NCBI RefSeq assembly: GCF_965213695.1
Contig: NZ_OZ243912.1
Span: 2,297,482 to 2,361,481, forward strand
Length of the DNA: 64,000 bases
From: Rubrivirga sp.
GTDB taxonomy: Bacteria; Bacteroidota; Rhodothermia; Rhodothermales; Rubricoccaceae
Direction of reading: 5' to 3'
The position numbers and the translations under genes were made by a program. Positions 1 to 64,000 of this stretch are shown here, one piece after another. The notes beneath the pieces are model-generated. The model saw only the letters and a list, made by a program, of their open reading frames with translations. It had not been told where the DNA came from and did no database searches. The first letter of the stretch is position 1, and every line of letters begins with the position of its first letter.

Positions 1-607
1 GGGCGGCGTCGGTGTCGCCGGCGGCGCGGTGGGCGCGGGCGGCGTCGAGGAGGTAGCCCGGGGTCGAGGCCGGCGAGGCGTACTCCGCGGCGGCCTGCTC
101 GTAGAGGTTGGCGGCCCGCTCGGCGTCGCCGCGGTCCTCGGCGATGGCGGCCTGGCCCGCGATGGCGCTGGCGGCCATGAGCCCCTCGCCGTCGTAGTCC
201 TCGAACATCTCCAAGGCCCGGTCCATGTCGCCGAGCTGGTAGAGCGCGTCGGCGGCGAAGAAGGTGGCCTGCTCGCCGGTCGCCGTCGAGCCGTAGTCGT
301 CGGCGATCTCCAGGAGGCCGGGCGCCGTGTCGGTCCCGTCGAGGGCCGTCTGCCAGTTGCCGGCCTCGTACTCGGTCAGGATGGCGCCCAGGAGCCGCTG
401 GCCCTCGGCCGAGCGGTTGGCCTGCCACGCCCGCCACGCGATCACGGCGACGGCCAAGACCACGATCCCGATGATGACGCCGATGATCGCGTTCCGGTGG
501 TCCTCGAAAAACTCCGTTCCGCGCGAGGCCGATGTCGTGAGGGCGTCCTCGCGGAGGTCGTTCGTGCGCGGCGCGGTGAGCGTCTTCGGCGGGTTGATCT
601 GGGCCAT
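1..607 (-). CDS. Tetratricopeptide-repeat membrane protein (YfgM-like), runs off the window start
   Basis: Manual translation from ATG at 607: MAQINPPKT...IIGVIIGIVVLAVAVIAWRAW (TM helix), then TPR-like helices (FFAADALYQLGDMDRA). Confidence 0.7.
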   Translation of the reverse strand, partial: MAQINPPKTLTAPRTNDLREDALTTSASRGTEFFEDHRNAIIGVIIGIVVLAVAVIAWRAWQANRSAEGQRLLGAILTEYEAGNWQTALDGTDTAPGLLEIADDYGSTATGEQATFFAADALYQLGDMDRALEMFEDYDGEGLMAASAIAGQAAIAEDRGDAERAANLYEQAAAEYASPASTPGYLLDAARAHRAAGDTDAA

Positions 608-783
608 CGGGGGGAGACGGAGGGTCGGGAGTGGGCGGCCGACGCCGCGAACCGCGAAAGGTAGCGGGGCCCCGGCCGAACGCGGCGTGAAGAGCGGGGC
701 GAGACGACGCGCCCGGCGCCCCGCCGCGCCCTCTTGCAGGCGATTTCACCGGGGCGGCGGCGTCGGAAGCGGTTCGGACCTAG

Positions 784-1833
<1,050 letters not shown>

Positions 1834-1891
1834 TTGACGATTGCGTGATTGCCTTTCAGAATCACCCGATCCCTCAATCCACAATCACCCG

Positions 1892-3061
1892 ATGAAGACC
1901 CTCTCCGACCTCGACCTCGCCGGCCGGCGCGTGCTCGTCCGCGTCGACTTCAACGTGCCGATGGACGGCGGCGCGGTGACGGACGACACCCGCGTCCGCG
2001 GGGCGCTGCCCACGATCCGGGCCATCCTGGACGCCGGCGGCACGCCCGTCCTGATGTCGCACCTCGGCCGGCCCAAGGGCGCGCCCGACCCGGCGTACTC
2101 GCTCCGGCCGGTCGCCGCCGCGCTCGACGGGCTGCTCGACGCGCCGGTCGTGTTCTGCGACGAGACCGTCGGCGACCAAGCCCGGGCGTGCGTGGACGGG
2201 GCGCCGGCCGGGGCGGTCGTGCTGCTCGAGAACACGCGGTTCCTGGCCGGCGAGACGTCGAACGACGACGAGACGGCCCGCCAGCTCGCGGCGCTCGGCG
2301 ACGTGTTCGTGTCGGACGCCTTCGGGTCCGTCCACCGGGCCCACGCCTCGACGGCCGGCGTGGCCGCGCTCCTCCCCCACGCGGCGGGCCGGCTGTTGGA
2401 GCGCGAGGTCGCGTTCCTGACCCGGGCCCTCGACGAGCCCGGCCGCCCGTTCGTGGCCGTCCTCGGTGGGGCCAAGGTGTCCGACAAGATCGGCGTCATC
2501 GAGGCGCTCGCGCCCACGGTGGACCACCTGCTGATCGGGGGGGCCATGGCCTACACGTTCCTCGCCGGGCTCGGCCACTCGGTCGGCGACTCGCTCGTGG
2601 AAGAGGACCGGACGGACGAGGCGTTCCAGCTCCTGGAGCGGTTCAAGGACACCCTCCGGCTCCCCCAGGACCACGTGGTCGCCGACGCCTTCTCGGCCGA
2701 CGCCCGGACCCAGACCGTGACGGGCGAGATCCCGGACGGGTGGCAGGGGCTCGACATCGGGCCCAAAACGCGCGAGCAGTACGCCAACCTCCTCGACGGC
2801 GCGCGGACGGTGATCTGGAACGGGCCGATGGGCGTGTTCGAGATGGCCCCGTTCGCCCAAGGCACGCTGGCCGTCGCCGAGGCCTTGGCAGAGGCCACCC
2901 GCGAGCACGACGCGCTGACCGTCGTCGGCGGCGGGGACTCGGTCGCCGCGATCAACCAGGCCGGGCTGGCGGACGCCGTGACCCATGTCTCGACCGGCGG
3001 AGGCGCCATGCTCGAGTTCATGGAGGGGAAGACGTTGCCCGGCCTCGCGGCCCTCGACTGA
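1892..3061 (+). CDS. pgk: Phosphoglycerate kinase
   Basis: RVDFNVP, SHLGRPKG, GGAKVSDK, WNGPMGVFE, STGGGA; start placed at ATG 1892. Confidence 0.97.
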   Translation: MKTLSDLDLAGRRVLVRVDFNVPMDGGAVTDDTRVRGALPTIRAILDAGGTPVLMSHLGRPKGAPDPAYSLRPVAAALDGLLDAPVVFCDETVGDQARACVDGAPAGAVVLLENTRFLAGETSNDDETARQLAALGDVFVSDAFGSVHRAHASTAGVAALLPHAAGRLLEREVAFLTRALDEPGRPFVAVLGGAKVSDKIGVIEALAPTVDHLLIGGAMAYTFLAGLGHSVGDSLVEEDRTDEAFQLLERFKDTLRLPQDHVVADAFSADARTQTVTGEIPDGWQGLDIGPKTREQYANLLDGARTVIWNGPMGVFEMAPFAQGTLAVAEALAEATREHDALTVVGGGDSVAAINQAGLADAVTHVSTGGGAMLEFMEGKTLPGLAALD

Positions 3062-3106
3062 GAAACGGGCCGGTGACGCCCGGACCTCAGTCCCCCGCCC
3101 CCACCC

Positions 3107-4090
3107 ATGCAGTTCCCCGCCTCGTCCGCCCCCGCCGACACGGCCGCCGTTGTCGACTCGGCCATCGGCCTCACCGCCGAGGACGTGGTCGCGGCGAAGG
3201 AGGCGCTGTTCTCGACCGAGTTCTGGCTGGGCGTCGGGCAGACGGCGCTCAAGGTCGCCGTCACGGTCGCGCTCGCGCTCGTCGCCATCGCCGTCGTCGC
3301 CCGGATCAAGCGTCGGTGGGTGGCCTCGGTCCACGAGGACCCGGCCACCGACAAGCGCCGCCAGCGCGTCCTAACGACGGCCGACCTGCTGGGGTCCGTC
3401 GCGCGCTACGTGATCTGGGCCATCACGATTGTGACCGTCCTGGGCCTGGTCGGGTTCGACATCCGCGCGCTGCTGGCCGGCGCCGGCATCGCGGGGCTGG
3501 CCATCGGGTTCGGCGCGCAGACGCTGGTGAAGGACGTGATCTCCGGCTTCTTCCTACTGTTCGACGACACCCTCGGCAACGGCGACCTCATCCGGATCGG
3601 GACCGACACGGGGACGGTCGAGTACGTCGGGCTCCGGCTCATCAAGGTGCGGAAGTTCGACGGCGAGCTGTTGATGGTGCCGGCCGGCGAGCTGCGGACG
3701 TTCGGCAACAAGTCGGTCGGGTTCGCCCGGGCCATCGTCGAGGTGGGCCTGAGCTATGAGCAGGACGCGGGCCAGGCGCTGGCGGTCCTGGAGGACGTGG
3801 CGCGCGAGTGGGCCGAGACCGAGCACGCCCAGGAGGTGATGCTCGAGGAGGCGCCCCAGGTCCAGGCGCTCATGGCGCTGGGCGACTCGGCAGTGACGGC
3901 CCGCGTCATCGTCCAGGTCCGCCCGGGCGAGCAGTTCCAAACCGAGCGGGACCTCCGGTCGCTCATCAAGGCCCGGTTCGACGAGCGCGGCGTCGAGATC
4001 CCGTTCCCGCGCCGGACGGTCTACGTCAAGTCGGCCGGCGGCGCGCCGGGCGACGACGAGGCGAGCGCCGCCGCGGCGGCCGGCGCCTGA
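3107..4090 (+). CDS. Small-conductance mechanosensitive channel (MscS family)
   Basis: TM helices followed by AGIAGLAIGFGAQTLVKDVISGFF and GVEIPFP. Confidence 0.9.
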   Translation: MQFPASSAPADTAAVVDSAIGLTAEDVVAAKEALFSTEFWLGVGQTALKVAVTVALALVAIAVVARIKRRWVASVHEDPATDKRRQRVLTTADLLGSVARYVIWAITIVTVLGLVGFDIRALLAGAGIAGLAIGFGAQTLVKDVISGFFLLFDDTLGNGDLIRIGTDTGTVEYVGLRLIKVRKFDGELLMVPAGELRTFGNKSVGFARAIVEVGLSYEQDAGQALAVLEDVAREWAETEHAQEVMLEEAPQVQALMALGDSAVTARVIVQVRPGEQFQTERDLRSLIKARFDERGVEIPFPRRTVYVKSAGGAPGDDEASAAAAAGA

Positions 4091-4227
4091 TGCAGAGGCC
4101 GGGGTCTTGGTCTGGTCAAGGGGGAGGAGAGGATGAAGAGGGCGGAGAGGATGAGGACGCCCCCTCTGTCCCCTCGTCACCCGGCCCGCGCTCGCAACTT
4201 CCCGATCCACCCGCCGTCACGGCCGCC

Positions 4228-5169
4228 ATGACTGACCTCGCCATCGACACGTCCGGGCTGGCCAAGACGTACCGCGGCCGACCGCCGGTCGAGGCGCTCC
4301 GGCCGCTCGACCTTCAGATCCGGGCCGGCGAGACGTTCGGGCTGCTCGGGCCCAACGGCGCCGGCAAGACGACGCTCGTCAAGCTCCTGCTCGGGCTCGC
4401 CCACCCGACCGCCGGCTCGGCGACCCTGTTCGGCCGCGACATCGCCGACCCGGAGGCCCGCCGCCCGGTCGGGTACCTCCCCGAAGGGCACCGCTTCCCC
4501 CCGTTCCTGTCGGCCCGGGCGACGCTCGAACTGTTCGCCCAGATGGCCGGAGTCGACGCGGGCGAGCGCCCGGGCCGGGCCCAGGAGCTGCTGGCGACCG
4601 TCCGCTTGGTGGGGGCCGCCGACCGGCCGGCCGGGACGTTCTCGAAGGGGATGTTGCAGCGGCTGGGGATCGCCCAGGCCCTGATGAACCGGCCCCGCCT
4701 GGTGTTCCTGGACGAGCCGACCGACGGCGTCGACCCGGTGGGCCGGCGCGAGATCCGGACGTTGATCGAGCGGCTCCGCGACGACGGCGTCACGGTCTTC
4801 CTCAACTCGCACCTCTTGAGCGAGGTCGAGCGCGTCTGCACGCGCGTGGCCATCCTCAAGGACGGCGTCCCGATCCGGATGGGGACCGTCGAGGACCTGA
4901 CGCGGCAGGGCCGCGCGTGGCGGTTGGTCACCTCCCCCCTTCCGCCGGCGACCGCCGACGCCCTGGGCGACGCGCTCGCGACCGACGCCACCGAGCACCC
5001 CGACGGGCTCGCGCGGTCGCTCGTCACGCTCCCGGACCGGGCCGCGCTCAACGCCGCGCTCGACCGGCTCCGCGCCGACGGCGTCGAGGTCGAGGCCGTC
5101 GAGCCGGCCCGCCAGTCGCTCGAGGACCTGTTCATCGATGTCGTGACCACCCCGGCCACCCCCGCCTGA
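4228..5169 (+). CDS. ABC transporter ATP-binding protein
   Basis: Walker A GPNGAGKT, signature FSKGM, Walker B VFLDEP, H-loop NSH. Confidence 0.93.
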   Translation: MTDLAIDTSGLAKTYRGRPPVEALRPLDLQIRAGETFGLLGPNGAGKTTLVKLLLGLAHPTAGSATLFGRDIADPEARRPVGYLPEGHRFPPFLSARATLELFAQMAGVDAGERPGRAQELLATVRLVGAADRPAGTFSKGMLQRLGIAQALMNRPRLVFLDEPTDGVDPVGRREIRTLIERLRDDGVTVFLNSHLLSEVERVCTRVAILKDGVPIRMGTVEDLTRQGRAWRLVTSPLPPATADALGDALATDATEHPDGLARSLVTLPDRAALNAALDRLRADGVEVEAVEPARQSLEDLFIDVVTTPATPA

Positions 5170-5172
5170 CCC

Positions 5173-6090
5173 ATGCTCGGCCTGTTCCTGCTCACGCTCC
5201 GCGAGCTCCGCGCCCGCAAGGTCGTGATCGGCCTGTTCGTCGTCGCGACGGTGATCTGGGTCGCGTTCACGTTCGCGCTCCAGCTCGACGTGGTCGACGG
5301 GACCCTCGCTGGCGCGCGCCTCTTCGGCCAGGAGACACTCGACGGGCCCGTCGACCTCGACGCGCCGCTCCTTGACGCGGACGGCGAGCCGATCCTCAAC
5401 AGCGACGGGACCCCGCGGACGGCCCGCGACGACTTGCCCCCGTTCGGCAACACGTTGCTGGAGAGCGTCGTGTTCGGGGCCCAGGCGTTCGTGGCCGGCG
5501 CCGCGTACTGGGTCGGCATCCTGCTGGCGCTGTTCGCGACGGGCGGGCTCGTCGCCGCGTTGACCGAGCGCGGCCAGGTGGACGTGCTGCTGACGAAGCC
5601 GCTGTCGCGGGCGTCCGTGCTGGCGGGCCGGCTGCTCGCCGTGATGGCCGTGATGCTGGCCCTGACGACGTATCTGTTCGGCGGCGTCTGGCTCGTGATG
5701 TCGATCAAGTCCGGCCTGTGGGCCCCGCAGTTCCTGCTGGCGATCCCGGTCGTGTTCGGGATGTTCGCCGTCGTCTACGGCGTCGTGACCCTGGTGGGCG
5801 TGTGGAGCGGGAGCGGGCCGCTGTCGTTTATCGCCACGCTCGGCGTCCTGTTCGTGAGCCTGATCCTGGCCATCCCGACGCTGCCGGAGCAGGTCTCGGC
5901 CCTGTGGCGCCCGCTCGTCGTCGGGGCGTACCAGGTGCTGCCGAAGTTCGGTGGCGTGGGCACGTCCATCGTGCCGCAACTCGCGACCGGGGGCGACGTA
6001 GGCGCCCTTTCCTTGCTGTGGTCCTCCCTCGCGTTCGGAGCCGTCTGCTACGGGCTCGCGTTCGTGCTCTTCTCCCGCAAAGACTTTTAA
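5173..6090 (+). CDS. ABC transporter permease
   Basis: Multiple TM helices, LLTKPLSR motif, adjacent to the ATPase. Confidence 0.8.
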   Translation: MLGLFLLTLRELRARKVVIGLFVVATVIWVAFTFALQLDVVDGTLAGARLFGQETLDGPVDLDAPLLDADGEPILNSDGTPRTARDDLPPFGNTLLESVVFGAQAFVAGAAYWVGILLALFATGGLVAALTERGQVDVLLTKPLSRASVLAGRLLAVMAVMLALTTYLFGGVWLVMSIKSGLWAPQFLLAIPVVFGMFAVVYGVVTLVGVWSGSGPLSFIATLGVLFVSLILAIPTLPEQVSALWRPLVVGAYQVLPKFGGVGTSIVPQLATGGDVGALSLLWSSLAFGAVCYGLAFVLFSRKDF

Positions 6091-6094
6091 CGCT

Positions 6095-7093
6095 ATGACC
6101 TCCGCCTCCTCCCGCCCGGCGCGCCTGGCGCTCTCCGCCGCCCTCGGCACGCTGCTGGTCGCCGGCTCGGCCCTGACCACGACCGGGTGCAGCGACACGT
6201 TCGCCGCGCCCGGCATCGGGTCCTCGGCCCAGACGACGGACGCGCTCGCGCTCCTGCCGACCGACGCCGACGTCTACGGCATGACGAACCTCGCGAAGGC
6301 CCGGGACAGCCAGGCCCTCGAGACGGCCCTCGGCGACACCGGCCTGGGGATGGTCAGCGGCCGGGGCTCGGCCGACTTCGACGAGTTTATCCGCCTGACC
6401 GGGTTCGACCCCTCCCAGGACCTCGACCGCGTGTTCGTGGCCGTCAGCGAGGGGCCGAGCGAGCGGGCCGCGTTCGTGGCCTACGGCTGGTTCGACCGGG
6501 ACAAGATCGAGCGGTTCGTCGCCGACAACGGCGAGGTCGCGTTCGAGGTGACCGAGGTCGAGGGGCTCCCGGTCTACCTCACGACGGTCGAAGACGGCCA
6601 GCGCGGCGGGTTCGCGCTCGTCAACGACGAGATGGTCCTGGCCGGCGACCAGGCGACGCTGACCGCGATGGTCCGGCGGCTCGGCACCTCGGCCACCCCC
6701 CGCGATGCGGAGCTCCAGGCCTTGTTCGACCGCGTGGCCTTCCCGGACGGCGCCTGGTTCGTCGCTCGCGGCCTGGACGGCGCCGGTTTGCAGGTCGACG
6801 ACGACGCCCCGCCGTCCGCGCTCGCGGCCCGGGCCGCCGACGGGTTCGTGGTCTCGATGGACTTCGGCGACGACGGCGTCCCCGTCCGCGCGTTCCTGGC
6901 CACCAAGCCCGAGGCGAGCACCGACGACGTGGCCGACGTGGTCCGTGGCGGGATCTCGGCGGCCCGGATCGGGCTCAAGGACGAGCCGTCGGCGCTCGAC
7001 GTGCTCGACCGGGTGGAGGTCGTGTCGGAGGACGCGGGCGTCCGCGTCGAGGGGTTCCTGACCCCTGAGTTCCTGGCCCAGACAGCCCGCTAG
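6095..7093 (+). CDS. Hypothetical lipoprotein
   Basis: Signal peptide ending LTTTGC (lipobox-like); host-like coding pattern. Confidence 0.65.
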   Translation: MTSASSRPARLALSAALGTLLVAGSALTTTGCSDTFAAPGIGSSAQTTDALALLPTDADVYGMTNLAKARDSQALETALGDTGLGMVSGRGSADFDEFIRLTGFDPSQDLDRVFVAVSEGPSERAAFVAYGWFDRDKIERFVADNGEVAFEVTEVEGLPVYLTTVEDGQRGGFALVNDEMVLAGDQATLTAMVRRLGTSATPRDAELQALFDRVAFPDGAWFVARGLDGAGLQVDDDAPPSALAARAADGFVVSMDFGDDGVPVRAFLATKPEASTDDVADVVRGGISAARIGLKDEPSALDVLDRVEVVSEDAGVRVEGFLTPEFLAQTAR

Positions 7094-7333
7094 AGCGACG
7101 CCAGATCGCTCGTGGGCAGACCCCCCGCTCCCCTCCCGGTCGCGGAGCCTGTCCTGAGCGGAGCCGAAGGGCTCCCAGGTCGGGGAGCTGTCCCCCTCGA
7201 AGGGGGACAATCCGTCCGCCCGCTGAGCGGAGCGAGGGGAGGACGGCCAGGGGGCCCGCTCACGAGCGACGTGTCACGGCACTAGGTCGGCACGGCGGCG
7301 CGGTACCTTCGGGCTCCCCCGCCCGACCCGACG

Positions 7334-8221
7334 TTGCCCGACGCCCTCTCGCCCGACGCCTTCACCCTCGACGCGCTCCCGCCGATCCCCCGGCCGGGGC
7401 GCGTCCTGATGACCCGCCCCGACCACTTCCGGGTCGAGTACGTCATCAACCCGCACATGGCCGGCAACGTGGGCGAGGTCGACCGCGGGCGGGCAACGGC
7501 CCAGTGGGAGGCGCTCCGCGACGCCTACGAGCGGGTCGGGATGGAGGTCGTCGTGGTGGCCGGCACGCCGGGCCTGCCGGACCAGGTGTTCTGCGCCAAC
7601 CAGACGCTGCCGTACCAGACGCCGGGCGGCGAGCGCGGCGTCGTCCTGAGCCGGATGCACGCGGCCCAGCGGAAGCCCGAGGTCGAGCACTACGAGCGGT
7701 TCTTCACCGGCGAGGGCTACGAGGTCCACCACCTCGACGCCGACCTCCCGGGCGACTTCGAGGGGATGGGCGACGCGCTCTGGCACCCCGGCCGCTACCT
7801 CCTGTGGGGCGGCTACGGCTACCGGACCGACCGCCAGGTCTACGACCGCTTCGCCGACTCGCTCGGCTTCCCCATCGTCGCGCTCGAGCTGACCGACCCC
7901 GACTTCTACCACCTCGACACGTGCCTCTGCCCGCTCGACGAGGAGACGGCGCTCTACTACCCCGGCGCGTTTACCGACGAGGGGATCGCGGCCATCCGCA
8001 CCCACTTCCGCCGGACGCTCGAAGCCCCGGAGGCCGAGGCCCGCGAGCTGTTCGCCTGCAACGCGCACTCGCCGGACGGGACCCACGTCCTGATCCAGCA
8101 GGGCTGCGCCGACACGAACGACCTGCTGCGCGCGGGCGGGTACGAGCCCGTCGAGGTCGACACGAGCGAGTTCCTCAAGTCGGGCGGCTCGGTCTTCTGC
8201 ATGAAGCTGATGTTCTGGTAG
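7334..8221 (+). CDS. Amidinotransferase / dimethylarginine dimethylaminohydrolase family protein
   Basis: FRVEYVINPHM, PDQVFCAN, FEGMGDA, FYHLDTC, C-terminal SGGSVFCM. Confidence 0.88.
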   Translation: MPDALSPDAFTLDALPPIPRPGRVLMTRPDHFRVEYVINPHMAGNVGEVDRGRATAQWEALRDAYERVGMEVVVVAGTPGLPDQVFCANQTLPYQTPGGERGVVLSRMHAAQRKPEVEHYERFFTGEGYEVHHLDADLPGDFEGMGDALWHPGRYLLWGGYGYRTDRQVYDRFADSLGFPIVALELTDPDFYHLDTCLCPLDEETALYYPGAFTDEGIAAIRTHFRRTLEAPEAEARELFACNAHSPDGTHVLIQQGCADTNDLLRAGGYEPVEVDTSEFLKSGGSVFCMKLMFW

Positions 8222-8225
8222 CCGG

Positions 8226-8957
8226 GTGCCGCCGTCTGCCCCCGGCCCTCCCCCGTCGGTCTCCGTCGTCGTCCCGGCGTGGAACGAGGCGCCGACGATC
8301 CGAACGGCGCTCGCGAGCGTGGCCGGGCAGACCGAGCCGTGGGAGGTCGTGGTGGCCGTCGGCGACTCGGACGACGGCACGGCGGAGGCGGCGGGCACGG
8401 CCACCGTGGTCCGTGGGGCGCGAGGGCGGGCCCGCCAGATGAACGACGGCGCGGCCTCGGCCACCGGCGACGTCCTCCTGTTCCTCCACGCCGACACCCG
8501 GCTGCCGGCCGGTGCCCTCGACGCCGTCCGCGCGGCCCTGGCAGACCCAGAGGTGGCCGGCGGCTGCTTCCGCACGGCGTTCAACCTCGACCCGGGACAG
8601 GACGGGTTCACCGCGCTCGGCCGCGCGTTCATGCGCCTGTGGGAGTCGCGGCTGTGGATGCGGTGGCACCGGTTCGCGTTCGGCGACCGCGCCCTGTTCG
8701 TCCGCAGGACGGCGTTCGAGGCCGTCGGCGGGTACCCGGACCAGCCGGTGTTCGAGGACCTCGACCTGGTCCGCGCGCTCCGCCGGCGGGGCCGGTTCGT
8801 GTTTTTGGACGCCGAGGTCACCACGTCCGCTCGCCGCTTCCGCCGGCATGGGGCGGTCCGCCAGCAGCTCCGAAATCTGGCGCTGTGGACGGGGTGGAAC
8901 GTGGGCCTCTCGCCCCACCGGCTCAAGCGGTTCTACAGCGACGGCGACCGGGGGTAG
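8226..8957 (+). CDS. GT2 glycosyltransferase (TIGR04283-like)
   Basis: SVVVPAWNE, GRARQMNDGA, LFLHADT, FGDRALF, FEDLDL, TTSARRF. Confidence 0.85.
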   Translation: MPPSAPGPPPSVSVVVPAWNEAPTIRTALASVAGQTEPWEVVVAVGDSDDGTAEAAGTATVVRGARGRARQMNDGAASATGDVLLFLHADTRLPAGALDAVRAALADPEVAGGCFRTAFNLDPGQDGFTALGRAFMRLWESRLWMRWHRFAFGDRALFVRRTAFEAVGGYPDQPVFEDLDLVRALRRRGRFVFLDAEVTTSARRFRRHGAVRQQLRNLALWTGWNVGLSPHRLKRFYSDGDRG

Positions 8958-9000
8958 CGGGCGAGGCGGCCTGCCACACGCCCTCCTCCCACCCCGCTCC

Positions 9001-9573
9001 CTACTCCGCCTCGCGGTCGAGGATGTAGATGGCGCGCAAGTTCCGGGCGAGCTGGCCGTAGTCCATCCCGTACCCGATCACGAACAGGTTGTCGATGTCG
9101 AACCCGACGTAGTCGACCCGGACCTCGACCTTGGCTGCGTCCGGCTTGCGCAGGAGCGTGGCCGCCCGGAGCGAGGCCGGGTTCCGGGTCTGGATCTGGT
9201 CGATGACGTACTTCATCGAGAGCCCCGTGTCGACGATGTCCTCGACCACGATCACGTGACGCCCTTCGAGCTTGGCGTCGACTTCCTTGAGCTCGGTCAC
9301 CTGGCCGCTCGACACCTTGCTCTCGCCGTAGCTCGAGAGCTTGTAGAAGTCGACCTCGGAGTCGGCCGGGATCGCCCGCATCAGGTCGGCCGTGAACATG
9401 AACGCGCCGTTCAAGACGCCGATCAGGATGGGGACGCCGACGTCGGCGTAGTCGGCGGCGATCCGCTCGCCCAGCTCCAAGATCCGCGTCTGGATCTCGT
9501 CCTCGCTGAGGTAGAGCCGGAACCGCTCGCCGCGGCAGGTGACGATGTCAGGGGCAGCGGCGGTCTCGGGCAT
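9001..9573 (-). CDS. hpt: Hypoxanthine phosphoribosyltransferase
   Basis: GVLNGAFMF, PRPP motif VIVVEDIVDTGLS, FVIGYGMDY. Confidence 0.95.
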   Translation of the reverse strand: MPETAAAPDIVTCRGERFRLYLSEDEIQTRILELGERIAADYADVGVPILIGVLNGAFMFTADLMRAIPADSEVDFYKLSSYGESKVSSGQVTELKEVDAKLEGRHVIVVEDIVDTGLSMKYVIDQIQTRNPASLRAATLLRKPDAAKVEVRVDYVGFDIDNLFVIGYGMDYGQLARNLRAIYILDREAE

Positions 9574-9599
9574 CGGGGGGGCGCGGGGCGGACCCGAAG

Positions 9600-10879
9600 C
9601 TACCCCGCCCCACGGCTCGGGCGCCACGTCCATCGGGCCGCCCGCCGGGTCCCCCCGGTGACGGCCACCGACGCCGCCAGCCGGTGGCCAACCACCCACG
9701 CGACGCGGTCGCCGACGGTGACGACAGCAGCGGCCGGGCGGTCGGCCCGGGGCACGCCGCGCTCGCGGAGGACGTCGACCACGAGCCGGGACCCGTCCAT
9801 TCCCAGCGGGCGGATCCGGTCGCCGGGCCGCCACGAGCGGAGCGCGACCGGGCCGTCGACGCGGTCGGCGTCGACAACTTCGGTGAGCCGGTCCGGCGGG
9901 AACGCCGCCGGCACGGCGTCGAGCGGGGTCGAGACGAGGTGGCCGAGGTCGGGCGCGGGCACGTCCGTCTCGAACCGGAGCGCGTCGCGCTCGCGCCAGA
10001 CGCGGACGCCGCCGGCCTCGACGCACGCCCCCACCTCGGCCTCCAACAGAGCGACGAGCCGGGCAACGACCGCCCGCGAGCGCGCGGCGTCTGGGGCCCA
10101 CCGGGCGACCGCCTCCGCGAGCAGGACGGATTGGATCTCGGCGTCGAGGGCGGCCACCCCGAGCCCGAGGCGCTGGTCTCCCACCGCCAGACCGTCGAGG
10201 TGCCGTTGGACGACGGCGAGCCCAGCACGGGCGGCGTCGGCCGACGCGGCGATCCGGCGGTCGGCCCCGCCCTCGGCGCGAAGGGCGGGGAGGACGGTGT
10301 GGCGGAGGCGGTTCCGAGCGTAGACCCCGGTCGCGTTCGAGGGGTCGTCGCGCCAGGTCCATCCGGCCGCTCGCGCGGCGGCCTCGACGTCGGCGCGTGC
10401 CGATTGCAATAACGGCCTGACCAGGCGGACGCCCGGCGCCAGCGCCCGCTCCACCGGCATCCCGGCCAGCCCCCTCAGCCCGGCCCCGCGCGCGAGCGCA
10501 AGCAGGACGGTCTCGGCCTGGTCGGTCGCCGTGTGGGCCGTCGCCACCGCCGGGCACCCTTGCTCCCGAGCCGCGTCGGCGAGCGCGGCGTAGCGGGCGC
10601 GGCGCGCTTGGGCCTGCCGATTCCCCTCCCCCACCGTGACGGCCAGCCGAACGCACGGCACACCGAGCTTGGCCGCAAGCTCGGCCACGAACGCGCCGTC
10701 CGCGTCGCTGTCCGGGCGGAGCTGGTGGTCGACGTGGGCCGCGACGACGGGCTGGCCGATTTCGACCAGTGTGTGCAGAAGCGCCGTCGAGTCGAGGCCG
10801 CCGCTGGCGGCGACCAGAACCCGGTCGCCCGGCCCGACGGCCACCGCGTCGAGGCCGGCGCGGACGCTCGCCGCGAGCG

Positions 10880-10883
<4 letters not shown>
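9600..10883 (-). CDS. tilS: tRNA(Ile)-lysidine synthetase
   Basis: PP-loop SGGLDS, HVDHQLR, ARRARY, AHTATDQAET, RNRLRH; GTG start overlaps mutL stop. Confidence 0.92.
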
Positions 10884-12841
<1,958 letters not shown>

Positions 12842-12848
12842 GGCTAGG

Positions 12849-13106
12849 CTAGCCGAAGAACCACCCCCCGAACGCGGTCACGCGCTCGACGATGGTCTCG
12901 ATGTTGGCGTAGAAATAAAACGCGAGCACGAGCCCCAGGCCGACGGCGATGAACTGGGGCTGCTTGGTCTTGCGCTGGCGCCGCTCGCTGGGCCGCACGA
13001 ACTGGAGCTGGCGCTTGCGGCGGGCCTCGGCGTCGGGGTCGTAGAACCGGGGCTGGTACGAGTACCCGCGCGGGCGAGCCATCTTGCCGCTGTTGAGTCC
13101 GAGCAT
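12849..13106 (-). CDS. Small hypothetical membrane protein
   Basis: MLGLNSGKMARPRGYSYQPRFYDP... with a C-terminal TM helix; TACCTT -10-like hexamer at 13129-13134. Confidence 0.55.
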   Translation of the reverse strand: MLGLNSGKMARPRGYSYQPRFYDPDAEARRKRQLQFVRPSERRQRKTKQPQFIAVGLGLVLAFYFYANIETIVERVTAFGGWFFG

Positions 13107-13281
13107 GGGTCGATTCGTCGTGTGCGGCAAGGTAACGACCGCCACCGGGCGTCCGTGCCCGGGGTCGGCCGGAGGCAAGGTGGCTTGGGCCGGTGACACC
13201 GGACGGTCAGCCGGCGCGAAGCCGTGCTGCCGACAGAGACCTGGGACGACGCGGCCGGTGGACGCCTGCTGTCAAGACCGA

Positions 13282-13325
13282 TGGGGAGAGCCCAAGGAGG
13301 AGTGGGGAGAGCCCAAGGAGGAGTG
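13282..13325. repeat. Tandem duplication of a 21-bp unit (TGGGGAGAGCCCAAGGAGGAG x2)
   Basis: Exact copies at 13282-13302 and 13303-13323. Confidence 0.9.
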
Positions 13326-13499
13326 CGGCCCGCCAGCGCTTCGCCGGAGAGGATCTGACCGACCCGACGTCGCGGCGCCGACGCTCCAACGACCGAGCAG
13401 TCCTCCCACGAGGGGTGCAGGGCGAGGCTTCCCCTACCGTACCGGAAACGCCCTACTTGACAAGAACCTGGTTATGGGGGTTCTACCGCGTGGTGCCGT

Positions 13500-13769
13500 C
13501 TACGACCGCGCAAGGAGGCTGTCGTAGTCCGCGTGAGACCCGATCCAGAACCACACGACGGTGTCGTCGTCGATCTGACCCACTGCCCGGTACCCCTTCG
13601 ACACCCGGGCCGAGTAGAGCGGGGCCGTCGTGTGGACCCGCTTGAACTGGAGGCTCGGGGGGTGCGGGTCGGCCGCGGACTGCCGGTACGCCTTCCACGC
13701 CTGCTCCTGGACCTTCTCCGGGAGCGCGTCGAGCCGCTTGCGGAACGCCTTCGTCGTCTTCGACCGCAC
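13500..13769 (-). CDS. Type II toxin, RelE/ParE-like
   Basis: MRSKTTKAFRKRLDALP...HPPSLQFKRV...YSARVSKGYRAVG...VVWFWIGSHADYD; follows a small acidic gene. Confidence 0.8.
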   Translation of the reverse strand: MRSKTTKAFRKRLDALPEKVQEQAWKAYRQSAADPHPPSLQFKRVHTTAPLYSARVSKGYRAVGQIDDDTVVWFWIGSHADYDSLLARS

Positions 13770-13771
13770 CG

Positions 13772-13999
13772 CTACGGCCGCCCGAGTCCGTCCGGGTCGA
13801 GGTCCTCCGTCTCCCCCGCCCGGTGCTCGGCCATCGCCTCGGCCGCCAGCGCGGCGAGCGTGTCCTGGGACTGGGCGAACGCGGCGTCCCACCGGGCGTC
13901 GTCCTCGATCTCGTCGAGGAGGAGCGAGGCGAGGGCGTCTTGCTGGTCGTCCGGGAGGGCGGCGGCCTTCGAGACCGCCTTCTCTAGCAGGGCCGTCAT
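13772..13999 (-). CDS. Cognate antitoxin
   Basis: 75-aa acidic protein (MTALLEKAVSKAAALPDDQQDALA...WDAAF) ending 2 bp before the toxin. Confidence 0.75.
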   Translation of the reverse strand: MTALLEKAVSKAAALPDDQQDALASLLLDEIEDDARWDAAFAQSQDTLAALAAEAMAEHRAGETEDLDPDGLGRP

Positions 14000-14060
14000 G
14001 GCGAGAGCGAGGAGGTTGAGGTCAACGTACGCCGGGGGGTGCCGCCCGTTTCTGAGCGCG

Positions 14061-14189
14061 GTAGAACAGATGGACGCTCAGCCGCGTGAAGCTGAGGGCA
14101 CAGCACTGGGCCGAAGCGGTGGAGACGCCGAAGCTACGGACGGCCGAGAACGCTGGCGCTTCACGTCGGCCTGCAGCGGCGGGTTACAC
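14061..14189 (-). other. attC recombination site (129 bp)
   Basis: Minus strand: R'' GTGTAAC (contains the upstream gene's TAA), 5-nt spacer, arm GCTGCAGGCCGACGTGAAGC pairing over 17 bp with GCTTCACGCGGCTGAGC via 3 bulged bases, 8-nt spacer, R' GTTCTAC. Confidence 0.78.
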
Positions 14190-14831
14190 CGCGCGGTGGA
14201 TTTGCTGACGGTACTCCTCCTCGAACTGGACGCCCGCCCGTAGATAATGCCGGAGGCTCTGGAACGATTCGTCTATCCCGATCACCTCATTCAGTCGAAG
14301 CTCGGCGTCCCGGTGGGGGCCAACGATTGCGCTGATTAGGCGACCGATGCGTTGGAGCGAGTCGTGGACGTCTCGGAATGTGACCGGATGTTCCTCCGTG
14401 ACCTCGCGCTGCGGTTCAGAGAAGTAATCGCCCGCGATATGGACGAAGTACGCATTTCGCTGCTTCCGAAATCGCGCGAGCACGTCCTCGACTTCGCCGA
14501 GGATCGCTCGGCCTCGTGCGACCGCTTCCTTGACCTCGTCTGGCCCGCCAGCGCGGAACGCTTGGGGGTGTCGCTCCGCGTATCTGAGAAGCGTGTAGAC
14601 GCTGACGGCCCCGCGCGTTGTGTCAATCAAACGATTGAGCCGCAGCGTGGCGCAGTCGATGTGAGCGTTAAAGGTTGAGCGGAAAAACGCGGGCGCCGTC
14701 TCGATCAACTCCGGCTCGTCGCGTCCGAGATCGTTGATGTGACGCCAAAACTGGTAATGGACTATTCCGTTCAGGCATTCCCTTGTGAGTCGCTCGATCA
14801 GCCTGTCCAGATGGTCGCCGGGCGTGCTCAT
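14184..14831 (-). CDS. HEPN-domain protein (AbiU2-like), gene cassette
   Basis: Helical protein with RNAYFVH (Rx5H) motif; visibly more AT-rich than flanks; stop lies inside R''. Confidence 0.65.
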   Translation of the reverse strand: MSTPGDHLDRLIERLTRECLNGIVHYQFWRHINDLGRDEPELIETAPAFFRSTFNAHIDCATLRLNRLIDTTRGAVSVYTLLRYAERHPQAFRAGGPDEVKEAVARGRAILGEVEDVLARFRKQRNAYFVHIAGDYFSEPQREVTEEHPVTFRDVHDSLQRIGRLISAIVGPHRDAELRLNEVIGIDESFQSLRHYLRAGVQFEEEYRQQIHRAV

Positions 14832-14841
14832 TGGTAGCGCG

Positions 14842-14860
14842 GTGTAACCAGAAGTTCTGC
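14842..14860 (-). other. attI-like simple site
   Basis: Minus strand GCAGAAC-TTCTG-GTTACAC: inverse core, 5-bp spacer, GTT core; 16 nt before the cassette ATG. Confidence 0.55.
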
Positions 14861-14889
14861 TGACTGCTCGTCGGCAACAAGTCTCCCTC

Positions 14890-17004
14890 TCACTCCGCGT
14901 CCGCCGTCCGGGCCGAGACGAGGTCGCTCTGGACGTCACGCGGCACGGGGTCGTAATGGCTCGGACGGGCCCGGTGGAGCCCGCGGCCCTGCGTCATCGA
15001 GCGGAGCGACGTCGAGTAGCGGTAGAGCTCGGCCTCGGGGACGTGGGCCACGATCTTCTGGAACGGCCCCTCGGCGTCCATCCCCTGGATCCGCGCGCGG
15101 CGCGTGTTGAGGTCGCCCAGGACGTCGCCCATGTAGGACTCGGGCACCAGCACCTCGAGCTCGACGACGGGCTCCAGGATGGCCGGCTGGGCGTCGCGGA
15201 ACCCGTCGCGGAAGGCCATCTTCGACGCCGTCTTGAAGGCGTTCTCGTTCGAGTCGACCGAGTGCATCGACCCGTCGAACACGACCACGCGGACGTCGCC
15301 GACCGGGTACCCGGCGACCGGCCCCTCGCGCAGCATCTCGGCCACGCCCTTCTGGATGGCCCCGAAAAACCGCTGCATGTCGATGACGCCGCCCACGATC
15401 GCGTCGACGTAGTGGACGCGGCTGCCCCAATCGGTCTCGGCCGTGTGCTCGCCCCGGACCTTCATCGTCCCGTCCGGCACGAAGTCGCGGTCCATCGGCT
15501 CGACCCGGATCGAGATCTCGGCGAACTGGCCGGCCCCGCCCGTCTGCTTCTTGTGGCGGTAGCGGGCCTCGGCCCGGCCCCGCACCGTCTCGCGGTAGCT
15601 GATCTTGGGCCGCGCGAACGCGACCTCGACGCCGGCGCGGTTCTTCAGCCGGTACTTCGCGATGTCGAGGTGCATCTCGCCCTGCCCGGCGAGGGTGACC
15701 TGGCCGAGGTGAGAGTCGTGCTCGACGACGAGCGACGGGTCCTCCTTGACGATCTGGGCGAGCCCTTGCGCCAGCTTGTCCTCCTCGCCCTGGCGCGCGG
15801 CGCGGATCGCCAGCCGCATCCGGGGCTCGGGGTACTCGACCGGCGTGACCACGGCGTCCGAGCCCCGCGCCCGCAGCGTGTCGCCGGTCGACGTGTGCTT
15901 GAGCTTGACCGTCACGCCGATGTCGCCGGCCACGAGTTGGGGGACCGAGTCGCGGTTCGTCCCGTTGACGGCGAAGAGGGCGCCCAACCGCTCCGTCGTC
16001 CCGTCGCTCGCGTTCTCGAGGTCCATCCCGCCCGTCAGCATCCCGTCGTAGACCTTGAGGTACGAGTACTCGCCGACGTGCTCCTCGGCCATCGTCCGGA
16101 ACACGAAGGCGACCGGGTCGGCCTGGGCGTCGACCGAGACCGTGCCCGCGTCCATGTGCGGCGGCTCCATCTCGGCCGGGTTCGGGCAGACGTTGTCGAT
16201 AAAGCTCATCAGCCGCGACACGCCGACGTTCTCGCTCGCGACGGTCAGGAAGACCGGGAACAGGTCGCGCGCGATCATGGCCTTGTGCAGGCCCGTCCGC
16301 ATCTCGTCCTCCGTCAGCTCGCCCTTGTCGAAGTACAGCTCCATGAGCCCCTCGTCGTTCTCGGCGATGCTCTCGACGAGCTCGTTGTGGAGCTGGGCCG
16401 CGCGCTCCGAGAAGGCGTCGCCGATGGGCTCGAAGTGGGCCTGGCCGCGGTCGTCGAACCGGATCTGCTTCATGAGCAGGACGTCGACGATGGTCCGCGT
16501 GCCGGCCCCGGCGGGGAGCTGGACCGGGATGGCCGCCCGGCCGTAGCGCCCCTGGATCTTGGCCAGCGTCGTGGCGAAGTCGGAGTCGGCCGTGTCGAGC
16601 TTGTTGAGGACGAAGAGGGCCGGCGTCTCGGTCATCGCGGCGTAGGTCCACGCCAGCTCCGTCCCGACCTGGACGCCCTCGGCCGCGTCGATCACGAACG
16701 CGGCCGTGTCGGCGACCTTGAGCGCCGTGATGGTCTCGGCCGAGAAGTCGAGGTAGCCCGGCGTGTCGAGCACGTTGATCTTGTGGCCCTCCCACTCGGC
16801 GTGGAGGACCGACGTGAACACGGACATCTCGCGCTCGCGCTCGCTCTCGTGGAAGTCGCTGGCGGTCGAGCCCTCGGCCACGGTCCCCATCCGAGGGACC
16901 GCCCCGGCGCTGAACAGCATGGCCTCAGCGAGGGTCGTCTTCCCGCTCCCCTGGTGGCCCACCAAGGCGACGTTGCGGATGTGGGCGGCGTCGTAGACGG
17001 TCAT
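14890..17004 (-). CDS. fusA: Elongation factor G paralog (EF-G2 type)
   Basis: GHQGSGKT, DTPGY, NKLD, GQGEMHL, KKQTGGAGQF; switch I reads EREMSV rather than RGITI. Confidence 0.9.
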   Translation of the reverse strand: MTVYDAAHIRNVALVGHQGSGKTTLAEAMLFSAGAVPRMGTVAEGSTASDFHESEREREMSVFTSVLHAEWEGHKINVLDTPGYLDFSAETITALKVADTAAFVIDAAEGVQVGTELAWTYAAMTETPALFVLNKLDTADSDFATTLAKIQGRYGRAAIPVQLPAGAGTRTIVDVLLMKQIRFDDRGQAHFEPIGDAFSERAAQLHNELVESIAENDEGLMELYFDKGELTEDEMRTGLHKAMIARDLFPVFLTVASENVGVSRLMSFIDNVCPNPAEMEPPHMDAGTVSVDAQADPVAFVFRTMAEEHVGEYSYLKVYDGMLTGGMDLENASDGTTERLGALFAVNGTNRDSVPQLVAGDIGVTVKLKHTSTGDTLRARGSDAVVTPVEYPEPRMRLAIRAARQGEEDKLAQGLAQIVKEDPSLVVEHDSHLGQVTLAGQGEMHLDIAKYRLKNRAGVEVAFARPKISYRETVRGRAEARYRHKKQTGGAGQFAEISIRVEPMDRDFVPDGTMKVRGEHTAETDWGSRVHYVDAIVGGVIDMQRFFGAIQKGVAEMLREGPVAGYPVGDVRVVVFDGSMHSVDSNENAFKTASKMAFRDGFRDAQPAILEPVVELEVLVPESYMGDVLGDLNTRRARIQGMDAEGPFQKIVAHVPEAELYRYSTSLRSMTQGRGLHRARPSHYDPVPRDVQSDLVSARTADAE

Positions 17005-17040
17005 CGGGCGGGTCGGCGGCGAGCCGGGTGGAGGGGCGCC

Positions 17041-17069
17041 AAGATGCCCGGGCGTGAAGGGAATGTCAA
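17041..17069 (-). promoter_or_regulatory. Putative sigma70-like promoter of the EF-G gene
   Basis: TTGACA (17069-17064), 17 nt, CATCTT (17046-17041); TACCTT/TATCTT hexamers also lie upstream of genes at 658, 7304, 13129, 17849, 19077, 63830. Confidence 0.4.
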
Positions 17070-17078
17070 GGAGGGATG

Positions 17079-17200
17079 GGTCGAGCGGGTTCTACGGGTC
17101 GAGCGGGTTCTGCGGGTTGGAGCCGATGGGCTGCCCGATCCGTCCGACCTGCGCTCCGACCTGTCCGACCCGCGTAACCTGCGGGACCCGCAGAACCCGT
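17079..17200. repeat. Inverted array of degenerate 9-mers
   Basis: gggtcgagc/gggttctac/gggtcgagc/gggttctgc facing tgcgggacc/cgcagaacc. Confidence 0.7.
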
Positions 17201-17207
17201 CCCCCCT

Positions 17208-17840
17208 GTGCTCACCCTCGGACTCGACACGGCCACCGACGTCTGCGCCGTCGCCCTGCTCGACGGCGACCGCGTGCTGTTCGAGGCGACGCTCGACGTG
17301 CCGCGCTCGCACGGACGGCGGCTGGCGCCCCTCGTCGCCCAGGCGTTCGAGCACACCGACCGGACGCCCGCCGACCTCGGCTTGGTCGCCGTCTCGGCCG
17401 GGCCCGGCTCCTACACCGGCCTGCGGATCGGGATGAGCACGGCCAAGGGGCTCGCGCTGGCGACTGGCGCCGACGTCGTCGCGGTCCCGACGCTGCGGGC
17501 GCTCGCGGCGACGCCCGGGCTCGACGGGCCCGTCGCTGTTTTCCTCCCCTCGCGACGCGGCGAGGTCTACGCCGCCGTCTACGACCGGGGAGAGCCGGTC
17601 CGCGAGCCGAGCGCGCTCGCCCTCGACGCCGTAGCCGACTGGCTCCCCGCCGACCTCGCTGGGCTGGGCGGCCCCGGAGCCGACCGGCTCGCCGACGTCC
17701 GGCCGGACCTCGCGCGGCTCGGCCTCCGCCCGTCGGCCGTCGTCGTGGCCCGGCTCGGGCGCCAGCGGCTCCGGGTGTCGGGAGCCGACGACGTGGCGGC
17801 GCTCGAGCCGCTCTACCTCAAGCCCGTGGCGACGTCATAG
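17208..17840 (+). CDS. tsaB: tRNA threonylcarbamoyladenosine biosynthesis protein TsaB
   Basis: GLDTAT, GPGSYTGLRIG, LEPLYL. Confidence 0.93.
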   Translation: MLTLGLDTATDVCAVALLDGDRVLFEATLDVPRSHGRRLAPLVAQAFEHTDRTPADLGLVAVSAGPGSYTGLRIGMSTAKGLALATGADVVAVPTLRALAATPGLDGPVAVFLPSRRGEVYAAVYDRGEPVREPSALALDAVADWLPADLAGLGGPGADRLADVRPDLARLGLRPSAVVVARLGRQRLRVSGADDVAALEPLYLKPVATS

Positions 17841-18017
17841 CCCCGGGGTATCTTGCGCCCCTCGACCCTATGACGGCGCCTCGTTGCCTCCAGAGCGCGT
17901 TGCGCAGTGATTCGGTGAGTCGGAGGGCCCGCGAACGCGCCGGCTGGCGACGACGCGGGCCGTCGAGCCCGGACCCACCGCCCCACCGACGCACCGAACC
18001 CCTGACCCACTGACCCC

Positions 18018-18920
18018 ATGGCCTGGTTTAAGCGAGAGACGGCCGGCATCCAGACCGACCGCCGCGACCGGAACGAGACGCCCGAGGGCTACTGGCAGAA
18101 GTGCCCCGAGTGCGACACGATCACGAGCCAGCGCGAGCTCGAAGAGAACCTGTTGGTGTGCCCGTCGTGCGGCCACCACTTCCCGATGTCGGGGCTCGGC
18201 TACCTCCGCCTGCTGTTCGACGACGGCGCCTACACGCGCCACGACGCCCACCTCCACTCGACCGACCCGCTCGGGTTCGTCGACCAGAAGACGTACCCGG
18301 ACCGGATCGCGGCGGCCGACCGCAAGACCGGCCTCAACGACGGGATCGTGAGCGGGACCGGCCGGATCGGCGGCCACCCGGCGTCGGTCGCCGCGATGGA
18401 CTTCAGCTACATCGGCGGGTCGATGGGCTCGGTCGTCGGCGAGACCGTGGCCCGGGCCGTCCGTCGGGCGGTCGACGAGGAGCGGGCGTGCGTCGTCGTC
18501 AGCCAGTCCGGCGGGGCGCGGATGATGGAGGGCGCGCTGTCGCTGATGCAGATGGCCAAGACGAGCGCGAACCTCGCCGTCTTGGCCGAGCGCGGGTTGC
18601 CCTACGTCTCGGTCCTCACGCACCCGACGACGGGCGGCGTGACGGCGTCGTTCGCCATGCTGGGCGACCTCAACTTGGCCGAGCCCGGGGCGCTCATCGG
18701 GTTCGCCGGCCCGCGCGTGATCCGCGAGACCATCGGCCGGGACCTCCCGCCCAAGTTCCAGACGGCCGAGTTCCTGGTCGAGAAGGGGTTCGTGGACCGG
18801 ATCGTCCCGCGCGACCGGCTCCGCCCGACGCTGTCCTCGCTGTTCGACTGGACGTTCTCGTCCGAGACGACGGCCGACGTGCCGGCAGTCGCCCAGGACG
18901 AGGTCCGCGTCGAGGGATAA
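18018..18920 (+). CDS. accD: Acetyl-CoA carboxylase carboxyltransferase beta subunit
   Basis: CxxC..CxxC zinc ribbon, GGSMGSVVGE, SGGARMMEG, GFAGPRVI. Confidence 0.96.
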   Translation: MAWFKRETAGIQTDRRDRNETPEGYWQKCPECDTITSQRELEENLLVCPSCGHHFPMSGLGYLRLLFDDGAYTRHDAHLHSTDPLGFVDQKTYPDRIAAADRKTGLNDGIVSGTGRIGGHPASVAAMDFSYIGGSMGSVVGETVARAVRRAVDEERACVVVSQSGGARMMEGALSLMQMAKTSANLAVLAERGLPYVSVLTHPTTGGVTASFAMLGDLNLAEPGALIGFAGPRVIRETIGRDLPPKFQTAEFLVEKGFVDRIVPRDRLRPTLSSLFDWTFSSETTADVPAVAQDEVRVEG

Positions 18921-19103
18921 AGTCCGCCACTTGCCCTTCAGAACTGGCGGACCCCCTGTCCCGTCGCCCATCGCTGCGCTCAGGGGCGATGGACGCGCGG
19001 GCGGGGGGTCTCCCGGCCACGTGCGGTCGACGTCGCCAGCCCCTCCCAGGGCGGGCAGCCCCCGGTGGCCACCGGGTACCTTCGGCGGTCCCTCCGCCTG
19101 CCT

Positions 19104-20792
19104 ATGCCGCGCCTCGTCCTCGTCGCCGCCGCCCTGTGGGCCGTCTCCGCCAGCGCCCAGATCGACGAGGGGCTGCTGCCGCTCGACGACCCGGTCCACC
19201 GGTTCCTCCAGCACCAGCAGACGGCCGGCGCGCTCGACGGGGCGCTGCTGACGACGCTGCCGCTCTCGGCCTACGAAGCCCGGCGGATGCTCGACACGCT
19301 GGCGACTCGCGTCGAGGCCGGCGACGTCCGACTGGGGACGGCCGACCGGGCGCGGCTCGACCGGTTCCGCGGCGTGGCCCCGGCACCGGGCGCCGAGTGG
19401 GCGCGCCGGCGGCTCGGCTCCAGCGTCTACGGCGACGGCGAGACGCTGCTGGCGGCCGACGGCGACGGCTACGCCGTCCGCGCCCAGCCGCTGCTGTACC
19501 TCACGCCCGGGCTCACGCGACGGACCGAGCGACCGGACCGCGACGCCCGCATCCCGACGTACCGGCTCTCGCGCGGCGTCGGCGTGGCCGGCCACGCGGG
19601 GCCCGTCTTTTTCGACGCGACCGTCCTGGAAAACCAGGAGCGCCCGGCCGAGGTCGAGTGGGAGTCGTTCACGGCGCCGCGCCTGGGGTTCACCAAGCTC
19701 ATCGGCGACGACGACGTGTACGACTACATCGCAGCGACGGGCGTCGTGGGATTCACGTCGCGGTTTTTCGAGGTCCGCGCCGGGCGCGAGCGCGCAAACT
19801 GGGGGTTCGGCGAGGGCTCGCTCGAGTTGGCGGACTACACCGCGCCCCAGGACCACGTCGAGATCCGGGCCCGGTTCTGGCGCGTCCGCTACACGAACCG
19901 CTATTCGCGGCGGGTCCGGCCGGTCGAGCGCGTGCCGGGCGATCCCCAGCTCTACCCGCGCAGCTACTCGGCGCTGCACCAGCTGGCCATCGACCTACCC
20001 GGCGGCGTCCAGGCCGAGCTGTTCGAGATCGTCGCGTTCGCCGACGACTCGACGGGCGGCGCGCGGCGCGGGTTCGAGCCGGCCTACCTCAACCCGTTCG
20101 TCCTGTACCGTGCCGTCGAGGGCGACCTCGGCACGTTCGACAACGCCCTGCTCGGCGTCGGGCTGGCGTGGAACGCGGCGCCGGGATACCGAGCGTATGG
20201 CCAGTTGCTGATCGACGAGCTCCGGTTCAGCGAGCTCGGCAACGACTGGTGGGGCAACAAGTGGGGGGTTTTGGTGGGCGCCCACGTCGTCGACCCCGGG
20301 TGGGGCGACGCGCGGCTCCGGGGCCTCTCGCTCCGGGCCGAATACGCGCGCCAACGGCCGTACCTCTACACGCACCGCTCCGAGTCCAGCGCCTACGTCC
20401 ACTACGGCGATGGGCTGGGCCACCCGGCCGGGCCCAACACGTCCGACCTCTCGACGTGGGCGCTGTACGCGCCGCTCCCCCGCCTCGAAGTCGGGCTCCA
20501 CGTCTCGCACACGGTCCGCGGGCGGAACACGGCGACCGAGAACTTCGGCTCGGACCCGACGCTGACCTACGACACGCGGACGTCGAACTACGGCGTCGAG
20601 ACGTTGCAGGGCGTCCGCCAGCGCGAGACGATCCTGGAGGCGTGGACCGGCGTCGAGGTGCTGCCGGAGGCCGTGCTCGGCGTCGGCCTCACGTATCGCG
20701 GCGTGGACGATGACGGGCTCGGGCGGGACCGGGCCGTGACCGGGTTCGCCCAGCTCCGGTGGGGCTTGCCCTACCAAACGCGGCGGTTTTAG
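19104..20792 (+). CDS. Outer-membrane capsule assembly Wzi-like protein
   Basis: Signal peptide, beta-strand-rich body, YLNPF and DNALLG motifs, terminal Phe; next to the polysaccharide locus. Confidence 0.6.
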   Translation: MPRLVLVAAALWAVSASAQIDEGLLPLDDPVHRFLQHQQTAGALDGALLTTLPLSAYEARRMLDTLATRVEAGDVRLGTADRARLDRFRGVAPAPGAEWARRRLGSSVYGDGETLLAADGDGYAVRAQPLLYLTPGLTRRTERPDRDARIPTYRLSRGVGVAGHAGPVFFDATVLENQERPAEVEWESFTAPRLGFTKLIGDDDVYDYIAATGVVGFTSRFFEVRAGRERANWGFGEGSLELADYTAPQDHVEIRARFWRVRYTNRYSRRVRPVERVPGDPQLYPRSYSALHQLAIDLPGGVQAELFEIVAFADDSTGGARRGFEPAYLNPFVLYRAVEGDLGTFDNALLGVGLAWNAAPGYRAYGQLLIDELRFSELGNDWWGNKWGVLVGAHVVDPGWGDARLRGLSLRAEYARQRPYLYTHRSESSAYVHYGDGLGHPAGPNTSDLSTWALYAPLPRLEVGLHVSHTVRGRNTATENFGSDPTLTYDTRTSNYGVETLQGVRQRETILEAWTGVEVLPEAVLGVGLTYRGVDDDGLGRDRAVTGFAQLRWGLPYQTRRF

Positions 20793-20816
20793 GGCGAACG
20801 CGGGAGTTCTCCAGAT

Positions 20817-20931
20817 CTGTCATCCTGAGCGGAGCGAAGGATCTCGACTCGATCCATCGGGCCTTGAACGGCCGGTGTCGAAGGCGTGAGCGTTCGGCGC
20901 TGAGATCCTTCGCGAGCGCTCAGGATGACAG
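20817..20931. repeat. REP doublet, GTCATCCTGAG family
   Basis: CTGTCATCCTGAGCGGAGCGAAGGATCTC...GAGATCCTTCGCGAGCGCTCAGGATGACAG; related copies 22417-22658 and 46721-46831. Confidence 0.85.
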
Positions 20932-20991
20932 GATGCTGATGTTGCAGCGCAGCGGGCCCAAGTGGTGGACCCGGACCGTCTCGGCGATGGT

Positions 20992-22275
20992 TCACGCCGG
21001 AGCGTTCCCCTCCGAGAGAGAGTCGACCGCGGGGGCCAGCTCCAAACCCAACCGCTCGGCGAGCATCTGCGCCCAGCGCTCGGTCAGGATCGGCCGGTCG
21101 AACTCGGCCTCGAACACGGCCCGGGCCTGGCGGCCGGTGGCCCGGCGCGCGTCGGGGTCGTCGGCGAAGCGATGGAGGGCGGCGACGACATCGGCGGCGG
21201 CCCCGCCTTTCTCCGGGTCGATCACCTCGCCGACGCCGTGCTCCTGGATCGTCTGGCCCGGCTCCGACCGCTCGGGGCCGACCATCAGCGTCGGCCGGCC
21301 GGCGGCCATGATGCCGTAGAGCTTGCTCGGGACGGCGATCCCCGCGAACGCCTCCTGCAACGTGAGCAGGTGGACGTCGGCGGCCGATAGCGACTCGGCG
21401 ATCTGCTCGCGCGGGACGTAGTCGTGGACGCTCGCGTTCGCCAGCCTGTGCTCGGCGATGAACGCCTCGATGGCCGCCCGCCGCGGGCCCGACCCGATGA
21501 ACACGAACCGGAACTGGTCGTCGTCCCGCAACAGACGCATGGCTTCCAGCACCTCGTCGAAGCGGTGGGCGAGCCCGGCGTTGCCCGAGTACATCACCGT
21601 GAGCTGGTCGTCGCGGAGCCCGAGCGACCGGCGGACGCCGTTGTCGGCCGGCTCGACCGGGCGGACCTCGTCGCTGCTGCTCCACACGCCGATCGTCTCC
21701 TGCCGACTGGCCGGGACGCCGCGCGACGCGATCCGCTCCTTCATGCGGAAGCCGAGGTCGACGACCACGTCGGCGTGGCGGTAGCCGGCGTCGTTGAAGG
21801 CGTGGAGCCGGCGGGCGGCGACGCTGTCGGGCCGGAGCATCCCGAGCGCGATCTCGGCGTCGGGGTGGAGGTCCATCGACCAGACGGCGTAGCGCTGGCC
21901 CCGGAGTCGCCTTGCGAGGGACGCGGCGTAGCCGAGCAGCGGCGGCGTCGTGCAGACGACGACGAGGTCGTAACGGGGGCCGGACAGCAGCCGACGGACC
22001 ACGCCGGCGTAGTACCCGGCGTAGTCGGCCACGCGGCCGGCGTTCGAGCCGCGCCCGAACGAGGTCGTTGCGAGGCGGCGGATGCGGACGCCGTTCCGCA
22101 CCTCCTGGGCCGGCGCCGCGAGGTCGCCCGAGACGTACTTGCCCCGGCCCGTCAGCACGTCGACGACGAACCCGCGTCGGACGAGGTCCTCCGCCAGGTC
22201 GGTCAGGATCTGCCCGGTCGCGGCGACGTCCGGCCAGTAGTGCTGGTTGACGAACAGGAGGCGGGGGCGGGACAT
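20992..22275 (-). CDS. GT4 glycosyltransferase (WcaI-like)
   Basis: NQHYWPDVAATG, YSGNAG, VPSKLYGIMAAG. Confidence 0.88.
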   Translation of the reverse strand: MSRPRLLFVNQHYWPDVAATGQILTDLAEDLVRRGFVVDVLTGRGKYVSGDLAAPAQEVRNGVRIRRLATTSFGRGSNAGRVADYAGYYAGVVRRLLSGPRYDLVVVCTTPPLLGYAASLARRLRGQRYAVWSMDLHPDAEIALGMLRPDSVAARRLHAFNDAGYRHADVVVDLGFRMKERIASRGVPASRQETIGVWSSSDEVRPVEPADNGVRRSLGLRDDQLTVMYSGNAGLAHRFDEVLEAMRLLRDDDQFRFVFIGSGPRRAAIEAFIAEHRLANASVHDYVPREQIAESLSAADVHLLTLQEAFAGIAVPSKLYGIMAAGRPTLMVGPERSEPGQTIQEHGVGEVIDPEKGGAAADVVAALHRFADDPDARRATGRQARAVFEAEFDRPILTERWAQMLAERLGLELAPAVDSLSEGNAPA

Positions 22276-22416
22276 GCGAGGCGGCGCGGGGGACGGTCCT
22301 CCATGTTCGGCCGGAACCCTTGCAAGATGAAGCGGCTGCGGGCGAATGCCCCCGCTCTTCCCACACCGATGGGGTCGATGCACGATGCGTCAGCGGAGCG
22401 GTCGGATCGCCCTACT

Positions 22417-22658
22417 CTGTCATCCTGATACGGAGTCGGAGAGTTCGCTGTGCATGAGTGCTCCTCCCGATTCCCCCTCACCCTGTCCCTCTCCCTCGGG
22501 GAGAGGGGACCTCGTAGGAGAGTGCACGGCTTTCTCCGCGATCCCGTATGAGCGTCAGCGAAGGGTCTCAGCTCGGACGTCCGAGCTGAGATCACCGGCC
22601 GAGAGGGCTTGGAGAGTCAGTGTTGAGATCCTTTGTCGCTCCGCTCCTCAGGATGACA
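22417..22658. repeat. Composite REP cluster
   Basis: GTCATCCTGA...TCAGGATGAC outer arms enclosing a CCCTCACCCTGTCCCTCTCC..GGAGAGGGG hairpin (22474-22510). Confidence 0.8.
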
Positions 22659-22697
22659 ACGTGGGGTGGTCGCGGCGCTGGGCCCCGTCCCCGCCCG

Positions 22698-23435
22698 TCA
22701 CCGCTTGCGGGCGAACACGAAGAACTGGTTCTGGAGCGGGCCCGGCAACAGCCGGTGGAGCACGGCCCCGAGCCGGTACGCCAGCGGCGAGAACGCGAAG
22801 TAGGTCGGCTCGCCGGCGTGGCGGACGACCTCGACCTCGAAGGCGTCGCCCAGCGCCCGCCGCACGGCAGACACCGTGTTCATCCGGTAGAACGTCGGGA
22901 ACACGTCGTGGCTCTCACGGCTCTCTTGGGCGCTCCCGACGACGCGCGCGTGGAGCCGGTTCGGCACCGCCTGGGCGACGAGCGCGACGTAGCCCAGCTT
23001 GTTCGGCGTCCGGGCGCAGAACACGCCGCCGGGCCGGAGCACGCGCGCCAGCTCCCTCGCGTAGGCGCCGGGGGCCTCGACGTGCTCCAGCACGTAGTCT
23101 GACAGGACCAGGTCGACCGAGGCGCCGTCGACGGGCCAGCGGTCGACGTCCTCGATCAGGCGGAAGGCGTCGAGCGTCGGGTTGTCGGCCGCGTCCGGGT
23201 CCACGTCGATCCCGAGCACGTGGGCGCAGCGGCCCCGGAGGTTGCGGAGGTCGCGCCGGAACGGGACGGCGTTCTCCTGGCTCTTCCCGCGCCCGCAGCC
23301 GACGTCGAGCACGCGCGTGTCGGGACGGAGGAGCGACTGGACGCGCGTGTAAAACGCGACCGTGCCGTCGACGCGCGAGAACCCGCCGAAGCGGGCCTCG
23401 GGGTAGGCGCTCTGATGGAGAGAGGGGTTCGCCAT
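22698..23435 (-). CDS. Class I SAM-dependent methyltransferase
   Basis: VLDVGCGRG, VLEHV, LRPGG. Confidence 0.88.
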   Translation of the reverse strand: MANPSLHQSAYPEARFGGFSRVDGTVAFYTRVQSLLRPDTRVLDVGCGRGKSQENAVPFRRDLRNLRGRCAHVLGIDVDPDAADNPTLDAFRLIEDVDRWPVDGASVDLVLSDYVLEHVEAPGAYARELARVLRPGGVFCARTPNKLGYVALVAQAVPNRLHARVVGSAQESRESHDVFPTFYRMNTVSAVRRALGDAFEVEVVRHAGEPTYFAFSPLAYRLGAVLHRLLPGPLQNQFFVFARKR

Positions 23436-23442
23436 GACGGGC

Positions 23443-24294
23443 TCAGCCGTAACCGAGATCGGAAAGGAGCGGTTCGAGATATGGGTCGATCTCGACGGGG
23501 TCGAGGTCGTCGTCGTAGGGCGTCCCGTTGCCCTCGTCGACGAACGTCCGGGCGTAGTCGCGGACCTCGGCACTGGGCGGCAGCTCAAAAAAGTCTAGGA
23601 TCTGGGCCATCACCGTCTCGGGCGAGGCCATCACGTCCTCGAAGCGGACCGTCATCTGCTGCTCGGCCGGGACCGTCGCCAGCCCGTCGAGCGCCGCAGC
23701 CACGCTCTCGCGCCACTGCACGGCGCACGCGGCCACCACGCCCTTCTCGTCGCGGACCTCGCGGATGCCGGGGAACTGCGGTCCCCACACGAACGCCTTT
23801 GACGGGAAAAGCTGGCGGCCGACGACGTCGCGGAGCACGGCCGCCGCGTAGAACGGGGCGTCGCGGAGCGGGACCTCTAGGTTCGAAAGTCGCCGCTTGA
23901 GCGCCCGCTTGTCCGGCGTCTTCGTCCACATCCGCAGCGCCGACCGGGTCACGGCCCGGCCGTCGCGGACGACGTGGAGGAACCGGGCCTCGGGCAGCAC
24001 GGCGTGGACGAACCCGACGCGGAAGCAGTTGCTCGGCGTCTTCTCCATGAACCGGGGCTTCCCCGCGCGGCCGGCGTAGCGCGCGAACGACCGCCGGATG
24101 TAGCGGCGGACGGCCGGCGTCGCCTCCGAGGCGTCGCGGCGGTCGTCGGGCGCGAGCGGCCGGCCGACCTTCCAGACGTACTTCGGCTCCATCCAGAACG
24201 CGACGTCGGGGTGGCGCTGGAGCACGCGGCTCGTCATCGACGTGCCCGAGCGGGCCGCGCCGACGATGACGAGCGGGCGGTCGAGCGGCGTCAT
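23443..24294 (-). CDS. Sulfotransferase
   Basis: GAARSGTS (5'-PSB), EKTPSN, HVVRDGRAV. Confidence 0.85.
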   Translation of the reverse strand: MTPLDRPLVIVGAARSGTSMTSRVLQRHPDVAFWMEPKYVWKVGRPLAPDDRRDASEATPAVRRYIRRSFARYAGRAGKPRFMEKTPSNCFRVGFVHAVLPEARFLHVVRDGRAVTRSALRMWTKTPDKRALKRRLSNLEVPLRDAPFYAAAVLRDVVGRQLFPSKAFVWGPQFPGIREVRDEKGVVAACAVQWRESVAAALDGLATVPAEQQMTVRFEDVMASPETVMAQILDFFELPPSAEVRDYARTFVDEGNGTPYDDDLDPVEIDPYLEPLLSDLGYG

Positions 24295-25271
24295 CCGCCC
24301 TGCTGCGCGAGGTACCACGCGACGGTCGCGTCGAGGCCCTCCTCGACCGACACCGGGAGCGGCCCGCAGACCGCCTCCGTCTCGGACAGGTCGATCACGT
24401 ACTCGGTCAGGATGTTCGTCAGCCGGAACGAGTTGAACGGGAAGGCCCGGAGCCCGATCGCGTTGAGCGCGTCGCCCGCCCTCGCCAGCACCCGGGCCAG
24501 CGTGAGCGGGACCGTCGGGATGGGGCGGGCGCCCATCCGGCGCTGCAACCCGTCGGTGTAGTCGCGGAGCGAGAGCGGGTCGTAGTCGGCGAGGTAGAAC
24601 ACCTTGCGCTGGATCGCCTCCGGCGGGGCCAGGACGAGCTGGCGGTACTGGTGCGCGATGTTGGCCGCGTAGGCGTACGACTTCATGAGCGGCCCGCGGC
24701 CGGCGTGGAAGTACCGGCCCCGCTGGATGTAGCGCAGGAGGGCCTGGTAGTGCGCGTTCATGTGGGGCCCCCAGACCGTCGTCGGCCGCGTGATGCACCA
24801 CGGGACGCCGCCGCCGTCGAGCTCGTGGACGATCTGCTCGCCCTGCACCTTGCTCCGGCCGTAGACCGTCGTGGGGCAGAAGTCGGTGTCCGACCTCGGC
24901 GTATACCCGACCTTGCAGACGAGCTGAGACGACGTGTAAACGGCCCGCCGGACGGAGCCGGTCGCGCGGACCGCCCGGCACACGTTGCGGACGCCATCGG
25001 TGTTCACGGCGTAGTCGGCCAGCGTCGCCGTCTTGTCGAGGTCCGTCCGCGCCGCCAGGTGGATGACCGCGTCGGGCCGCTCCGTCGCGAACACCTCCAG
25101 CAGCCGGTCGGCGTCCAGGATGTCGCAGACGTAGGTGTCGTACGCCGGCCGGCCGGCCCGCGGCTCCTTGTCGACGGCGATGACGTGGTGGCCCCGCTCG
25201 ACGAGCAGGTCCGAGACCCACCGGCCGAGCATCCCGTCGGTGCCGGTCACCAGGATGCGGTCGGGCGTCAT
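24291..25271 (-). CDS. NAD-dependent epimerase/dehydratase
   Basis: TGTDGMLG, HLAART, YGRSK (YxxxK). Confidence 0.88.
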   Translation of the reverse strand: MTPDRILVTGTDGMLGRWVSDLLVERGHHVIAVDKEPRAGRPAYDTYVCDILDADRLLEVFATERPDAVIHLAARTDLDKTATLADYAVNTDGVRNVCRAVRATGSVRRAVYTSSQLVCKVGYTPRSDTDFCPTTVYGRSKVQGEQIVHELDGGGVPWCITRPTTVWGPHMNAHYQALLRYIQRGRYFHAGRGPLMKSYAYAANIAHQYRQLVLAPPEAIQRKVFYLADYDPLSLRDYTDGLQRRMGARPIPTVPLTLARVLARAGDALNAIGLRAFPFNSFRLTNILTEYVIDLSETEAVCGPLPVSVEEGLDATVAWYLAQQGG

Positions 25272-26458
25272 GCCGGGGCGGGTGTGGCCGTGAGCGAGCG
25301 GAAGATCCCGTCCCAGACGTCGCCGTAGCGGTCGAGGCCGAACCGAGTGCGGACCCGGGCGAGCGCCGCCGCCGCCAGCGACCGCCGGAGCCCGTCGTCG
25401 GTCGCCAGCCGCTCGACGGCGTCGGCGATGGCGGCCGGCGTGGTCTCGTCGAGCAGGACGGCCGTGCCCTCGCCGAGCGTCGACGGGATCTCGCCGGCCC
25501 GGCTCGTGACGAGCGCGCAACCGCTCGCCATCGCCTCGAGGAGCACGAGGGGCTGGGCCTCGACGGGGAACCGGCTCGGGAAGACGAACACCTGAGCGGC
25601 GTCGAACAGCGCCTGCTTCTCGGCGCCCCGCGCGCCCGGGACCCACTCCGCCCGGACGCCCGCCCGCGCGTTGATCCGGCCGAGGGCGGCCTCGATCCAC
25701 GCCGCCTTGGCCTCGACGGTCGTGAACCGCGTGCAGAACGACGTGAACGCCGGCGGCCCGCACAGGACGGCCTCGACCGGGCGTCCGAGGCCGCGCCCGG
25801 CCAGCAGCTCGACGGCCTCCAGGAACTCGGGGTACCCCTTCGACTCGACGAGGAGGCTGAGGTGGAGCAGGCGGAGCGGCTCGTCGGCCCCGAGCGAGTG
25901 TTTTTCTTCGACGGCGGCCGGGGTCGCCGGCGCCAGCTCGCACGTGTTCTCGACCACGACGACGCGGGCCGGGTCGATCCCCCACTCGACGAGCCGCGCC
26001 CGCTGGTTCGGCCCGAGGACGGTCACCACGTCGGCCGCGCCCAGGATGCGGACGAACGCCCGGGCCTCGGCCGACGCGCGCGGCCACCCCATGAACACGC
26101 TCCCGTGGAGCGACACCACCTTCGGCACGGACGGCCGGAGCCGGTCCGCCAGGCGGACGGGCCAGCCCATCTTGGCGAAGGCCGCCCGGCTCTGGGGCAG
26201 GTTCACGTGCAAGACGGTCCCGGCGCGGACGGTCGCGGCCAAGGCCCGCCAGCACCGCGCGACCTGGGCGACGTAGCCGAGGTACCGGGCGACCCGGCCG
26301 GCGGTCCGGTCGAGCGCCGGGAACTCGACGGCCCGGAACGTCCACCCCCGCTCGGCCAGCGCCTCACGGATCAGCGCGGTCGCGGCGTACTGGCCCGAAA
26401 AGCTGATCGGGCTGTCGTAGACGAGGGTGATGGTCCCGGCCGGGCCTCGCTCAGTCAT
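25268..26458 (-). CDS. GT4 glycosyltransferase
   Basis: FVFPSRF..EAQPLVLLEAMASG. Confidence 0.85.
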   Translation of the reverse strand: MTERGPAGTITLVYDSPISFSGQYAATALIREALAERGWTFRAVEFPALDRTAGRVARYLGYVAQVARCWRALAATVRAGTVLHVNLPQSRAAFAKMGWPVRLADRLRPSVPKVVSLHGSVFMGWPRASAEARAFVRILGAADVVTVLGPNQRARLVEWGIDPARVVVVENTCELAPATPAAVEEKHSLGADEPLRLLHLSLLVESKGYPEFLEAVELLAGRGLGRPVEAVLCGPPAFTSFCTRFTTVEAKAAWIEAALGRINARAGVRAEWVPGARGAEKQALFDAAQVFVFPSRFPVEAQPLVLLEAMASGCALVTSRAGEIPSTLGEGTAVLLDETTPAAIADAVERLATDDGLRRSLAAAALARVRTRFGLDRYGDVWDGIFRSLTATPAPA

Positions 26459-27233
26459 ACAGGTGGAATCCGTACGTGTCGCAGAGCTGGTGATAGTAGG
26501 CCAGGGCGCGGTCGTCGAAGTGCTCCTGCCACTGCCCGGCCGTCCCCTTCCGTGCGAACACGAAGGACGGGTCGTGGTTCTTGAACGACTCGGGGCTCGC
26601 CTTCTGCGCGTCGCGCATCCGTTGCAGGCCCGACGCCTCCAGGGCCGCCTCGATCCGCTCCGGGTCCGACGGGATCCCGCAGAAGTCGCACAAGGCCCCG
26701 AACGTCTCGACGGGCGCGGCCTTGAGGTCCTCGTAGCGCGTGACGAGGCCGGCCCGGGGCGCCCACGAGGCGTAGTGCTTGAAGAACGGCTCCAGCCCCA
26801 TCTCGTCGTCCCAGATGAGGTCGTGGATCGAGCCTTCCAGGTCGAGCGTCCGCTTGGCCTTGGCGTAGTGGTACAGCGAGACCATGATGTCGCGCGGGTC
26901 GCGGACGGTGAGCGCCGTCGGGTGGGGGCCGAAGAGGAGCGGCGAGTAGGGCAGGTGGGTCTTGACCAGGCGGGGGCTCGAAGCGAACGGCCAGGGCGTG
27001 AACAGCGACGGGTGGCCGTACTCCGGCATGGCCGCGTTGACCTCGTCGAACGTAGCCGCCGACGCGCTCCCCGTTAGCATGTTGTAGAGGAAGAAGCGGA
27101 CCCAGGTGCTCCCGGTCTTCGGATAGAAGGCCAGAATGACGTCGTCGCGTTCCATCGTGAGCCGGCTCCGCCCGTAGAGCGCGAGCTTGTCCAAGACGTA
27201 GGCGGGCCGGGTCAGCTTACGGCGGTACTGCAT
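26451..27233 (-). CDS. Sulfotransferase
   Basis: YPKTGSTW, KTH, VRDPRDIMVSLY, RYEDL, RKG..G.W. Confidence 0.88.
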   Translation of the reverse strand: MQYRRKLTRPAYVLDKLALYGRSRLTMERDDVILAFYPKTGSTWVRFFLYNMLTGSASAATFDEVNAAMPEYGHPSLFTPWPFASSPRLVKTHLPYSPLLFGPHPTALTVRDPRDIMVSLYHYAKAKRTLDLEGSIHDLIWDDEMGLEPFFKHYASWAPRAGLVTRYEDLKAAPVETFGALCDFCGIPSDPERIEAALEASGLQRMRDAQKASPESFKNHDPSFVFARKGTAGQWQEHFDDRALAYYHQLCDTYGFHLYD

Positions 27234-27460
27234 CGGGGCGTGTGGACCTCCGCGAGAGCGGGTCGCGCGAGGTCATGGGGGGGCCGGAAGATCGGACGGC
27301 AGACGGCGCCGCTGGGATAGATACCGGGGCCGGCTGCTTGGTGTCGGTCCGGCGTGGGCCGAGTGTGGGAGGATGGGGGTGCGGGAGAGGATCAGACGAG
27401 ACGCGGGCTCCCACTCCCCCACCCTCCACCCGGGTTGGGTGCGAGAGGTCCACACGACGC

Positions 27461-28345
27461 CTAGGTCCATCGCTCGGAGAGACGCGGGGCGGACGGCCGG
27501 TTCTCGGACGGCAGCCGCTCCAGGACGGCTTCGGTGTGGCGGATGTGGGGGCCGAAGCGGTCCAAGAGCCCCGCCCGCTGGCGGTCGCTCAGCTCCGGCG
27601 CCGGCTCGCTCACGCGCGACAGGAGCCGGTGCATCCGGTCCGTGACACGCGCCAGCTTACGCCCGGTCGTCAGCCGTTCGAGCGCGATGACGGCCCGGTT
27701 CCGTGTGTTCACCTTGGGCCGGGCGCCCAGGCTCTCCGGCACGAACGCCGGGTCGACGCCGAGGTGCCGGTACACCCTGCGGACGACGCCGCCCGGGTCC
27801 TGTTGGACGTCGTCGTACAGGACGACCAGCAGGCTCTCCGGCCCGAAGCGGTCGAGGTACGGCTCGAGCTGCTGCCCGTAGAACCCGCGCGTGACGAGCT
27901 CGTCGACGAACCGGTCGGGGTGGCGCTCGGGGAAGCCGGGCGGCTGGCGCAGGAGGCCCTCGACGTGCCGGTCCAGCGGCTCGTTCGGGAGCTGGTTCTT
28001 GCGGAGCGACCAGAAGTAGGCCGAGACCAGCCGGTCGACGGGGTTCCGCAGCATGGCCACCAGCCGGGGCGCCGCGACGTGCTCGGCGATGGCGGCCGGC
28101 GCGTCGGCGTCGAGGAGGTAGTCGACGGCCACGTCGCCGCCGACGGCGCCCGGCGCCGCGTCCGCAAACCGGCCGAGGTACCAGTCGTGCCCCTCCTCCC
28201 GATAGAGCGGGCTGCCGAGGTAGCCGTGCTCGATCTTCGACGACGGCAGCACGACCTCGGGGTGGTCGCGGAGGCAGTAGTACAGCCACGACGTGGCCGA
28301 CTTCTGGGCCCCGAGCACGAAGAAGCGGAGGTCGGCGTCGGTCAT
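27461..28345 (-). CDS. Sulfotransferase
   Basis: GAQKSATSWL..CLRDHP, LRNPVDRLVSAY. Confidence 0.88.
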   Translation of the reverse strand: MTDADLRFFVLGAQKSATSWLYYCLRDHPEVVLPSSKIEHGYLGSPLYREEGHDWYLGRFADAAPGAVGGDVAVDYLLDADAPAAIAEHVAAPRLVAMLRNPVDRLVSAYFWSLRKNQLPNEPLDRHVEGLLRQPPGFPERHPDRFVDELVTRGFYGQQLEPYLDRFGPESLLVVLYDDVQQDPGGVVRRVYRHLGVDPAFVPESLGARPKVNTRNRAVIALERLTTGRKLARVTDRMHRLLSRVSEPAPELSDRQRAGLLDRFGPHIRHTEAVLERLPSENRPSAPRLSERWT

Positions 28346-28456
28346 GGTGTGGGCCGGGCCAGGGCTTTCGAGACCTCGGAAAGAGAGCCTCCCCCTCTCG
28401 GAGCATCAGAGCTGACGAGTTCTGTGTGGGAGATCAAACTGCTGGACAAAACAACC

Positions 28457-28541
28457 GTCATTCCCGCGCACGCGGGGATCCATAGGGAGCCGCTCGCCGA
28501 AGACGAAGCGACGGATGGATTCCCGCGTGCGCGGGAATGAC
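28457..28541. repeat. REP doublet, GTCATTCCCGCG family
   Basis: GTCATTCCCGCGCACGCGGGGATCCA...TGGATTCCCGCGTGCGCGGGAATGAC; related copies ~39150-39230, 44945-45051, 49700-49783. Confidence 0.88.
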
Positions 28542-28587
28542 GACTGTTGGTTCGATAGACGTGAACGAACTTAGAGGCCGGACCCAT

Positions 28588-29610
28588 TTAGAGCGAGAGG
28601 GCTCGAGTGGGGGGGCCGTCCGCGCTCGGAGTGTGGCCACTTCCCTCACTCTGTCCCACAGGGAGAGGGGACGCCGCCGGGGGAGTGCGCAGCGGCCTTG
28701 GGACTGGGGGCGTCGCCGGGTCAAACAGGCCGTCCGCAATCAAGATCGGGGTGAGCGCCTGGGCGCCGCGATGGTTCATGTGGAGCCGGTCAGCGAAGAG
28801 CGACGGGTCGTCGAGCGCGTTCGAATAGTCCCAGATGGGTGTGCCGTTGGCGGCTTGGCGGACACGCGCGAGCCACGCATCATAGGTACCGATCTTCTCG
28901 CGGAACGCTGGCAGGTACGGCCCGATCACCAGCCGCAGCTCGACCCCCTCCGCCCGGCAGAAGGCGACGATGCGGCCGAGCGCGTCGAGGTTCTCCGGCC
29001 GCGCGCGGAGCTCGGTCGGCCCCCCGCGGCGCGTCGCCTCGACCAGCTCGGGCGAGACCGTGTAGCGGTTGATCTGCCCCTGGTCCGACGCGCCCGCCGA
29101 GCCCAGCGCCCGAAACAGCAGCTCGCCGTTGTAGTCGAACAGGGCCGACACCCGGCGGGCCGCCGCGACCGACGCCGGGACCGCCCCGTCGAGGTAGGCG
29201 TCGAGCCGGGCCGACTCGGCCCCGAACGGGAAGAACGTCGCGAACTGATCGACGCCTCCGGCCACGCCCGTCACCTCCAGCACCACCAGCTCGGGCGCCG
29301 GGTTGCGCTCGACGTAGTCGCGGAGCAGGACCTCCGACAGCGCGGTCGGCGCCCCGTTGGCGCTGGCGTTGAACACGGGCCGGCCGAGCGCCCGTTCCAA
29401 CGTCGGCGCGTGGAAGGTGTTGACGCCGCGCGAGTTGCCGAGCACCAGGACGCCGCCGGGCGCGTCGCCCCGGTACAGCACGGCGAACCGGTTGCCCGTG
29501 TGCATCACGGCGCTGTGGAGCCCGGCCGCGAGCGCCCGGTCGCCGGCCACGACGAGCGCGACGAGCGCGAGCGCCCAGGCGATCCGCTTCCAGGCCGGCG
29601 TCGTGTCCAT
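28588..29610 (-). CDS. SGNH-like periplasmic protein, probable O-acetylation partner
   Basis: N-terminal TM, LGNSRG, C-terminal FADRLHMN (DxxH); coupled to the MBOAT gene. Confidence 0.65.
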   Translation of the reverse strand: MDTTPAWKRIAWALALVALVVAGDRALAAGLHSAVMHTGNRFAVLYRGDAPGGVLVLGNSRGVNTFHAPTLERALGRPVFNASANGAPTALSEVLLRDYVERNPAPELVVLEVTGVAGGVDQFATFFPFGAESARLDAYLDGAVPASVAAARRVSALFDYNGELLFRALGSAGASDQGQINRYTVSPELVEATRRGGPTELRARPENLDALGRIVAFCRAEGVELRLVIGPYLPAFREKIGTYDAWLARVRQAANGTPIWDYSNALDDPSLFADRLHMNHRGAQALTPILIADGLFDPATPPVPRPLRTPPAASPLPVGQSEGSGHTPSADGPPTRALSL

Positions 29611-31037
29611 CAGAACTGGAAGTAGATGAACTGGCCCCCGTCGAACGTCCCGAACAGGACGATGAGCCACAGGGCCGCCGCGTACGCCAGCGTCCGGGCG
29701 ACAGGCCGGTCCAAGACCGCGCTCGGTACGACGACCGTCTTGCTCCACGCCTCAGCCGTGACCAGCATCCCGATCAGCAGGAACCCCTTCAGCACGACCA
29801 CCTTGAGCTGGACGTCGGCGAACGCGAGCCGGTCGAGGCTGGCGATCTGCTGGAGGATGTCCATCGACGTGGCCCAGGTCGGGCTGCGGAAGAAGATCCA
29901 GGCGAAGCAGGTGAGCGCGAACACGACGACCAGCGAGAGGCCGTCCGACACCACGCGCGGGATTCGGAGCCGCTCGACGAGCCGCCCGTAGCTCGGGCCG
30001 ATCAGCCGCTGGAGCACGAGGTAGAGCCCGTGGAGGGCGCCCCACAGCACGAAGTTCCAGCTCGCCCCGTGCCACAGCCCGCCGAGCAGCATCGTGATGA
30101 CCAGGTTCCGATAGGTAAACAACGTCCCGCCGCGGTTGCCGCCGAGCGGGATGTAGAGGTAGTCGCGGAGCCAGCTCGACAGCGAGATGTGCCACCGCGT
30201 CCAGAACTCGCTGAAGCTCCGGGAGAAGTACGGCGTGTCGAAGTTGACGCCGAAGTCGTAGCCCAGCATCCGCGCGAGCCCGATGGCGATGTCGGAGTAG
30301 CCCGAGAAGTCACAGTAGATCTGGAACGCATAAAAGAACACGCCGATCACGACGCTGATCGGCGTGAACGCCTCGGGCGCGTCGAACACGCGGTCCACGA
30401 ACGGGGCCAGCGAGTCGGCGATGGCCACCTTTTTGACGTAGCCCAGCAGCACCTGGCCGAGCCCGAGCAAGAACCCGCTCCACAAAAACGGGTGGTCGCG
30501 GCGGAGCTGGGGCAGCAGCAGGCTCGCCCGGACGATGGGCCCGGCCACCAACTGGGGGAAGAACGCGACGTAGGTCGCGAACCGGAGCAAGTTGCGCTCG
30601 ACCTCGATGGTCCCCCGGTACAGGTCGATCGAGTAGCTCAGCGTCTGGAACGTGTAGAACGAGATCCCGACTGGCAGGATCACCGCCAGGAACGCCGGCG
30701 ACTCGCTGAACCCGAAAAAGCCCGTCGCCCGCCAGACCGAGTCGAGGAAGAAGTTGAAGTACTTGAAGACGGCCAGCAGGCCCAGGTTGCTGGTCAGGCT
30801 CAGCATCAGCCACCGCCTCTTCGCCGGCTGGGCCTCGGCCCCCGCGATCTTGAGCCCGACGACGTAGTCGATCCCGGTCGACAGCGCGATGAGCCCCAGG
30901 AAGCGCCAGTCCCACCACCCGTAGAACAGGTAGCTCCCGGCCAGGCACACCGCCAGCCGGGCCGCCCCGCGCGTCGCGAAGTAGGCGGCGAGGAACGCCG
31001 GGAGGAAGACCAGGAACGGGATGCTGTTAAACAGCAT
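29610..31037 (-). CDS. MBOAT O-acyltransferase (AlgI-like)
   Basis: LPVGISFYTFQ, QIYCDFSGYSDIA, FWTRWHISLS, GLWHG. Confidence 0.93.
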   Translation of the reverse strand: MLFNSIPFLVFLPAFLAAYFATRGAARLAVCLAGSYLFYGWWDWRFLGLIALSTGIDYVVGLKIAGAEAQPAKRRWLMLSLTSNLGLLAVFKYFNFFLDSVWRATGFFGFSESPAFLAVILPVGISFYTFQTLSYSIDLYRGTIEVERNLLRFATYVAFFPQLVAGPIVRASLLLPQLRRDHPFLWSGFLLGLGQVLLGYVKKVAIADSLAPFVDRVFDAPEAFTPISVVIGVFFYAFQIYCDFSGYSDIAIGLARMLGYDFGVNFDTPYFSRSFSEFWTRWHISLSSWLRDYLYIPLGGNRGGTLFTYRNLVITMLLGGLWHGASWNFVLWGALHGLYLVLQRLIGPSYGRLVERLRIPRVVSDGLSLVVVFALTCFAWIFFRSPTWATSMDILQQIASLDRLAFADVQLKVVVLKGFLLIGMLVTAEAWSKTVVVPSAVLDRPVARTLAYAAALWLIVLFGTFDGGQFIYFQF

Positions 31038-32520
31038 GCGGCCGTCTCCCCTTCCGGACCTGGACGAACACGATGATGACGGCCAGCGGGAGCAGGGCCA
31101 CAAAGAGGGCCACCACCATCTGGCTGAACCCGCCGGTCACCGTCGTCCACGCGACCGGGATCAGGACGACGGCGTAGACCGTGGCCCCGGCCGCGTTCGA
31201 GAGGACCGGCCGGAACGTCTCGTACACCCACCGGAGCCCGACCCCGATCAACAGCGGCACCAGCACGACGCCCAGGACCCCGAAGTTGAGGTACGCCTCG
31301 GCGATCATCCCCGGCGGGACCCCGGCCCGTTGCATGTCGAAGATCTCGCGGCCGATGATGGGCCCGGCCCCGAGTGGCGGCTTGTCGAGCCAGACCGTCC
31401 GCGGGACCGGCATGAACACCCAGGCCACGTACGACACCCCGTACTGGTAGCCGATCCGGTCCGGGACGCCCTCGACGATGTGCGACGTCTTCGACAGGTC
31501 GAGGAAGTGGCGCCCGCCGACCGTCGTCTCGAGCAGGGCGTCGACGCCGAGCACCTGGCTGACGTCGGTCAGGTCGCCGGTCTTGGGGCGGAGCGCCGTC
31601 AGCACGAGCAAGAGCGCCAGCATCCCGACGCCCATCGAGACCACGAGCCACCGCGGGATCCGGCCCCGGACGCACTTCCAGATCACGAGCGCCTCGATCA
31701 AGATCATGAGCACCTTGGTCCGGCTGCTGTTGAAGAACGGGAAGACGACGGCCATCGCGACGAGCACGGCGATCACGGCGACCACGGTCCAGCCCAGCCG
31801 CCCCCGCCGCGTCAGCGCCCACGCCAGCGCGAACAGGAACACGGGCCCGACGACCGAGGCGCCCCACCGGTAGTACCCCAGCGCGCCCCGCTCGAACTCG
31901 GCGCCCTCGACCTGGTAGAACCGCTTGCGCGAGACGTCCTGCAGGACGCCCGTGATGCCCAGCTTGTCGACGTACAGCACCATCGACAGGGCCGCCACGC
32001 CGATGGCGACCAGGCCGATCAGGAGGAGCCGGTTCCGGCTCCAGACGTCCTGGCCGAACAGCCGCGTCCGCCACAGGCGGGGCGCGGGCAGGGCGTAGAG
32101 GTAGCCCGCGCTCAAGGCCGCCAGCCCGACCAGCACGAGGACGGCCCCGTTGAGCAGGAACGCCGGCTCCTGTCGCCAGAGCATCAGGAAGTCCACCGCC
32201 GCCGGGGGCCCGAACGCGATGTAGGCCGGCTTCAGCGTCACGCCGACGGCGACGGCCAGCATCACCAGGCTGATCGGCTCGACGACGTCGTAGTCCGTCT
32301 TCAGGACCGGCACCATCAGGAGCACGCCCAGGCACGCGGCGCCGGCCACGTTGAGGAGCGCGAGGTCGACCGAGTCGAGGACGACCAAGGACACCGCCGC
32401 CATCCCCAACGCGAACACGACGACCGCCAGTCCCAGGCCGAGGACCGTCCGGCGGGCCCCGTGCGGACGCGCTGGGCGGAGCCGGCCGGAGGCCCGGAGG
32501 GTGAGGGGGCTGGGGAGCAT
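31027..32520 (-). CDS. Polysaccharide polymerase (Wzy-like)
   Basis: Many TM helices, periplasmic loop, PPGMIAEAYLNFG; start uncertain. Confidence 0.7.
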   Translation of the reverse strand: MLPSPLTLRASGRLRPARPHGARRTVLGLGLAVVVFALGMAAVSLVVLDSVDLALLNVAGAACLGVLLMVPVLKTDYDVVEPISLVMLAVAVGVTLKPAYIAFGPPAAVDFLMLWRQEPAFLLNGAVLVLVGLAALSAGYLYALPAPRLWRTRLFGQDVWSRNRLLLIGLVAIGVAALSMVLYVDKLGITGVLQDVSRKRFYQVEGAEFERGALGYYRWGASVVGPVFLFALAWALTRRGRLGWTVVAVIAVLVAMAVVFPFFNSSRTKVLMILIEALVIWKCVRGRIPRWLVVSMGVGMLALLLVLTALRPKTGDLTDVSQVLGVDALLETTVGGRHFLDLSKTSHIVEGVPDRIGYQYGVSYVAWVFMPVPRTVWLDKPPLGAGPIIGREIFDMQRAGVPPGMIAEAYLNFGVLGVVLVPLLIGVGLRWVYETFRPVLSNAAGATVYAVVLIPVAWTTVTGGFSQMVVALFVALLPLAVIIVFVQVRKGRRPHAV

Positions 32521-32528
32521 CCGGGGCG

Positions 32529-34031
32529 TCAGGCCGTCGGCCGGCGGAGACCGGGGAGCTGGCGCCTCAGCGCCTCCAGACCCTCCCGGTCGACGAGGGG
32601 CGCGCCCGGCCAGTAAAAGAGAGCCAGGGGGAAAGCTACACACAGGCCCGCCTTGGCGAGAACGCCCACCACCGTCGGCTCGGCAAACACGGCGCCCACC
32701 GCTCCGAGCCCGACCGCGACGGCGGAGGCGATCCCCAGCGTCCGCCACTCGAGCGCGACGGGGTAGCTCCGCCCCGCGAACGCCAGCGACGAGCACGCCG
32801 CGACGAGGTACGCCAGGACGGTCGCGACCGCCGCCCCGACGATCCCGAAGGGAGGAATCAGCACCACGTTCGCGAGGACGTTCGCCAGCAGCCCCAGCCC
32901 AGTCGAGGTCGAGATGTGCGTCGTCTGCTTGACCAGGAACAGCGGGAGCATAAAGAACTGGTTCGCCGCGTGGAACACGTGGGCCACCACCACCAGCTGC
33001 AAGATCACGACGGCCCCGCCGTACGCGGGCGTGGCCACGACGGCGATGATCTCGGGGGCGAACACGAACAGGCCCAGCGAGATGAACAGGATGAGGACGA
33101 AGATGGCCGTGAACGTCGTCGCGTAGGTCCGGGGCCCGCGCTCGGTCTCGCCGGTCCGGAAAAACTGGGCCAGCCACGCATTCGAGATCGAGATGCTCAC
33201 GATCGTCAGCAGCGTCCCCAGCTGGTAGCCGATGCCGTAGACGCCGAGCGCGGCCAGGCTCACCGTCGACTCCAGGATGAGCCGGTCGACGAACGTGATC
33301 CCCCAGATCGACAGGAGGTGGGGCACGAGCACGACGGAGTAGCCCAGCGACTCGCGCAGGCGCGTGAACCGGGGCCGCCACCCGGCCGGCGCGTTGATGA
33401 CCACGCCGGCCACGACCGCCCACGCGGCGTAGCCGCCGACCTGGCCCCACAGGACGCCGGCCACGCCCATCCCCTCGACGGCCACCAGCCAGAGCACGGC
33501 GCCCGTGATGGTGAGCACCTGGGCGACGGAGAACGCGGTGTGGGCCCCGGGCTGCTGGCGGACGATGTAGCGCATCAGCGGGATCGTCGCGCTCCCCTGC
33601 AGCGCCGCGATCGCGATCGACAGCACGAGGTACGACGGCGCGATCTGCGAGCCGACGACCTGGCTCCAGGCCGGGACCGTCCCGATCAGCACGGCCGACA
33701 GGACGACGGCGACGCCGGTCACGACCCACCAGATGCCGGCCGTGAACCGGTCGGCCTCGCGCTCGTCCGCGAAGTCGACGTAGTACCGCTTGATGGCCTG
33801 GCCCAGCCCCAGCGGGTACACCCGGGCGAGGGCGTACGAGACGGCCTGCAAAAACACGACGGTCCCGACCTCGGCCTGCGTCAGGTAGCGGACGTAGAAC
33901 GGGACCAGGAGGAACTTGGCCAGGTTCGTCGCCAGCGCTCCGGCCACGTAGACCAGCGACGCGCTCCCCAGCCGCTTGCCCCACCGCCTCTGCCCACCTG
34001 CGGACGAGTCGGTCGGCTCGGTCGCGCTCAC
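32529..34031 (-). CDS. Polysaccharide flippase (Wzx)
   Basis: Polytopic membrane protein, DRLIL..LGVYGIG, LIPPFGIVGAAVAT. Confidence 0.85.
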   Translation of the reverse strand: MSATEPTDSSAGGQRRWGKRLGSASLVYVAGALATNLAKFLLVPFYVRYLTQAEVGTVVFLQAVSYALARVYPLGLGQAIKRYYVDFADEREADRFTAGIWWVVTGVAVVLSAVLIGTVPAWSQVVGSQIAPSYLVLSIAIAALQGSATIPLMRYIVRQQPGAHTAFSVAQVLTITGAVLWLVAVEGMGVAGVLWGQVGGYAAWAVVAGVVINAPAGWRPRFTRLRESLGYSVVLVPHLLSIWGITFVDRLILESTVSLAALGVYGIGYQLGTLLTIVSISISNAWLAQFFRTGETERGPRTYATTFTAIFVLILFISLGLFVFAPEIIAVVATPAYGGAVVILQLVVVAHVFHAANQFFMLPLFLVKQTTHISTSTGLGLLANVLANVVLIPPFGIVGAAVATVLAYLVAACSSLAFAGRSYPVALEWRTLGIASAVAVGLGAVGAVFAEPTVVGVLAKAGLCVAFPLALFYWPGAPLVDREGLEALRRQLPGLRRPTA

Positions 34032-34966
34032 GGCGTCGCGCTCGGCCGCGCCGACGGCGCCCGACCGGGCTCGCGGACGGCCCGCCAGCCCGGACGGGGC
34101 CGGCCGAGCCAGTCCTCGACGAACGCGATGTCGGCCTCGAACCGGGGGACCAGCTCGGCCCGGAGGTCGGCCGCGAGCGGCGGGTACTCGATGGGCGTCG
34201 AGAGGCGGCGCTCGATCCCGCGCTGCGTCCGGCCGAGCGCCTGGCGGGCGCCGTGCGGCAGCCGGGCGCCGACCGTGGCCCGGGCCCGGTCCGCCAGTCG
34301 TCGGAGCCACGGGTAGCGCGGCATCCGCTGCCGGTTGAACCGCCGGCCCAGCGCCCGGGGCCGGAACGCCGGGTCGACGCCGACGAAGGCGAAGACCTCG
34401 GTGAGCACCCGCTCCGGCTCGTCGTCCAGGTCCTCCTTGGCGAGCAGCAGGATCTGGTCCCGGTCGAAGTGCTCCAGGAAGCGCTCGACGTGGGCCCGGT
34501 AATGGCTCGTCGACTCGTAGTACCGGACGCGGGGGTGGTCGTCGGCGACGAGCGCGCGGAACTCGCCCCAGTCCCAGCCGGCCTTCCGCTCCTGCCAGTA
34601 GTGCGAGTACATCCGGTCGACCGGGTCCCTCACCATCACGATCAGCCGGGCGTCGGGCGCGTGGGCCCGGATGAGCGCGGGCGCGTCCGGCGCGACGAAG
34701 TAGACCGTCGACGCCTCGCCGAGCACGGCGCCGGGCGGCGCGTCGCGCCACAGCTCGCGGTACCAGTCGGGCCCCCGGTCGTAGGTGCCCGACCGCGGGA
34801 TCGACGTGTCGACGACGCCCCGCTCCAGCCCTCCCTCCTCGCGCGTGAAGAACCGGGGTTCCTTGATGTAGGTCATCCCCACGCCCGGGTGGGCGTCGAG
34901 CAGGTGCCACAGCGCGGTCGTCCCGCACTTGGCCGCGCCGGCGATGAGGAAGTCAGGCGTGGCCAC
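34028..34966 (-). CDS. Sulfotransferase
   Basis: GAAKCGTT, KEPRFF, GEASTVY, VRDPVDRMYSHY. Confidence 0.88.
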   Translation of the reverse strand: MATPDFLIAGAAKCGTTALWHLLDAHPGVGMTYIKEPRFFTREEGGLERGVVDTSIPRSGTYDRGPDWYRELWRDAPPGAVLGEASTVYFVAPDAPALIRAHAPDARLIVMVRDPVDRMYSHYWQERKAGWDWGEFRALVADDHPRVRYYESTSHYRAHVERFLEHFDRDQILLLAKEDLDDEPERVLTEVFAFVGVDPAFRPRALGRRFNRQRMPRYPWLRRLADRARATVGARLPHGARQALGRTQRGIERRLSTPIEYPPLAADLRAELVPRFEADIAFVEDWLGRPRPGWRAVREPGRAPSARPSATP

Positions 34967-36248
34967 CGGGGTGCGGCGGGTTCGGGCCGCGCGAGTTGAG
35001 GAACACGTCGGCCCCAGCCGCGAGCGCGCCGGCGTCGTAGCCCGCGTGGTCGGTCACCAGCACGACGGCGTCGGCCGCGCGGACGGCGGCGTCGAGGTCG
35101 GGGACCGACGCGAGGTCGAGGCGGTTGTGGCGGAGCGTCGGCACGTGGGGGTCATGGTACTGGACGTCCGCCCCCTTCTCGTCTAGGAGCGCCAGAATGT
35201 CAAGCGCCGGCGACTCCCGGAGGTCGGAAACGTCGGGCTTGTACGCGACGCCGAGCACGAGGACCGTGCTCCCGCGGACGGCCTTGCCCCGCTCGTTGAG
35301 CGCGTCCTGGACCTTGCGGAGCCAGAACCTCGGCATCCCGGTGTTGACCTCGCTGGCGAGCTCGATAAAGCGGGCCGTGTAGTCCAAGCCCCGGAGCTTC
35401 CACGAGAGGTAGTGCGGGTCGACGGGCAGGCAGTGGCCGCCGAGCCCCGGCCCGGGCGTGAACCGCATGAACCCGAACGGCTTCGTCGCCGCCGCCTCGA
35501 TGACCTCCCAGGCGTCGAGCCCCAGCCGGTCGCACATGAGCAGGAGCTCGTTCGCCAGCCCGATGTTGACCGCGCGGAAGGTGTTCTCGAAGATCTTCGT
35601 GAGCTCGGCCACCTCGGGCGAGCTCACCGGGACGACCGTCTCGACGGCCGCGTCGTAGAGCGCGACGCCGACCTCGAGGCAGGCCGGCGTCATGCCGCCC
35701 ATCACCTTGGGCGTCGTCCGCGTGGTCCAGTCGGTCCGGCCGGGGTCGACGCGCTCGGGCGAGAACACGACGAAGGCGTCGACGCCGATGGTGAGGCCGC
35801 GCTCTTCCAGCAGCGGGGCGAGCACCTCGCGCGTCGTGCCGGGGTACGTCGTGCTCTCCAGGACCACGAGCTGGCCCGGCCGCACGCGGGCGGCGACGGC
35901 CTCGGACGCCGCGAGCACGTGCGAGAGGTCGGGGTCGCGCGTCTTGCGGAGCGGCGTCGGGACGCAGATCGAGATCGCGTCGACGGTCGCCAGGACGTCG
36001 GGGTCGGTCGTGACCTCGAACCCGGCCGCGAGGGCTCGCGCGAGCGCGGCGTCGCTGACGTCCTCGACGTGCGACGCGCCGGCCGCGAGCGCCGCCACGC
36101 GGACCGCGCTGATGTCGAGCCCGACCACGCCGAACCCGGCCTCGACAAACGCGACCGCCAGCGGGAGCCCGACGTAGCCCATCCCCACGACGGCGACCGT
36201 CGCTTGGCGTGTCTGGATCCGGTCGAGCAGCGTCTCGTGGGGCGTCAC
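34953..36248 (-). CDS. UDP-N-acetylhexosamine / nucleotide-sugar 6-dehydrogenase
   Basis: GMGYVG, ICVPTP, ESTTYPGTT, SPERVDPG, GPGLGGHC. Confidence 0.92.
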   Translation of the reverse strand: MTPHETLLDRIQTRQATVAVVGMGYVGLPLAVAFVEAGFGVVGLDISAVRVAALAAGASHVEDVSDAALARALAAGFEVTTDPDVLATVDAISICVPTPLRKTRDPDLSHVLAASEAVAARVRPGQLVVLESTTYPGTTREVLAPLLEERGLTIGVDAFVVFSPERVDPGRTDWTTRTTPKVMGGMTPACLEVGVALYDAAVETVVPVSSPEVAELTKIFENTFRAVNIGLANELLLMCDRLGLDAWEVIEAAATKPFGFMRFTPGPGLGGHCLPVDPHYLSWKLRGLDYTARFIELASEVNTGMPRFWLRKVQDALNERGKAVRGSTVLVLGVAYKPDVSDLRESPALDILALLDEKGADVQYHDPHVPTLRHNRLDLASVPDLDAAVRAADAVVLVTDHAGYDAGALAAGADVFLNSRGPNPPHPGGHA

Positions 36249-37114
36249 GGGCGCTCAGCCAAGGCGGCGACGTAGGCGCCGTAGGCGTTGGGCGCGAGCG
36301 CCCGGCCGAGCGCGGCGAGCTCGTCGCGGCTGATGAACCCCTGGCGGTAGGCGACCTCCTCGGGGCACGCGATCATCAGCCCCTGTCGGGCCTGGATCGA
36401 GTGGACGAACGCGGAGGCGTCGAGCAGCGACTCATGCGTCCCGGCGTCGAGCCAGGCCACGCCCCGGTCGAACACCTCGACCGAGAGCGTGCCGGCGTCG
36501 AGGTAGTGCCGGTTGACGTCGGTGATCTCGAGCTCACCGCGGGCCGACGGCGTCAGGCCGGCGGCCACGTCCACCACGTCCGGCCCATAGGCGTAGAGCC
36601 CGACGACGGCCAGGTTCGACGTTGGCACGGCCGGCTTCTCTTCGATGGTCACGGCCTCCCCCCTCTCGTTCAGCTCGACGACGCCGTAGCGCTCGGGGTC
36701 GCGGACGGGCGTCGCGAAGATCGACGCGCCCTCGGTCCGCGACGCGGCGCGTTGGAGCAGGGCCGAGAGCCCGCTCCCGTAGAGCACGTTGTCGCCCAGG
36801 ATCAGCATGGCCGGGGCCCCGTCGAGCCAGTCGCGCCCGACGCGGAAGGCGTCGGCGAGCCCGCGGGGCCGGTCCTGCTCGGCGTAGGACAGGGAGAGCC
36901 CCCAGCTCGCGCCGTCACCGAGGAGCTGGCGGAAGGCCGGGAGCGCGTCGGGCGTCGAGATGACCAGGATCTCGCGGACGCCGGCCAGCATCAGCGTGCT
37001 CAGCGGGTAGTAGACCATCGGCTTGTCGTAGACCGGGAGCATCTGCTTGCTCACGGCCAGCGTCGCCGGGTGGAGCCGCGTGCCGTGCCCGCCGGCCAAG
37101 AGGATCCCTTTCAT
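36245..37114 (-). CDS. rfbA: Glucose-1-phosphate thymidylyltransferase
   Basis: GILLAGGHGTRL, YDKPMVYYPL, EEKP, WLDAGT. Confidence 0.95.
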   Translation of the reverse strand: MKGILLAGGHGTRLHPATLAVSKQMLPVYDKPMVYYPLSTLMLAGVREILVISTPDALPAFRQLLGDGASWGLSLSYAEQDRPRGLADAFRVGRDWLDGAPAMLILGDNVLYGSGLSALLQRAASRTEGASIFATPVRDPERYGVVELNERGEAVTIEEKPAVPTSNLAVVGLYAYGPDVVDVAAGLTPSARGELEITDVNRHYLDAGTLSVEVFDRGVAWLDAGTHESLLDASAFVHSIQARQGLMIACPEEVAYRQGFISRDELAALGRALAPNAYGAYVAALAERP

Positions 37115-38136
37115 GAGGCCTCGGTGGGGAGGACGGCGGCCACCCAGTCCTGGTGGCCGAGGTACCAATCGACGGTCGCCTCCAGGCCCGACCGGAGCGA
37201 TTGCCCGGGCGCCCAGCCGAGCCCCTCGATCTTGGCCGTGTCGACGGCATAGCGGCGGTCGTGGCCGGGCCGGTCGGTCACGAACTCGACGAGGTCGGCG
37301 TGGGGCGCCCCCTCCGGCCGGCGGTCGTCCATCACCGCGCACAGCGCGCGGACGAGCGCCAAGTTGTCGACCTCCGCGTTCCCCCCGACGTTGTACGTCT
37401 CCCCCACCGCCCCGCGCTCGACCACGGCCCAGATCGCGTCGCAGTGGTCGCCCACGAAGAGCCAGTCGCGGACGTTGCCGCCGTCGCCGTAGACCGGGAT
37501 CGGCTCGCCGTCGAGGGCCCGCTGGATCACGACCGGGATCAGCTTCTCGGGGTACTGGCGCGGCCCGTAGTTGTTGGAGCAGTTCGTGATCGTGACCGGC
37601 AGCCCGTACGTCCGGGCGTACGCGCGGACCAGGTGGTCGGACCCGGCCTTCGACGCCGAGTACGGCGACGACGGCGCGTAGGGCGTTTGCTCGGTGAACG
37701 CGGGGTCGTCGGGCCCGAGGTCGCCGTAGACCTCGTCGGTCGAGACGTGGTGGAACCGGACGCCGGCGGCGTCGGCCCACGCCGCCCGGGAGGCGTCGAG
37801 GAGGGTCTGGGTCCCCAGCACGTTCGTCTCGACGAACGCGGCCGGTCCCGTGATCGACCGGTCGACGTGGGACTCGGCCGCGAGGTGGACGACGAGGCCG
37901 ACGGCGTGCTCGTCCAACAGCTGACGCACCAAGGCGCCGTCGCGGATGTCGCCCTCGACGAACACGTGGCGGTCCGGGTCGAGCCCGTCGAGGTTCGCCG
38001 TCGAGCCCGCGTACGTCAGCGCGTCGAGCGTCACGACGCGGGCGCCCGGCCGGCGCGCCAGCGCCGACCGCACGAAGGCCGACCCGATAAAGCCGGCGCC
38101 GCCCGTGACCAGGATTCCCGACAACGGCTCGGCCAT
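37111..38136 (-). CDS. rfbB: dTDP-glucose 4,6-dehydratase
   Basis: TGGAGFIG, AAESHVDRSI, STDEVYG, YSASK, SNNYGP. Confidence 0.95.
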   Translation of the reverse strand: MAEPLSGILVTGGAGFIGSAFVRSALARRPGARVVTLDALTYAGSTANLDGLDPDRHVFVEGDIRDGALVRQLLDEHAVGLVVHLAAESHVDRSITGPAAFVETNVLGTQTLLDASRAAWADAAGVRFHHVSTDEVYGDLGPDDPAFTEQTPYAPSSPYSASKAGSDHLVRAYARTYGLPVTITNCSNNYGPRQYPEKLIPVVIQRALDGEPIPVYGDGGNVRDWLFVGDHCDAIWAVVERGAVGETYNVGGNAEVDNLALVRALCAVMDDRRPEGAPHADLVEFVTDRPGHDRRYAVDTAKIEGLGWAPGQSLRSGLEATVDWYLGHQDWVAAVLPTEAS

Positions 38137-38909
38137 CAGTCGACGTCGAGGAGCCGCAGGAACTGAACGACGGCGATGACGCCCGACGTCACGATGCCGG
38201 CGACGGCGAACGTGTCCCGGTTCGTCCAGCCCCCGCGGACGCGCGTCTCGACCTCGATCACGTCGCCGTCTTCGAGCGCCGGCGCGGGGCCCGAGAGGAA
38301 GGCCGCCAGCGGCTCCTGGTACGCCGGGCCCGTATCGGCGCCGCGGTAGATGCGGACGGTCGTCTCCCTGCTCTCGTTGTCGCGGAGCGGCTGGAGCTCG
38401 GGCCCGCCGGCGAGCGCGAGCGCGTCGCGGGCCGAGAACGACGGGCCGACCTCGTAGGTCCCAGGCCGGCCGACGCCGCCCAAAACGGCCACGCGCCGGG
38501 CGGCCACCGCCTCGACCTCGACCACGTCGCCGTAGCGGAGGCCCGGCGGGGCCGGGTCGCTCAGAAACGTCGCCAGAGGCGCCTGGTACACCGCCGCCGT
38601 CTCGCCGGCCCGGTACAGGCGGAGGACCGTCTCCGGGTCGCCGTCGAGCGGGTCCCGCTCGCTCGACACGCCGGCGAGCGTGAGCACGCCGCCCAGGTCG
38701 AAGTCCGGCCCGACGTCGTAGACGCCCGGCCGGAGCACGCGGCCCCACACGTGGACCCGGGTCGTCGGCTGGCCGGGCTGGGCGTTGAAGTAGTACCCGC
38801 CCGCGCTGGCCTGGCGGCCCTCGATCAGGCCCAAGACGCCGCGCTCGGGCGCCGGCTGGGCCGACGCGGACGCGGACAGGAGGACGGCGAGAACGGCGAG
38901 GGCGCGCAT
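38136..38909 (-). CDS. SLBB-repeat polysaccharide export protein (Wza-like)
   Basis: Signal peptide, two V.G.V.RPG.Y repeats, C-terminal helix. Confidence 0.75.
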   Translation of the reverse strand: MRALAVLAVLLSASASAQPAPERGVLGLIEGRQASAGGYYFNAQPGQPTTRVHVWGRVLRPGVYDVGPDFDLGGVLTLAGVSSERDPLDGDPETVLRLYRAGETAAVYQAPLATFLSDPAPPGLRYGDVVEVEAVAARRVAVLGGVGRPGTYEVGPSFSARDALALAGGPELQPLRDNESRETTVRIYRGADTGPAYQEPLAAFLSGPAPALEDGDVIEVETRVRGGWTNRDTFAVAGIVTSGVIAVVQFLRLLDVD

Positions 38910-39105
38910 ACAAGGGGGGGCCGGACGGCCCGCAGACTAAAGAGGACGAGCGGTCGGCGAATCCAGGATCCGACGATCTTCTCGTGGATCGGGCGCGAGG
39001 AGAGGGTCAGGGCGAGCGCACACTACGGCGCGGCCTCGGTGTCGCCTGGCAGACCCCCTCTCCGGGCGCCCGTCGCTCCGCTCAGGAGCGGCCGGCCTGT
39101 CCGCC

Positions 39106-39290
39106 TTGGAGGGGTCGCTACTCTCGGTCGACTCTACAAACAAGATGAGCCATCCTCGCGCAGGCGGGCACCCACGCAGCGTCCAGCCGGCGGGCCGGAC
39201 CGTATGGGTCCCCGCCTACGCGGGGATGACTCTTGTTTTTTGTTATTCGGTTTGAGCACCGGCTAGGACTCCGCATCCCTGACCCTCCAA
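39106..39290. repeat. Nested palindromic composite element
   Basis: TTGGAGGGGTC...GACCCTCCAA outer arms, AAACAAGA/TCTTGTTT inner arms, central REP-like doublet. Confidence 0.65.
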
Positions 39291-39376
39291 CGGGGACAGC
39301 TTCGAGATCCGGAAGCGCCAGCGATCTGCCGGGGCTGGAAAGGAGCGTCCGCTCGCCGTGGTCGACGGCGAACGCG

Positions 39377-41749
39377 CTAGGCCCGGGCGTCGGCCTGCTC
39401 GCCGTAGCCGTAGGCGCTGCCGCTGGCGTCGCCGTAGCGGTAGGCGTACTTGTAGCGGTAGCCGTAGGTCTGGCGGACGTCGAAGGCGTTGAGGACGAGG
39501 CCGCTCGGGGTCGTCCCGACGTCGGCGAGCGCCGCGACGGCCGAGGCCAGCTCGTAGTCCTTCGTCTGGCCCGACCGCGCGATGAGCAGCGTCGCGTCGC
39601 ACTGGGTCGAGAGCAGGACGGCGTCGGTCGCCGCGAGCACCGGCGGGGCGTCGAAGATGACGACGTCGAACTTGGCCCGCATGTCGGCGATGAGCTCCCG
39701 CATCCGGCGCGAGCCGATAAGCTCGGACGGGTTCGGCGCGAGCGAGCCGGCCGGCAACACGTAGAGGTCGTCGGCGAGCCGGTCGAGCGCGTCGAGGTCG
39801 AGCGGGTCGGTCGAGAACAGCTCCTGGACCAGGCCCGGCTCGCGCGGGAGCCCGAGCTTGGCGTGGACGGTCGGCCGGCGGAGGTCGGCGTCGACCAGGA
39901 GCACGCGGCGGCCGGCCTGGGCGAACACGACGGCCAGGTTCGTCGACGTCACCGACTTGCCCTCGCCCGGGCTCGAGCTCGTCACCAGGATGGTCTGGAC
40001 GACCACGTCGGGCCGGCTAAACTGGATGTTGGTCCGGAGCGCCCGGTACGCCTCGCTCGCCGTCGCCATCGGGTTCAGGAGCGACACCACGTGCGTGTCG
40101 ACCTGGCGCCCGTTGACCTCGGCCGTCTCGGCGCCGCCGTACTCGCGCTCGATGAGGGCCTCGGTCGTCGGGACCGTCCCGATGACGGCGTGGCCGAGCT
40201 TGACCAGGTCGTCCGGCGTGTGGACCCGGTGGTCCAGTCGGACCTTCCCGACGGCCAGCAGCGACCCGAACACCAGGCCGCACAGGAGGGCGAGGATCGT
40301 GTTCCGGACGCGGAGCGGCGAGAACGGGGCGGTCGCCGCGAACGCCGGGCGGATCACGCGGGCGTAGCCCAACTGCGACTGCTCGGCGACCCGGGCCTGC
40401 TGGAGGTTCTGCTCGAGGGCCCCGTAGAGCGTCTCGGCCGCCTGCCGCTCGCGTTCGAGCTGGGCCAGCTCGATCGACTGGGCCGGCACGTTCGACAGCT
40501 CGCCCTCGTACTGGCCGAGCCGGCTCGTGAGCTGGCGGACCTCGGCCTCGAGCCCGCGCACGGCCACGCGGGCGGCCGAGACCTGGGCCCGCAAGTCGGC
40601 GGCGCGGACGAAGCCGGCCCGCTGGTCGTCCGGGCTCGACCCCGACGCGAGCGACTGGGCCGAGAGCTCGCGGGCGATCCGCTCCTGCTCGGCCTCGACC
40701 CGGCGGAGCTCGGCCTGGATCCGGGCGACGGCCTGGGGCGGGTTCGGGTCGGTCCGGAGCGACGGGGTCTGGCGGTAGTACGGCTCGAGCTCGGCGCGGA
40801 GCCCCTGGATCTTGGTCCGGGCCGCCGCGAGCTCGCTGTCGAGGTTCGACGAGAGCCGCGCGCCGAGCTGGCCTTCGAGCCGGGCGAGCTCGCCCTGCAA
40901 CGCCGAGAGCTCGGCCCGCTTCGTCTGGAGGTTCACCGAGGCCTGGTCGCGGCGGGCGTCGAGCGTCGCGATCTGGTCGACGAGCCGCGACGTCTCCTCT
41001 TCGAGCGCGACGGCGCCCTCCTGCAACATGTAGGACTCGACGGCCGCGTCGGTTTGCTCAAGCCGCTCGTTCTGGGTCGACACCTGGGCCTCCAAGAACT
41101 CGCGCGAGGCCGACGCGCCGGACCGGCTCTGGTCCTGGGTGAGCTGGGCGAAGGCCTCGGCGTAGGCGTTCGCGATCAGCTCGGCCTCCCGGGGGTCCGT
41201 GCTGACGGCGTTGACGCGGATGGCGTCGGCCCCGCCGGTCTCCATCGTCGCGTTGATGGCGTCCTTCTGGAGCCGGAAGGCGACCTCCTCGACCGTCAGC
41301 GGGGTCGAGGGGTCGTCGGCCTCCAGGATCGGGAGCGGCCGGTCGGTCCCGGGCACGGTGCCGGCCTCGACGAGCCGGGCGGCGACGGTCTCGGCCAGCG
41401 GCATCGACTGGTCGAGGACCAGGAGCTCGTTGCTCAGATTCCGCTCCTGCTTCCAGAGCCCGGTCGGCCCGGCCTCCGGGAGCACGTCGGCCAGGTCCGT
41501 GTCGGTCTTGTCGACGAGCAGGATGGCGTACGACCGGTACGTCGACGGGCTCAGGAGCGAGACGACCAGGACCGGGACCGTCAGCGCGAGCGCGGTCGCC
41601 AGGATGAGCCACTTGCCCCGGAGCAAGATGTCGAGGAGGGCCCGGAGGTCGAACCCGTCTTGGTCGCCGTAGTAGAACGGCTCCTCGCCGCGGTAGGGCG
41701 CGCCCGGAGCGCCGCGGTCGGCCGGGGTCGAGTAAGGGGTCTCGTTCAT
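39377..41749 (-). CDS. Polysaccharide co-polymerase / tyrosine autokinase (Wzc)
   Basis: TM, coiled coil, TM, Walker A SSPGEGKS, DADLRRP, DAPP, Tyr-rich tail YGYRYKYAYRYG. Confidence 0.92.
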   Translation of the reverse strand: MNETPYSTPADRGAPGAPYRGEEPFYYGDQDGFDLRALLDILLRGKWLILATALALTVPVLVVSLLSPSTYRSYAILLVDKTDTDLADVLPEAGPTGLWKQERNLSNELLVLDQSMPLAETVAARLVEAGTVPGTDRPLPILEADDPSTPLTVEEVAFRLQKDAINATMETGGADAIRVNAVSTDPREAELIANAYAEAFAQLTQDQSRSGASASREFLEAQVSTQNERLEQTDAAVESYMLQEGAVALEEETSRLVDQIATLDARRDQASVNLQTKRAELSALQGELARLEGQLGARLSSNLDSELAAARTKIQGLRAELEPYYRQTPSLRTDPNPPQAVARIQAELRRVEAEQERIARELSAQSLASGSSPDDQRAGFVRAADLRAQVSAARVAVRGLEAEVRQLTSRLGQYEGELSNVPAQSIELAQLERERQAAETLYGALEQNLQQARVAEQSQLGYARVIRPAFAATAPFSPLRVRNTILALLCGLVFGSLLAVGKVRLDHRVHTPDDLVKLGHAVIGTVPTTEALIEREYGGAETAEVNGRQVDTHVVSLLNPMATASEAYRALRTNIQFSRPDVVVQTILVTSSSPGEGKSVTSTNLAVVFAQAGRRVLLVDADLRRPTVHAKLGLPREPGLVQELFSTDPLDLDALDRLADDLYVLPAGSLAPNPSELIGSRRMRELIADMRAKFDVVIFDAPPVLAATDAVLLSTQCDATLLIARSGQTKDYELASAVAALADVGTTPSGLVLNAFDVRQTYGYRYKYAYRYGDASGSAYGYGEQADARA

Positions 41750-41875
41750 TGCGGAGGGGGTCCAGAGGGGAAGGGCCACGGCGAATATAGGTCGGCCGGC
41801 CCCAGACGATAGTAGACCAGCGACGCCCGGATGCGGCGCCGACTACCTTCATCTTCTTGCGTTTCTGGCTCCGCC

Positions 41876-42574
41876 GTGATCCTCGCCGTCCTCTCCGACA
41901 TCCACGCGAACCTGCCCGCGCTCCGAGCCGCGGTGGCCGCCGCCGAGGCCCGGGGCGCCGATGAGCTCGTCAACTTGGGCGACGTCGTCGGGTACGGGCC
42001 CTCGCCGGTCGAGTGCCTCGACGTGGTCCGGGCCGAGTTCGCGGTCAACGTGCTCGGCAACCACGACGCGGCCGTGGCCGGGGCCGACGACCCCGCGCTC
42101 CCGCCCGACGGCCAGGCGGCGGTCGCCCTCCACCGGGCGCTCTTAGACGACGACCGGCGGGCGTGGCTCGCGTCGCTCCCGCTCGTCGTCGAGCGGCACC
42201 ACGCCACGTTCGCGCACGCGGCGCCGCTCCAGCCCGAGCGGTGGCCCCGGCTCGAGTCGGCTCGGGACGCCCGGCGCCAGTTCGGCGCGTTCGAGACCGA
42301 CGTCTGCTTCGTCGGCCACTCGCACCGCCAGGCCATCGTGGCCGACACGCTCGGCGTGTTCCGCGTCCGCCGCGGCCACCGGTTCCTCGTCGACGTCGGG
42401 AGCGTCGGCCAGCCCCGGGACCACGACCCGCGCCTGGGGCTCGCCCTGTTCGACACGGAGGCGTTCTCGGTCGAGCTCGTGCGCGAGCACTACGACCACG
42501 CCCAGACCGTCGCCGAGATCGCCCGCGTGGGGCTGCCCCGCGACCTGGGCGACCGCCTAGGCGTCGGGCTCTGA
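41876..42574 (+). CDS. Metallophosphoesterase
   Basis: SDIHAN, LGDVVGYG, GNHD, GHSH, GSVGQPRD. Confidence 0.9.
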   Translation: MILAVLSDIHANLPALRAAVAAAEARGADELVNLGDVVGYGPSPVECLDVVRAEFAVNVLGNHDAAVAGADDPALPPDGQAAVALHRALLDDDRRAWLASLPLVVERHHATFAHAAPLQPERWPRLESARDARRQFGAFETDVCFVGHSHRQAIVADTLGVFRVRRGHRFLVDVGSVGQPRDHDPRLGLALFDTEAFSVELVREHYDHAQTVAEIARVGLPRDLGDRLGVGL

Positions 42575-42660
42575 CGCGGAGTGAGGAGTGTAGTTGTTTG
42601 GGAGTGGCGAGAGCCGCCCCCCTCCACCCGCACTCCCACACCCACACACTCTGGCAGCCC

Positions 42661-43728
42661 CTACGCCACCTCGGGCTGGACGTGGGCGATGGCGAGGTCG
42701 GACGTGACCATCTCGGCCGCGAGCTGCTCGACCGTAACCGTCGGCGTCCAGCCCAGCTCGCGCTCGGCCTTGCCCGGGTCGCCCAGGAGCTGCTCGACCT
42801 CGGTCGGCCGGTAGTAGCGGGGGTCGACGCGGACGACGGCCGCGCCGGTGTCCTCGCGGACCCCGACCTCCTCGTCGTCGTCGCCCTCCCACCGGAGCGC
42901 GATGTCGGCCGCCTTGAAGGCGAGCTCGCAGAAGTGGCGGACCGTCGTCATGTGGCCGGTCGCGAGCACCCAGTCGTCGGGCGTCTCGTGCTGCATGATC
43001 CGCCACATGCCCTCGACGTAGTCGCGGGCGTGGCCCCAGTCGCGCTGGGCGTCGAGGTTGCCGAGGTAGACGGCGTCCTGGAGCCCGAGCGAGATCCGGG
43101 CCGCCGCCCGCGTGATCTTGCGCGTCACGAACGTCTCGCCGCGCCGGGGCGACTCGTGGTTGAACAGGATCCCGTTCGTGGCGAAGATGCCGTAGGCCTC
43201 GCGGTAGTTGACCGTGATCCAGTAGGCGTAGAGCTTGGCCACGCCGTAGGGCGAGCGCGGGTAGAACGGCGTCGTCTCGGACTGCGGCACCTCCTGGACC
43301 TTCCCGTAGAGCTCGCTCGTCGACGCCTGATAGAACTTGGTCGTGCCCTCGAGCCCCAGGATCCGGATGGCCTCGAGCAGCCGCAACGTCCCGATCGCGT
43401 CCGAGTTGGCCGTGTACTCGGGCGTCTCGAAGCTGACGGCGACGTGGCTCTGGGCCGCCAGGTTGTAGATCTCGTCGGGCTGGACCTCCTGGACGATCCG
43501 GATCAGGTTCGTCGAGTCCGTCAGGTCGCCGTAGTGGAGCCGGAACCGGACGTCGGTCTCGTGGGGGTCCTGGTAGAGGTGGTTGACCCGCTCGGTGTTG
43601 AACGAGCTCGCGCGGCGCTTGAGGCCGTGGACCTCGTAGCCCTTGGCGAGCAGGAGCTCGGCGAGGTAGGACCCGTCTTGGCCGGTCACGCCGGTGATGA
43701 GGGCGCGGGGGCGGGGCGAATCGGACAT
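42661..43728 (-). CDS. gmd: GDP-mannose 4,6-dehydratase
   Basis: [34 protein letters not shown]. Confidence 0.97.
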
Positions 43729-44723
43729 CAAGCGGGGGCCTCGGTCGAGGCGGTGGATTCGAGGTACCAGTCGGTAGTGGCGGCCACGCCGTCGCGCAGG
43801 CCGATGGAGGCCGTCCAGCCGAGCCCGCGCAGGCGGCTCACGTCCAAGAGCTTGCGGGGCGTCCCGTCGGGCTTGGTCGTGTCCCACTCGATCGCGCTCT
43901 CGGCGCCGACCACGTCGCGGATGAGCTCGGCCAGCTCGCGGATCGACAGGTCGTGGCCCACACCCACGTTGAGGAGGCCGTCGGGCGCGGCGGCGCGCAT
44001 CGCGTCTTGGTCGAGACGGAGGGCGAAGGCGACGGCGTCGGCCAGATCGTCGGCGTGCAAGAACTCGCGCCGGGGCGAGCCGGTGCCCCAGAGCGTGACC
44101 GGCGCGTCCGTCCCGCCGGGCCCGGCGCCTTTGGCCTCCAAGAACCGCCGGATGAGCGCCGGAAGGACGTGGCTCGATTGCAGGTCGAAGTTGTCGCCCG
44201 GGCCGTAGAGGTTCGTCGGCATCAGGCTGATGACGTCGTCGCCGTGCTGGCGGTGGAGGGCCTCGGCGATCTCGATGCCGGCGATCTTGGCGACGGCGTA
44301 GGGCCGGTTGGTCGGTTCGAGCGGGCCGGTCAGGAGGTGCTCCTCCTTCATCGGCTGGGGCGCCTCGCGCGGGTAGATGCACGACGAGCCCAGGTTGACG
44401 ACGCGGCCCCTCTCCCCGAGCCCGGCGTCGTGCGCCGCCATCAGCACCTGGTAGGCAATCGCCAGGTTGTCGCCGACGAAGTCGGCCGGGAAGTCGCGGT
44501 TGGCCAGGATCCCGCCGACCTTGGCCGCCGCGAGGACGACGTGCGTCGGCCGCTCGGCCTCGAAGAACTGGTGGACGGCGGCGCCGTCGCGCAGGTCGAG
44601 CTCGGCGCTCGTCCGCGTCACCATCTCGACGCCGTCGGCCTCCAGGCGACGGACGACGGCCGAGCCCACTAGGCCACGGTGCCCGGCGACGAACACGCGG
44701 GAGTCAGACGTAAGTGCGGGCAT
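43728..44723 (-). CDS. fcl: GDP-L-fucose synthase
   Basis: [41 protein letters not shown]. Confidence 0.95.
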
Positions 44724-44881
44724 ACTCGGGGGAACGGGGGGCCCTCCAAGCTACGCCGGGGCCCTTTCGGCGGAGAGCGTATCGGCCCGTCGCCGGTGAA
44801 GCTTGAGCGGACCTCGGCCGGCCGGCGGCCCGCGCCCCCCGTCCGGGCGCCCATCGCTCCGCTCAGGGGCGCTCGGACGGC

Positions 44882-45105
44882 CCCCCTTGAAGGGCAGGGC
44901 TGCTACGTTCTGCGAAACGAGTCAGACTCCTAAACGGAACGGCCGTCATTCCCGCGCACGCGGGGATCCATAGGGGGCCGCTCGCTGAGGCGCCGCTGCG
45001 GATGGGTCCCCGCGTGCGCGGGACCGCGAAGCGACGGCGCCAGCCAATGACGCCTGTTGTTTGTATGGTCGGCAAAGAACGTAGCAGCCCTGCCCTTCAA
45101 GGGGG
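44882..45105. repeat. MITE/REPIN-like element with perfect 30-bp terminal inverted repeats
   Basis: 44882-44911 is the exact reverse complement of 45076-45105; central GTCATTCCCGCG REP. Confidence 0.85.
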
Positions 45106-45118
45106 CCAGCATTCCGAG

Positions 45119-45162
45119 CCTGGGAGCCCTTCGGCTCCGCTCAGGACAGGCTCCGCGACCGG
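45119..45162. repeat. 44-bp REP, exact inverted copy of 7136-7179
   Basis: CCGGTCGCGGAGCCTGTCCTGAGCGGAGCCGAAGGGCTCCCAGG at 7136 (+) and here (-). Confidence 0.9.
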
Positions 45163-46553
45163 CCGGAAGGCAGGGGGCCCGCTGGTACTGACGCTTCTGC
45201 TCCCGCACCACCGAGGAGCCACCGCGCGAGCCCGGCCAGCACGACCGCGCCGACCGTGATCGCCGCGAACCCGTTCCGGTACCCTCCCACGGCCGTGGCC
45301 GACGACGTCGCCAGCGCCGCCAGCGTGGCCGCCCCCACCAGCTGGCCGACGCTCAGGAAGATCGTCGAGAGCCCCTGGGCGACGGCCCGCTCGTCGGGCC
45401 CGGCCTCGGACAGCAGGATGTAGGCCAGCGACGAGCCCAGGATCCCCGACAGCCCCAGCCCGAGCACGACGGTCCCCACCAGGTGGACGGCCAGCGACGG
45501 GGCGGCGGCGACCGTCCCCATCCCCACGGCCACCAGCGCCATCGCGACGGTCACCACGGGCCGCGCGCCGACGCGGTCGAGCATCCGCCCGGCGACCGGC
45601 GCCCCGACCGTCACCCCGGCCACCAGCAGCAGCAACAGGTACGACGCCGTCGACCGGTCCACGCCGAACGCGGCCACCGCGTACGACGACAGCAGCACGA
45701 ACGTCGCCTCGACCACGCCCGCGCCGACGGCTAGCGCGCACGCCGCCTGGACCGGCCGGCGGGCCACGAGCCCCGGCCGCAGGATCGGCGCGGGGGCCTG
45801 GCGCTCGACCCGGACCAGCACGCCGAGCAGCACCGCCGCCAGCACGAGCGGCCCCCACACCACGGGCTGGGCGAGCGCGTCGAGCGGCGCCGAGGCGTCG
45901 AGCCCGCTCAGCCCGACGACGAGCGCCGCCAGCAGGATCGTCAGCGTCGCCACGCCGGCGGCGTCGAACGGGCGGGGCACGGCGGCGCGCGACTCGGGCA
46001 GCGTCCGGGCGCTCAGGACGAAGACGAGGGCGGCCAACGGCAGCGACAGCGCGAACAGCCACCGCCAGCTCGCGACCGCCAGCAGGACCCCGCCAATCGC
46101 GGGACCGATCAGGAACGCGACCCCGAACACGGCGCCCAACAGCCCGACGGCCCGGCCCCGCCGCTCGGGCGGGTAGGCGTCGCCCACCACGGCCGTCGCG
46201 ACGGGGAAGATGCCGGACGCGCCCAGACCCTGCACCACGCGCCCGGCCAGCAGGACGCCGAACGACGGCGCCAGCGCGACGACCGTGGTACCCGCCGCGA
46301 ACACGGCGACGTCGACCAGGTAGACCCGTCGGCGGCCCACGCGGTCGGCCAGGGCGGCCATCACGGGGAGCCCGGCGAGGTTAGCGAGCACGAACGCGGT
46401 GAAGGTCCACGCGACGGCCCGCTCGGTCAGCCCGAACGCCTCGCGCAGCGCCGGCAGCGCCGGGCCGACGATGGCGATGTCGAGGGCCGCCAGCAGCGTC
46501 CCCAAGAAGAGGACGCCGAGCAGGCGCGGCGGAGCGGCGGAGTCGGTGGTCAT
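45141..46553 (-). CDS. MFS transporter (DHA2-like, 14 TM)
   Basis: LDIAIVGPALP, ADRVGRRRVY, GRVVQGLG, GPAIGG. Confidence 0.9.
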   Translation of the reverse strand: MTTDSAAPPRLLGVLFLGTLLAALDIAIVGPALPALREAFGLTERAVAWTFTAFVLANLAGLPVMAALADRVGRRRVYLVDVAVFAAGTTVVALAPSFGVLLAGRVVQGLGASGIFPVATAVVGDAYPPERRGRAVGLLGAVFGVAFLIGPAIGGVLLAVASWRWLFALSLPLAALVFVLSARTLPESRAAVPRPFDAAGVATLTILLAALVVGLSGLDASAPLDALAQPVVWGPLVLAAVLLGVLVRVERQAPAPILRPGLVARRPVQAACALAVGAGVVEATFVLLSSYAVAAFGVDRSTASYLLLLLVAGVTVGAPVAGRMLDRVGARPVVTVAMALVAVGMGTVAAAPSLAVHLVGTVVLGLGLSGILGSSLAYILLSEAGPDERAVAQGLSTIFLSVGQLVGAATLAALATSSATAVGGYRNGFAAITVGAVVLAGLARWLLGGAGAEASVPAGPLPSGRSRSLS

Positions 46554-46870
46554 GGTCCGAGGATCGGGGCCGGGACGCGCGGCGACCGCGAAGCGCGCTG
46601 GGAATCGGCTCCGATGTCGGGGGACCTCGTGCCGTCGACGGCCCCCACTGGCGACCACCTCGTACAGGCGCCGTGCATCGTGTCGCCGAGAGAACGAGAA
46701 GATCTCCGACCCCCGCTACTTGTCATCCTGAGCCTCCGAAGGACCTCGACGCGACGTCCCGAGCTGCCAGGACCGGCGACGACAGACCTGAGAGTTCGGG
46801 TCGAGACCCTTCACGTCCGTTCAGGATGACATGGATGAAAGCGGGCAGCGTGGAGCGACTCCCAGCTCCC

Positions 46871-48157
46871 CTACAGCGCCGCGAACGCCGACTGGAAGGC
46901 CTCGGCCGCTTGGGCCACGACGGCCGGCGTGTGGGCGCTCGACGTGAAGCACGCCTCGAACGGCGACGGCGGGAGGTAGACGCCGCGGTCGAGCAGAAGC
47001 CGGTGGAGCCGGGCGAACGCGGCCTTGTCACTCGTCGCCGCGCTGGCGTAGTCGGTGACGGGGCGGTCGTTCAGGAAGACCCCGAACATGGCCCCGACGG
47101 CGTCGGTCTGGACCGGCACGCCGGCCGCGTCGGCGGCCGACTGGATGGCGGCGGCCGTGTCGCGCGCGGCGTCGGCGGCGAGGCGCCAGGCGCCCGTCGC
47201 CTCGGCCTCTCGGAACAGGGCGAGCCCGGCGGCCATCGCGAGCGGGTTGCCGGAGAGCGTGCCGGCCTGGTACACCGGGCCCGACGGCGCCATCATCTCC
47301 AGGATGTCGGCCCGGCCGCCGTAGGCCCCGACCGGGAGCCCGCCGCCGATGACCTTGCCCAGGATCGTGACGTCGGGCGTGACGCCGAACAGGGCCTGGG
47401 CGCCGCCGGGGTGCACGCGGAAGCCGACCATCACCTCGTCGAAGACGAGCAGCGCGCCGTGCTCGCGCGTGATCTCGCGCAAGAGCTCGAGGAAGCCGTC
47501 GGCGGGACGGACGAGCCCCATGTTGCCGGCGATGGGCTCGACGAGCACCGCCGCGATGCGCTCGCCCTCCGCCCGGAACACCTCGCGGAGCGCAGCTTCG
47601 TTGTTGAACCCCACGACGAGCGTGTCGGCGGTGACGGCGGCCGGGACGCCGGGCGAGTCGGGCAGGCCGAGCGTGGCGACGCCGCTGCCGGCCTTGGCCA
47701 GCAGCAGGTCGGCGTGGCCGTGGTAGTGGCCCTCGAACTTGACCACCTTGTCGCGGCCGGTGAACGCGCGCGCGGCGCGGACGGCACTCATGGCCCCCTC
47801 GGTCCCCGAGTTGACGAACCGCAACCGCTCCATCGACGGGTAGATCGACCGGATCGTCTCCGCCAGCTCGACCTCGAGCGGGCTCGGCGCGCCGAAGCTC
47901 GACCCGCGCGCGGCCTGCTCGGCCACGGCGCGGACGACGGCCTCGGGCGCGTGGCCCAGCAGCAGCGGCCCGAACGACATCACGTAGTCGACGTAGCGGT
48001 TGCCGTCGACGTCGACGAGATAGGCCCCTTCCCCCCTCTCGATAAACCGGGGCACGCCCCCGACCGACTTGAAGGCGCGGACGGGCGACGAGACGCCGCC
48101 GGGCATCAGGGCCTGGGCCTCGGCGAAAAGCTGTTCGGAGCGAGTGGTGAGCGTCAT
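46871..48157 (-). CDS. hemL: Glutamate-1-semialdehyde 2,1-aminomutase
   Basis: GGVSSPVRAF, NSGTE, FDEVM, PLP Lys in GKVIGGG, AGTLSGNP. Confidence 0.97.
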   Translation of the reverse strand: MTLTTRSEQLFAEAQALMPGGVSSPVRAFKSVGGVPRFIERGEGAYLVDVDGNRYVDYVMSFGPLLLGHAPEAVVRAVAEQAARGSSFGAPSPLEVELAETIRSIYPSMERLRFVNSGTEGAMSAVRAARAFTGRDKVVKFEGHYHGHADLLLAKAGSGVATLGLPDSPGVPAAVTADTLVVGFNNEAALREVFRAEGERIAAVLVEPIAGNMGLVRPADGFLELLREITREHGALLVFDEVMVGFRVHPGGAQALFGVTPDVTILGKVIGGGLPVGAYGGRADILEMMAPSGPVYQAGTLSGNPLAMAAGLALFREAEATGAWRLAADAARDTAAAIQSAADAAGVPVQTDAVGAMFGVFLNDRPVTDYASAATSDKAAFARLHRLLLDRGVYLPPSPFEACFTSSAHTPAVVAQAAEAFQSAFAAL

Positions 48158-49536
48158 CGGTCGAGAGAAGCGAGGAGAGCGTCGGCGGCGGCCTGGGCGT
48201 CCGCGACCACGTCGGGCAGGCCGACGCCGCGGAGCGAGGCGCCGGCGAGCGCGAGGCGGGGGTGTCGTTCGAGCGCGGCGTCGAGCGCCGCGAGCCGCTC
48301 CGGGTGGCCGAGTGTGTAGCGCGGCTGGACGTCGCGCCAGCGCTGAACGGCGGTCCAGGCGGGCTGGAGTGTGTGCATCCCGGGCCGCGGGTGCGTGAGC
48401 AAAGGGCCGGGGACGTGGACTCGGAGGTGGCCGAGGGCGACCTCAATCGCGGCCTGGTCGTCGCCGTCGAACGACGGGCGGAGGAAGACGCGGGCGAGGT
48501 CGTGGCCGGGCGGCGCGGTCCCGGCGTGCTTTTGGGAGAGCATCGTGACGGCCTGGACCGACCCGCCCTCCGCGCGCGGCACGAGCCAGCCGGAGGCGTC
48601 GGGTACGCGCAGCTTGTCGGACGGGAAGCCGACGACGACGGCCGTGACGCTGCCCATCGGGATCTGCTCGAGTGGGGCCGCGAGCGCGGCGTCGAGGTCC
48701 GCCAGCACGGCCGCGGCGGCGGGCGCGGGGAGCGCCACGAGCACGGCGTCGGCGCGGCGCTCGGCCCCGTCCGCCAGCCGCGCGCCCCGGGCGGTGACGG
48801 CGGCCACGGGCGCCCCGGTCTCGACGACCACGCCCCGCTCGCGGACGGCGTGCGCCAGCGCCTCGACGAGCGCGTCCATCCCGCCGACGGGACGGGCGAA
48901 CGGGGAGCCGCCGGACGGCGCCGGGGCGCCGAGCTTGACCAGGCCGCCGGCCCGCTCGGCCGCGTGGAGGTGCGGGAGCGTGGCCCGGAGCGAGATCGCG
49001 TGGTCGGCGCCGTAGAGGCCGCCGAGGAGCGGCTCGACCAGCCCGTCCCACGCGCCCCGCCCGAAGCGGCGGACGGCGAACGCCTCTAGGCTCTCGTCGG
49101 CGTCGTCGCGGCGGGCCGGCACGAGGGGCTCGGCGGCGGCGCGGAGCCGGGCCGCGAGCGGCAGCGCGGGCGTCGCCAGCAGCGGCCCGAGCCGTCCGGG
49201 GACGAGCCCCGACAGCCCGGCCGGGAGCGGGTACAGCCCCCCCCTCCTCTGGATCAGCGCCCCGCCCGTCGGCGTCGCGGTCTCGACGCCCAGCCGCTCC
49301 GCCAGCTCCGCCGCCGCCGGCTTGCGGGTCAAGAACACGTCGGGCCCGACGTCGGCCACGAACCCGCCGTGCCGCAGCGTCTTTACCACGCCGCCCAACC
49401 GGCCCGACGCCTCGACGAGCCGGACACGCGCGCCGCCGTCGGCCAGCCGGAGCGCCGCCGCCAGCCCGGCCACGCCGCCGCCGAGGACGAGGACGTCGCT
49501 CGATCGGGGCAGGCTGTCGGTAGGCTCGGCGGTCAT
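48154..49536 (-). CDS. hemY: HemY-type copro/protoporphyrinogen oxidase
   Basis: GGGVAGLAAA, RLGG, GPDVF, PRYTLGH, GVGLPD. Confidence 0.88.
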   Translation of the reverse strand: MTAEPTDSLPRSSDVLVLGGGVAGLAAALRLADGGARVRLVEASGRLGGVVKTLRHGGFVADVGPDVFLTRKPAAAELAERLGVETATPTGGALIQRRGGLYPLPAGLSGLVPGRLGPLLATPALPLAARLRAAAEPLVPARRDDADESLEAFAVRRFGRGAWDGLVEPLLGGLYGADHAISLRATLPHLHAAERAGGLVKLGAPAPSGGSPFARPVGGMDALVEALAHAVRERGVVVETGAPVAAVTARGARLADGAERRADAVLVALPAPAAAAVLADLDAALAAPLEQIPMGSVTAVVVGFPSDKLRVPDASGWLVPRAEGGSVQAVTMLSQKHAGTAPPGHDLARVFLRPSFDGDDQAAIEVALGHLRVHVPGPLLTHPRPGMHTLQPAWTAVQRWRDVQPRYTLGHPERLAALDAALERHPRLALAGASLRGVGLPDVVADAQAAADALLASLDR

Positions 49537-49630
49537 CGGTTCGCGCGGTGGTTCTGCTCGCGCCCCCCGTCCGCGTGCCCATCACGGAGCCTGTGCTGAG
49601 CCCAGCCGACGTGCTCAACGGGCGCCCGGA

Positions 49631-49841
49631 CTGTCCCCCTAGCCGAGGGCAGGGCCGCTCCCTTCTGCGACGTCACTCGCCGGTTACCTCCTCCCAGTCG
49701 TCGTCCCCGCGAACGCGGGGACCCATAGGGGGCCGCTCGCTGAGACGGAGGGCCGTATGGATTCCCGCGTGCGCGGGAATGACGGCTGTTGTTGAGGGGT
49801 TCAGACGAGAACTGAACAGCCCTGCTAGCCGAGGGGGACAG
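49631..49841. repeat. Composite palindromic element, same family as 44882-45105
   Basis: CTGTCCCCCT...GCAGGG and CCCTGC...AGGGGGACAG arms around a GTCATTCCCGCG-type doublet. Confidence 0.75.
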
Positions 49842-49897
49842 CCTCTGCGACCCGGGAGCGGAGCGACCCGAGCGGAGGCGGGGGGTCTGGCCGAGCA

Positions 49898-50941
49898 TCA
49901 CGCCGAGACGCGGGCGTCGAGCGTGCCCTCGGGCATCGGCATCGACGGGGCGCCGGCGCTCGCGGCGCGGACGTCGGAGACGACCCAGCCGGCGTCGGCG
50001 GCCTGGCCCTCGACCAGCTCCGCCAGCAGCCGCACGAACCGGGGGTCGTCGTTGAGCGACGGCGGGCGGACGAGCGTCACGCCGTGCTCGCGCGCCGCCC
50101 GCTGCGCCTCGACGTCGATGTCGAACAGGATCTCGACGTGGTCGCTCACGAACCCGATGGCCAGGCTCACGACCTTGTCGACGCCGCGCGCGGCGAGCGC
50201 CGGGATGTGGTCTTCGAGCTGGGGCTGGAGCCACGGCTCCGGGCTCCGGCCCTCGCTTTGGTAGCTCCAGCTCCACTGGTCCTCCCGGAGCCCCGCGCGC
50301 TCGGCGATGAGCCGGGCCGTCGTCCACAACTGGTCCTGGTACGGGTCGCCCTGCGCGAGCACGCGGACCGGGAGGCTGTGCGCGCTCAGGACCACGTGGA
50401 CGTCGTCGCGCTCGGCCTCGGGGAACTCCTCGATCCCGTGGCGCACGCGGTCGGCGAACGCCTCGATCAGCAAGTCCGCGTCGTAGTAGGCGTCGACGTA
50501 GCGGACCTCCATGTCGCCGCGGTACAGGTCGAGGCCGGCCCGGACCTTGGCCTGGTACTTCGCGATCGACATCGACGAGAAGTGCGGCGCCAGCACGATG
50601 GCGACCGCCCGCTCGATCCCGTCGTCCAACATCTGGCCGACGGTCTCTTCGATCCAGGGCGCCCAGTGGCGCATCCCGAGGTACGTCCGGAACCGCGCGG
50701 GCTCGCCGGGCGGGTCGAGGTGGGCCATCGCCCCGTCGACCTGGGCCTGCGTCAGCCCCAGGATGGGCGAGGCGCCGCCGATCGAGCGGTAGTTGTGGGT
50801 GATCTCGTCGAGCACGGCGCGCGTCGTCGGGCGGCCGTGGCGGATGTCGGAGAGGTAGCCCGGGATCTCGCCGAGCGACGCCGGGCCGCCGTAGGCCATG
50901 AAGAGGACGCCGATGGGGGGAGCTGTCTGGTCGGGAGTCAT
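49898..50941 (-). CDS. hemH: Ferrochelatase
   Basis: MAYGGP, GGASP, SAHSLP, WLQP, GFVSDHVEILFDID. Confidence 0.95.
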   Translation of the reverse strand: MTPDQTAPPIGVLFMAYGGPASLGEIPGYLSDIRHGRPTTRAVLDEITHNYRSIGGASPILGLTQAQVDGAMAHLDPPGEPARFRTYLGMRHWAPWIEETVGQMLDDGIERAVAIVLAPHFSSMSIAKYQAKVRAGLDLYRGDMEVRYVDAYYDADLLIEAFADRVRHGIEEFPEAERDDVHVVLSAHSLPVRVLAQGDPYQDQLWTTARLIAERAGLREDQWSWSYQSEGRSPEPWLQPQLEDHIPALAARGVDKVVSLAIGFVSDHVEILFDIDVEAQRAAREHGVTLVRPPSLNDDPRFVRLLAELVEGQAADAGWVVSDVRAASAGAPSMPMPEGTLDARVSA

Positions 50942-50989
50942 CGGTCTAGGGGGTCGGAAGTGGTATGCGGACTCGCAGCGGTTGGGCAG

Positions 50990-51070
50990 CGTGATACGTG
51001 ACAAGTGATGCGTGAGGGTGCTCGCGAAGAATCACGCATCGCGTATCACGCACTACGTATCACGCATCAT
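50990..51070. repeat. Inverted heptamer array (GTGATRC / ATCACGC)
   Basis: 7-nt periodicity; similar array at 52093-52152. Confidence 0.75.
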
Positions 51071-52086
51071 GCACTCGTCTTCTCGCGGACGTAGTCGGTG
51101 AGCCGCGCCACGGCGTCGGGCGGCGTGGCCGGGACGAGCCCGTGGCCGGTGTTGAACACGTAGCCCGTGGCCGGCGCCTCCGCGAGCACGCGGTCGGTCT
51201 GGGCCCGGAGCTCGCGCCAGGGCGCCTGCAAGAGGTACGGGTCGAGGTTGCCCTGGAGCGGCCGGCCGCCCGTCCGCTCCCTCGCCTCGACGAGCGACGG
51301 GCCCGCGTCGACCCCGATGGCGTCGCCGCCGGCCGCGGCCACGGCGTCGAGGTGGCCGGCCGTGCCCGTCGTGAAGTGGACGACCGGCCGGCCGGTCTTC
51401 TGGGCGATGGCGATGAGCTTCGAGGTGTACGGCGCCGCGTACCGCTCGTAGTCGGACCGCGAGAGCGCGCCGGCCCACGAGTCGAACACCTGGAGCGCGT
51501 CGGCGCCGGCCGTGGCCTGCTCGGTCAAAAAGCTGCCGGCGACGGTCACCAGCTTGTCCATCAGCCGGGCCCACGCGGCGGGCTCGGAGTACATGAACAC
51601 GCGCGTCCGCTCGTACTTCTTCGACCCGCCGCCCTCGATGGCGTAGGCCGCGAGCGTGAACGGGGCGCCGGCGAACCCGAGGACCGGCGTCGCGTCGCCC
51701 AGCTCTCGCTTGACGAGCCGGATCGCCTCCGGCGTCCACGGCATCGTCTCGCCGGCCGGGGGCGTCGCCAGCAGGTCCACGTCTTTGGTGGAGCGGATCG
51801 GGTTCTCGATCACCGGCCCGACGCCGGGCTCGAAGTGGAGCCCCAGCCCCATCGTCTGCAACGGCGGCAACAGGTCCGAGTAAATCACGGCGGCGTCGAG
51901 GCCGAACCGGCGGATCGGCTGGAGCGTGATCTCGGCCGCGATCTCGGGCGTCTTGACCATCGTCAGGAAGTCGTGGTCCTTGCGGACGGCGCGGTACTCG
52001 GGGAGGTAGCGCCCGGCCTGGCGCATGAACCACACGGGCGTGGCGTCGACGGGCTTGCCCGCGAGGGCGTCGAGGAATCGGGACAT
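51067..52086 (-). CDS. hemE: Uroporphyrinogen decarboxylase
   Basis: PVWFMRQAGRYLPEY, GFAGAPFT, QVFDSW, QGNLDP, FNTGHG. Confidence 0.97.
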   Translation of the reverse strand: MSRFLDALAGKPVDATPVWFMRQAGRYLPEYRAVRKDHDFLTMVKTPEIAAEITLQPIRRFGLDAAVIYSDLLPPLQTMGLGLHFEPGVGPVIENPIRSTKDVDLLATPPAGETMPWTPEAIRLVKRELGDATPVLGFAGAPFTLAAYAIEGGGSKKYERTRVFMYSEPAAWARLMDKLVTVAGSFLTEQATAGADALQVFDSWAGALSRSDYERYAAPYTSKLIAIAQKTGRPVVHFTTGTAGHLDAVAAAGGDAIGVDAGPSLVEARERTGGRPLQGNLDPYLLQAPWRELRAQTDRVLAEAPATGYVFNTGHGLVPATPPDAVARLTDYVREKTSA

Positions 52087-52187
52087 GGGGGTCGATGCGT
52101 GATTCGTGATCCGTGACTCTCGACAAGGCGCCCTCGCGCATCACGAATCACGGATCTACTCCGCGTGTTGGAAGCGCGAGGGATGTT

Positions 52188-52991
52188 CTAGTGACCCGTC
52201 CCCTCATGGGCCAGCGCCCAGGCGTACGGCCCGGCGCTCTGCCACACGGCGCGGCCGACGAAGAAGGGGCCGAGGCGGTCGATGAACTCGGCCGTCTGGC
52301 GCGTCGCCCGCATCCGCTGGACGACGGCCGAGAGCGGGTGGAGCTCGCGCCCGACCAAGCCGGCGACGAAGTCGTTGTCGTTCGGGTCGAGCCCGTGGCA
52401 CGCCAGCCGGACGTCGCGCGCCAGCCCGGCCCGGCCGAACGACCGGCCGATCCCGCCGTGCTCCATCAGCATCCGCCGCTGCTCCTCGCGCGGCTCGCGC
52501 TCGAACCGGCCGCTCCGCCGGAGCGGGTACCACACGGCCCACGGCCACGCCGGGTCGGTCATCGTCTGGACCGGCCGTGCCACGAGCGCGCCCAACAGGT
52601 CCTGTTCGTAGCCGATGGTGTACGTCCGCCCCAGCATCGTCAGCGCCGGGAGCGGCGTGAGCCCGGCGAAGGCCGGCGACATGTGGAGCGCGCGGCCGTC
52701 CTCGACGAAGAACGCGGGGTCCTCGTGGAACGTGACGACGGCCGCGCCGCGCGGGTCCTGGGCGCTCTGGTACACGACGCCGGCCACGCCCGCGGCCTGG
52801 GCGGCGTCGGCCAGCGGCGCCGGGTCGGAGCAGTCGGTGTAGGCCAGGAGCTGGACGAACAGGCGCCGGTCGAGCGACTGCGGCGCCCCGTCGGCGGTCT
52901 TGCCGCGCTCGGCGAGGTCGAGGCCGCCGCTGGCGTTGTCGTCCAAAGCGGACGGGGCCGGGCGGTCGGCGGGCTGGATGTCGAGGGCCAT
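52188..52991 (-). CDS. hemQ: Chlorite dismutase family protein, probable coproheme decarboxylase (ChdC)
   Basis: WYPLRR, MEHGGIG, RLACHGLD.NDNDFV; lies between hemB and hemE. Confidence 0.72.
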   Translation of the reverse strand: MALDIQPADRPAPSALDDNASGGLDLAERGKTADGAPQSLDRRLFVQLLAYTDCSDPAPLADAAQAAGVAGVVYQSAQDPRGAAVVTFHEDPAFFVEDGRALHMSPAFAGLTPLPALTMLGRTYTIGYEQDLLGALVARPVQTMTDPAWPWAVWYPLRRSGRFEREPREEQRRMLMEHGGIGRSFGRAGLARDVRLACHGLDPNDNDFVAGLVGRELHPLSAVVQRMRATRQTAEFIDRLGPFFVGRAVWQSAGPYAWALAHEGTGH

Positions 52992-53161
52992 TTTCAGATT
53001 GGATTGAAAGCTGCGTACGCGGCGCTGGCGCGCGGGATCACGGGGCAGATGAACTGGCGGCGAGCTTCACCGAGAGTGTGCGGAGCGCAGGCGTGCGGGG
53101 GGCACTCGGTATGGGAAAACCGATTGACCGTACCTCGTACCCGGTACCGCGTACCCCGAAC

Positions 53162-54163
53162 TCATTCCACCAGCCACCGTGCCGCCTGCGCCGCGTAGTA
53201 CGTGACGACGAGGTCGGCGCCCGCCCGGCGGATGCTGGTGAGCGTTTCCAAGACCGCCCGGCGCTCGTCGATCCAGCCGCGCTCGGCGGCGGCCTTGAGC
53301 ATGGCGTACTCGCCCGAGACGTGGTACGCGCCGAGCGGCCGGTCCGGGACCGCCTGGCGGACGTCGCGGATCACGTCGAGGGTTGCGACGGCCGGCTTGA
53401 CCATCAGCAGGTCCGCCCCCTGCGCCACGTCGAGCGCCGCCTCGCGCACCGCCTCGCGGCGGTTGGCCGGGTCCATCTGGTGCGTCCGGCGGTCGCCGAA
53501 GACGGGCGCGCTGTCGGCGGCGTCGCGGAACGGGCCGTAAAAAGCGCTGGCGTACTTGACGGCGTAGCTGAAGATGCCGACGTGTGGGTACCCCGCCGCG
53601 TCGAGCCCGGCGCGGACCGCGCCCACCACCCCGTCGATCATCGACGACGGGGCCACCAGATCCGCCCCGGCGCGCGCGTGGCTGACGGCCGCGGCGACGT
53701 GGGCGGGCAGCGACGCCTCGAGCTCGAGCTCGCCGTCGGTGCCGAGCCAGCCGCAGTGGCCGTGGTCGGTGTACTCGCACAGGCACACGTCGGTGATCAC
53801 CGCCAGCTCCGGCACCTCGGCCTTGAGCGCGCGCACGGCCCGCTGGACCGCCTCGGAGTCGTCGCTGGCGGCCGAGCCCTCGGCGTCCTTGTGCGCCGGG
53901 ATCCCGAACAGCAGCACCCCACCGACGCCGAGCGCCGACGCCCGCTCGGCCTCCCGGACCGCCTCGTCGACCGAGAGCTGGAACACGCCGGGCATCGACG
54001 CGATCTCGTCTCGGACCCCCTCCCCCGCTTTCACGAACAGCGGCAGGACGAAGCTGGCCGGGTCCAGCCGCGTCTCGCGCACGAGCCGGCGGAGCGGCGC
54101 CGAGGCCCGCAACCGCATCGGGCGGTCTGGGCCGAAGGTGGGCGGAGGCAACAGGTCGATCAT
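53162..54163 (-). CDS. hemB: Porphobilinogen synthase
   Basis: [38 protein letters not shown]. Confidence 0.97.
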
Positions 54164-54177
54164 GTGCAGAGAGGTCG

Positions 54178-54957
54178 CTACGACGTCCCCTCTCCCCCCG
54201 GGAGAGGGACAGGGTGAGGGGGGCTCAGGACGTGGGCCTCGAGCGCGGCGAGCAGGCCTGGGACGGTGTGCGGCTCGGCGACGGCGGTGGCCGTCAGACC
54301 GAACGGCGCCAGCGCTTCGGCCGTCACGGGGCCGATGGCGACGAGCGCGACGCCCGCCAGTGCGGCGAGATCGGCCGGGCCGAGGAAGCCACGAGCGGTC
54401 GACGGCGACGTGAACGCGACGGCGTCGGGCCGCCGCGCCAGCGCCTCCGCGACCGCCGCCGGGTCGGCGCCGACGACGGTCCGGTAGGCGGTCACGTCGT
54501 CGACCACGGCCCCGCGGTTTTCCAAGCCGGTCGCAATCGCCTCGCGGCCGATGTGAGACCGGAGCAAGACGACGCGGTCGCCGTCGGCCAGCGGGAGGTC
54601 ACGAACGAGCGCGTCGCCGACGAACCGGTCCGGCACGAAGTCGACCGGCGCCCCGCGCTCGCGGAGCGCCTCGGCCGTGCCCGACCCGACGGCGGCCACC
54701 CGGACACCGGCCGGCAGCCCACCCGCCGCGTCGATGGCGGCCCAGCCGAAGGCGACGCCGGTCGCGCTCGTGAACACGACCCAAGCCGCCCCGTCGAGCG
54801 ACCGGGCGGCCCGCGCCAGAGGTCCGGGCTCGGCCGGCTCGAAGCGGATGGCGGGGACCAGGAGCGGCGTCGCGCCCCGCTCGCGGAGCCCGTCGAGGAA
54901 GCCGTCGGCCTGCTCTTCGGCGCGAGTGACGACGATGGTGCGGCCGGCGAGCGTCAT
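54178..54957 (-). CDS. hemD: Uroporphyrinogen-III synthase
   Basis: [29 protein letters not shown]; C-terminus runs through a REP. Confidence 0.9.
54185..54223. repeat. REP hairpin, CCCTCACCC/GGGAGAGGG family
   Basis: Inverted relative of 22474-22510; related copy ~28640-28672. Confidence 0.8.
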
Positions 54958-55880
54958 GGCAGGAGCGCGGCGGCGCCGTCGGCCAAGGCTCGTGCGGCGG
55001 CCTCCGCTCCGAGCGAGGTGCCCGACGCGAGCGCGTCGGCCGGGTCGAACGGGCCGTCCACGCGCGTCTCGACCGTCCGCGTGCCGTCGACCGAGACGAC
55101 GCGCGTGCGGAGGTGGAGTCGGTCGCCGTCGACGGTCCCGAGCGCGGCGATGGGCGCCGAGCACCCGCCGCCCAGGCCGGACAGGAACGCCCGCTCGGCC
55201 GTCACGGCGGCCCGCGTCTCGGGATGGTCAAGCGCGCCGACGAGCCGGGCGGCGTGGGACCCGGCGCGGACCTGGACGCCGAGCGCGGCCTGCCCCGGCG
55301 CTGGCAGCATCGTGTCGAGGTCGAGGACGGAGCGCGCGACGTCCCCAAGCCCCAGCCGGTCCAGGCCCGCCAGCGCCAGCACGCCCGCGTCGTAGTCGGC
55401 GCCCGCGATCTTGCGGACGCGGGTCTCGACGTTGCCGCGGATCGACCGGATCACCAGGTCGGGCCGGACGCGCAGCAACTGGGCGCCGCGGCGCAGGCTG
55501 CTCGTCCCGACCGTCGCGCCGGCGGGGAGGTCCGCCAGCGAGTGGCCGTCCGGACAGATCCAGGCGTCGCGGGCGTCGGCGCGAGCCGTGGTGGCCCCGA
55601 GCGCGAGACCGTCGGGGTCGGCCGTGGGGAGGTCTTTGAGCGAGTGGACGGCGAGGTCGATGGCGCCGTCGAGCAGGTCGCGCTCGAGCTCGAGCGTGAA
55701 CAGGCCCTTCCCCCCGATCTCGGGGAGCGGCTGGTCGAGCGTCCGGTCGCCCTGGGTCACGAACGGGACGAGGGCGACGTCGAGGCCGGGCCACGCGGCG
55801 CGGAGCGCGTCGGCGACGTATTCGGCCTGCCACGTCGCCAGCCGCGACGTCCGGGTGCCCAGGCGCAGGGCGTCAGGCAT
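54954..55880 (-). CDS. hemC: Hydroxymethylbilane synthase
   Basis: GTRTSRLA, GKGLFT, HSLKD, GTSSLRR, GGCSAPIA. Confidence 0.97.
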   Translation of the reverse strand: MPDALRLGTRTSRLATWQAEYVADALRAAWPGLDVALVPFVTQGDRTLDQPLPEIGGKGLFTLELERDLLDGAIDLAVHSLKDLPTADPDGLALGATTARADARDAWICPDGHSLADLPAGATVGTSSLRRGAQLLRVRPDLVIRSIRGNVETRVRKIAGADYDAGVLALAGLDRLGLGDVARSVLDLDTMLPAPGQAALGVQVRAGSHAARLVGALDHPETRAAVTAERAFLSGLGGGCSAPIAALGTVDGDRLHLRTRVVSVDGTRTVETRVDGPFDPADALASGTSLGAEAAARALADGAAALLP

Positions 55881-57108
55881 CGTCGTCGAGGTGCAGGAGC
55901 CGGCGGAGCGCGGCGTCGTCGCCGGCGCCGGACCGGAGGGCCGTCGTCACGTCGTGGAGCAGGCGGGTGGTGAGCGTGCGCGAGAGGAGGTCGGGGTCGC
56001 TGCACGCCCCGGACCGGTCGGGGCCGCACGTCCGGTCGGCGCACTTGCCGCAGACGTAGTCGAGGGTGTCCTGGCGGATGGCCTCGGCGCGGCGCCGGAA
56101 GTCGGCCACGAGCTGCTCGCGGCCGAGCCCGGCGAGCGTCTCGCAGAGGTCGGCGAGCGCGGTCTCGATGGCGGCCTCGACCTCGGGCACGGCCGCCTGG
56201 CGCGCCGCCAGCCCGGCGTCGACGACGGCCCCCAGCGCGTCGACGTCGGCCAGCGTCACGCCCGGCAACCGGCCGACGGCGGCGTCGACGGTGCGGGGCA
56301 CGCCCAAGTCGACCACGACCCGCTCGGCCCCGTCCGCCCAGGCCCAGGCCACCGTGGAGAGGTCGAGCGCCTGGCGGTCCGTCGCCGAGAACACGACGTC
56401 GGCGTCGGGCAGGACCTCCGCCAGCGCGTCCGGCCGGACGACGGCGAACCCGCGGTGGGCCGGGGCGTGGGCCGACACGAGCGTGACCGACGCCGCGTCG
56501 GCCTCGGCCAGCCGCCCGAGCAAGAGCCGCCCGATCTGGCCGGCCCCGATCACGACCACGTCGCGGCCCGCCAAGCTGCCCACGGCGTCGTCGGCCCACT
56601 GGACGGCGGCCGAGGCGGTCGACGCCGTTCCCCGGCCGAGGTCCGTCACGCGGCGGGCCCACTGCCCGGTCCGCACGGCCGCGTCGAAGGCGGCCCGCAA
56701 GGCGGGGTCGAGCACGCCGGCCGCCTCGGCCCCCGCTCGGGCCCGGCGGACCTGCCCCAGGATCTGGGCCTCCCCCAGCACGGCCGACTCCAAGCCCGCC
56801 GCGACCCGGAGCAGGTGGCGAAGCGCTGGTTCGCCCTGGGCCTGGCGGAGACCGTCGCGCGGCGCGTCCGGCCGAGCCGCTTCGAGTTGCCGTCGGCCCC
56901 ACGCCAGCAGGGCCGTCGCCGGGCGGTCGCCCGAGACGAAGAGCTCGACCCGGAAGCACGTCGAGACCAGACACGCGCCGAGGCCGGCCTCGCGCGCGGC
57001 GCGGTAGAGGCGGTCGGCGTCGAGGTCGCCCAGCGCCCACGTCTCGCGGACGTCGACGGGGCAGCGGGCCCCGTCCAGCCAGATGGCGGCGACGGTGGGG
57101 GCGGTCAT
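55873..57108 (-). CDS. hemA: Glutamyl-tRNA reductase
   Basis: STCFRVE, GLESAVLGEAQILGQV, IGAGQIG, DLGVPR. Confidence 0.92.
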   Translation of the reverse strand: MTAPTVAAIWLDGARCPVDVRETWALGDLDADRLYRAAREAGLGACLVSTCFRVELFVSGDRPATALLAWGRRQLEAARPDAPRDGLRQAQGEPALRHLLRVAAGLESAVLGEAQILGQVRRARAGAEAAGVLDPALRAAFDAAVRTGQWARRVTDLGRGTASTASAAVQWADDAVGSLAGRDVVVIGAGQIGRLLLGRLAEADAASVTLVSAHAPAHRGFAVVRPDALAEVLPDADVVFSATDRQALDLSTVAWAWADGAERVVVDLGVPRTVDAAVGRLPGVTLADVDALGAVVDAGLAARQAAVPEVEAAIETALADLCETLAGLGREQLVADFRRRAEAIRQDTLDYVCGKCADRTCGPDRSGACSDPDLLSRTLTTRLLHDVTTALRSGAGDDAALRRLLHLDDDA

Positions 57109-57764
57109 CGTTCGAGCGCGGGCGGCGCGTCGGACTCGTAGGCCGACGCGATCGTGAGCTGGACGTCGTTCATGAACCCGTTGACCCGGCGCATCAGTGC
57201 GATCTGGTCGGCCTGCGGCTGTTCTTCGAACCGCGGGTAGTACGCCGTCGACTCGGTGAGGACGTCGCGGAAGAACAGCGTCGCGCGCAGGGCCTCGGTC
57301 AGCGGCAGCCCGCGGTCCTTCATGTCGAGCGCGTAGCCCCACGCCAGCCGCCGGACCTCGGCGTCGCGCGCCTCGGGATCGCCCTGGTCGGCCACATGGC
57401 GGAGCAGGAGCCCGACAAGTTGTCGGCCGGTCTCACGGCGGTGCGACCGGTCGGCCCCCTCGAACGCCCGGTTCCAGGGCGCGTCGGCGTTCGACCGGAC
57501 CTCGTAGCGGGTGTGGACGACGGCGTGCTCGGCCCAGGCCTGCCCCTCGGGGTCGGCGACGACGTGCGCCGGTGCCGACGGCTCTGGAGCGCCCCGCTCG
57601 CGGCGGAGCCGCTCGACGGCCTCGACCGGGATCCGGCGGTGGCCGCCGGCCGTCCGGACCTCCGGCAGCCGCCCGTCGTCGGTCCACCGCCGGACGGTCC
57701 CGACGTGGACGCCCAGGCGTTCGGCGGCGGCGCTGACGCTGAGCAGGAGGGGTCGGTCGGCCAC
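57105..57764 (-). CDS. Excisionase/MerR-like HTH regulator with helical (RsbRD_N/globin-like) C-terminal domain
   Basis: SAAAERLGVHVGTVRRWTDDGRL...RTAGGHRRI; stop overlaps hemA ATG. Confidence 0.75.
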   Translation of the reverse strand: MADRPLLLSVSAAAERLGVHVGTVRRWTDDGRLPEVRTAGGHRRIPVEAVERLRRERGAPEPSAPAHVVADPEGQAWAEHAVVHTRYEVRSNADAPWNRAFEGADRSHRRETGRQLVGLLLRHVADQGDPEARDAEVRRLAWGYALDMKDRGLPLTEALRATLFFRDVLTESTAYYPRFEEQPQADQIALMRRVNGFMNDVQLTIASAYESDAPPALER

Positions 57765-57777
57765 AGGGAGGTTTGCG

Positions 57778-57792
57778 TAGGTTCCGAACCTA
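57778..57792. promoter_or_regulatory. Perfect 7-1-7 palindrome TAGGTTC-C-GAACCTA, candidate operator
   Basis: Lies 13 bp upstream of the HTH gene start. Confidence 0.45.
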
Positions 57793-57815
57793 GCGCCGGT
57801 CCCGAGACCCGCCCG

Positions 57816-58160
57816 GTGAAGACAGAATGCGTCCGCCTCGGCCCGCCGGACCGACGACCGAACGCGGCGCTCGGACCGCGAGGCCGCGAGGTCGAGCTCC
57901 TGGCGCTCTCGGCCGCCGACGGCGAGAGGGCCTACCGCGTGGCGACCTACTTCGCCGTCGTCGGCGACGCCGAGGCCGCGCTCCAGTGGCTCCGCAAGGC
58001 GGTGCACCTCGGCAACCACAACGCCCCGTGGCTCACGGCCAGCCCGGACTGGGCCGCGCTCCGGGAGGGCGACCCCGAGGTCCGCCGGGTGCTCCGGGAC
58101 CTGGCGGCGTCGCAGCCGGCGCTCCACGAGCGCTGGCGCCGCGTGCTCCCCCGGCTCTGA
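57816..58160 (+). pseudogene. Probable 3' remnant of a TPR-containing protein
   Basis: AYRVATYFAVVGDAEAALQWLRKAVHLG..PWL..SPDWAALR resembles a TPR C-terminus; no room for the N-terminal part. Confidence 0.45.
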
Positions 58161-58281
58161 CGCCGTTTGTGCCGTCGGCGTCATGGTGACGGCGACGTAC
58201 CCGACCGGCAAACGGTCCGGACGGTGAACCTCGGTCGGGGTCGGCGGCTGGTTAGATTGCCGTTGCTTCCGACGCTCACGA

Positions 58282-60441
58282 ATGCAGCACTCCATCGCGG
58301 GCATCCTCCGCACCTCCAACTATGGCCTCGACCTGTTCACGGCCGACGAGATCGCGGCCCTGGACCTGATCGACAAGAAGGGAAAGCCGTACCTCCACGA
58401 TCCCATCCGAAGCAAGGACGTGCGAGCCAAGCCCGAGGAGATCGTCCGCCAGCTGTTCCTGCGCCAGTTGACCGGCCGCTACGGGTACCCCGCCGACCGG
58501 ATCGGCGTCGAGAAGGCCGTGCGGATGGGCCGCGACACCTCGAAGTCGGCCGACGTCATCATCACCGACGCCGACGACCCGCAGGCGGCCTACGTGATCG
58601 TCGAGGTCAAGCGGCCGACCGAGAAGAAGGGGATCGAGCAGCTCAAGACCTACGCCAACGCCCAGGGCGCACCCCTCGCGGTGTGGACCAACGGGGCGAC
58701 CATCCGCATCCTGCACCGCGAGCAGGCCAGCGGCAAGGCGGCGGGCTACGTCGGGCTCGACCGCTTGCCGCTGGCGACCGAGACCATCGACGACGTCCTC
58801 GACCGGACGCTGACCATCGACCAGCTGGCCCAGGAGAACCGGCTGGTGACGGAGCGGCTGACGCTGAAGTCGATCATCCTGGACCTGGAGAACCTCGTCC
58901 TCGCCAACTCGGGCGTGGACGCCTTCGAGGAGGTGTTCAAGCTGGTCTACGCCAAGCTCTACGACGAGTGGGCGGCGACGAACGAGCGGCGCGACCGGCT
59001 GGTCCACTTCCGTGTCGCCGGCACCGACAGCAAGACGGCCGAGCGCATCCGGGGACTGTTCGAGGCGGCGAAGGACAAGTGGCCGGGCATCTTCCTGGAC
59101 GGCGAGACGATCAACCTGACGCCGGGCCAGCTCAAGACGGCCGTCTCGTTTTTGCAGGGGATCAAGCTGTTCAACTCGAACCTCCAGGTGATCGACGAGG
59201 CGTTCGAGTACCTGACCGTCGCCGTGGCCAAGGGGTCGAAGGGCCAGTACTTCACGCCGCGCCACGTGATCGACATGGCGGTGATGATGACCGACCCGCA
59301 GCGGAACGAGACCGTGATCGATACCGCCGCCGGCTCGTGCGGGTTCACGGTCCACGCCCTCTTTCACGTCTGGGGCGACGAGTTCACGGCCGAGGGTCCC
59401 AAGCCGTGGCAGGTCGAGTACGCCCGCGAGAAGGTCTACGCGCTCGACTTCGACGCCCGCTCGGTCAAGGTGGCGCGGGCGCTCAACCTGATCGCGGGCG
59501 ACGGCAAGACCAACGTCTACCGTGCCAACACGTTGGACCCGCGCGAGTGGGACGAGGACACGCGCGTCGGGATGAAGCGCCGGCTCCGCAAGATGGGCTC
59601 GGCCGGCGAGACGCGGGAGAACGCCGAGGCCATGCGCTTCTTCGACTTCGACGTGTTGCTCGCCAATCCGCCCTTCGCCGGCGACCTCACCGACGCCCGC
59701 ATCTTGCGCCAGTACGACCTCGCGCGCAAGGTCGAGGCCGTGGACCCCGAGACGCTGGCGGACGACCCGGACGCCTTCGAGGAGTACCAGCGTAGCCCGT
59801 TCGCCCGCTACCGCGACAAGCCGGGCAAGTGGGACTCGAAGCAGCCGCGCGACGTGCTGTTTATCGAGCGCAACCTGGACTTCCTCGCGCCCGGCGGACG
59901 GATGGCCGTCGTGCTCCCCCAAGGCCGGTTCAACAACGTCACCGACGGCTACCTCCGGGCCTGGATCGGGGCGCACGCCCGGATCGTGGCCGTCGTGGGC
60001 CTGGACGTGGACACGTTCAAGCCGCACACGGGCACCAAGACGAGCGTGCTCGTGCTCCAGAAATGGAACGAGGACCCAGAGAGCGACACCTACAACCCGC
60101 GCCGCGACGACTACCCGATCTTTTTCGCCACCTCCGAGGTGTCGGGCAAGAACAGCCGCGGCGACTACGTGCACCTCATCGACCCCGAGGACGGCGGGCT
60201 GCTCCTGGACCTGGAGGGCCACCCCATCGTGGACCACGATCTGTTCGACGTGCGCGGCGTGCTCCGGGGCCAGATGGCGCGGCAGCGCGTGCAGCTGGCG
60301 GACAACCCGGCGGCGCTGGCGGCGGCCGAGGCCCGATACAAGCGGCTCGTCACGATCCTGCCCAACCGGGAGACGATTGCCGAGGCGTTCGCCGACTTCG
60401 CCCGCCAGCAGGGCTTGTCGTTTGCCCCGGAGGCGGACTGA
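58282..60441 (+). CDS. Fused restriction-modification enzyme (HsdR_N-like nuclease + N6-adenine MTase)
   Basis: KPEEIVRQ, AD-x-IVEVK nuclease motif, GQYFTP, DTAAGSCGF, NPPF. Confidence 0.88.
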   Translation: MQHSIAGILRTSNYGLDLFTADEIAALDLIDKKGKPYLHDPIRSKDVRAKPEEIVRQLFLRQLTGRYGYPADRIGVEKAVRMGRDTSKSADVIITDADDPQAAYVIVEVKRPTEKKGIEQLKTYANAQGAPLAVWTNGATIRILHREQASGKAAGYVGLDRLPLATETIDDVLDRTLTIDQLAQENRLVTERLTLKSIILDLENLVLANSGVDAFEEVFKLVYAKLYDEWAATNERRDRLVHFRVAGTDSKTAERIRGLFEAAKDKWPGIFLDGETINLTPGQLKTAVSFLQGIKLFNSNLQVIDEAFEYLTVAVAKGSKGQYFTPRHVIDMAVMMTDPQRNETVIDTAAGSCGFTVHALFHVWGDEFTAEGPKPWQVEYAREKVYALDFDARSVKVARALNLIAGDGKTNVYRANTLDPREWDEDTRVGMKRRLRKMGSAGETRENAEAMRFFDFDVLLANPPFAGDLTDARILRQYDLARKVEAVDPETLADDPDAFEEYQRSPFARYRDKPGKWDSKQPRDVLFIERNLDFLAPGGRMAVVLPQGRFNNVTDGYLRAWIGAHARIVAVVGLDVDTFKPHTGTKTSVLVLQKWNEDPESDTYNPRRDDYPIFFATSEVSGKNSRGDYVHLIDPEDGGLLLDLEGHPIVDHDLFDVRGVLRGQMARQRVQLADNPAALAAAEARYKRLVTILPNRETIAEAFADFARQQGLSFAPEAD

Positions 60442-60444
60442 CCG

Positions 60445-61836
60445 ATGGCCGTCTGGAGCGTCGTCCCGTTCTCCCGTTTTGCTGATGCTGATCGGCTGGA
60501 CGCAGAGTATTTCCAGCCGGTCTACGAAGATCTGGCGACTCGGATTGAGACTCTGTCTCACCCGGTGGAGGAGTTGGGAGACCTCGTGACGAGCGGCTAC
60601 CGGGTCGTGTACGAGAACACAACTATTCTGGATGAGCCGTTCGATCCGACCAAGCACGTCCGCTTTCTCCAATCCGCGAACATCCCGAACTGGTCTCCAT
60701 CGATTGACACGGAGAGCATGGGATGGGTCAGCCGGTCGGATTGGGAGCGGTACCCCAAGGGCCGTATCAAGCCCGGCGAGCTTCTAATAGAGGTGAAAGG
60801 GAAGGCGGAGAAGGTCGTTCAAGTGCCCGATGACTTCGACGTAGAAGCACTCGCGACAGGGACCCTGTTCAAGTTGAGTCTGAACACGTCCCGAGTGGAG
60901 CCGGCCTACGTGCTTGCTTATCTCCTCAGCGATGTCGGGCGGCGCCTTCGGGATCGGCTCAAGTCGAACATCATGGTGCCGTACATCAACAAGGACGGAC
61001 TGTACGGTATCCCGATTGTCCTGCCGCCCCGCAGCGTTCAGGAGGTCGTCGCCGATTCATGTCGCCAGTCATCAGCGCTCCGAGACCAGGCTAAACAACG
61101 CTACGCCGACGCCGAGGCGCTGCTGGCGGACGCGCTCGGGCTGGCCGGGCTCACGCTCCCGACGCCCAAGACCTACACGGCGATGTTCAGCGACGCCGCC
61201 GCCGCCGAGCGCTTGGACGCGGGCTACTTCCACCCCGAGAAGCGGGCCATGCTCGCCCACCTCGGCCGCGACGGCGCCCAACCGCTGAGCGCCTACGTCC
61301 GCTCCGTCCGCAAGATGGTGACTCCGTCGAAGTGCGACCCGGACGCAGCGGTCCGCAACTTCGACCTGCCCGACGCGCTCCGCTTCCACCTCAGCGACGA
61401 CGTGCCGGCGACGACGTTCGGGGAGCTGGGCAGCACCAAAAAGGCCATGCGGCCCGGCGACGTGGCCGTCTCGCGCCTGCGGTTCTATCTCAAAGAGGTC
61501 GCCGTCGTCCGCACCGCGTCCGGGTTGCCCGTCGTCGGGTCGAGCGAGTTCTACGTGCTCCGTCCGGTCGCGGGCGCCGGCCTGCGCGCCGAGGCCGTCG
61601 TCGTGCTGCTCCGGTCGGAGGCTGTCCAGTCGATCCTGAAGTGGTGCCAGAACGGCTCGGCGCACCCCCGCTTCGACGAGCGCGACCTGCTGAGCATCCC
61701 GGTACCGCCGGCGCTGCTCGACGTGCAGGACGAGATCGCCGACCTGCTCAGCCAGTCCATCGAGCTAGAGCGCGAGTCGGCCCGCCAGCTGGCCGAGGCG
61801 ACGGCGCGCGTGGAAGCCCTCGTCCTCGCCGCCTGA
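60445..61836 (+). CDS. R-M specificity (HsdS-like) subunit with two TRDs
   Basis: Repeated conserved blocks DRLDAEYF / ERLDAGYF, IPIVLP / IPVPP; 3 bp after the MTase. Confidence 0.8.
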   Translation: MAVWSVVPFSRFADADRLDAEYFQPVYEDLATRIETLSHPVEELGDLVTSGYRVVYENTTILDEPFDPTKHVRFLQSANIPNWSPSIDTESMGWVSRSDWERYPKGRIKPGELLIEVKGKAEKVVQVPDDFDVEALATGTLFKLSLNTSRVEPAYVLAYLLSDVGRRLRDRLKSNIMVPYINKDGLYGIPIVLPPRSVQEVVADSCRQSSALRDQAKQRYADAEALLADALGLAGLTLPTPKTYTAMFSDAAAAERLDAGYFHPEKRAMLAHLGRDGAQPLSAYVRSVRKMVTPSKCDPDAAVRNFDLPDALRFHLSDDVPATTFGELGSTKKAMRPGDVAVSRLRFYLKEVAVVRTASGLPVVGSSEFYVLRPVAGAGLRAEAVVVLLRSEAVQSILKWCQNGSAHPRFDERDLLSIPVPPALLDVQDEIADLLSQSIELERESARQLAEATARVEALVLAA

Positions 61837-61840
61837 GCCC

Positions 61841-62956
61841 GTGCCCCACCACCCCTCTGAGGTCTCCGTCTTCGTCGCCTGGCCGGGCGACAACAAGTCG
61901 GCGCGGGACCGGGCGGTCCGCGTGATCGGCGAGCTCGACGGCACGTTCCACAAGCACCACGGCGTCCGCGTCGTCGCCAAGGACTGGAAGACGCACGCGC
62001 GCCCGGCGGGGGGTAACGCACAGACCAACATCAACAACCAAGTCGGCCCCGGCGACATCTTCGTCGGCCTGCTCTGGACCCGGCTGGGCATGGACGCCGG
62101 GCGTAAAAAGACGGGGTTCGAGGAGGAGTACACCATCGCCCGGAGCCAGTGGAAGCGGCGGAAGTCCTCGCTCATGCTCTACCTCCGCACGAGCAGCCCG
62201 CCCAACCTCTCGTCCCTCGACCCCGGTCAACTCCAGGCCGTCCGCGACTTCGTGGCCCACGTCGAGAAAAAGTACCAAGCCCTGTACTGGACGTACGCCA
62301 CGCTCGCCGAGTTCGAGCGCGAGCTCCGGCGGCACCTGACCGACGAGATCCACGCCCGGCTAAAGCTCTCGGCAGCGCCGCCCGCCTCCGCTCCGGCGTC
62401 TTCGTCTGGCGGCCCCAAGGCGAAGACCCCACCAGCTAAGCCGCCTCGAAAGAGAACCCCGAAGAAGCCGTCCGTACGCAAACCCCGCCTGACCGTCCCC
62501 GCCGTCAAGCGCCAGCTCACCGACGCTGACCGCCAAGCGTTCGCCCGCCGCGCGCTGACCGCCAGCTTGCGCGACTTCCGGGCGGCGGCGAAGGCGTTCA
62601 ATGCGTCGCACCGCCACGCCGAGATCGTTGTCAAGCAGGCCGGCAAGGAGGCGTTCACCGTCACAGCTGACGCCAACGGGACGCGCCGCGTCACTGCTCG
62701 CGTACGCCTGATTCCTCCTTCGTGGGGAACGCAGTGGACCATCGTCTACGAGGTCGAGCCCTCGGGCTACGGCATGATGATGGGTGGCGAGCCGTACTAC
62801 CGCCAGGAGGTCGCTGTGACCACCGAGGACGACGGGTACACAGCGCTCTACTGCTCGGCCTACGCTTTCGCGGATGGGCAGCGCTCGACTGTGAAGGCGC
62901 TCGACGTGGCCCGCCTGTTCTGGGACCGTTTGATTCAGAGGCTCGGCGACCGATAG
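61841..62956 (+). CDS. DUF4062/TIR-like domain protein
   Basis: VFVAWPGD, QTNINNQV..GDIFVGLLWTRLG, GFEEEY; Pro/Lys linker; separate C-terminal domain. Confidence 0.6.
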   Translation: MPHHPSEVSVFVAWPGDNKSARDRAVRVIGELDGTFHKHHGVRVVAKDWKTHARPAGGNAQTNINNQVGPGDIFVGLLWTRLGMDAGRKKTGFEEEYTIARSQWKRRKSSLMLYLRTSSPPNLSSLDPGQLQAVRDFVAHVEKKYQALYWTYATLAEFERELRRHLTDEIHARLKLSAAPPASAPASSSGGPKAKTPPAKPPRKRTPKKPSVRKPRLTVPAVKRQLTDADRQAFARRALTASLRDFRAAAKAFNASHRHAEIVVKQAGKEAFTVTADANGTRRVTARVRLIPPSWGTQWTIVYEVEPSGYGMMMGGEPYYRQEVAVTTEDDGYTALYCSAYAFADGQRSTVKALDVARLFWDRLIQRLGDR

Positions 62957-62979
62957 CCCGCCTGCGCCACCTGCCAACG

Positions 62980-63366
62980 CTACGCCGCCCGCTCCGGCAC
63001 CCGGTAGGCGAGCGCGAGTGGCCGCCCCTCCCGGTAGGCATACCCGGCCGAGAGGTCGCCGCCCGTCGCCCACTCGACGCCGTGCCCGTGGGGCAAGACG
63101 GTCATGCGCTCGGCCTCCTCGTAGGACCGCAGCGGAGCGAACGCCGGGTGATCGAGGAGAGGCGCGAGGTCCAGCTCGCGCGCCTCGCCGTTGTCGAACA
63201 CGAGCGTTACGGAAGCGGCGTCCCCCTCCCCCGATCCAGGCCGTACGAAGGCGGCCTCGATCCTCGGCCCGAGCGGCTCGGCGCCGTAGACCAGGACGTC
63301 TCCGTCCTCGGTGTGATCGGGAAGGTCGGCGGCCCACGCGGGCTTCGTGTACGACGGACGGTTCAT
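62980..63366 (-). CDS. DUF2442 family protein
   Basis: LVFDNG..RELDL..LLDHPAFAPL, GVEWATGGDLS. Confidence 0.75.
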   Translation of the reverse strand: MNRPSYTKPAWAADLPDHTEDGDVLVYGAEPLGPRIEAAFVRPGSGEGDAASVTLVFDNGEARELDLAPLLDHPAFAPLRSYEEAERMTVLPHGHGVEWATGGDLSAGYAYREGRPLALAYRVPERAA

Positions 63367-63635
63367 TTCGTGAGAGGCGGAATCGTGCCGGGCGCCTGGT
63401 TTTCGACCGCTCGGCCCCAGGCCTGTTCCAGCTCCTCGGCGTAGAGGGCCGCCCATCCCTGGACCAGCTTCGTCTGGCGACCCGGGAGCGCGCCGGCCAG
63501 GATCTCGGCGTCGGGGATGGAGAAGACGGCCTCGCGGCCGGCGTGCTTCGCGTGGAAGTGCGGCGCGGCGTGCCGGCTCACGTCCGCCCAGTACAGGTAG
63601 ATCGTGATGCCGAAAAACTCAGAGATACGAGGCAT
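63363..63635 (-). CDS. DUF4160 family protein
   Basis: MPRISEFFGITIYLY...PHFHA...LVQGWAALYAEEL...W. Confidence 0.82.
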   Translation of the reverse strand: MPRISEFFGITIYLYWADVSRHAAPHFHAKHAGREAVFSIPDAEILAGALPGRQTKLVQGWAALYAEELEQAWGRAVENQAPGTIPPLTK

Positions 63636-63735
63636 GACGACCGGTGTCCCTCGCCGGAAGCTAGCCCCGCGCGCCGACCCGCCGGCCGAGCCAGACGGCA
63701 AGAGGCCGCTGCCTGGGGGACAGCGGCCTCTAAGG

Positions 63736-63819
63736 TGCCCGAGACTGGAATCGAACCAGCACTCCCGTAAGGGAACACGACCCTGAATCGTGCGCGTCTA
63801 CCAATTCCGCCACTCGGGC
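63736..63819 (-). tRNA. tRNA-Leu (CAG)
   Basis: GCCCGAG/CTCGGGC acceptor stem, GGAATTGGTAGAC D-arm, CACGA-TT-CAG-GG-TCGTG anticodon arm, long variable arm, GGTTCGATTCC T-arm; CCA not fully encoded. Confidence 0.97.
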
Positions 63820-63969
63820 GCGGGGTCAAAAGGTAGCCAGGACCCCGCGGGGCGTCCACCGGCGCGCGCGTCTCCACGGGCTCTCCACCCGCCGGCCACG
63901 CTCGGCCAGGACGGCGCAGCGCTAACCTCGCCGCCCCGACCGTTCCCCGACCGAACCGACCCTTCCTCG

Positions 63970-64000
63970 ATGCCCGTCCGTCCGTTTCTTCTCGTGGCCC
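63970..64000 (+). CDS. Possible start of a secreted protein, truncated by the window end
   Basis: ATG followed by MPVRPFLLVA, signal-peptide-like. Confidence 0.3.
   Translation, partial: MPVRPFLLVA

What the first reader, a model, noticed from the sequence alone, without database searches (positions are those of the whole stretch)
13461..14889. Integrase-less integron-like array (attI-like site + two cassettes) directly behind an EF-G gene
Seen in sequence, minus strand: (1) 29 bp after the EF-G stop lies GCAGAAC-TTCTG-GTTACAC, matching attI simple-site geometry. (2) The HEPN ORF starts 16 nt after the GTT crossover and stops inside GTGTAAC, which opens a 129-bp hairpin with three bulged bases. 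(3) Each cassette's 5' end is complementary to its own R'': GTTACACCGCGC (14848-14837) vs GCGCGGTGTAAC (14194-14183), and GTTCTACCGCG (14067-14057) vs CGCGGTAGAAC (13490-13480). Established: this self-complementarity is the trace left by circular cassettes integrated by IntI. Normally intI lies upstream of attI; here a co-oriented housekeeping gene occupies that position. Inference: a satellite integration platform served by an integrase in trans, with cassettes read through from the EF-G promoter. Caveat: the L'-R' spacer is 8 nt, versus about 6 in classical attC.
Basis: partly seen in the sequence, partly recalled or inferred. Interest (0 to 1): 0.82.

Follow-up and report, generated by a model that had tools for sequence, protein, structure and literature searches.

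The report
Integrase-less integron cassettes behind EF-G2
Two genuine integron gene cassettes (a HEPN/AbiU2 protein and a ParE-type toxin-antitoxin pair) sit directly behind an elongation-factor G2 gene at a copy-like version of the integron's own attachment site, 190 kb from the only integrase gene; this is a known kind of element (an integrase-less cassette array) with an unusual attI-like entry site.

Summary
The 129-nt hairpin (window 14189-14061, minus strand) is a typical member of a 48-copy attC family in this Rubrivirga genome. The fold is supported by compensatory changes and three invariant bulged bases. Both cassettes start with 11-12 nt complementary to their own R'' box, as circular cassettes integrated by IntI should.

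An intact integron integrase with a true attI (GCAGAAG-TACTG-G|TTCTAC) lies 190 kb away. The site behind EF-G2 (GCAGAAC-TTCTG-G|TTACAC) is of the same 7-5-7 class, which also sits next to intI in seven other genomes of the genus. Most relatives have an empty EF-G2 site, so the cassettes are an insertion.

- The second cassette has no attC. After its R'' box comes a 266-bp remnant of an IS1111-type element that targets attC sites, followed by a deletion joint.
- The locus is not unique. 17 of 19 attC clusters in this genome lack an integrase. Most start with the same attI-like site, usually at or just after the stop codon of a co-oriented host gene.

Known attG sites show only a GWT consensus, so this is a variant of the known CALIN/SALIN kind. 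Current activity and read-through transcription from EF-G2 are untested.

The parts
14890..17004 (-). EF-G2-like elongation factor G paralog (704 aa), co-oriented with the cassettes and occupying the position where intI/Pc would be in a complete integron
   Evidence: Pfam GTP_EFTU, EFG_III, EFG_IV and EFG_C. NCBIfam NF009381 846 bits (cut-off 583); EFG2_Bacteroid 790 bits, below its cut-off of 1000. Orthologs are found across Rubricoccaceae.
14861..14889 (-). 29-nt spacer between the EF-G2 stop and the attI-like site; no terminator-like hairpin
   Evidence: Sequence and terminator scan. It aligns only weakly with the closest relative.
14842..14860 (-). attI-like 7-5-7 simple site GCAGAAC-TTCTG-G|TTACAC. 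L-box 14860-14854, spacer 14853-14849, R-box 14848-14842. The crossover falls between 14848 and 14847.
   Evidence: 13 of 15 positions match the true attI GCAGAAGTACTGGTT beside intI. The pattern GCAGAA.T.CTGGTT has only 3 hits in 4.4 Mb, all at array heads. The same class of site lies next to intI in 7 genomes of the genus.
14067..14847 (-). Cassette 1 (781 nt): HEPN/AbiU2 ORF plus its attC
   Evidence: The start TTACACCGCGC is complementary to its own R'' flank GCGCGGTGTAA (13-nt perfect inverted repeat). The same rule holds genome-wide.
14184..14831 (-). HEPN_AbiU2-family ORF (215 aa); its stop codon lies inside R''
   Evidence: Pfam PF18734, E = 2.5e-13. No PADLOC or NCBIfam hit. No paralog in the genome.
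14061..14189 (-). attC of cassette 1 (129 nt): R'' GTGTAAC, three extrahelical bases, R' G|TTCTAC (hybrid with cassette 2)
   Evidence: Covariance model hit of 134.7 bits, E = 8e-28. Covariation and invariant bulges. 0 mismatches to both conserved arms. 87% identical to an attC of the integrase-linked array at genome position 2517521.
13480..14066 (-). Cassette 2 (truncated): ParE-type toxin-antitoxin pair. It begins TTCTACCGCG and ends with its own R'' CGCGGTAGAAC (13490-13480); the rest of its attC is missing.
   Evidence: 11-nt perfect inverted repeat. Paralogous pairs occur as cassettes at genome positions 1674 kb and 2518 kb in the main array, and in genome G006 with a decayed attC.
13772..13999 (-). 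Antitoxin-like ORF (75 aa)
   Evidence: Its stop lies 2 nt upstream of the toxin's start codon. 54% identical to a paralog at 1674 kb that lies next to a ParE paralog. No family hit.
13500..13769 (-). ParE-like toxin ORF (89 aa)
   Evidence: Pfam PF24732 ParE_like, E = 1.2e-10.
13214..13479 (+). 266-bp remnant of the non-coding 3' end of an IS110/IS1111-family element of the attC-targeting type. It abuts R'' of cassette 2, and a deletion cuts it off at about 13214.
   Evidence: 70-79% identical copies occur inside attC arrays of other genomes in the genus. Intact copies there carry a DEDD_Tnp_IS110 + Transposase_20 ORF in the opposite orientation to the cassettes, and the attC resumes after the IS. 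This genome holds a single copy.
12849..13213 (-). Native chromosome resumes: a conserved upstream segment and a small 116-aa gene, which in relatives follow EF-G2 after only about 100-210 bp
   Evidence: Homology with genomes of the genus resumes at query position 2087-2091, which is window ~13214. Relatives L011-L013 show EF-G directly followed by this gene.

Best explanation
This is a small integron cassette array that lacks its own integrase. By attC count it is a SALIN; by gene content it holds two cassettes.

Likely history:
1. The genome's single integron integrase, encoded 190 kb away, integrated circular cassettes at a double-stranded site just downstream of an EF-G2 gene. That site has the geometry and sequence of the lineage's own attI: an L-box, a 5-nt spacer and G|TT.
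2. The toxin-antitoxin cassette probably entered first and the HEPN/AbiU2 cassette second, each at the G|TT of the head site. Alternatively, both entered together as one two-cassette circle.
3. Later, an IS1111-type element that targets attC sites inserted just after the R'' box of the toxin-antitoxin cassette.
4. A deletion then removed the transposase, the rest of that attC and anything downstream. This fused the IS stub to the chromosome and left the toxin-antitoxin cassette unable to excise.

The HEPN cassette still has both recombination partners: the head site and an intact attC.

Shown:
- attC family membership and fold.
- Cassette boundaries.
- The attI-like head and its match to real attI sites.
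- IntI present in trans.
- The cassettes are an insertion relative to relatives.
- The IS remnant.

Inferred:
- That IntI made the left junction.
- The order of events.
- That the cassettes are transcribed from the EF-G2 promoter.
For: attC:
- The covariance model finds 48 copies, and the window copy scores 134.7 bits.
- Nine stem pairs carry compensatory changes, and three bulges are invariant.

Cassette logic:
- Own-R'' complementarity of 11-12 nt holds at both window cassettes and at most cassettes of the genome.

Integrase:
- TIGR02249 scores 405 bits against a cut-off of 265. The frame is open and carries the IntI insertion GWQFVFPS and the catalytic motifs.
- The true attI lies 136 nt beyond the intI match.

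Head site:
- The a-priori 15-mer pattern hits only the true attI, this locus and another array head.
- The same site class lies next to intI in 7 genomes of the genus.
- 12 of 16 strict-pattern sites lie in the oriented 2-kb heads of attC clusters.

Insertion:
- Relatives have EF-G followed by the small gene after 100-210 bp.
- Flanking synteny (EF-G2, small gene, mutL) is kept, which argues against a rearrangement.
- No IntI remnant lies within 3 kb upstream.

IS remnant: with the literature on IS1111 elements that target attC ends and carry a downstream non-coding region (PMC11187229).
Against: - The right junction is not an IntI product, so at least one illegitimate event shaped the locus.
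- Whether the L-box and spacer at this locus pre-existed in the chromosome cannot be resolved, because the 29-nt spacer barely aligns with relatives.
- At four other loci, homology with empty sites ends at the stop codon. There the 'AAC-NNNTG-G' part could be native or imported.
- No evidence exists of present-day recombination or of transcription.
- The closest relative has an unrelated insert without any attC at the same intergenic spot. The region therefore accepts insertions by other routes too.
Confidence: 0.85

Rival explanations
1. The array is a fragment of the main integron, or of a second decayed integron, that was moved or left here by chromosomal rearrangement or integrase loss. 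The head site would then be an inherited true attI rather than a secondary site.
For: Rearrangement and integrase loss are accepted origins for CALINs (PMC4889954). The window attC is 87% identical to one in the main array. Some other heads are paralogous copies of each other (1898 kb and 3388 kb, 72% over 400 nt).
Against: Synteny of EF-G2, the small gene and mutL is intact, and relatives have an empty site, so this is a 1.65-kb insertion rather than a breakpoint. No IntI remnant lies upstream at E <= 1. The sequence upstream of the L-box shows no similarity to the true attI region with its two TTATGCG boxes. Only 29 nt separate the site from the EF-G2 stop.
Confidence: 0.07
2. This is ordinary attG-type insertion. 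IntI inserted the cassettes at a random GWT site, and the resemblance of the left flank to attI is coincidence.
For: Cassette insertion at genomic GWT sites is experimentally established, and such cassettes are expressed when near promoters (bioRxiv 10.1101/2022.09.11.507474). The crossover here, G|TT, fits GWT.
Against: The 15-nt pattern shared with the true attI occurs only three times in the genome, always at array heads. 12 of 16 strict-pattern sites lie at heads that cover 0.43% of oriented genome space. The same holds for heads in G008 and G017. The published attG sites are described as greatly different from attI.
Confidence: 0.05
3. The whole block, including the L-box and spacer, was imported by a non-IntI route. 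Candidates are microhomology-mediated or homologous recombination after transformation, or IS-associated capture. The attI-like head would have travelled with the block.
For: The right end is an IS stub fused to the chromosome by a deletion. At other loci, the part common to all heads (AAS-NNNTG-G) starts right after the native stop codon, and the right ends are ragged. The homologous toxin-antitoxin cassette in G006 sits inside a ~190-nt duplication.
Against: The spacers differ between loci (TTCTG, TACTG, CACTG, GGGTG, CGGTG and others), so there is no single donor head. At 1050 kb a relative's empty site already reads CGTAGCGGCTGG, against our CGTAGCGGGTGG|TT, so there the flank is native up to the crossover. 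IS1111 elements move alone as circles (PMC11187229).
Confidence: 0.08

Closest known systems
CALIN / SALIN (clusters of attC sites, or single attC sites, lacking an integron integrase; IntegronFinder classes)
   Same: attC-bounded cassettes with no intI nearby, in a genome that encodes IntI elsewhere. About half of the described CALINs are in such genomes (PMC4889954). The array is small, and no intI pseudogene is nearby.
   Different: Only one complete attC survives, so formally this is a SALIN although two cassettes are present. The array is headed by a site of the lineage's own attI class, which the CALIN/SALIN descriptions do not include.
attG sites (genomic insertion sites of integron cassettes, Loot et al.; bioRxiv 10.1101/2022.09.11.507474)
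   Same: A double-stranded chromosomal site outside the integron, with the crossover at G|TT (fits GWT). The cassettes lie downstream of a host promoter and could be expressed from it.
   Different: The published attG sites share only GWT and are described as structurally unlike attI. Here the flank has a 7-nt L-box and a 5-nt spacer like the real attI, and this recurs at most integrase-less arrays of the genome.
attI simple site of complete integrons (L and R boxes; attI1 also has DR1/DR2)
   Same: Two inversely oriented 7-nt boxes separated by 5 nt, with the crossover at G|TT of the R box and the first cassette starting at TT. 13 of 15 positions match this genome's attI.
   Different: It is not adjacent to intI. 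The two upstream TTATGCG-like boxes seen in the true attI are not clearly present; there is only a weak GTTGCCGAC 18 nt upstream. No Pc or PintI region is present.
IS1111-attC group insertion sequences (for example ISPst6, ISKpn4)
   Same: An IS110/IS1111-family element lodged at one end of an attC in a fixed orientation, with a long non-coding region downstream of the transposase. Intact copies in relatives show exactly this arrangement.
   Different: Only a 266-bp non-coding stub is left in the window. It is a Rubrivirga-specific lineage, and whether it encodes a seekRNA was not tested.
Toxin-antitoxin and defence cassettes of sedentary chromosomal integrons
   Same: A ParE-type toxin-antitoxin cassette and a HEPN/AbiU2 cassette fit the reported content of chromosomal integrons: toxin-antitoxin systems (PMC13108822) and anti-phage systems (bioRxiv 10.1101/2024.07.02.601686). 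Both papers were listed and not read in full.
   Different: Here they lie outside the integron, and the toxin-antitoxin cassette is immobilised. No defence function was tested, and PADLOC gives no hit.

Membership tests
attC site | R'' (RYYYAAC-like) and R' (GTTRRRY-like) boxes at the two ends, with total length about 57-141 nt | tested here: met
   GTGTAAC ... GTTCTAC, 129 nt. Family members carry GTAGAAC, GCATAAC or GGCTAAC at one end and GTTCTAC, GTTATGC or GTTAGGC at the other. A few boxes deviate from the strict IUPAC consensus.
attC site | Imperfect hairpin with conserved structure, variable sequence and extrahelical bases | tested here: met
   RNAalifold on 36 copies finds 23 pairs, 9 with compensatory changes. 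Three unpaired bases (G20, G24, A28) are invariant or nearly so. The single-sequence fold z-scores are modest, -1.5 to -2.4.
attC site | Occurs in arrays next to an integron integrase in the same lineage | tested here: met
   13 copies of the same family follow intI and attI at 2503.7-2521.1 kb. The family is present across the genus.
attC site | Hit by the IntegronFinder attC covariance model | not testable with these tools
   IntegronFinder's model is not available here, and Rfam has no attC family (no hit). A lineage-specific model was built instead.
Integron gene cassette | The first bases after G|TT are complementary to the cassette's own R'', the trace of a circular intermediate | tested here: met
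   12-13 nt for cassette 1 and 11 nt for cassette 2. The same holds at most cassettes genome-wide.
CALIN (IntegronFinder definition) | At least two attC sites clustered, with no intI nearby | tested here: not met
   Only one attC is detectable in the 64-kb window. The second is reduced to its R'' box. No intI lies within about 190 kb. Formally this is a SALIN.
attI site | Simple site of two inverted IntI-binding boxes with a 5-6 nt spacer and the crossover at G|TT | tested here: met
   GCAGAAC-TTCTG-G|TTACAC. It is the same class as the intI-adjacent sites in this genome and 7 others of the genus.
attI site | Located next to intI, with Pc/PintI and accessory direct-repeat binding sites | tested here: not met
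   The upstream neighbour is EF-G2. There is no IntI remnant. The TTATGCG direct repeats of the true attI are absent, leaving only a weak GTTGCCGAC.
attI site | Recombined by the cognate IntI with attC partners | not testable with these tools
   This needs a recombination assay.
attG site | GWT at the crossover and no attI- or attC-like structure | tested here: inconclusive
   G|TT fits GWT, but the flank is attI-like, unlike the published description.
IS1111-attC group IS | DEDD (IS110-type) transposase | tested here: not met
   It is absent from the window. It is present in the intact homologous elements of relatives (PF01548 + PF02371). The window holds only a remnant.
IS1111-attC group IS | Insertion at a fixed position at one end of an attC, with the long non-coding region downstream of tnp | tested here: met
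   All copies start right after GTAGAAC. In intact copies the attC resumes after the IS, and the remnant corresponds to the region downstream of tnp.
ParE/RelE-type type II toxin-antitoxin | A small toxin with a ParE-like domain, preceded by a small closely spaced or overlapping antitoxin gene | tested here: met
   PF24732, E = 1.2e-10. The antitoxin's stop lies 2 nt upstream of the toxin's GTG start. Activity was not tested.
HEPN AbiU2 | Match to PF18734 over most of the profile | tested here: met
   50.4 bits against a cut-off of 26.8, covering profile positions 3-181 of 193. The catalytic motif and function were not examined.

The most novel reading that the evidence does not exclude
In Rubrivirga the integron is distributed. 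Besides the canonical platform, the integrase uses a dozen or more dispersed attI-like simple sites (RYWKAAS-NNNTG-G|TT). Their L-box is typically built on, or lies just after, the stop codon of an expressed, co-oriented host gene. Housekeeping promoters would then act as Pc for captured cassettes. The EF-G2 locus would be one such live secondary platform rather than a dead relic.
Probability: 0.35. Interest if true: 0.72.

Novelty: new variant of a known kind. Interest (0 to 1): 0.5.

Why it matters
Integrase-less cassette arrays are common, but their origin is debated: decay, rearrangement or secondary-site insertion. The experimentally defined genomic sites (attG) show almost no sequence requirement.

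Here one genome offers about 17 natural examples. Most are headed by a site that copies the integron's own attI and sit directly behind co-oriented host genes. For several of them the empty site is visible in relatives.

That makes two questions testable in an environmental, non-clinical lineage:
- Do some integrases select attI-like genomic sites?
- Are cassettes outside the integron expressed from host operons?

For annotation, the locus should be labelled as integron cassettes (HEPN/AbiU2 and a ParE-type toxin-antitoxin pair) plus an IS1111-type remnant, not as ordinary chromosomal genes.

Tried and rejected
- **Rfam scan of 12800-15000:** no hit. The IS stub and the attC are not in Rfam.
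- **PADLOC and NCBIfam on the three cassette proteins:** no hits.
- **Sigma-70 promoter scan:** nothing found, and Bacteroidota-type promoters are not covered.
- **Exact 22-mer of the chromosomal half of the junction:** 0 hits in the metagenome and genome collections, so cassette turnover between strains could not be tested.
- **Short head sites as 3' ends of upstream cassettes (collapsed attC):** rejected. No own-R'' complement lies within 5 kb upstream, and the spacers end in TG-G|TT rather than the CT-G|TT of attC ends.
- **GTAGAAC-12 nt-GTTCTTG after the toxin as a recombination site or collapsed attC:** rejected. The stretch is the end of an IS, and the 'GTT' reads GTC in the other copies.
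- **intI remnants upstream of array heads:** none found. My first attempt used a spurious GC-rich frame and was redone.
- **G017's insert at the same EF-G site:** it is unrelated and has no attC.
Full report
**What is in the sequence**

On the minus strand the window reads as follows:
- An EF-G-family gene at 17004-14890.
- 29 nt of spacer.
- GCAGAAC-TTCTG-GTTACAC at 14860-14842.
- A 215-aa ORF at 14831-14184, which matches Pfam HEPN_AbiU2 (E = 2.5e-13).
- A 129-nt imperfect palindrome at 14189-14061.
- A 75-aa ORF at 13999-13772.
- An 89-aa ORF at 13769-13500, whose start lies 2 nt after the previous ORF's stop and which matches ParE_like (E = 1.2e-10).

On their own they are weak evidence. 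Surrogate sequences give 0.076 perfect 13-nt pairs and 0.86 perfect 11-nt pairs per region.

**The hairpin is a bona fide attC**

The motif GTTCTACCGCG is about ten-fold over-represented in the 4.4-Mb, 72.5% G+C genome, and it occurs in inverted pairs. Searching for the conserved arms gave about 46 full copies of a 121-122-nt core with R''-type and R'-type boxes at the ends.

An alignment of 36 distinct copies shows a stem with compensatory changes at nine pairs. For example, columns 31-111 read CG 13, AU 13, UA 5 and GC 3. Three unpaired bases (G20, G24, A28) are invariant or nearly so.

A covariance model built from the alignment finds 48 sites in the genome. The window copy scores 134.7 bits (E = 8e-28) and is the only one in the window.

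The unpaired spacer is 4 nt on the 5' side and 7 nt on the 3' side in all copies.

**Cassette logic**

For most attC sites, the 11-12 nt made of R'' plus its flank are found reverse-complemented a few hundred bases upstream. They lie exactly at the G|TT of the previous attC or at the head of the array. This is the expected trace of circular cassettes. It applies to both window cassettes: TTACACCGCGC... to ...GCGCGGTGTAAC, and TTCTACCGCG... to ...CGCGGTAGAAC.

**An integrase in trans and the true attI**

The genome is a Rubrivirga (Rhodothermales). It has one integron integrase at C1:2502381-2503337:
- TIGR02249 scores 405 bits against a cut-off of 265.
- The frame is open.
- The IntI-specific insertion GWQFVFPS and the catalytic motifs are present.

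136 nt beyond the intI match lies GCAGAAG-TACTG-G|TTCTAC, followed by an array of 13 attC sites. The EF-G site matches this attI in 13 of 15 positions.

The pattern GCAGAA.T.CTGGTT occurs three times in the genome: at the true attI, at this locus, and at the head of another integrase-less array.

In seven other genomes of the genus, the site next to intI is of the same 7-5-7 class. Examples are ACTGAAG-TTCTG-GTTAGCG, GCTGAAC-TACTG-GTTCTAC and GGTGAAG-TACTG-GTTCTAC. Other genomes carry a second attI class.

**The cassettes are an insertion**

In most genomes of the genus, EF-G2 is followed after 100-210 bp by the small 116-aa gene that lies at 13199-12849 in the window. Homology resumes at window ~13214.

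The closest relative (G017, 94% nucleotide identity in EF-G2) has an unrelated 1.7-kb insert without any attC at this spot.

**The 3' end is an IS stub, not a recombination site**

After the R'' of the toxin-antitoxin cassette (GTAGAAC, 13486-13480), the attC does not continue. Instead, 13479-13214 is 70-79% identical to an element found inside attC arrays of other genomes in the genus. That element always starts right after GTAGAAC.

Intact copies are about 1.4 kb long. They encode a DEDD_Tnp_IS110 + Transposase_20 protein on the strand opposite the cassettes, and the attC resumes after them. This is the behaviour of the IS1111 elements that target one end of attC sites and carry their long non-coding region downstream of tnp (PMC11187229).

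The window retains only that non-coding end. A deletion has removed the transposase, the rest of the attC and whatever followed.

**The locus is one of many**

The 48 attC sites form 19 clusters. Two of them are the integrase-linked array, and 17 have no integrase. Eleven of those 17 are headed by a strict RYWKAAS-NNNTG-G|TT site, and three more by variants.

Counting the true attI as well, 12 of 16 strict-pattern sites in the genome lie in the oriented 2-kb heads of clusters. Those heads make up 0.43% of oriented genome space (binomial P about 7e-26). The pattern was refined post hoc; the a-priori pattern scored 3 of 3.

Other points about the heads:
- They are not the ends of upstream cassettes.
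- They have no IntI remnants upstream.
- In about 12 of 15 heads the upstream gene is co-oriented.
- In five heads the stop codon of a 129-834-aa ORF lies inside the L-box (G-TAG-AAC, TTC-TAA-G, GC-TGA-AC).

Orthologous empty sites in relatives show homology ending at, or 0-3 nt after, the stop codon. It resumes after inserts of 0.9-4 kb whose right ends are ragged.

The 5' half of the L-box is therefore native. Whether AAS-NNNTG-G is native is unresolved:
- At 1050 kb a relative reads CGTAGCGGCTGG against our CGTAGCGGGTGG|TT, which favours a native flank.
- At 1945 kb the relative reads TAG-C-GGAACCC against our TAG|AACCGGTGGTT...|GGAACCC, which leaves both options open.

The same association is seen, less pervasively, in other genomes: G008 has two heads, G017 has one, and G015 shows its true attI. 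Two heads of our genome are paralogous over 400 nt, so some arrays arose by duplication.

**Comparison with what is known**

Integrase-less attC clusters (CALIN) and single sites (SALIN) are established classes. Half of the described CALINs are in genomes that encode IntI elsewhere, and 95% lack a nearby intI pseudogene (PMC4889954).

Cassette insertion outside attI has been shown experimentally. The attG sites found share only GWT and are described as greatly different from attI and attC (bioRxiv 10.1101/2022.09.11.507474).

The present locus fits the SALIN/CALIN class and the secondary-site route. It differs in having an attI-like head, as do most such loci in this genome.

**What is not shown**

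Three things remain untested:
- That IntI still recombines this site.
- That the HEPN and toxin-antitoxin genes are transcribed from EF-G2. The only evidence is that no terminator-like site lies in the 45-nt gap.
- Any function of the HEPN protein.

**Verdict**

Two corrections apply. The terminal attC was destroyed by an IS plus a deletion, and the locus is one of about 17. It is a new variant of a known kind and of moderate interest. The genome-wide pattern of attI-like heads at the stop codons of co-oriented genes is the part worth following up.

Noticed in passing
genome C1:2516107-2516125 (outside the window, inside the integrase-linked array): An internal attI-like site, GTATAAG-TACTG-G|TTACAC, lies in the middle of the main cassette array. 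Its L-box flank is partly complementary (9 of 12) to the start of the preceding cassette. This recalls the 'delta-attI-type' cassettes described for mobile integrons (PMC12901181).
   Followed up: partly
genome C1: heads at 1733256, 1898228 and 3387955: Three integrase-less array heads share extended upstream homology (ATTTGG.GACGGGTC.CTGGATCTGGT...). The 1898-kb and 3388-kb heads are 72% identical over about 400 nt, and their arrays share near-identical cassettes in opposite orientation. This points to a segmental duplication or inversion of a whole array head.
   Followed up: partly
window 13110-13213 (minus strand), and L101 2040-2124 / 1300-1390: A conserved ~90-nt segment (CTGACC.G.CCGGTGTCACCGG ... 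GGTCGTTACCTTGCC) lies upstream of the small 116-aa gene across the genus. In G017 it is duplicated on both sides of an inserted DUF433/PIN-like gene pair. It could be a promoter, a leader or another insertion target.
   Followed up: no
window 13280-13325 (minus strand): A 21-nt tandem duplication (ACTCCTCCTTGGGCTCTCCCC x2) lies inside the IS remnant and is absent from the other copies of the element.
   Followed up: no
L133 and L135 (intI-proximal regions of G010:C15 and G013:C5): A second attI class occurs in the genus (GACGCCCAATACTT-GTTATGT / GTTATCT), distinct from the GAAS-TNCTG-GTT class. Two genomes carry two or three intI copies.
   Followed up: no
L132 (G006:C8) 430-1500: The 77%-identical homolog of the window's toxin-antitoxin cassette sits, with a decayed attC, between two copies of a ~190-nt duplicated segment of a neighbouring gene's 3' end.
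   Followed up: no
window 14861-14889 (minus strand): The 29-nt spacer contains GTTGCCGAC 18 nt upstream of the L-box. In true attI regions of the genus, a TTATGC(C/G)GAC-like box lies 18-20 nt upstream of the L-box. It may be an accessory IntI-binding box or a chance match.
   Followed up: no
genome-wide: The three extrahelical bases of this attC family are G, G and A on the top strand, which is C, C and T on the recombinogenic bottom strand. From memory, classical attC sites usually have T and G there.
   Followed up: no
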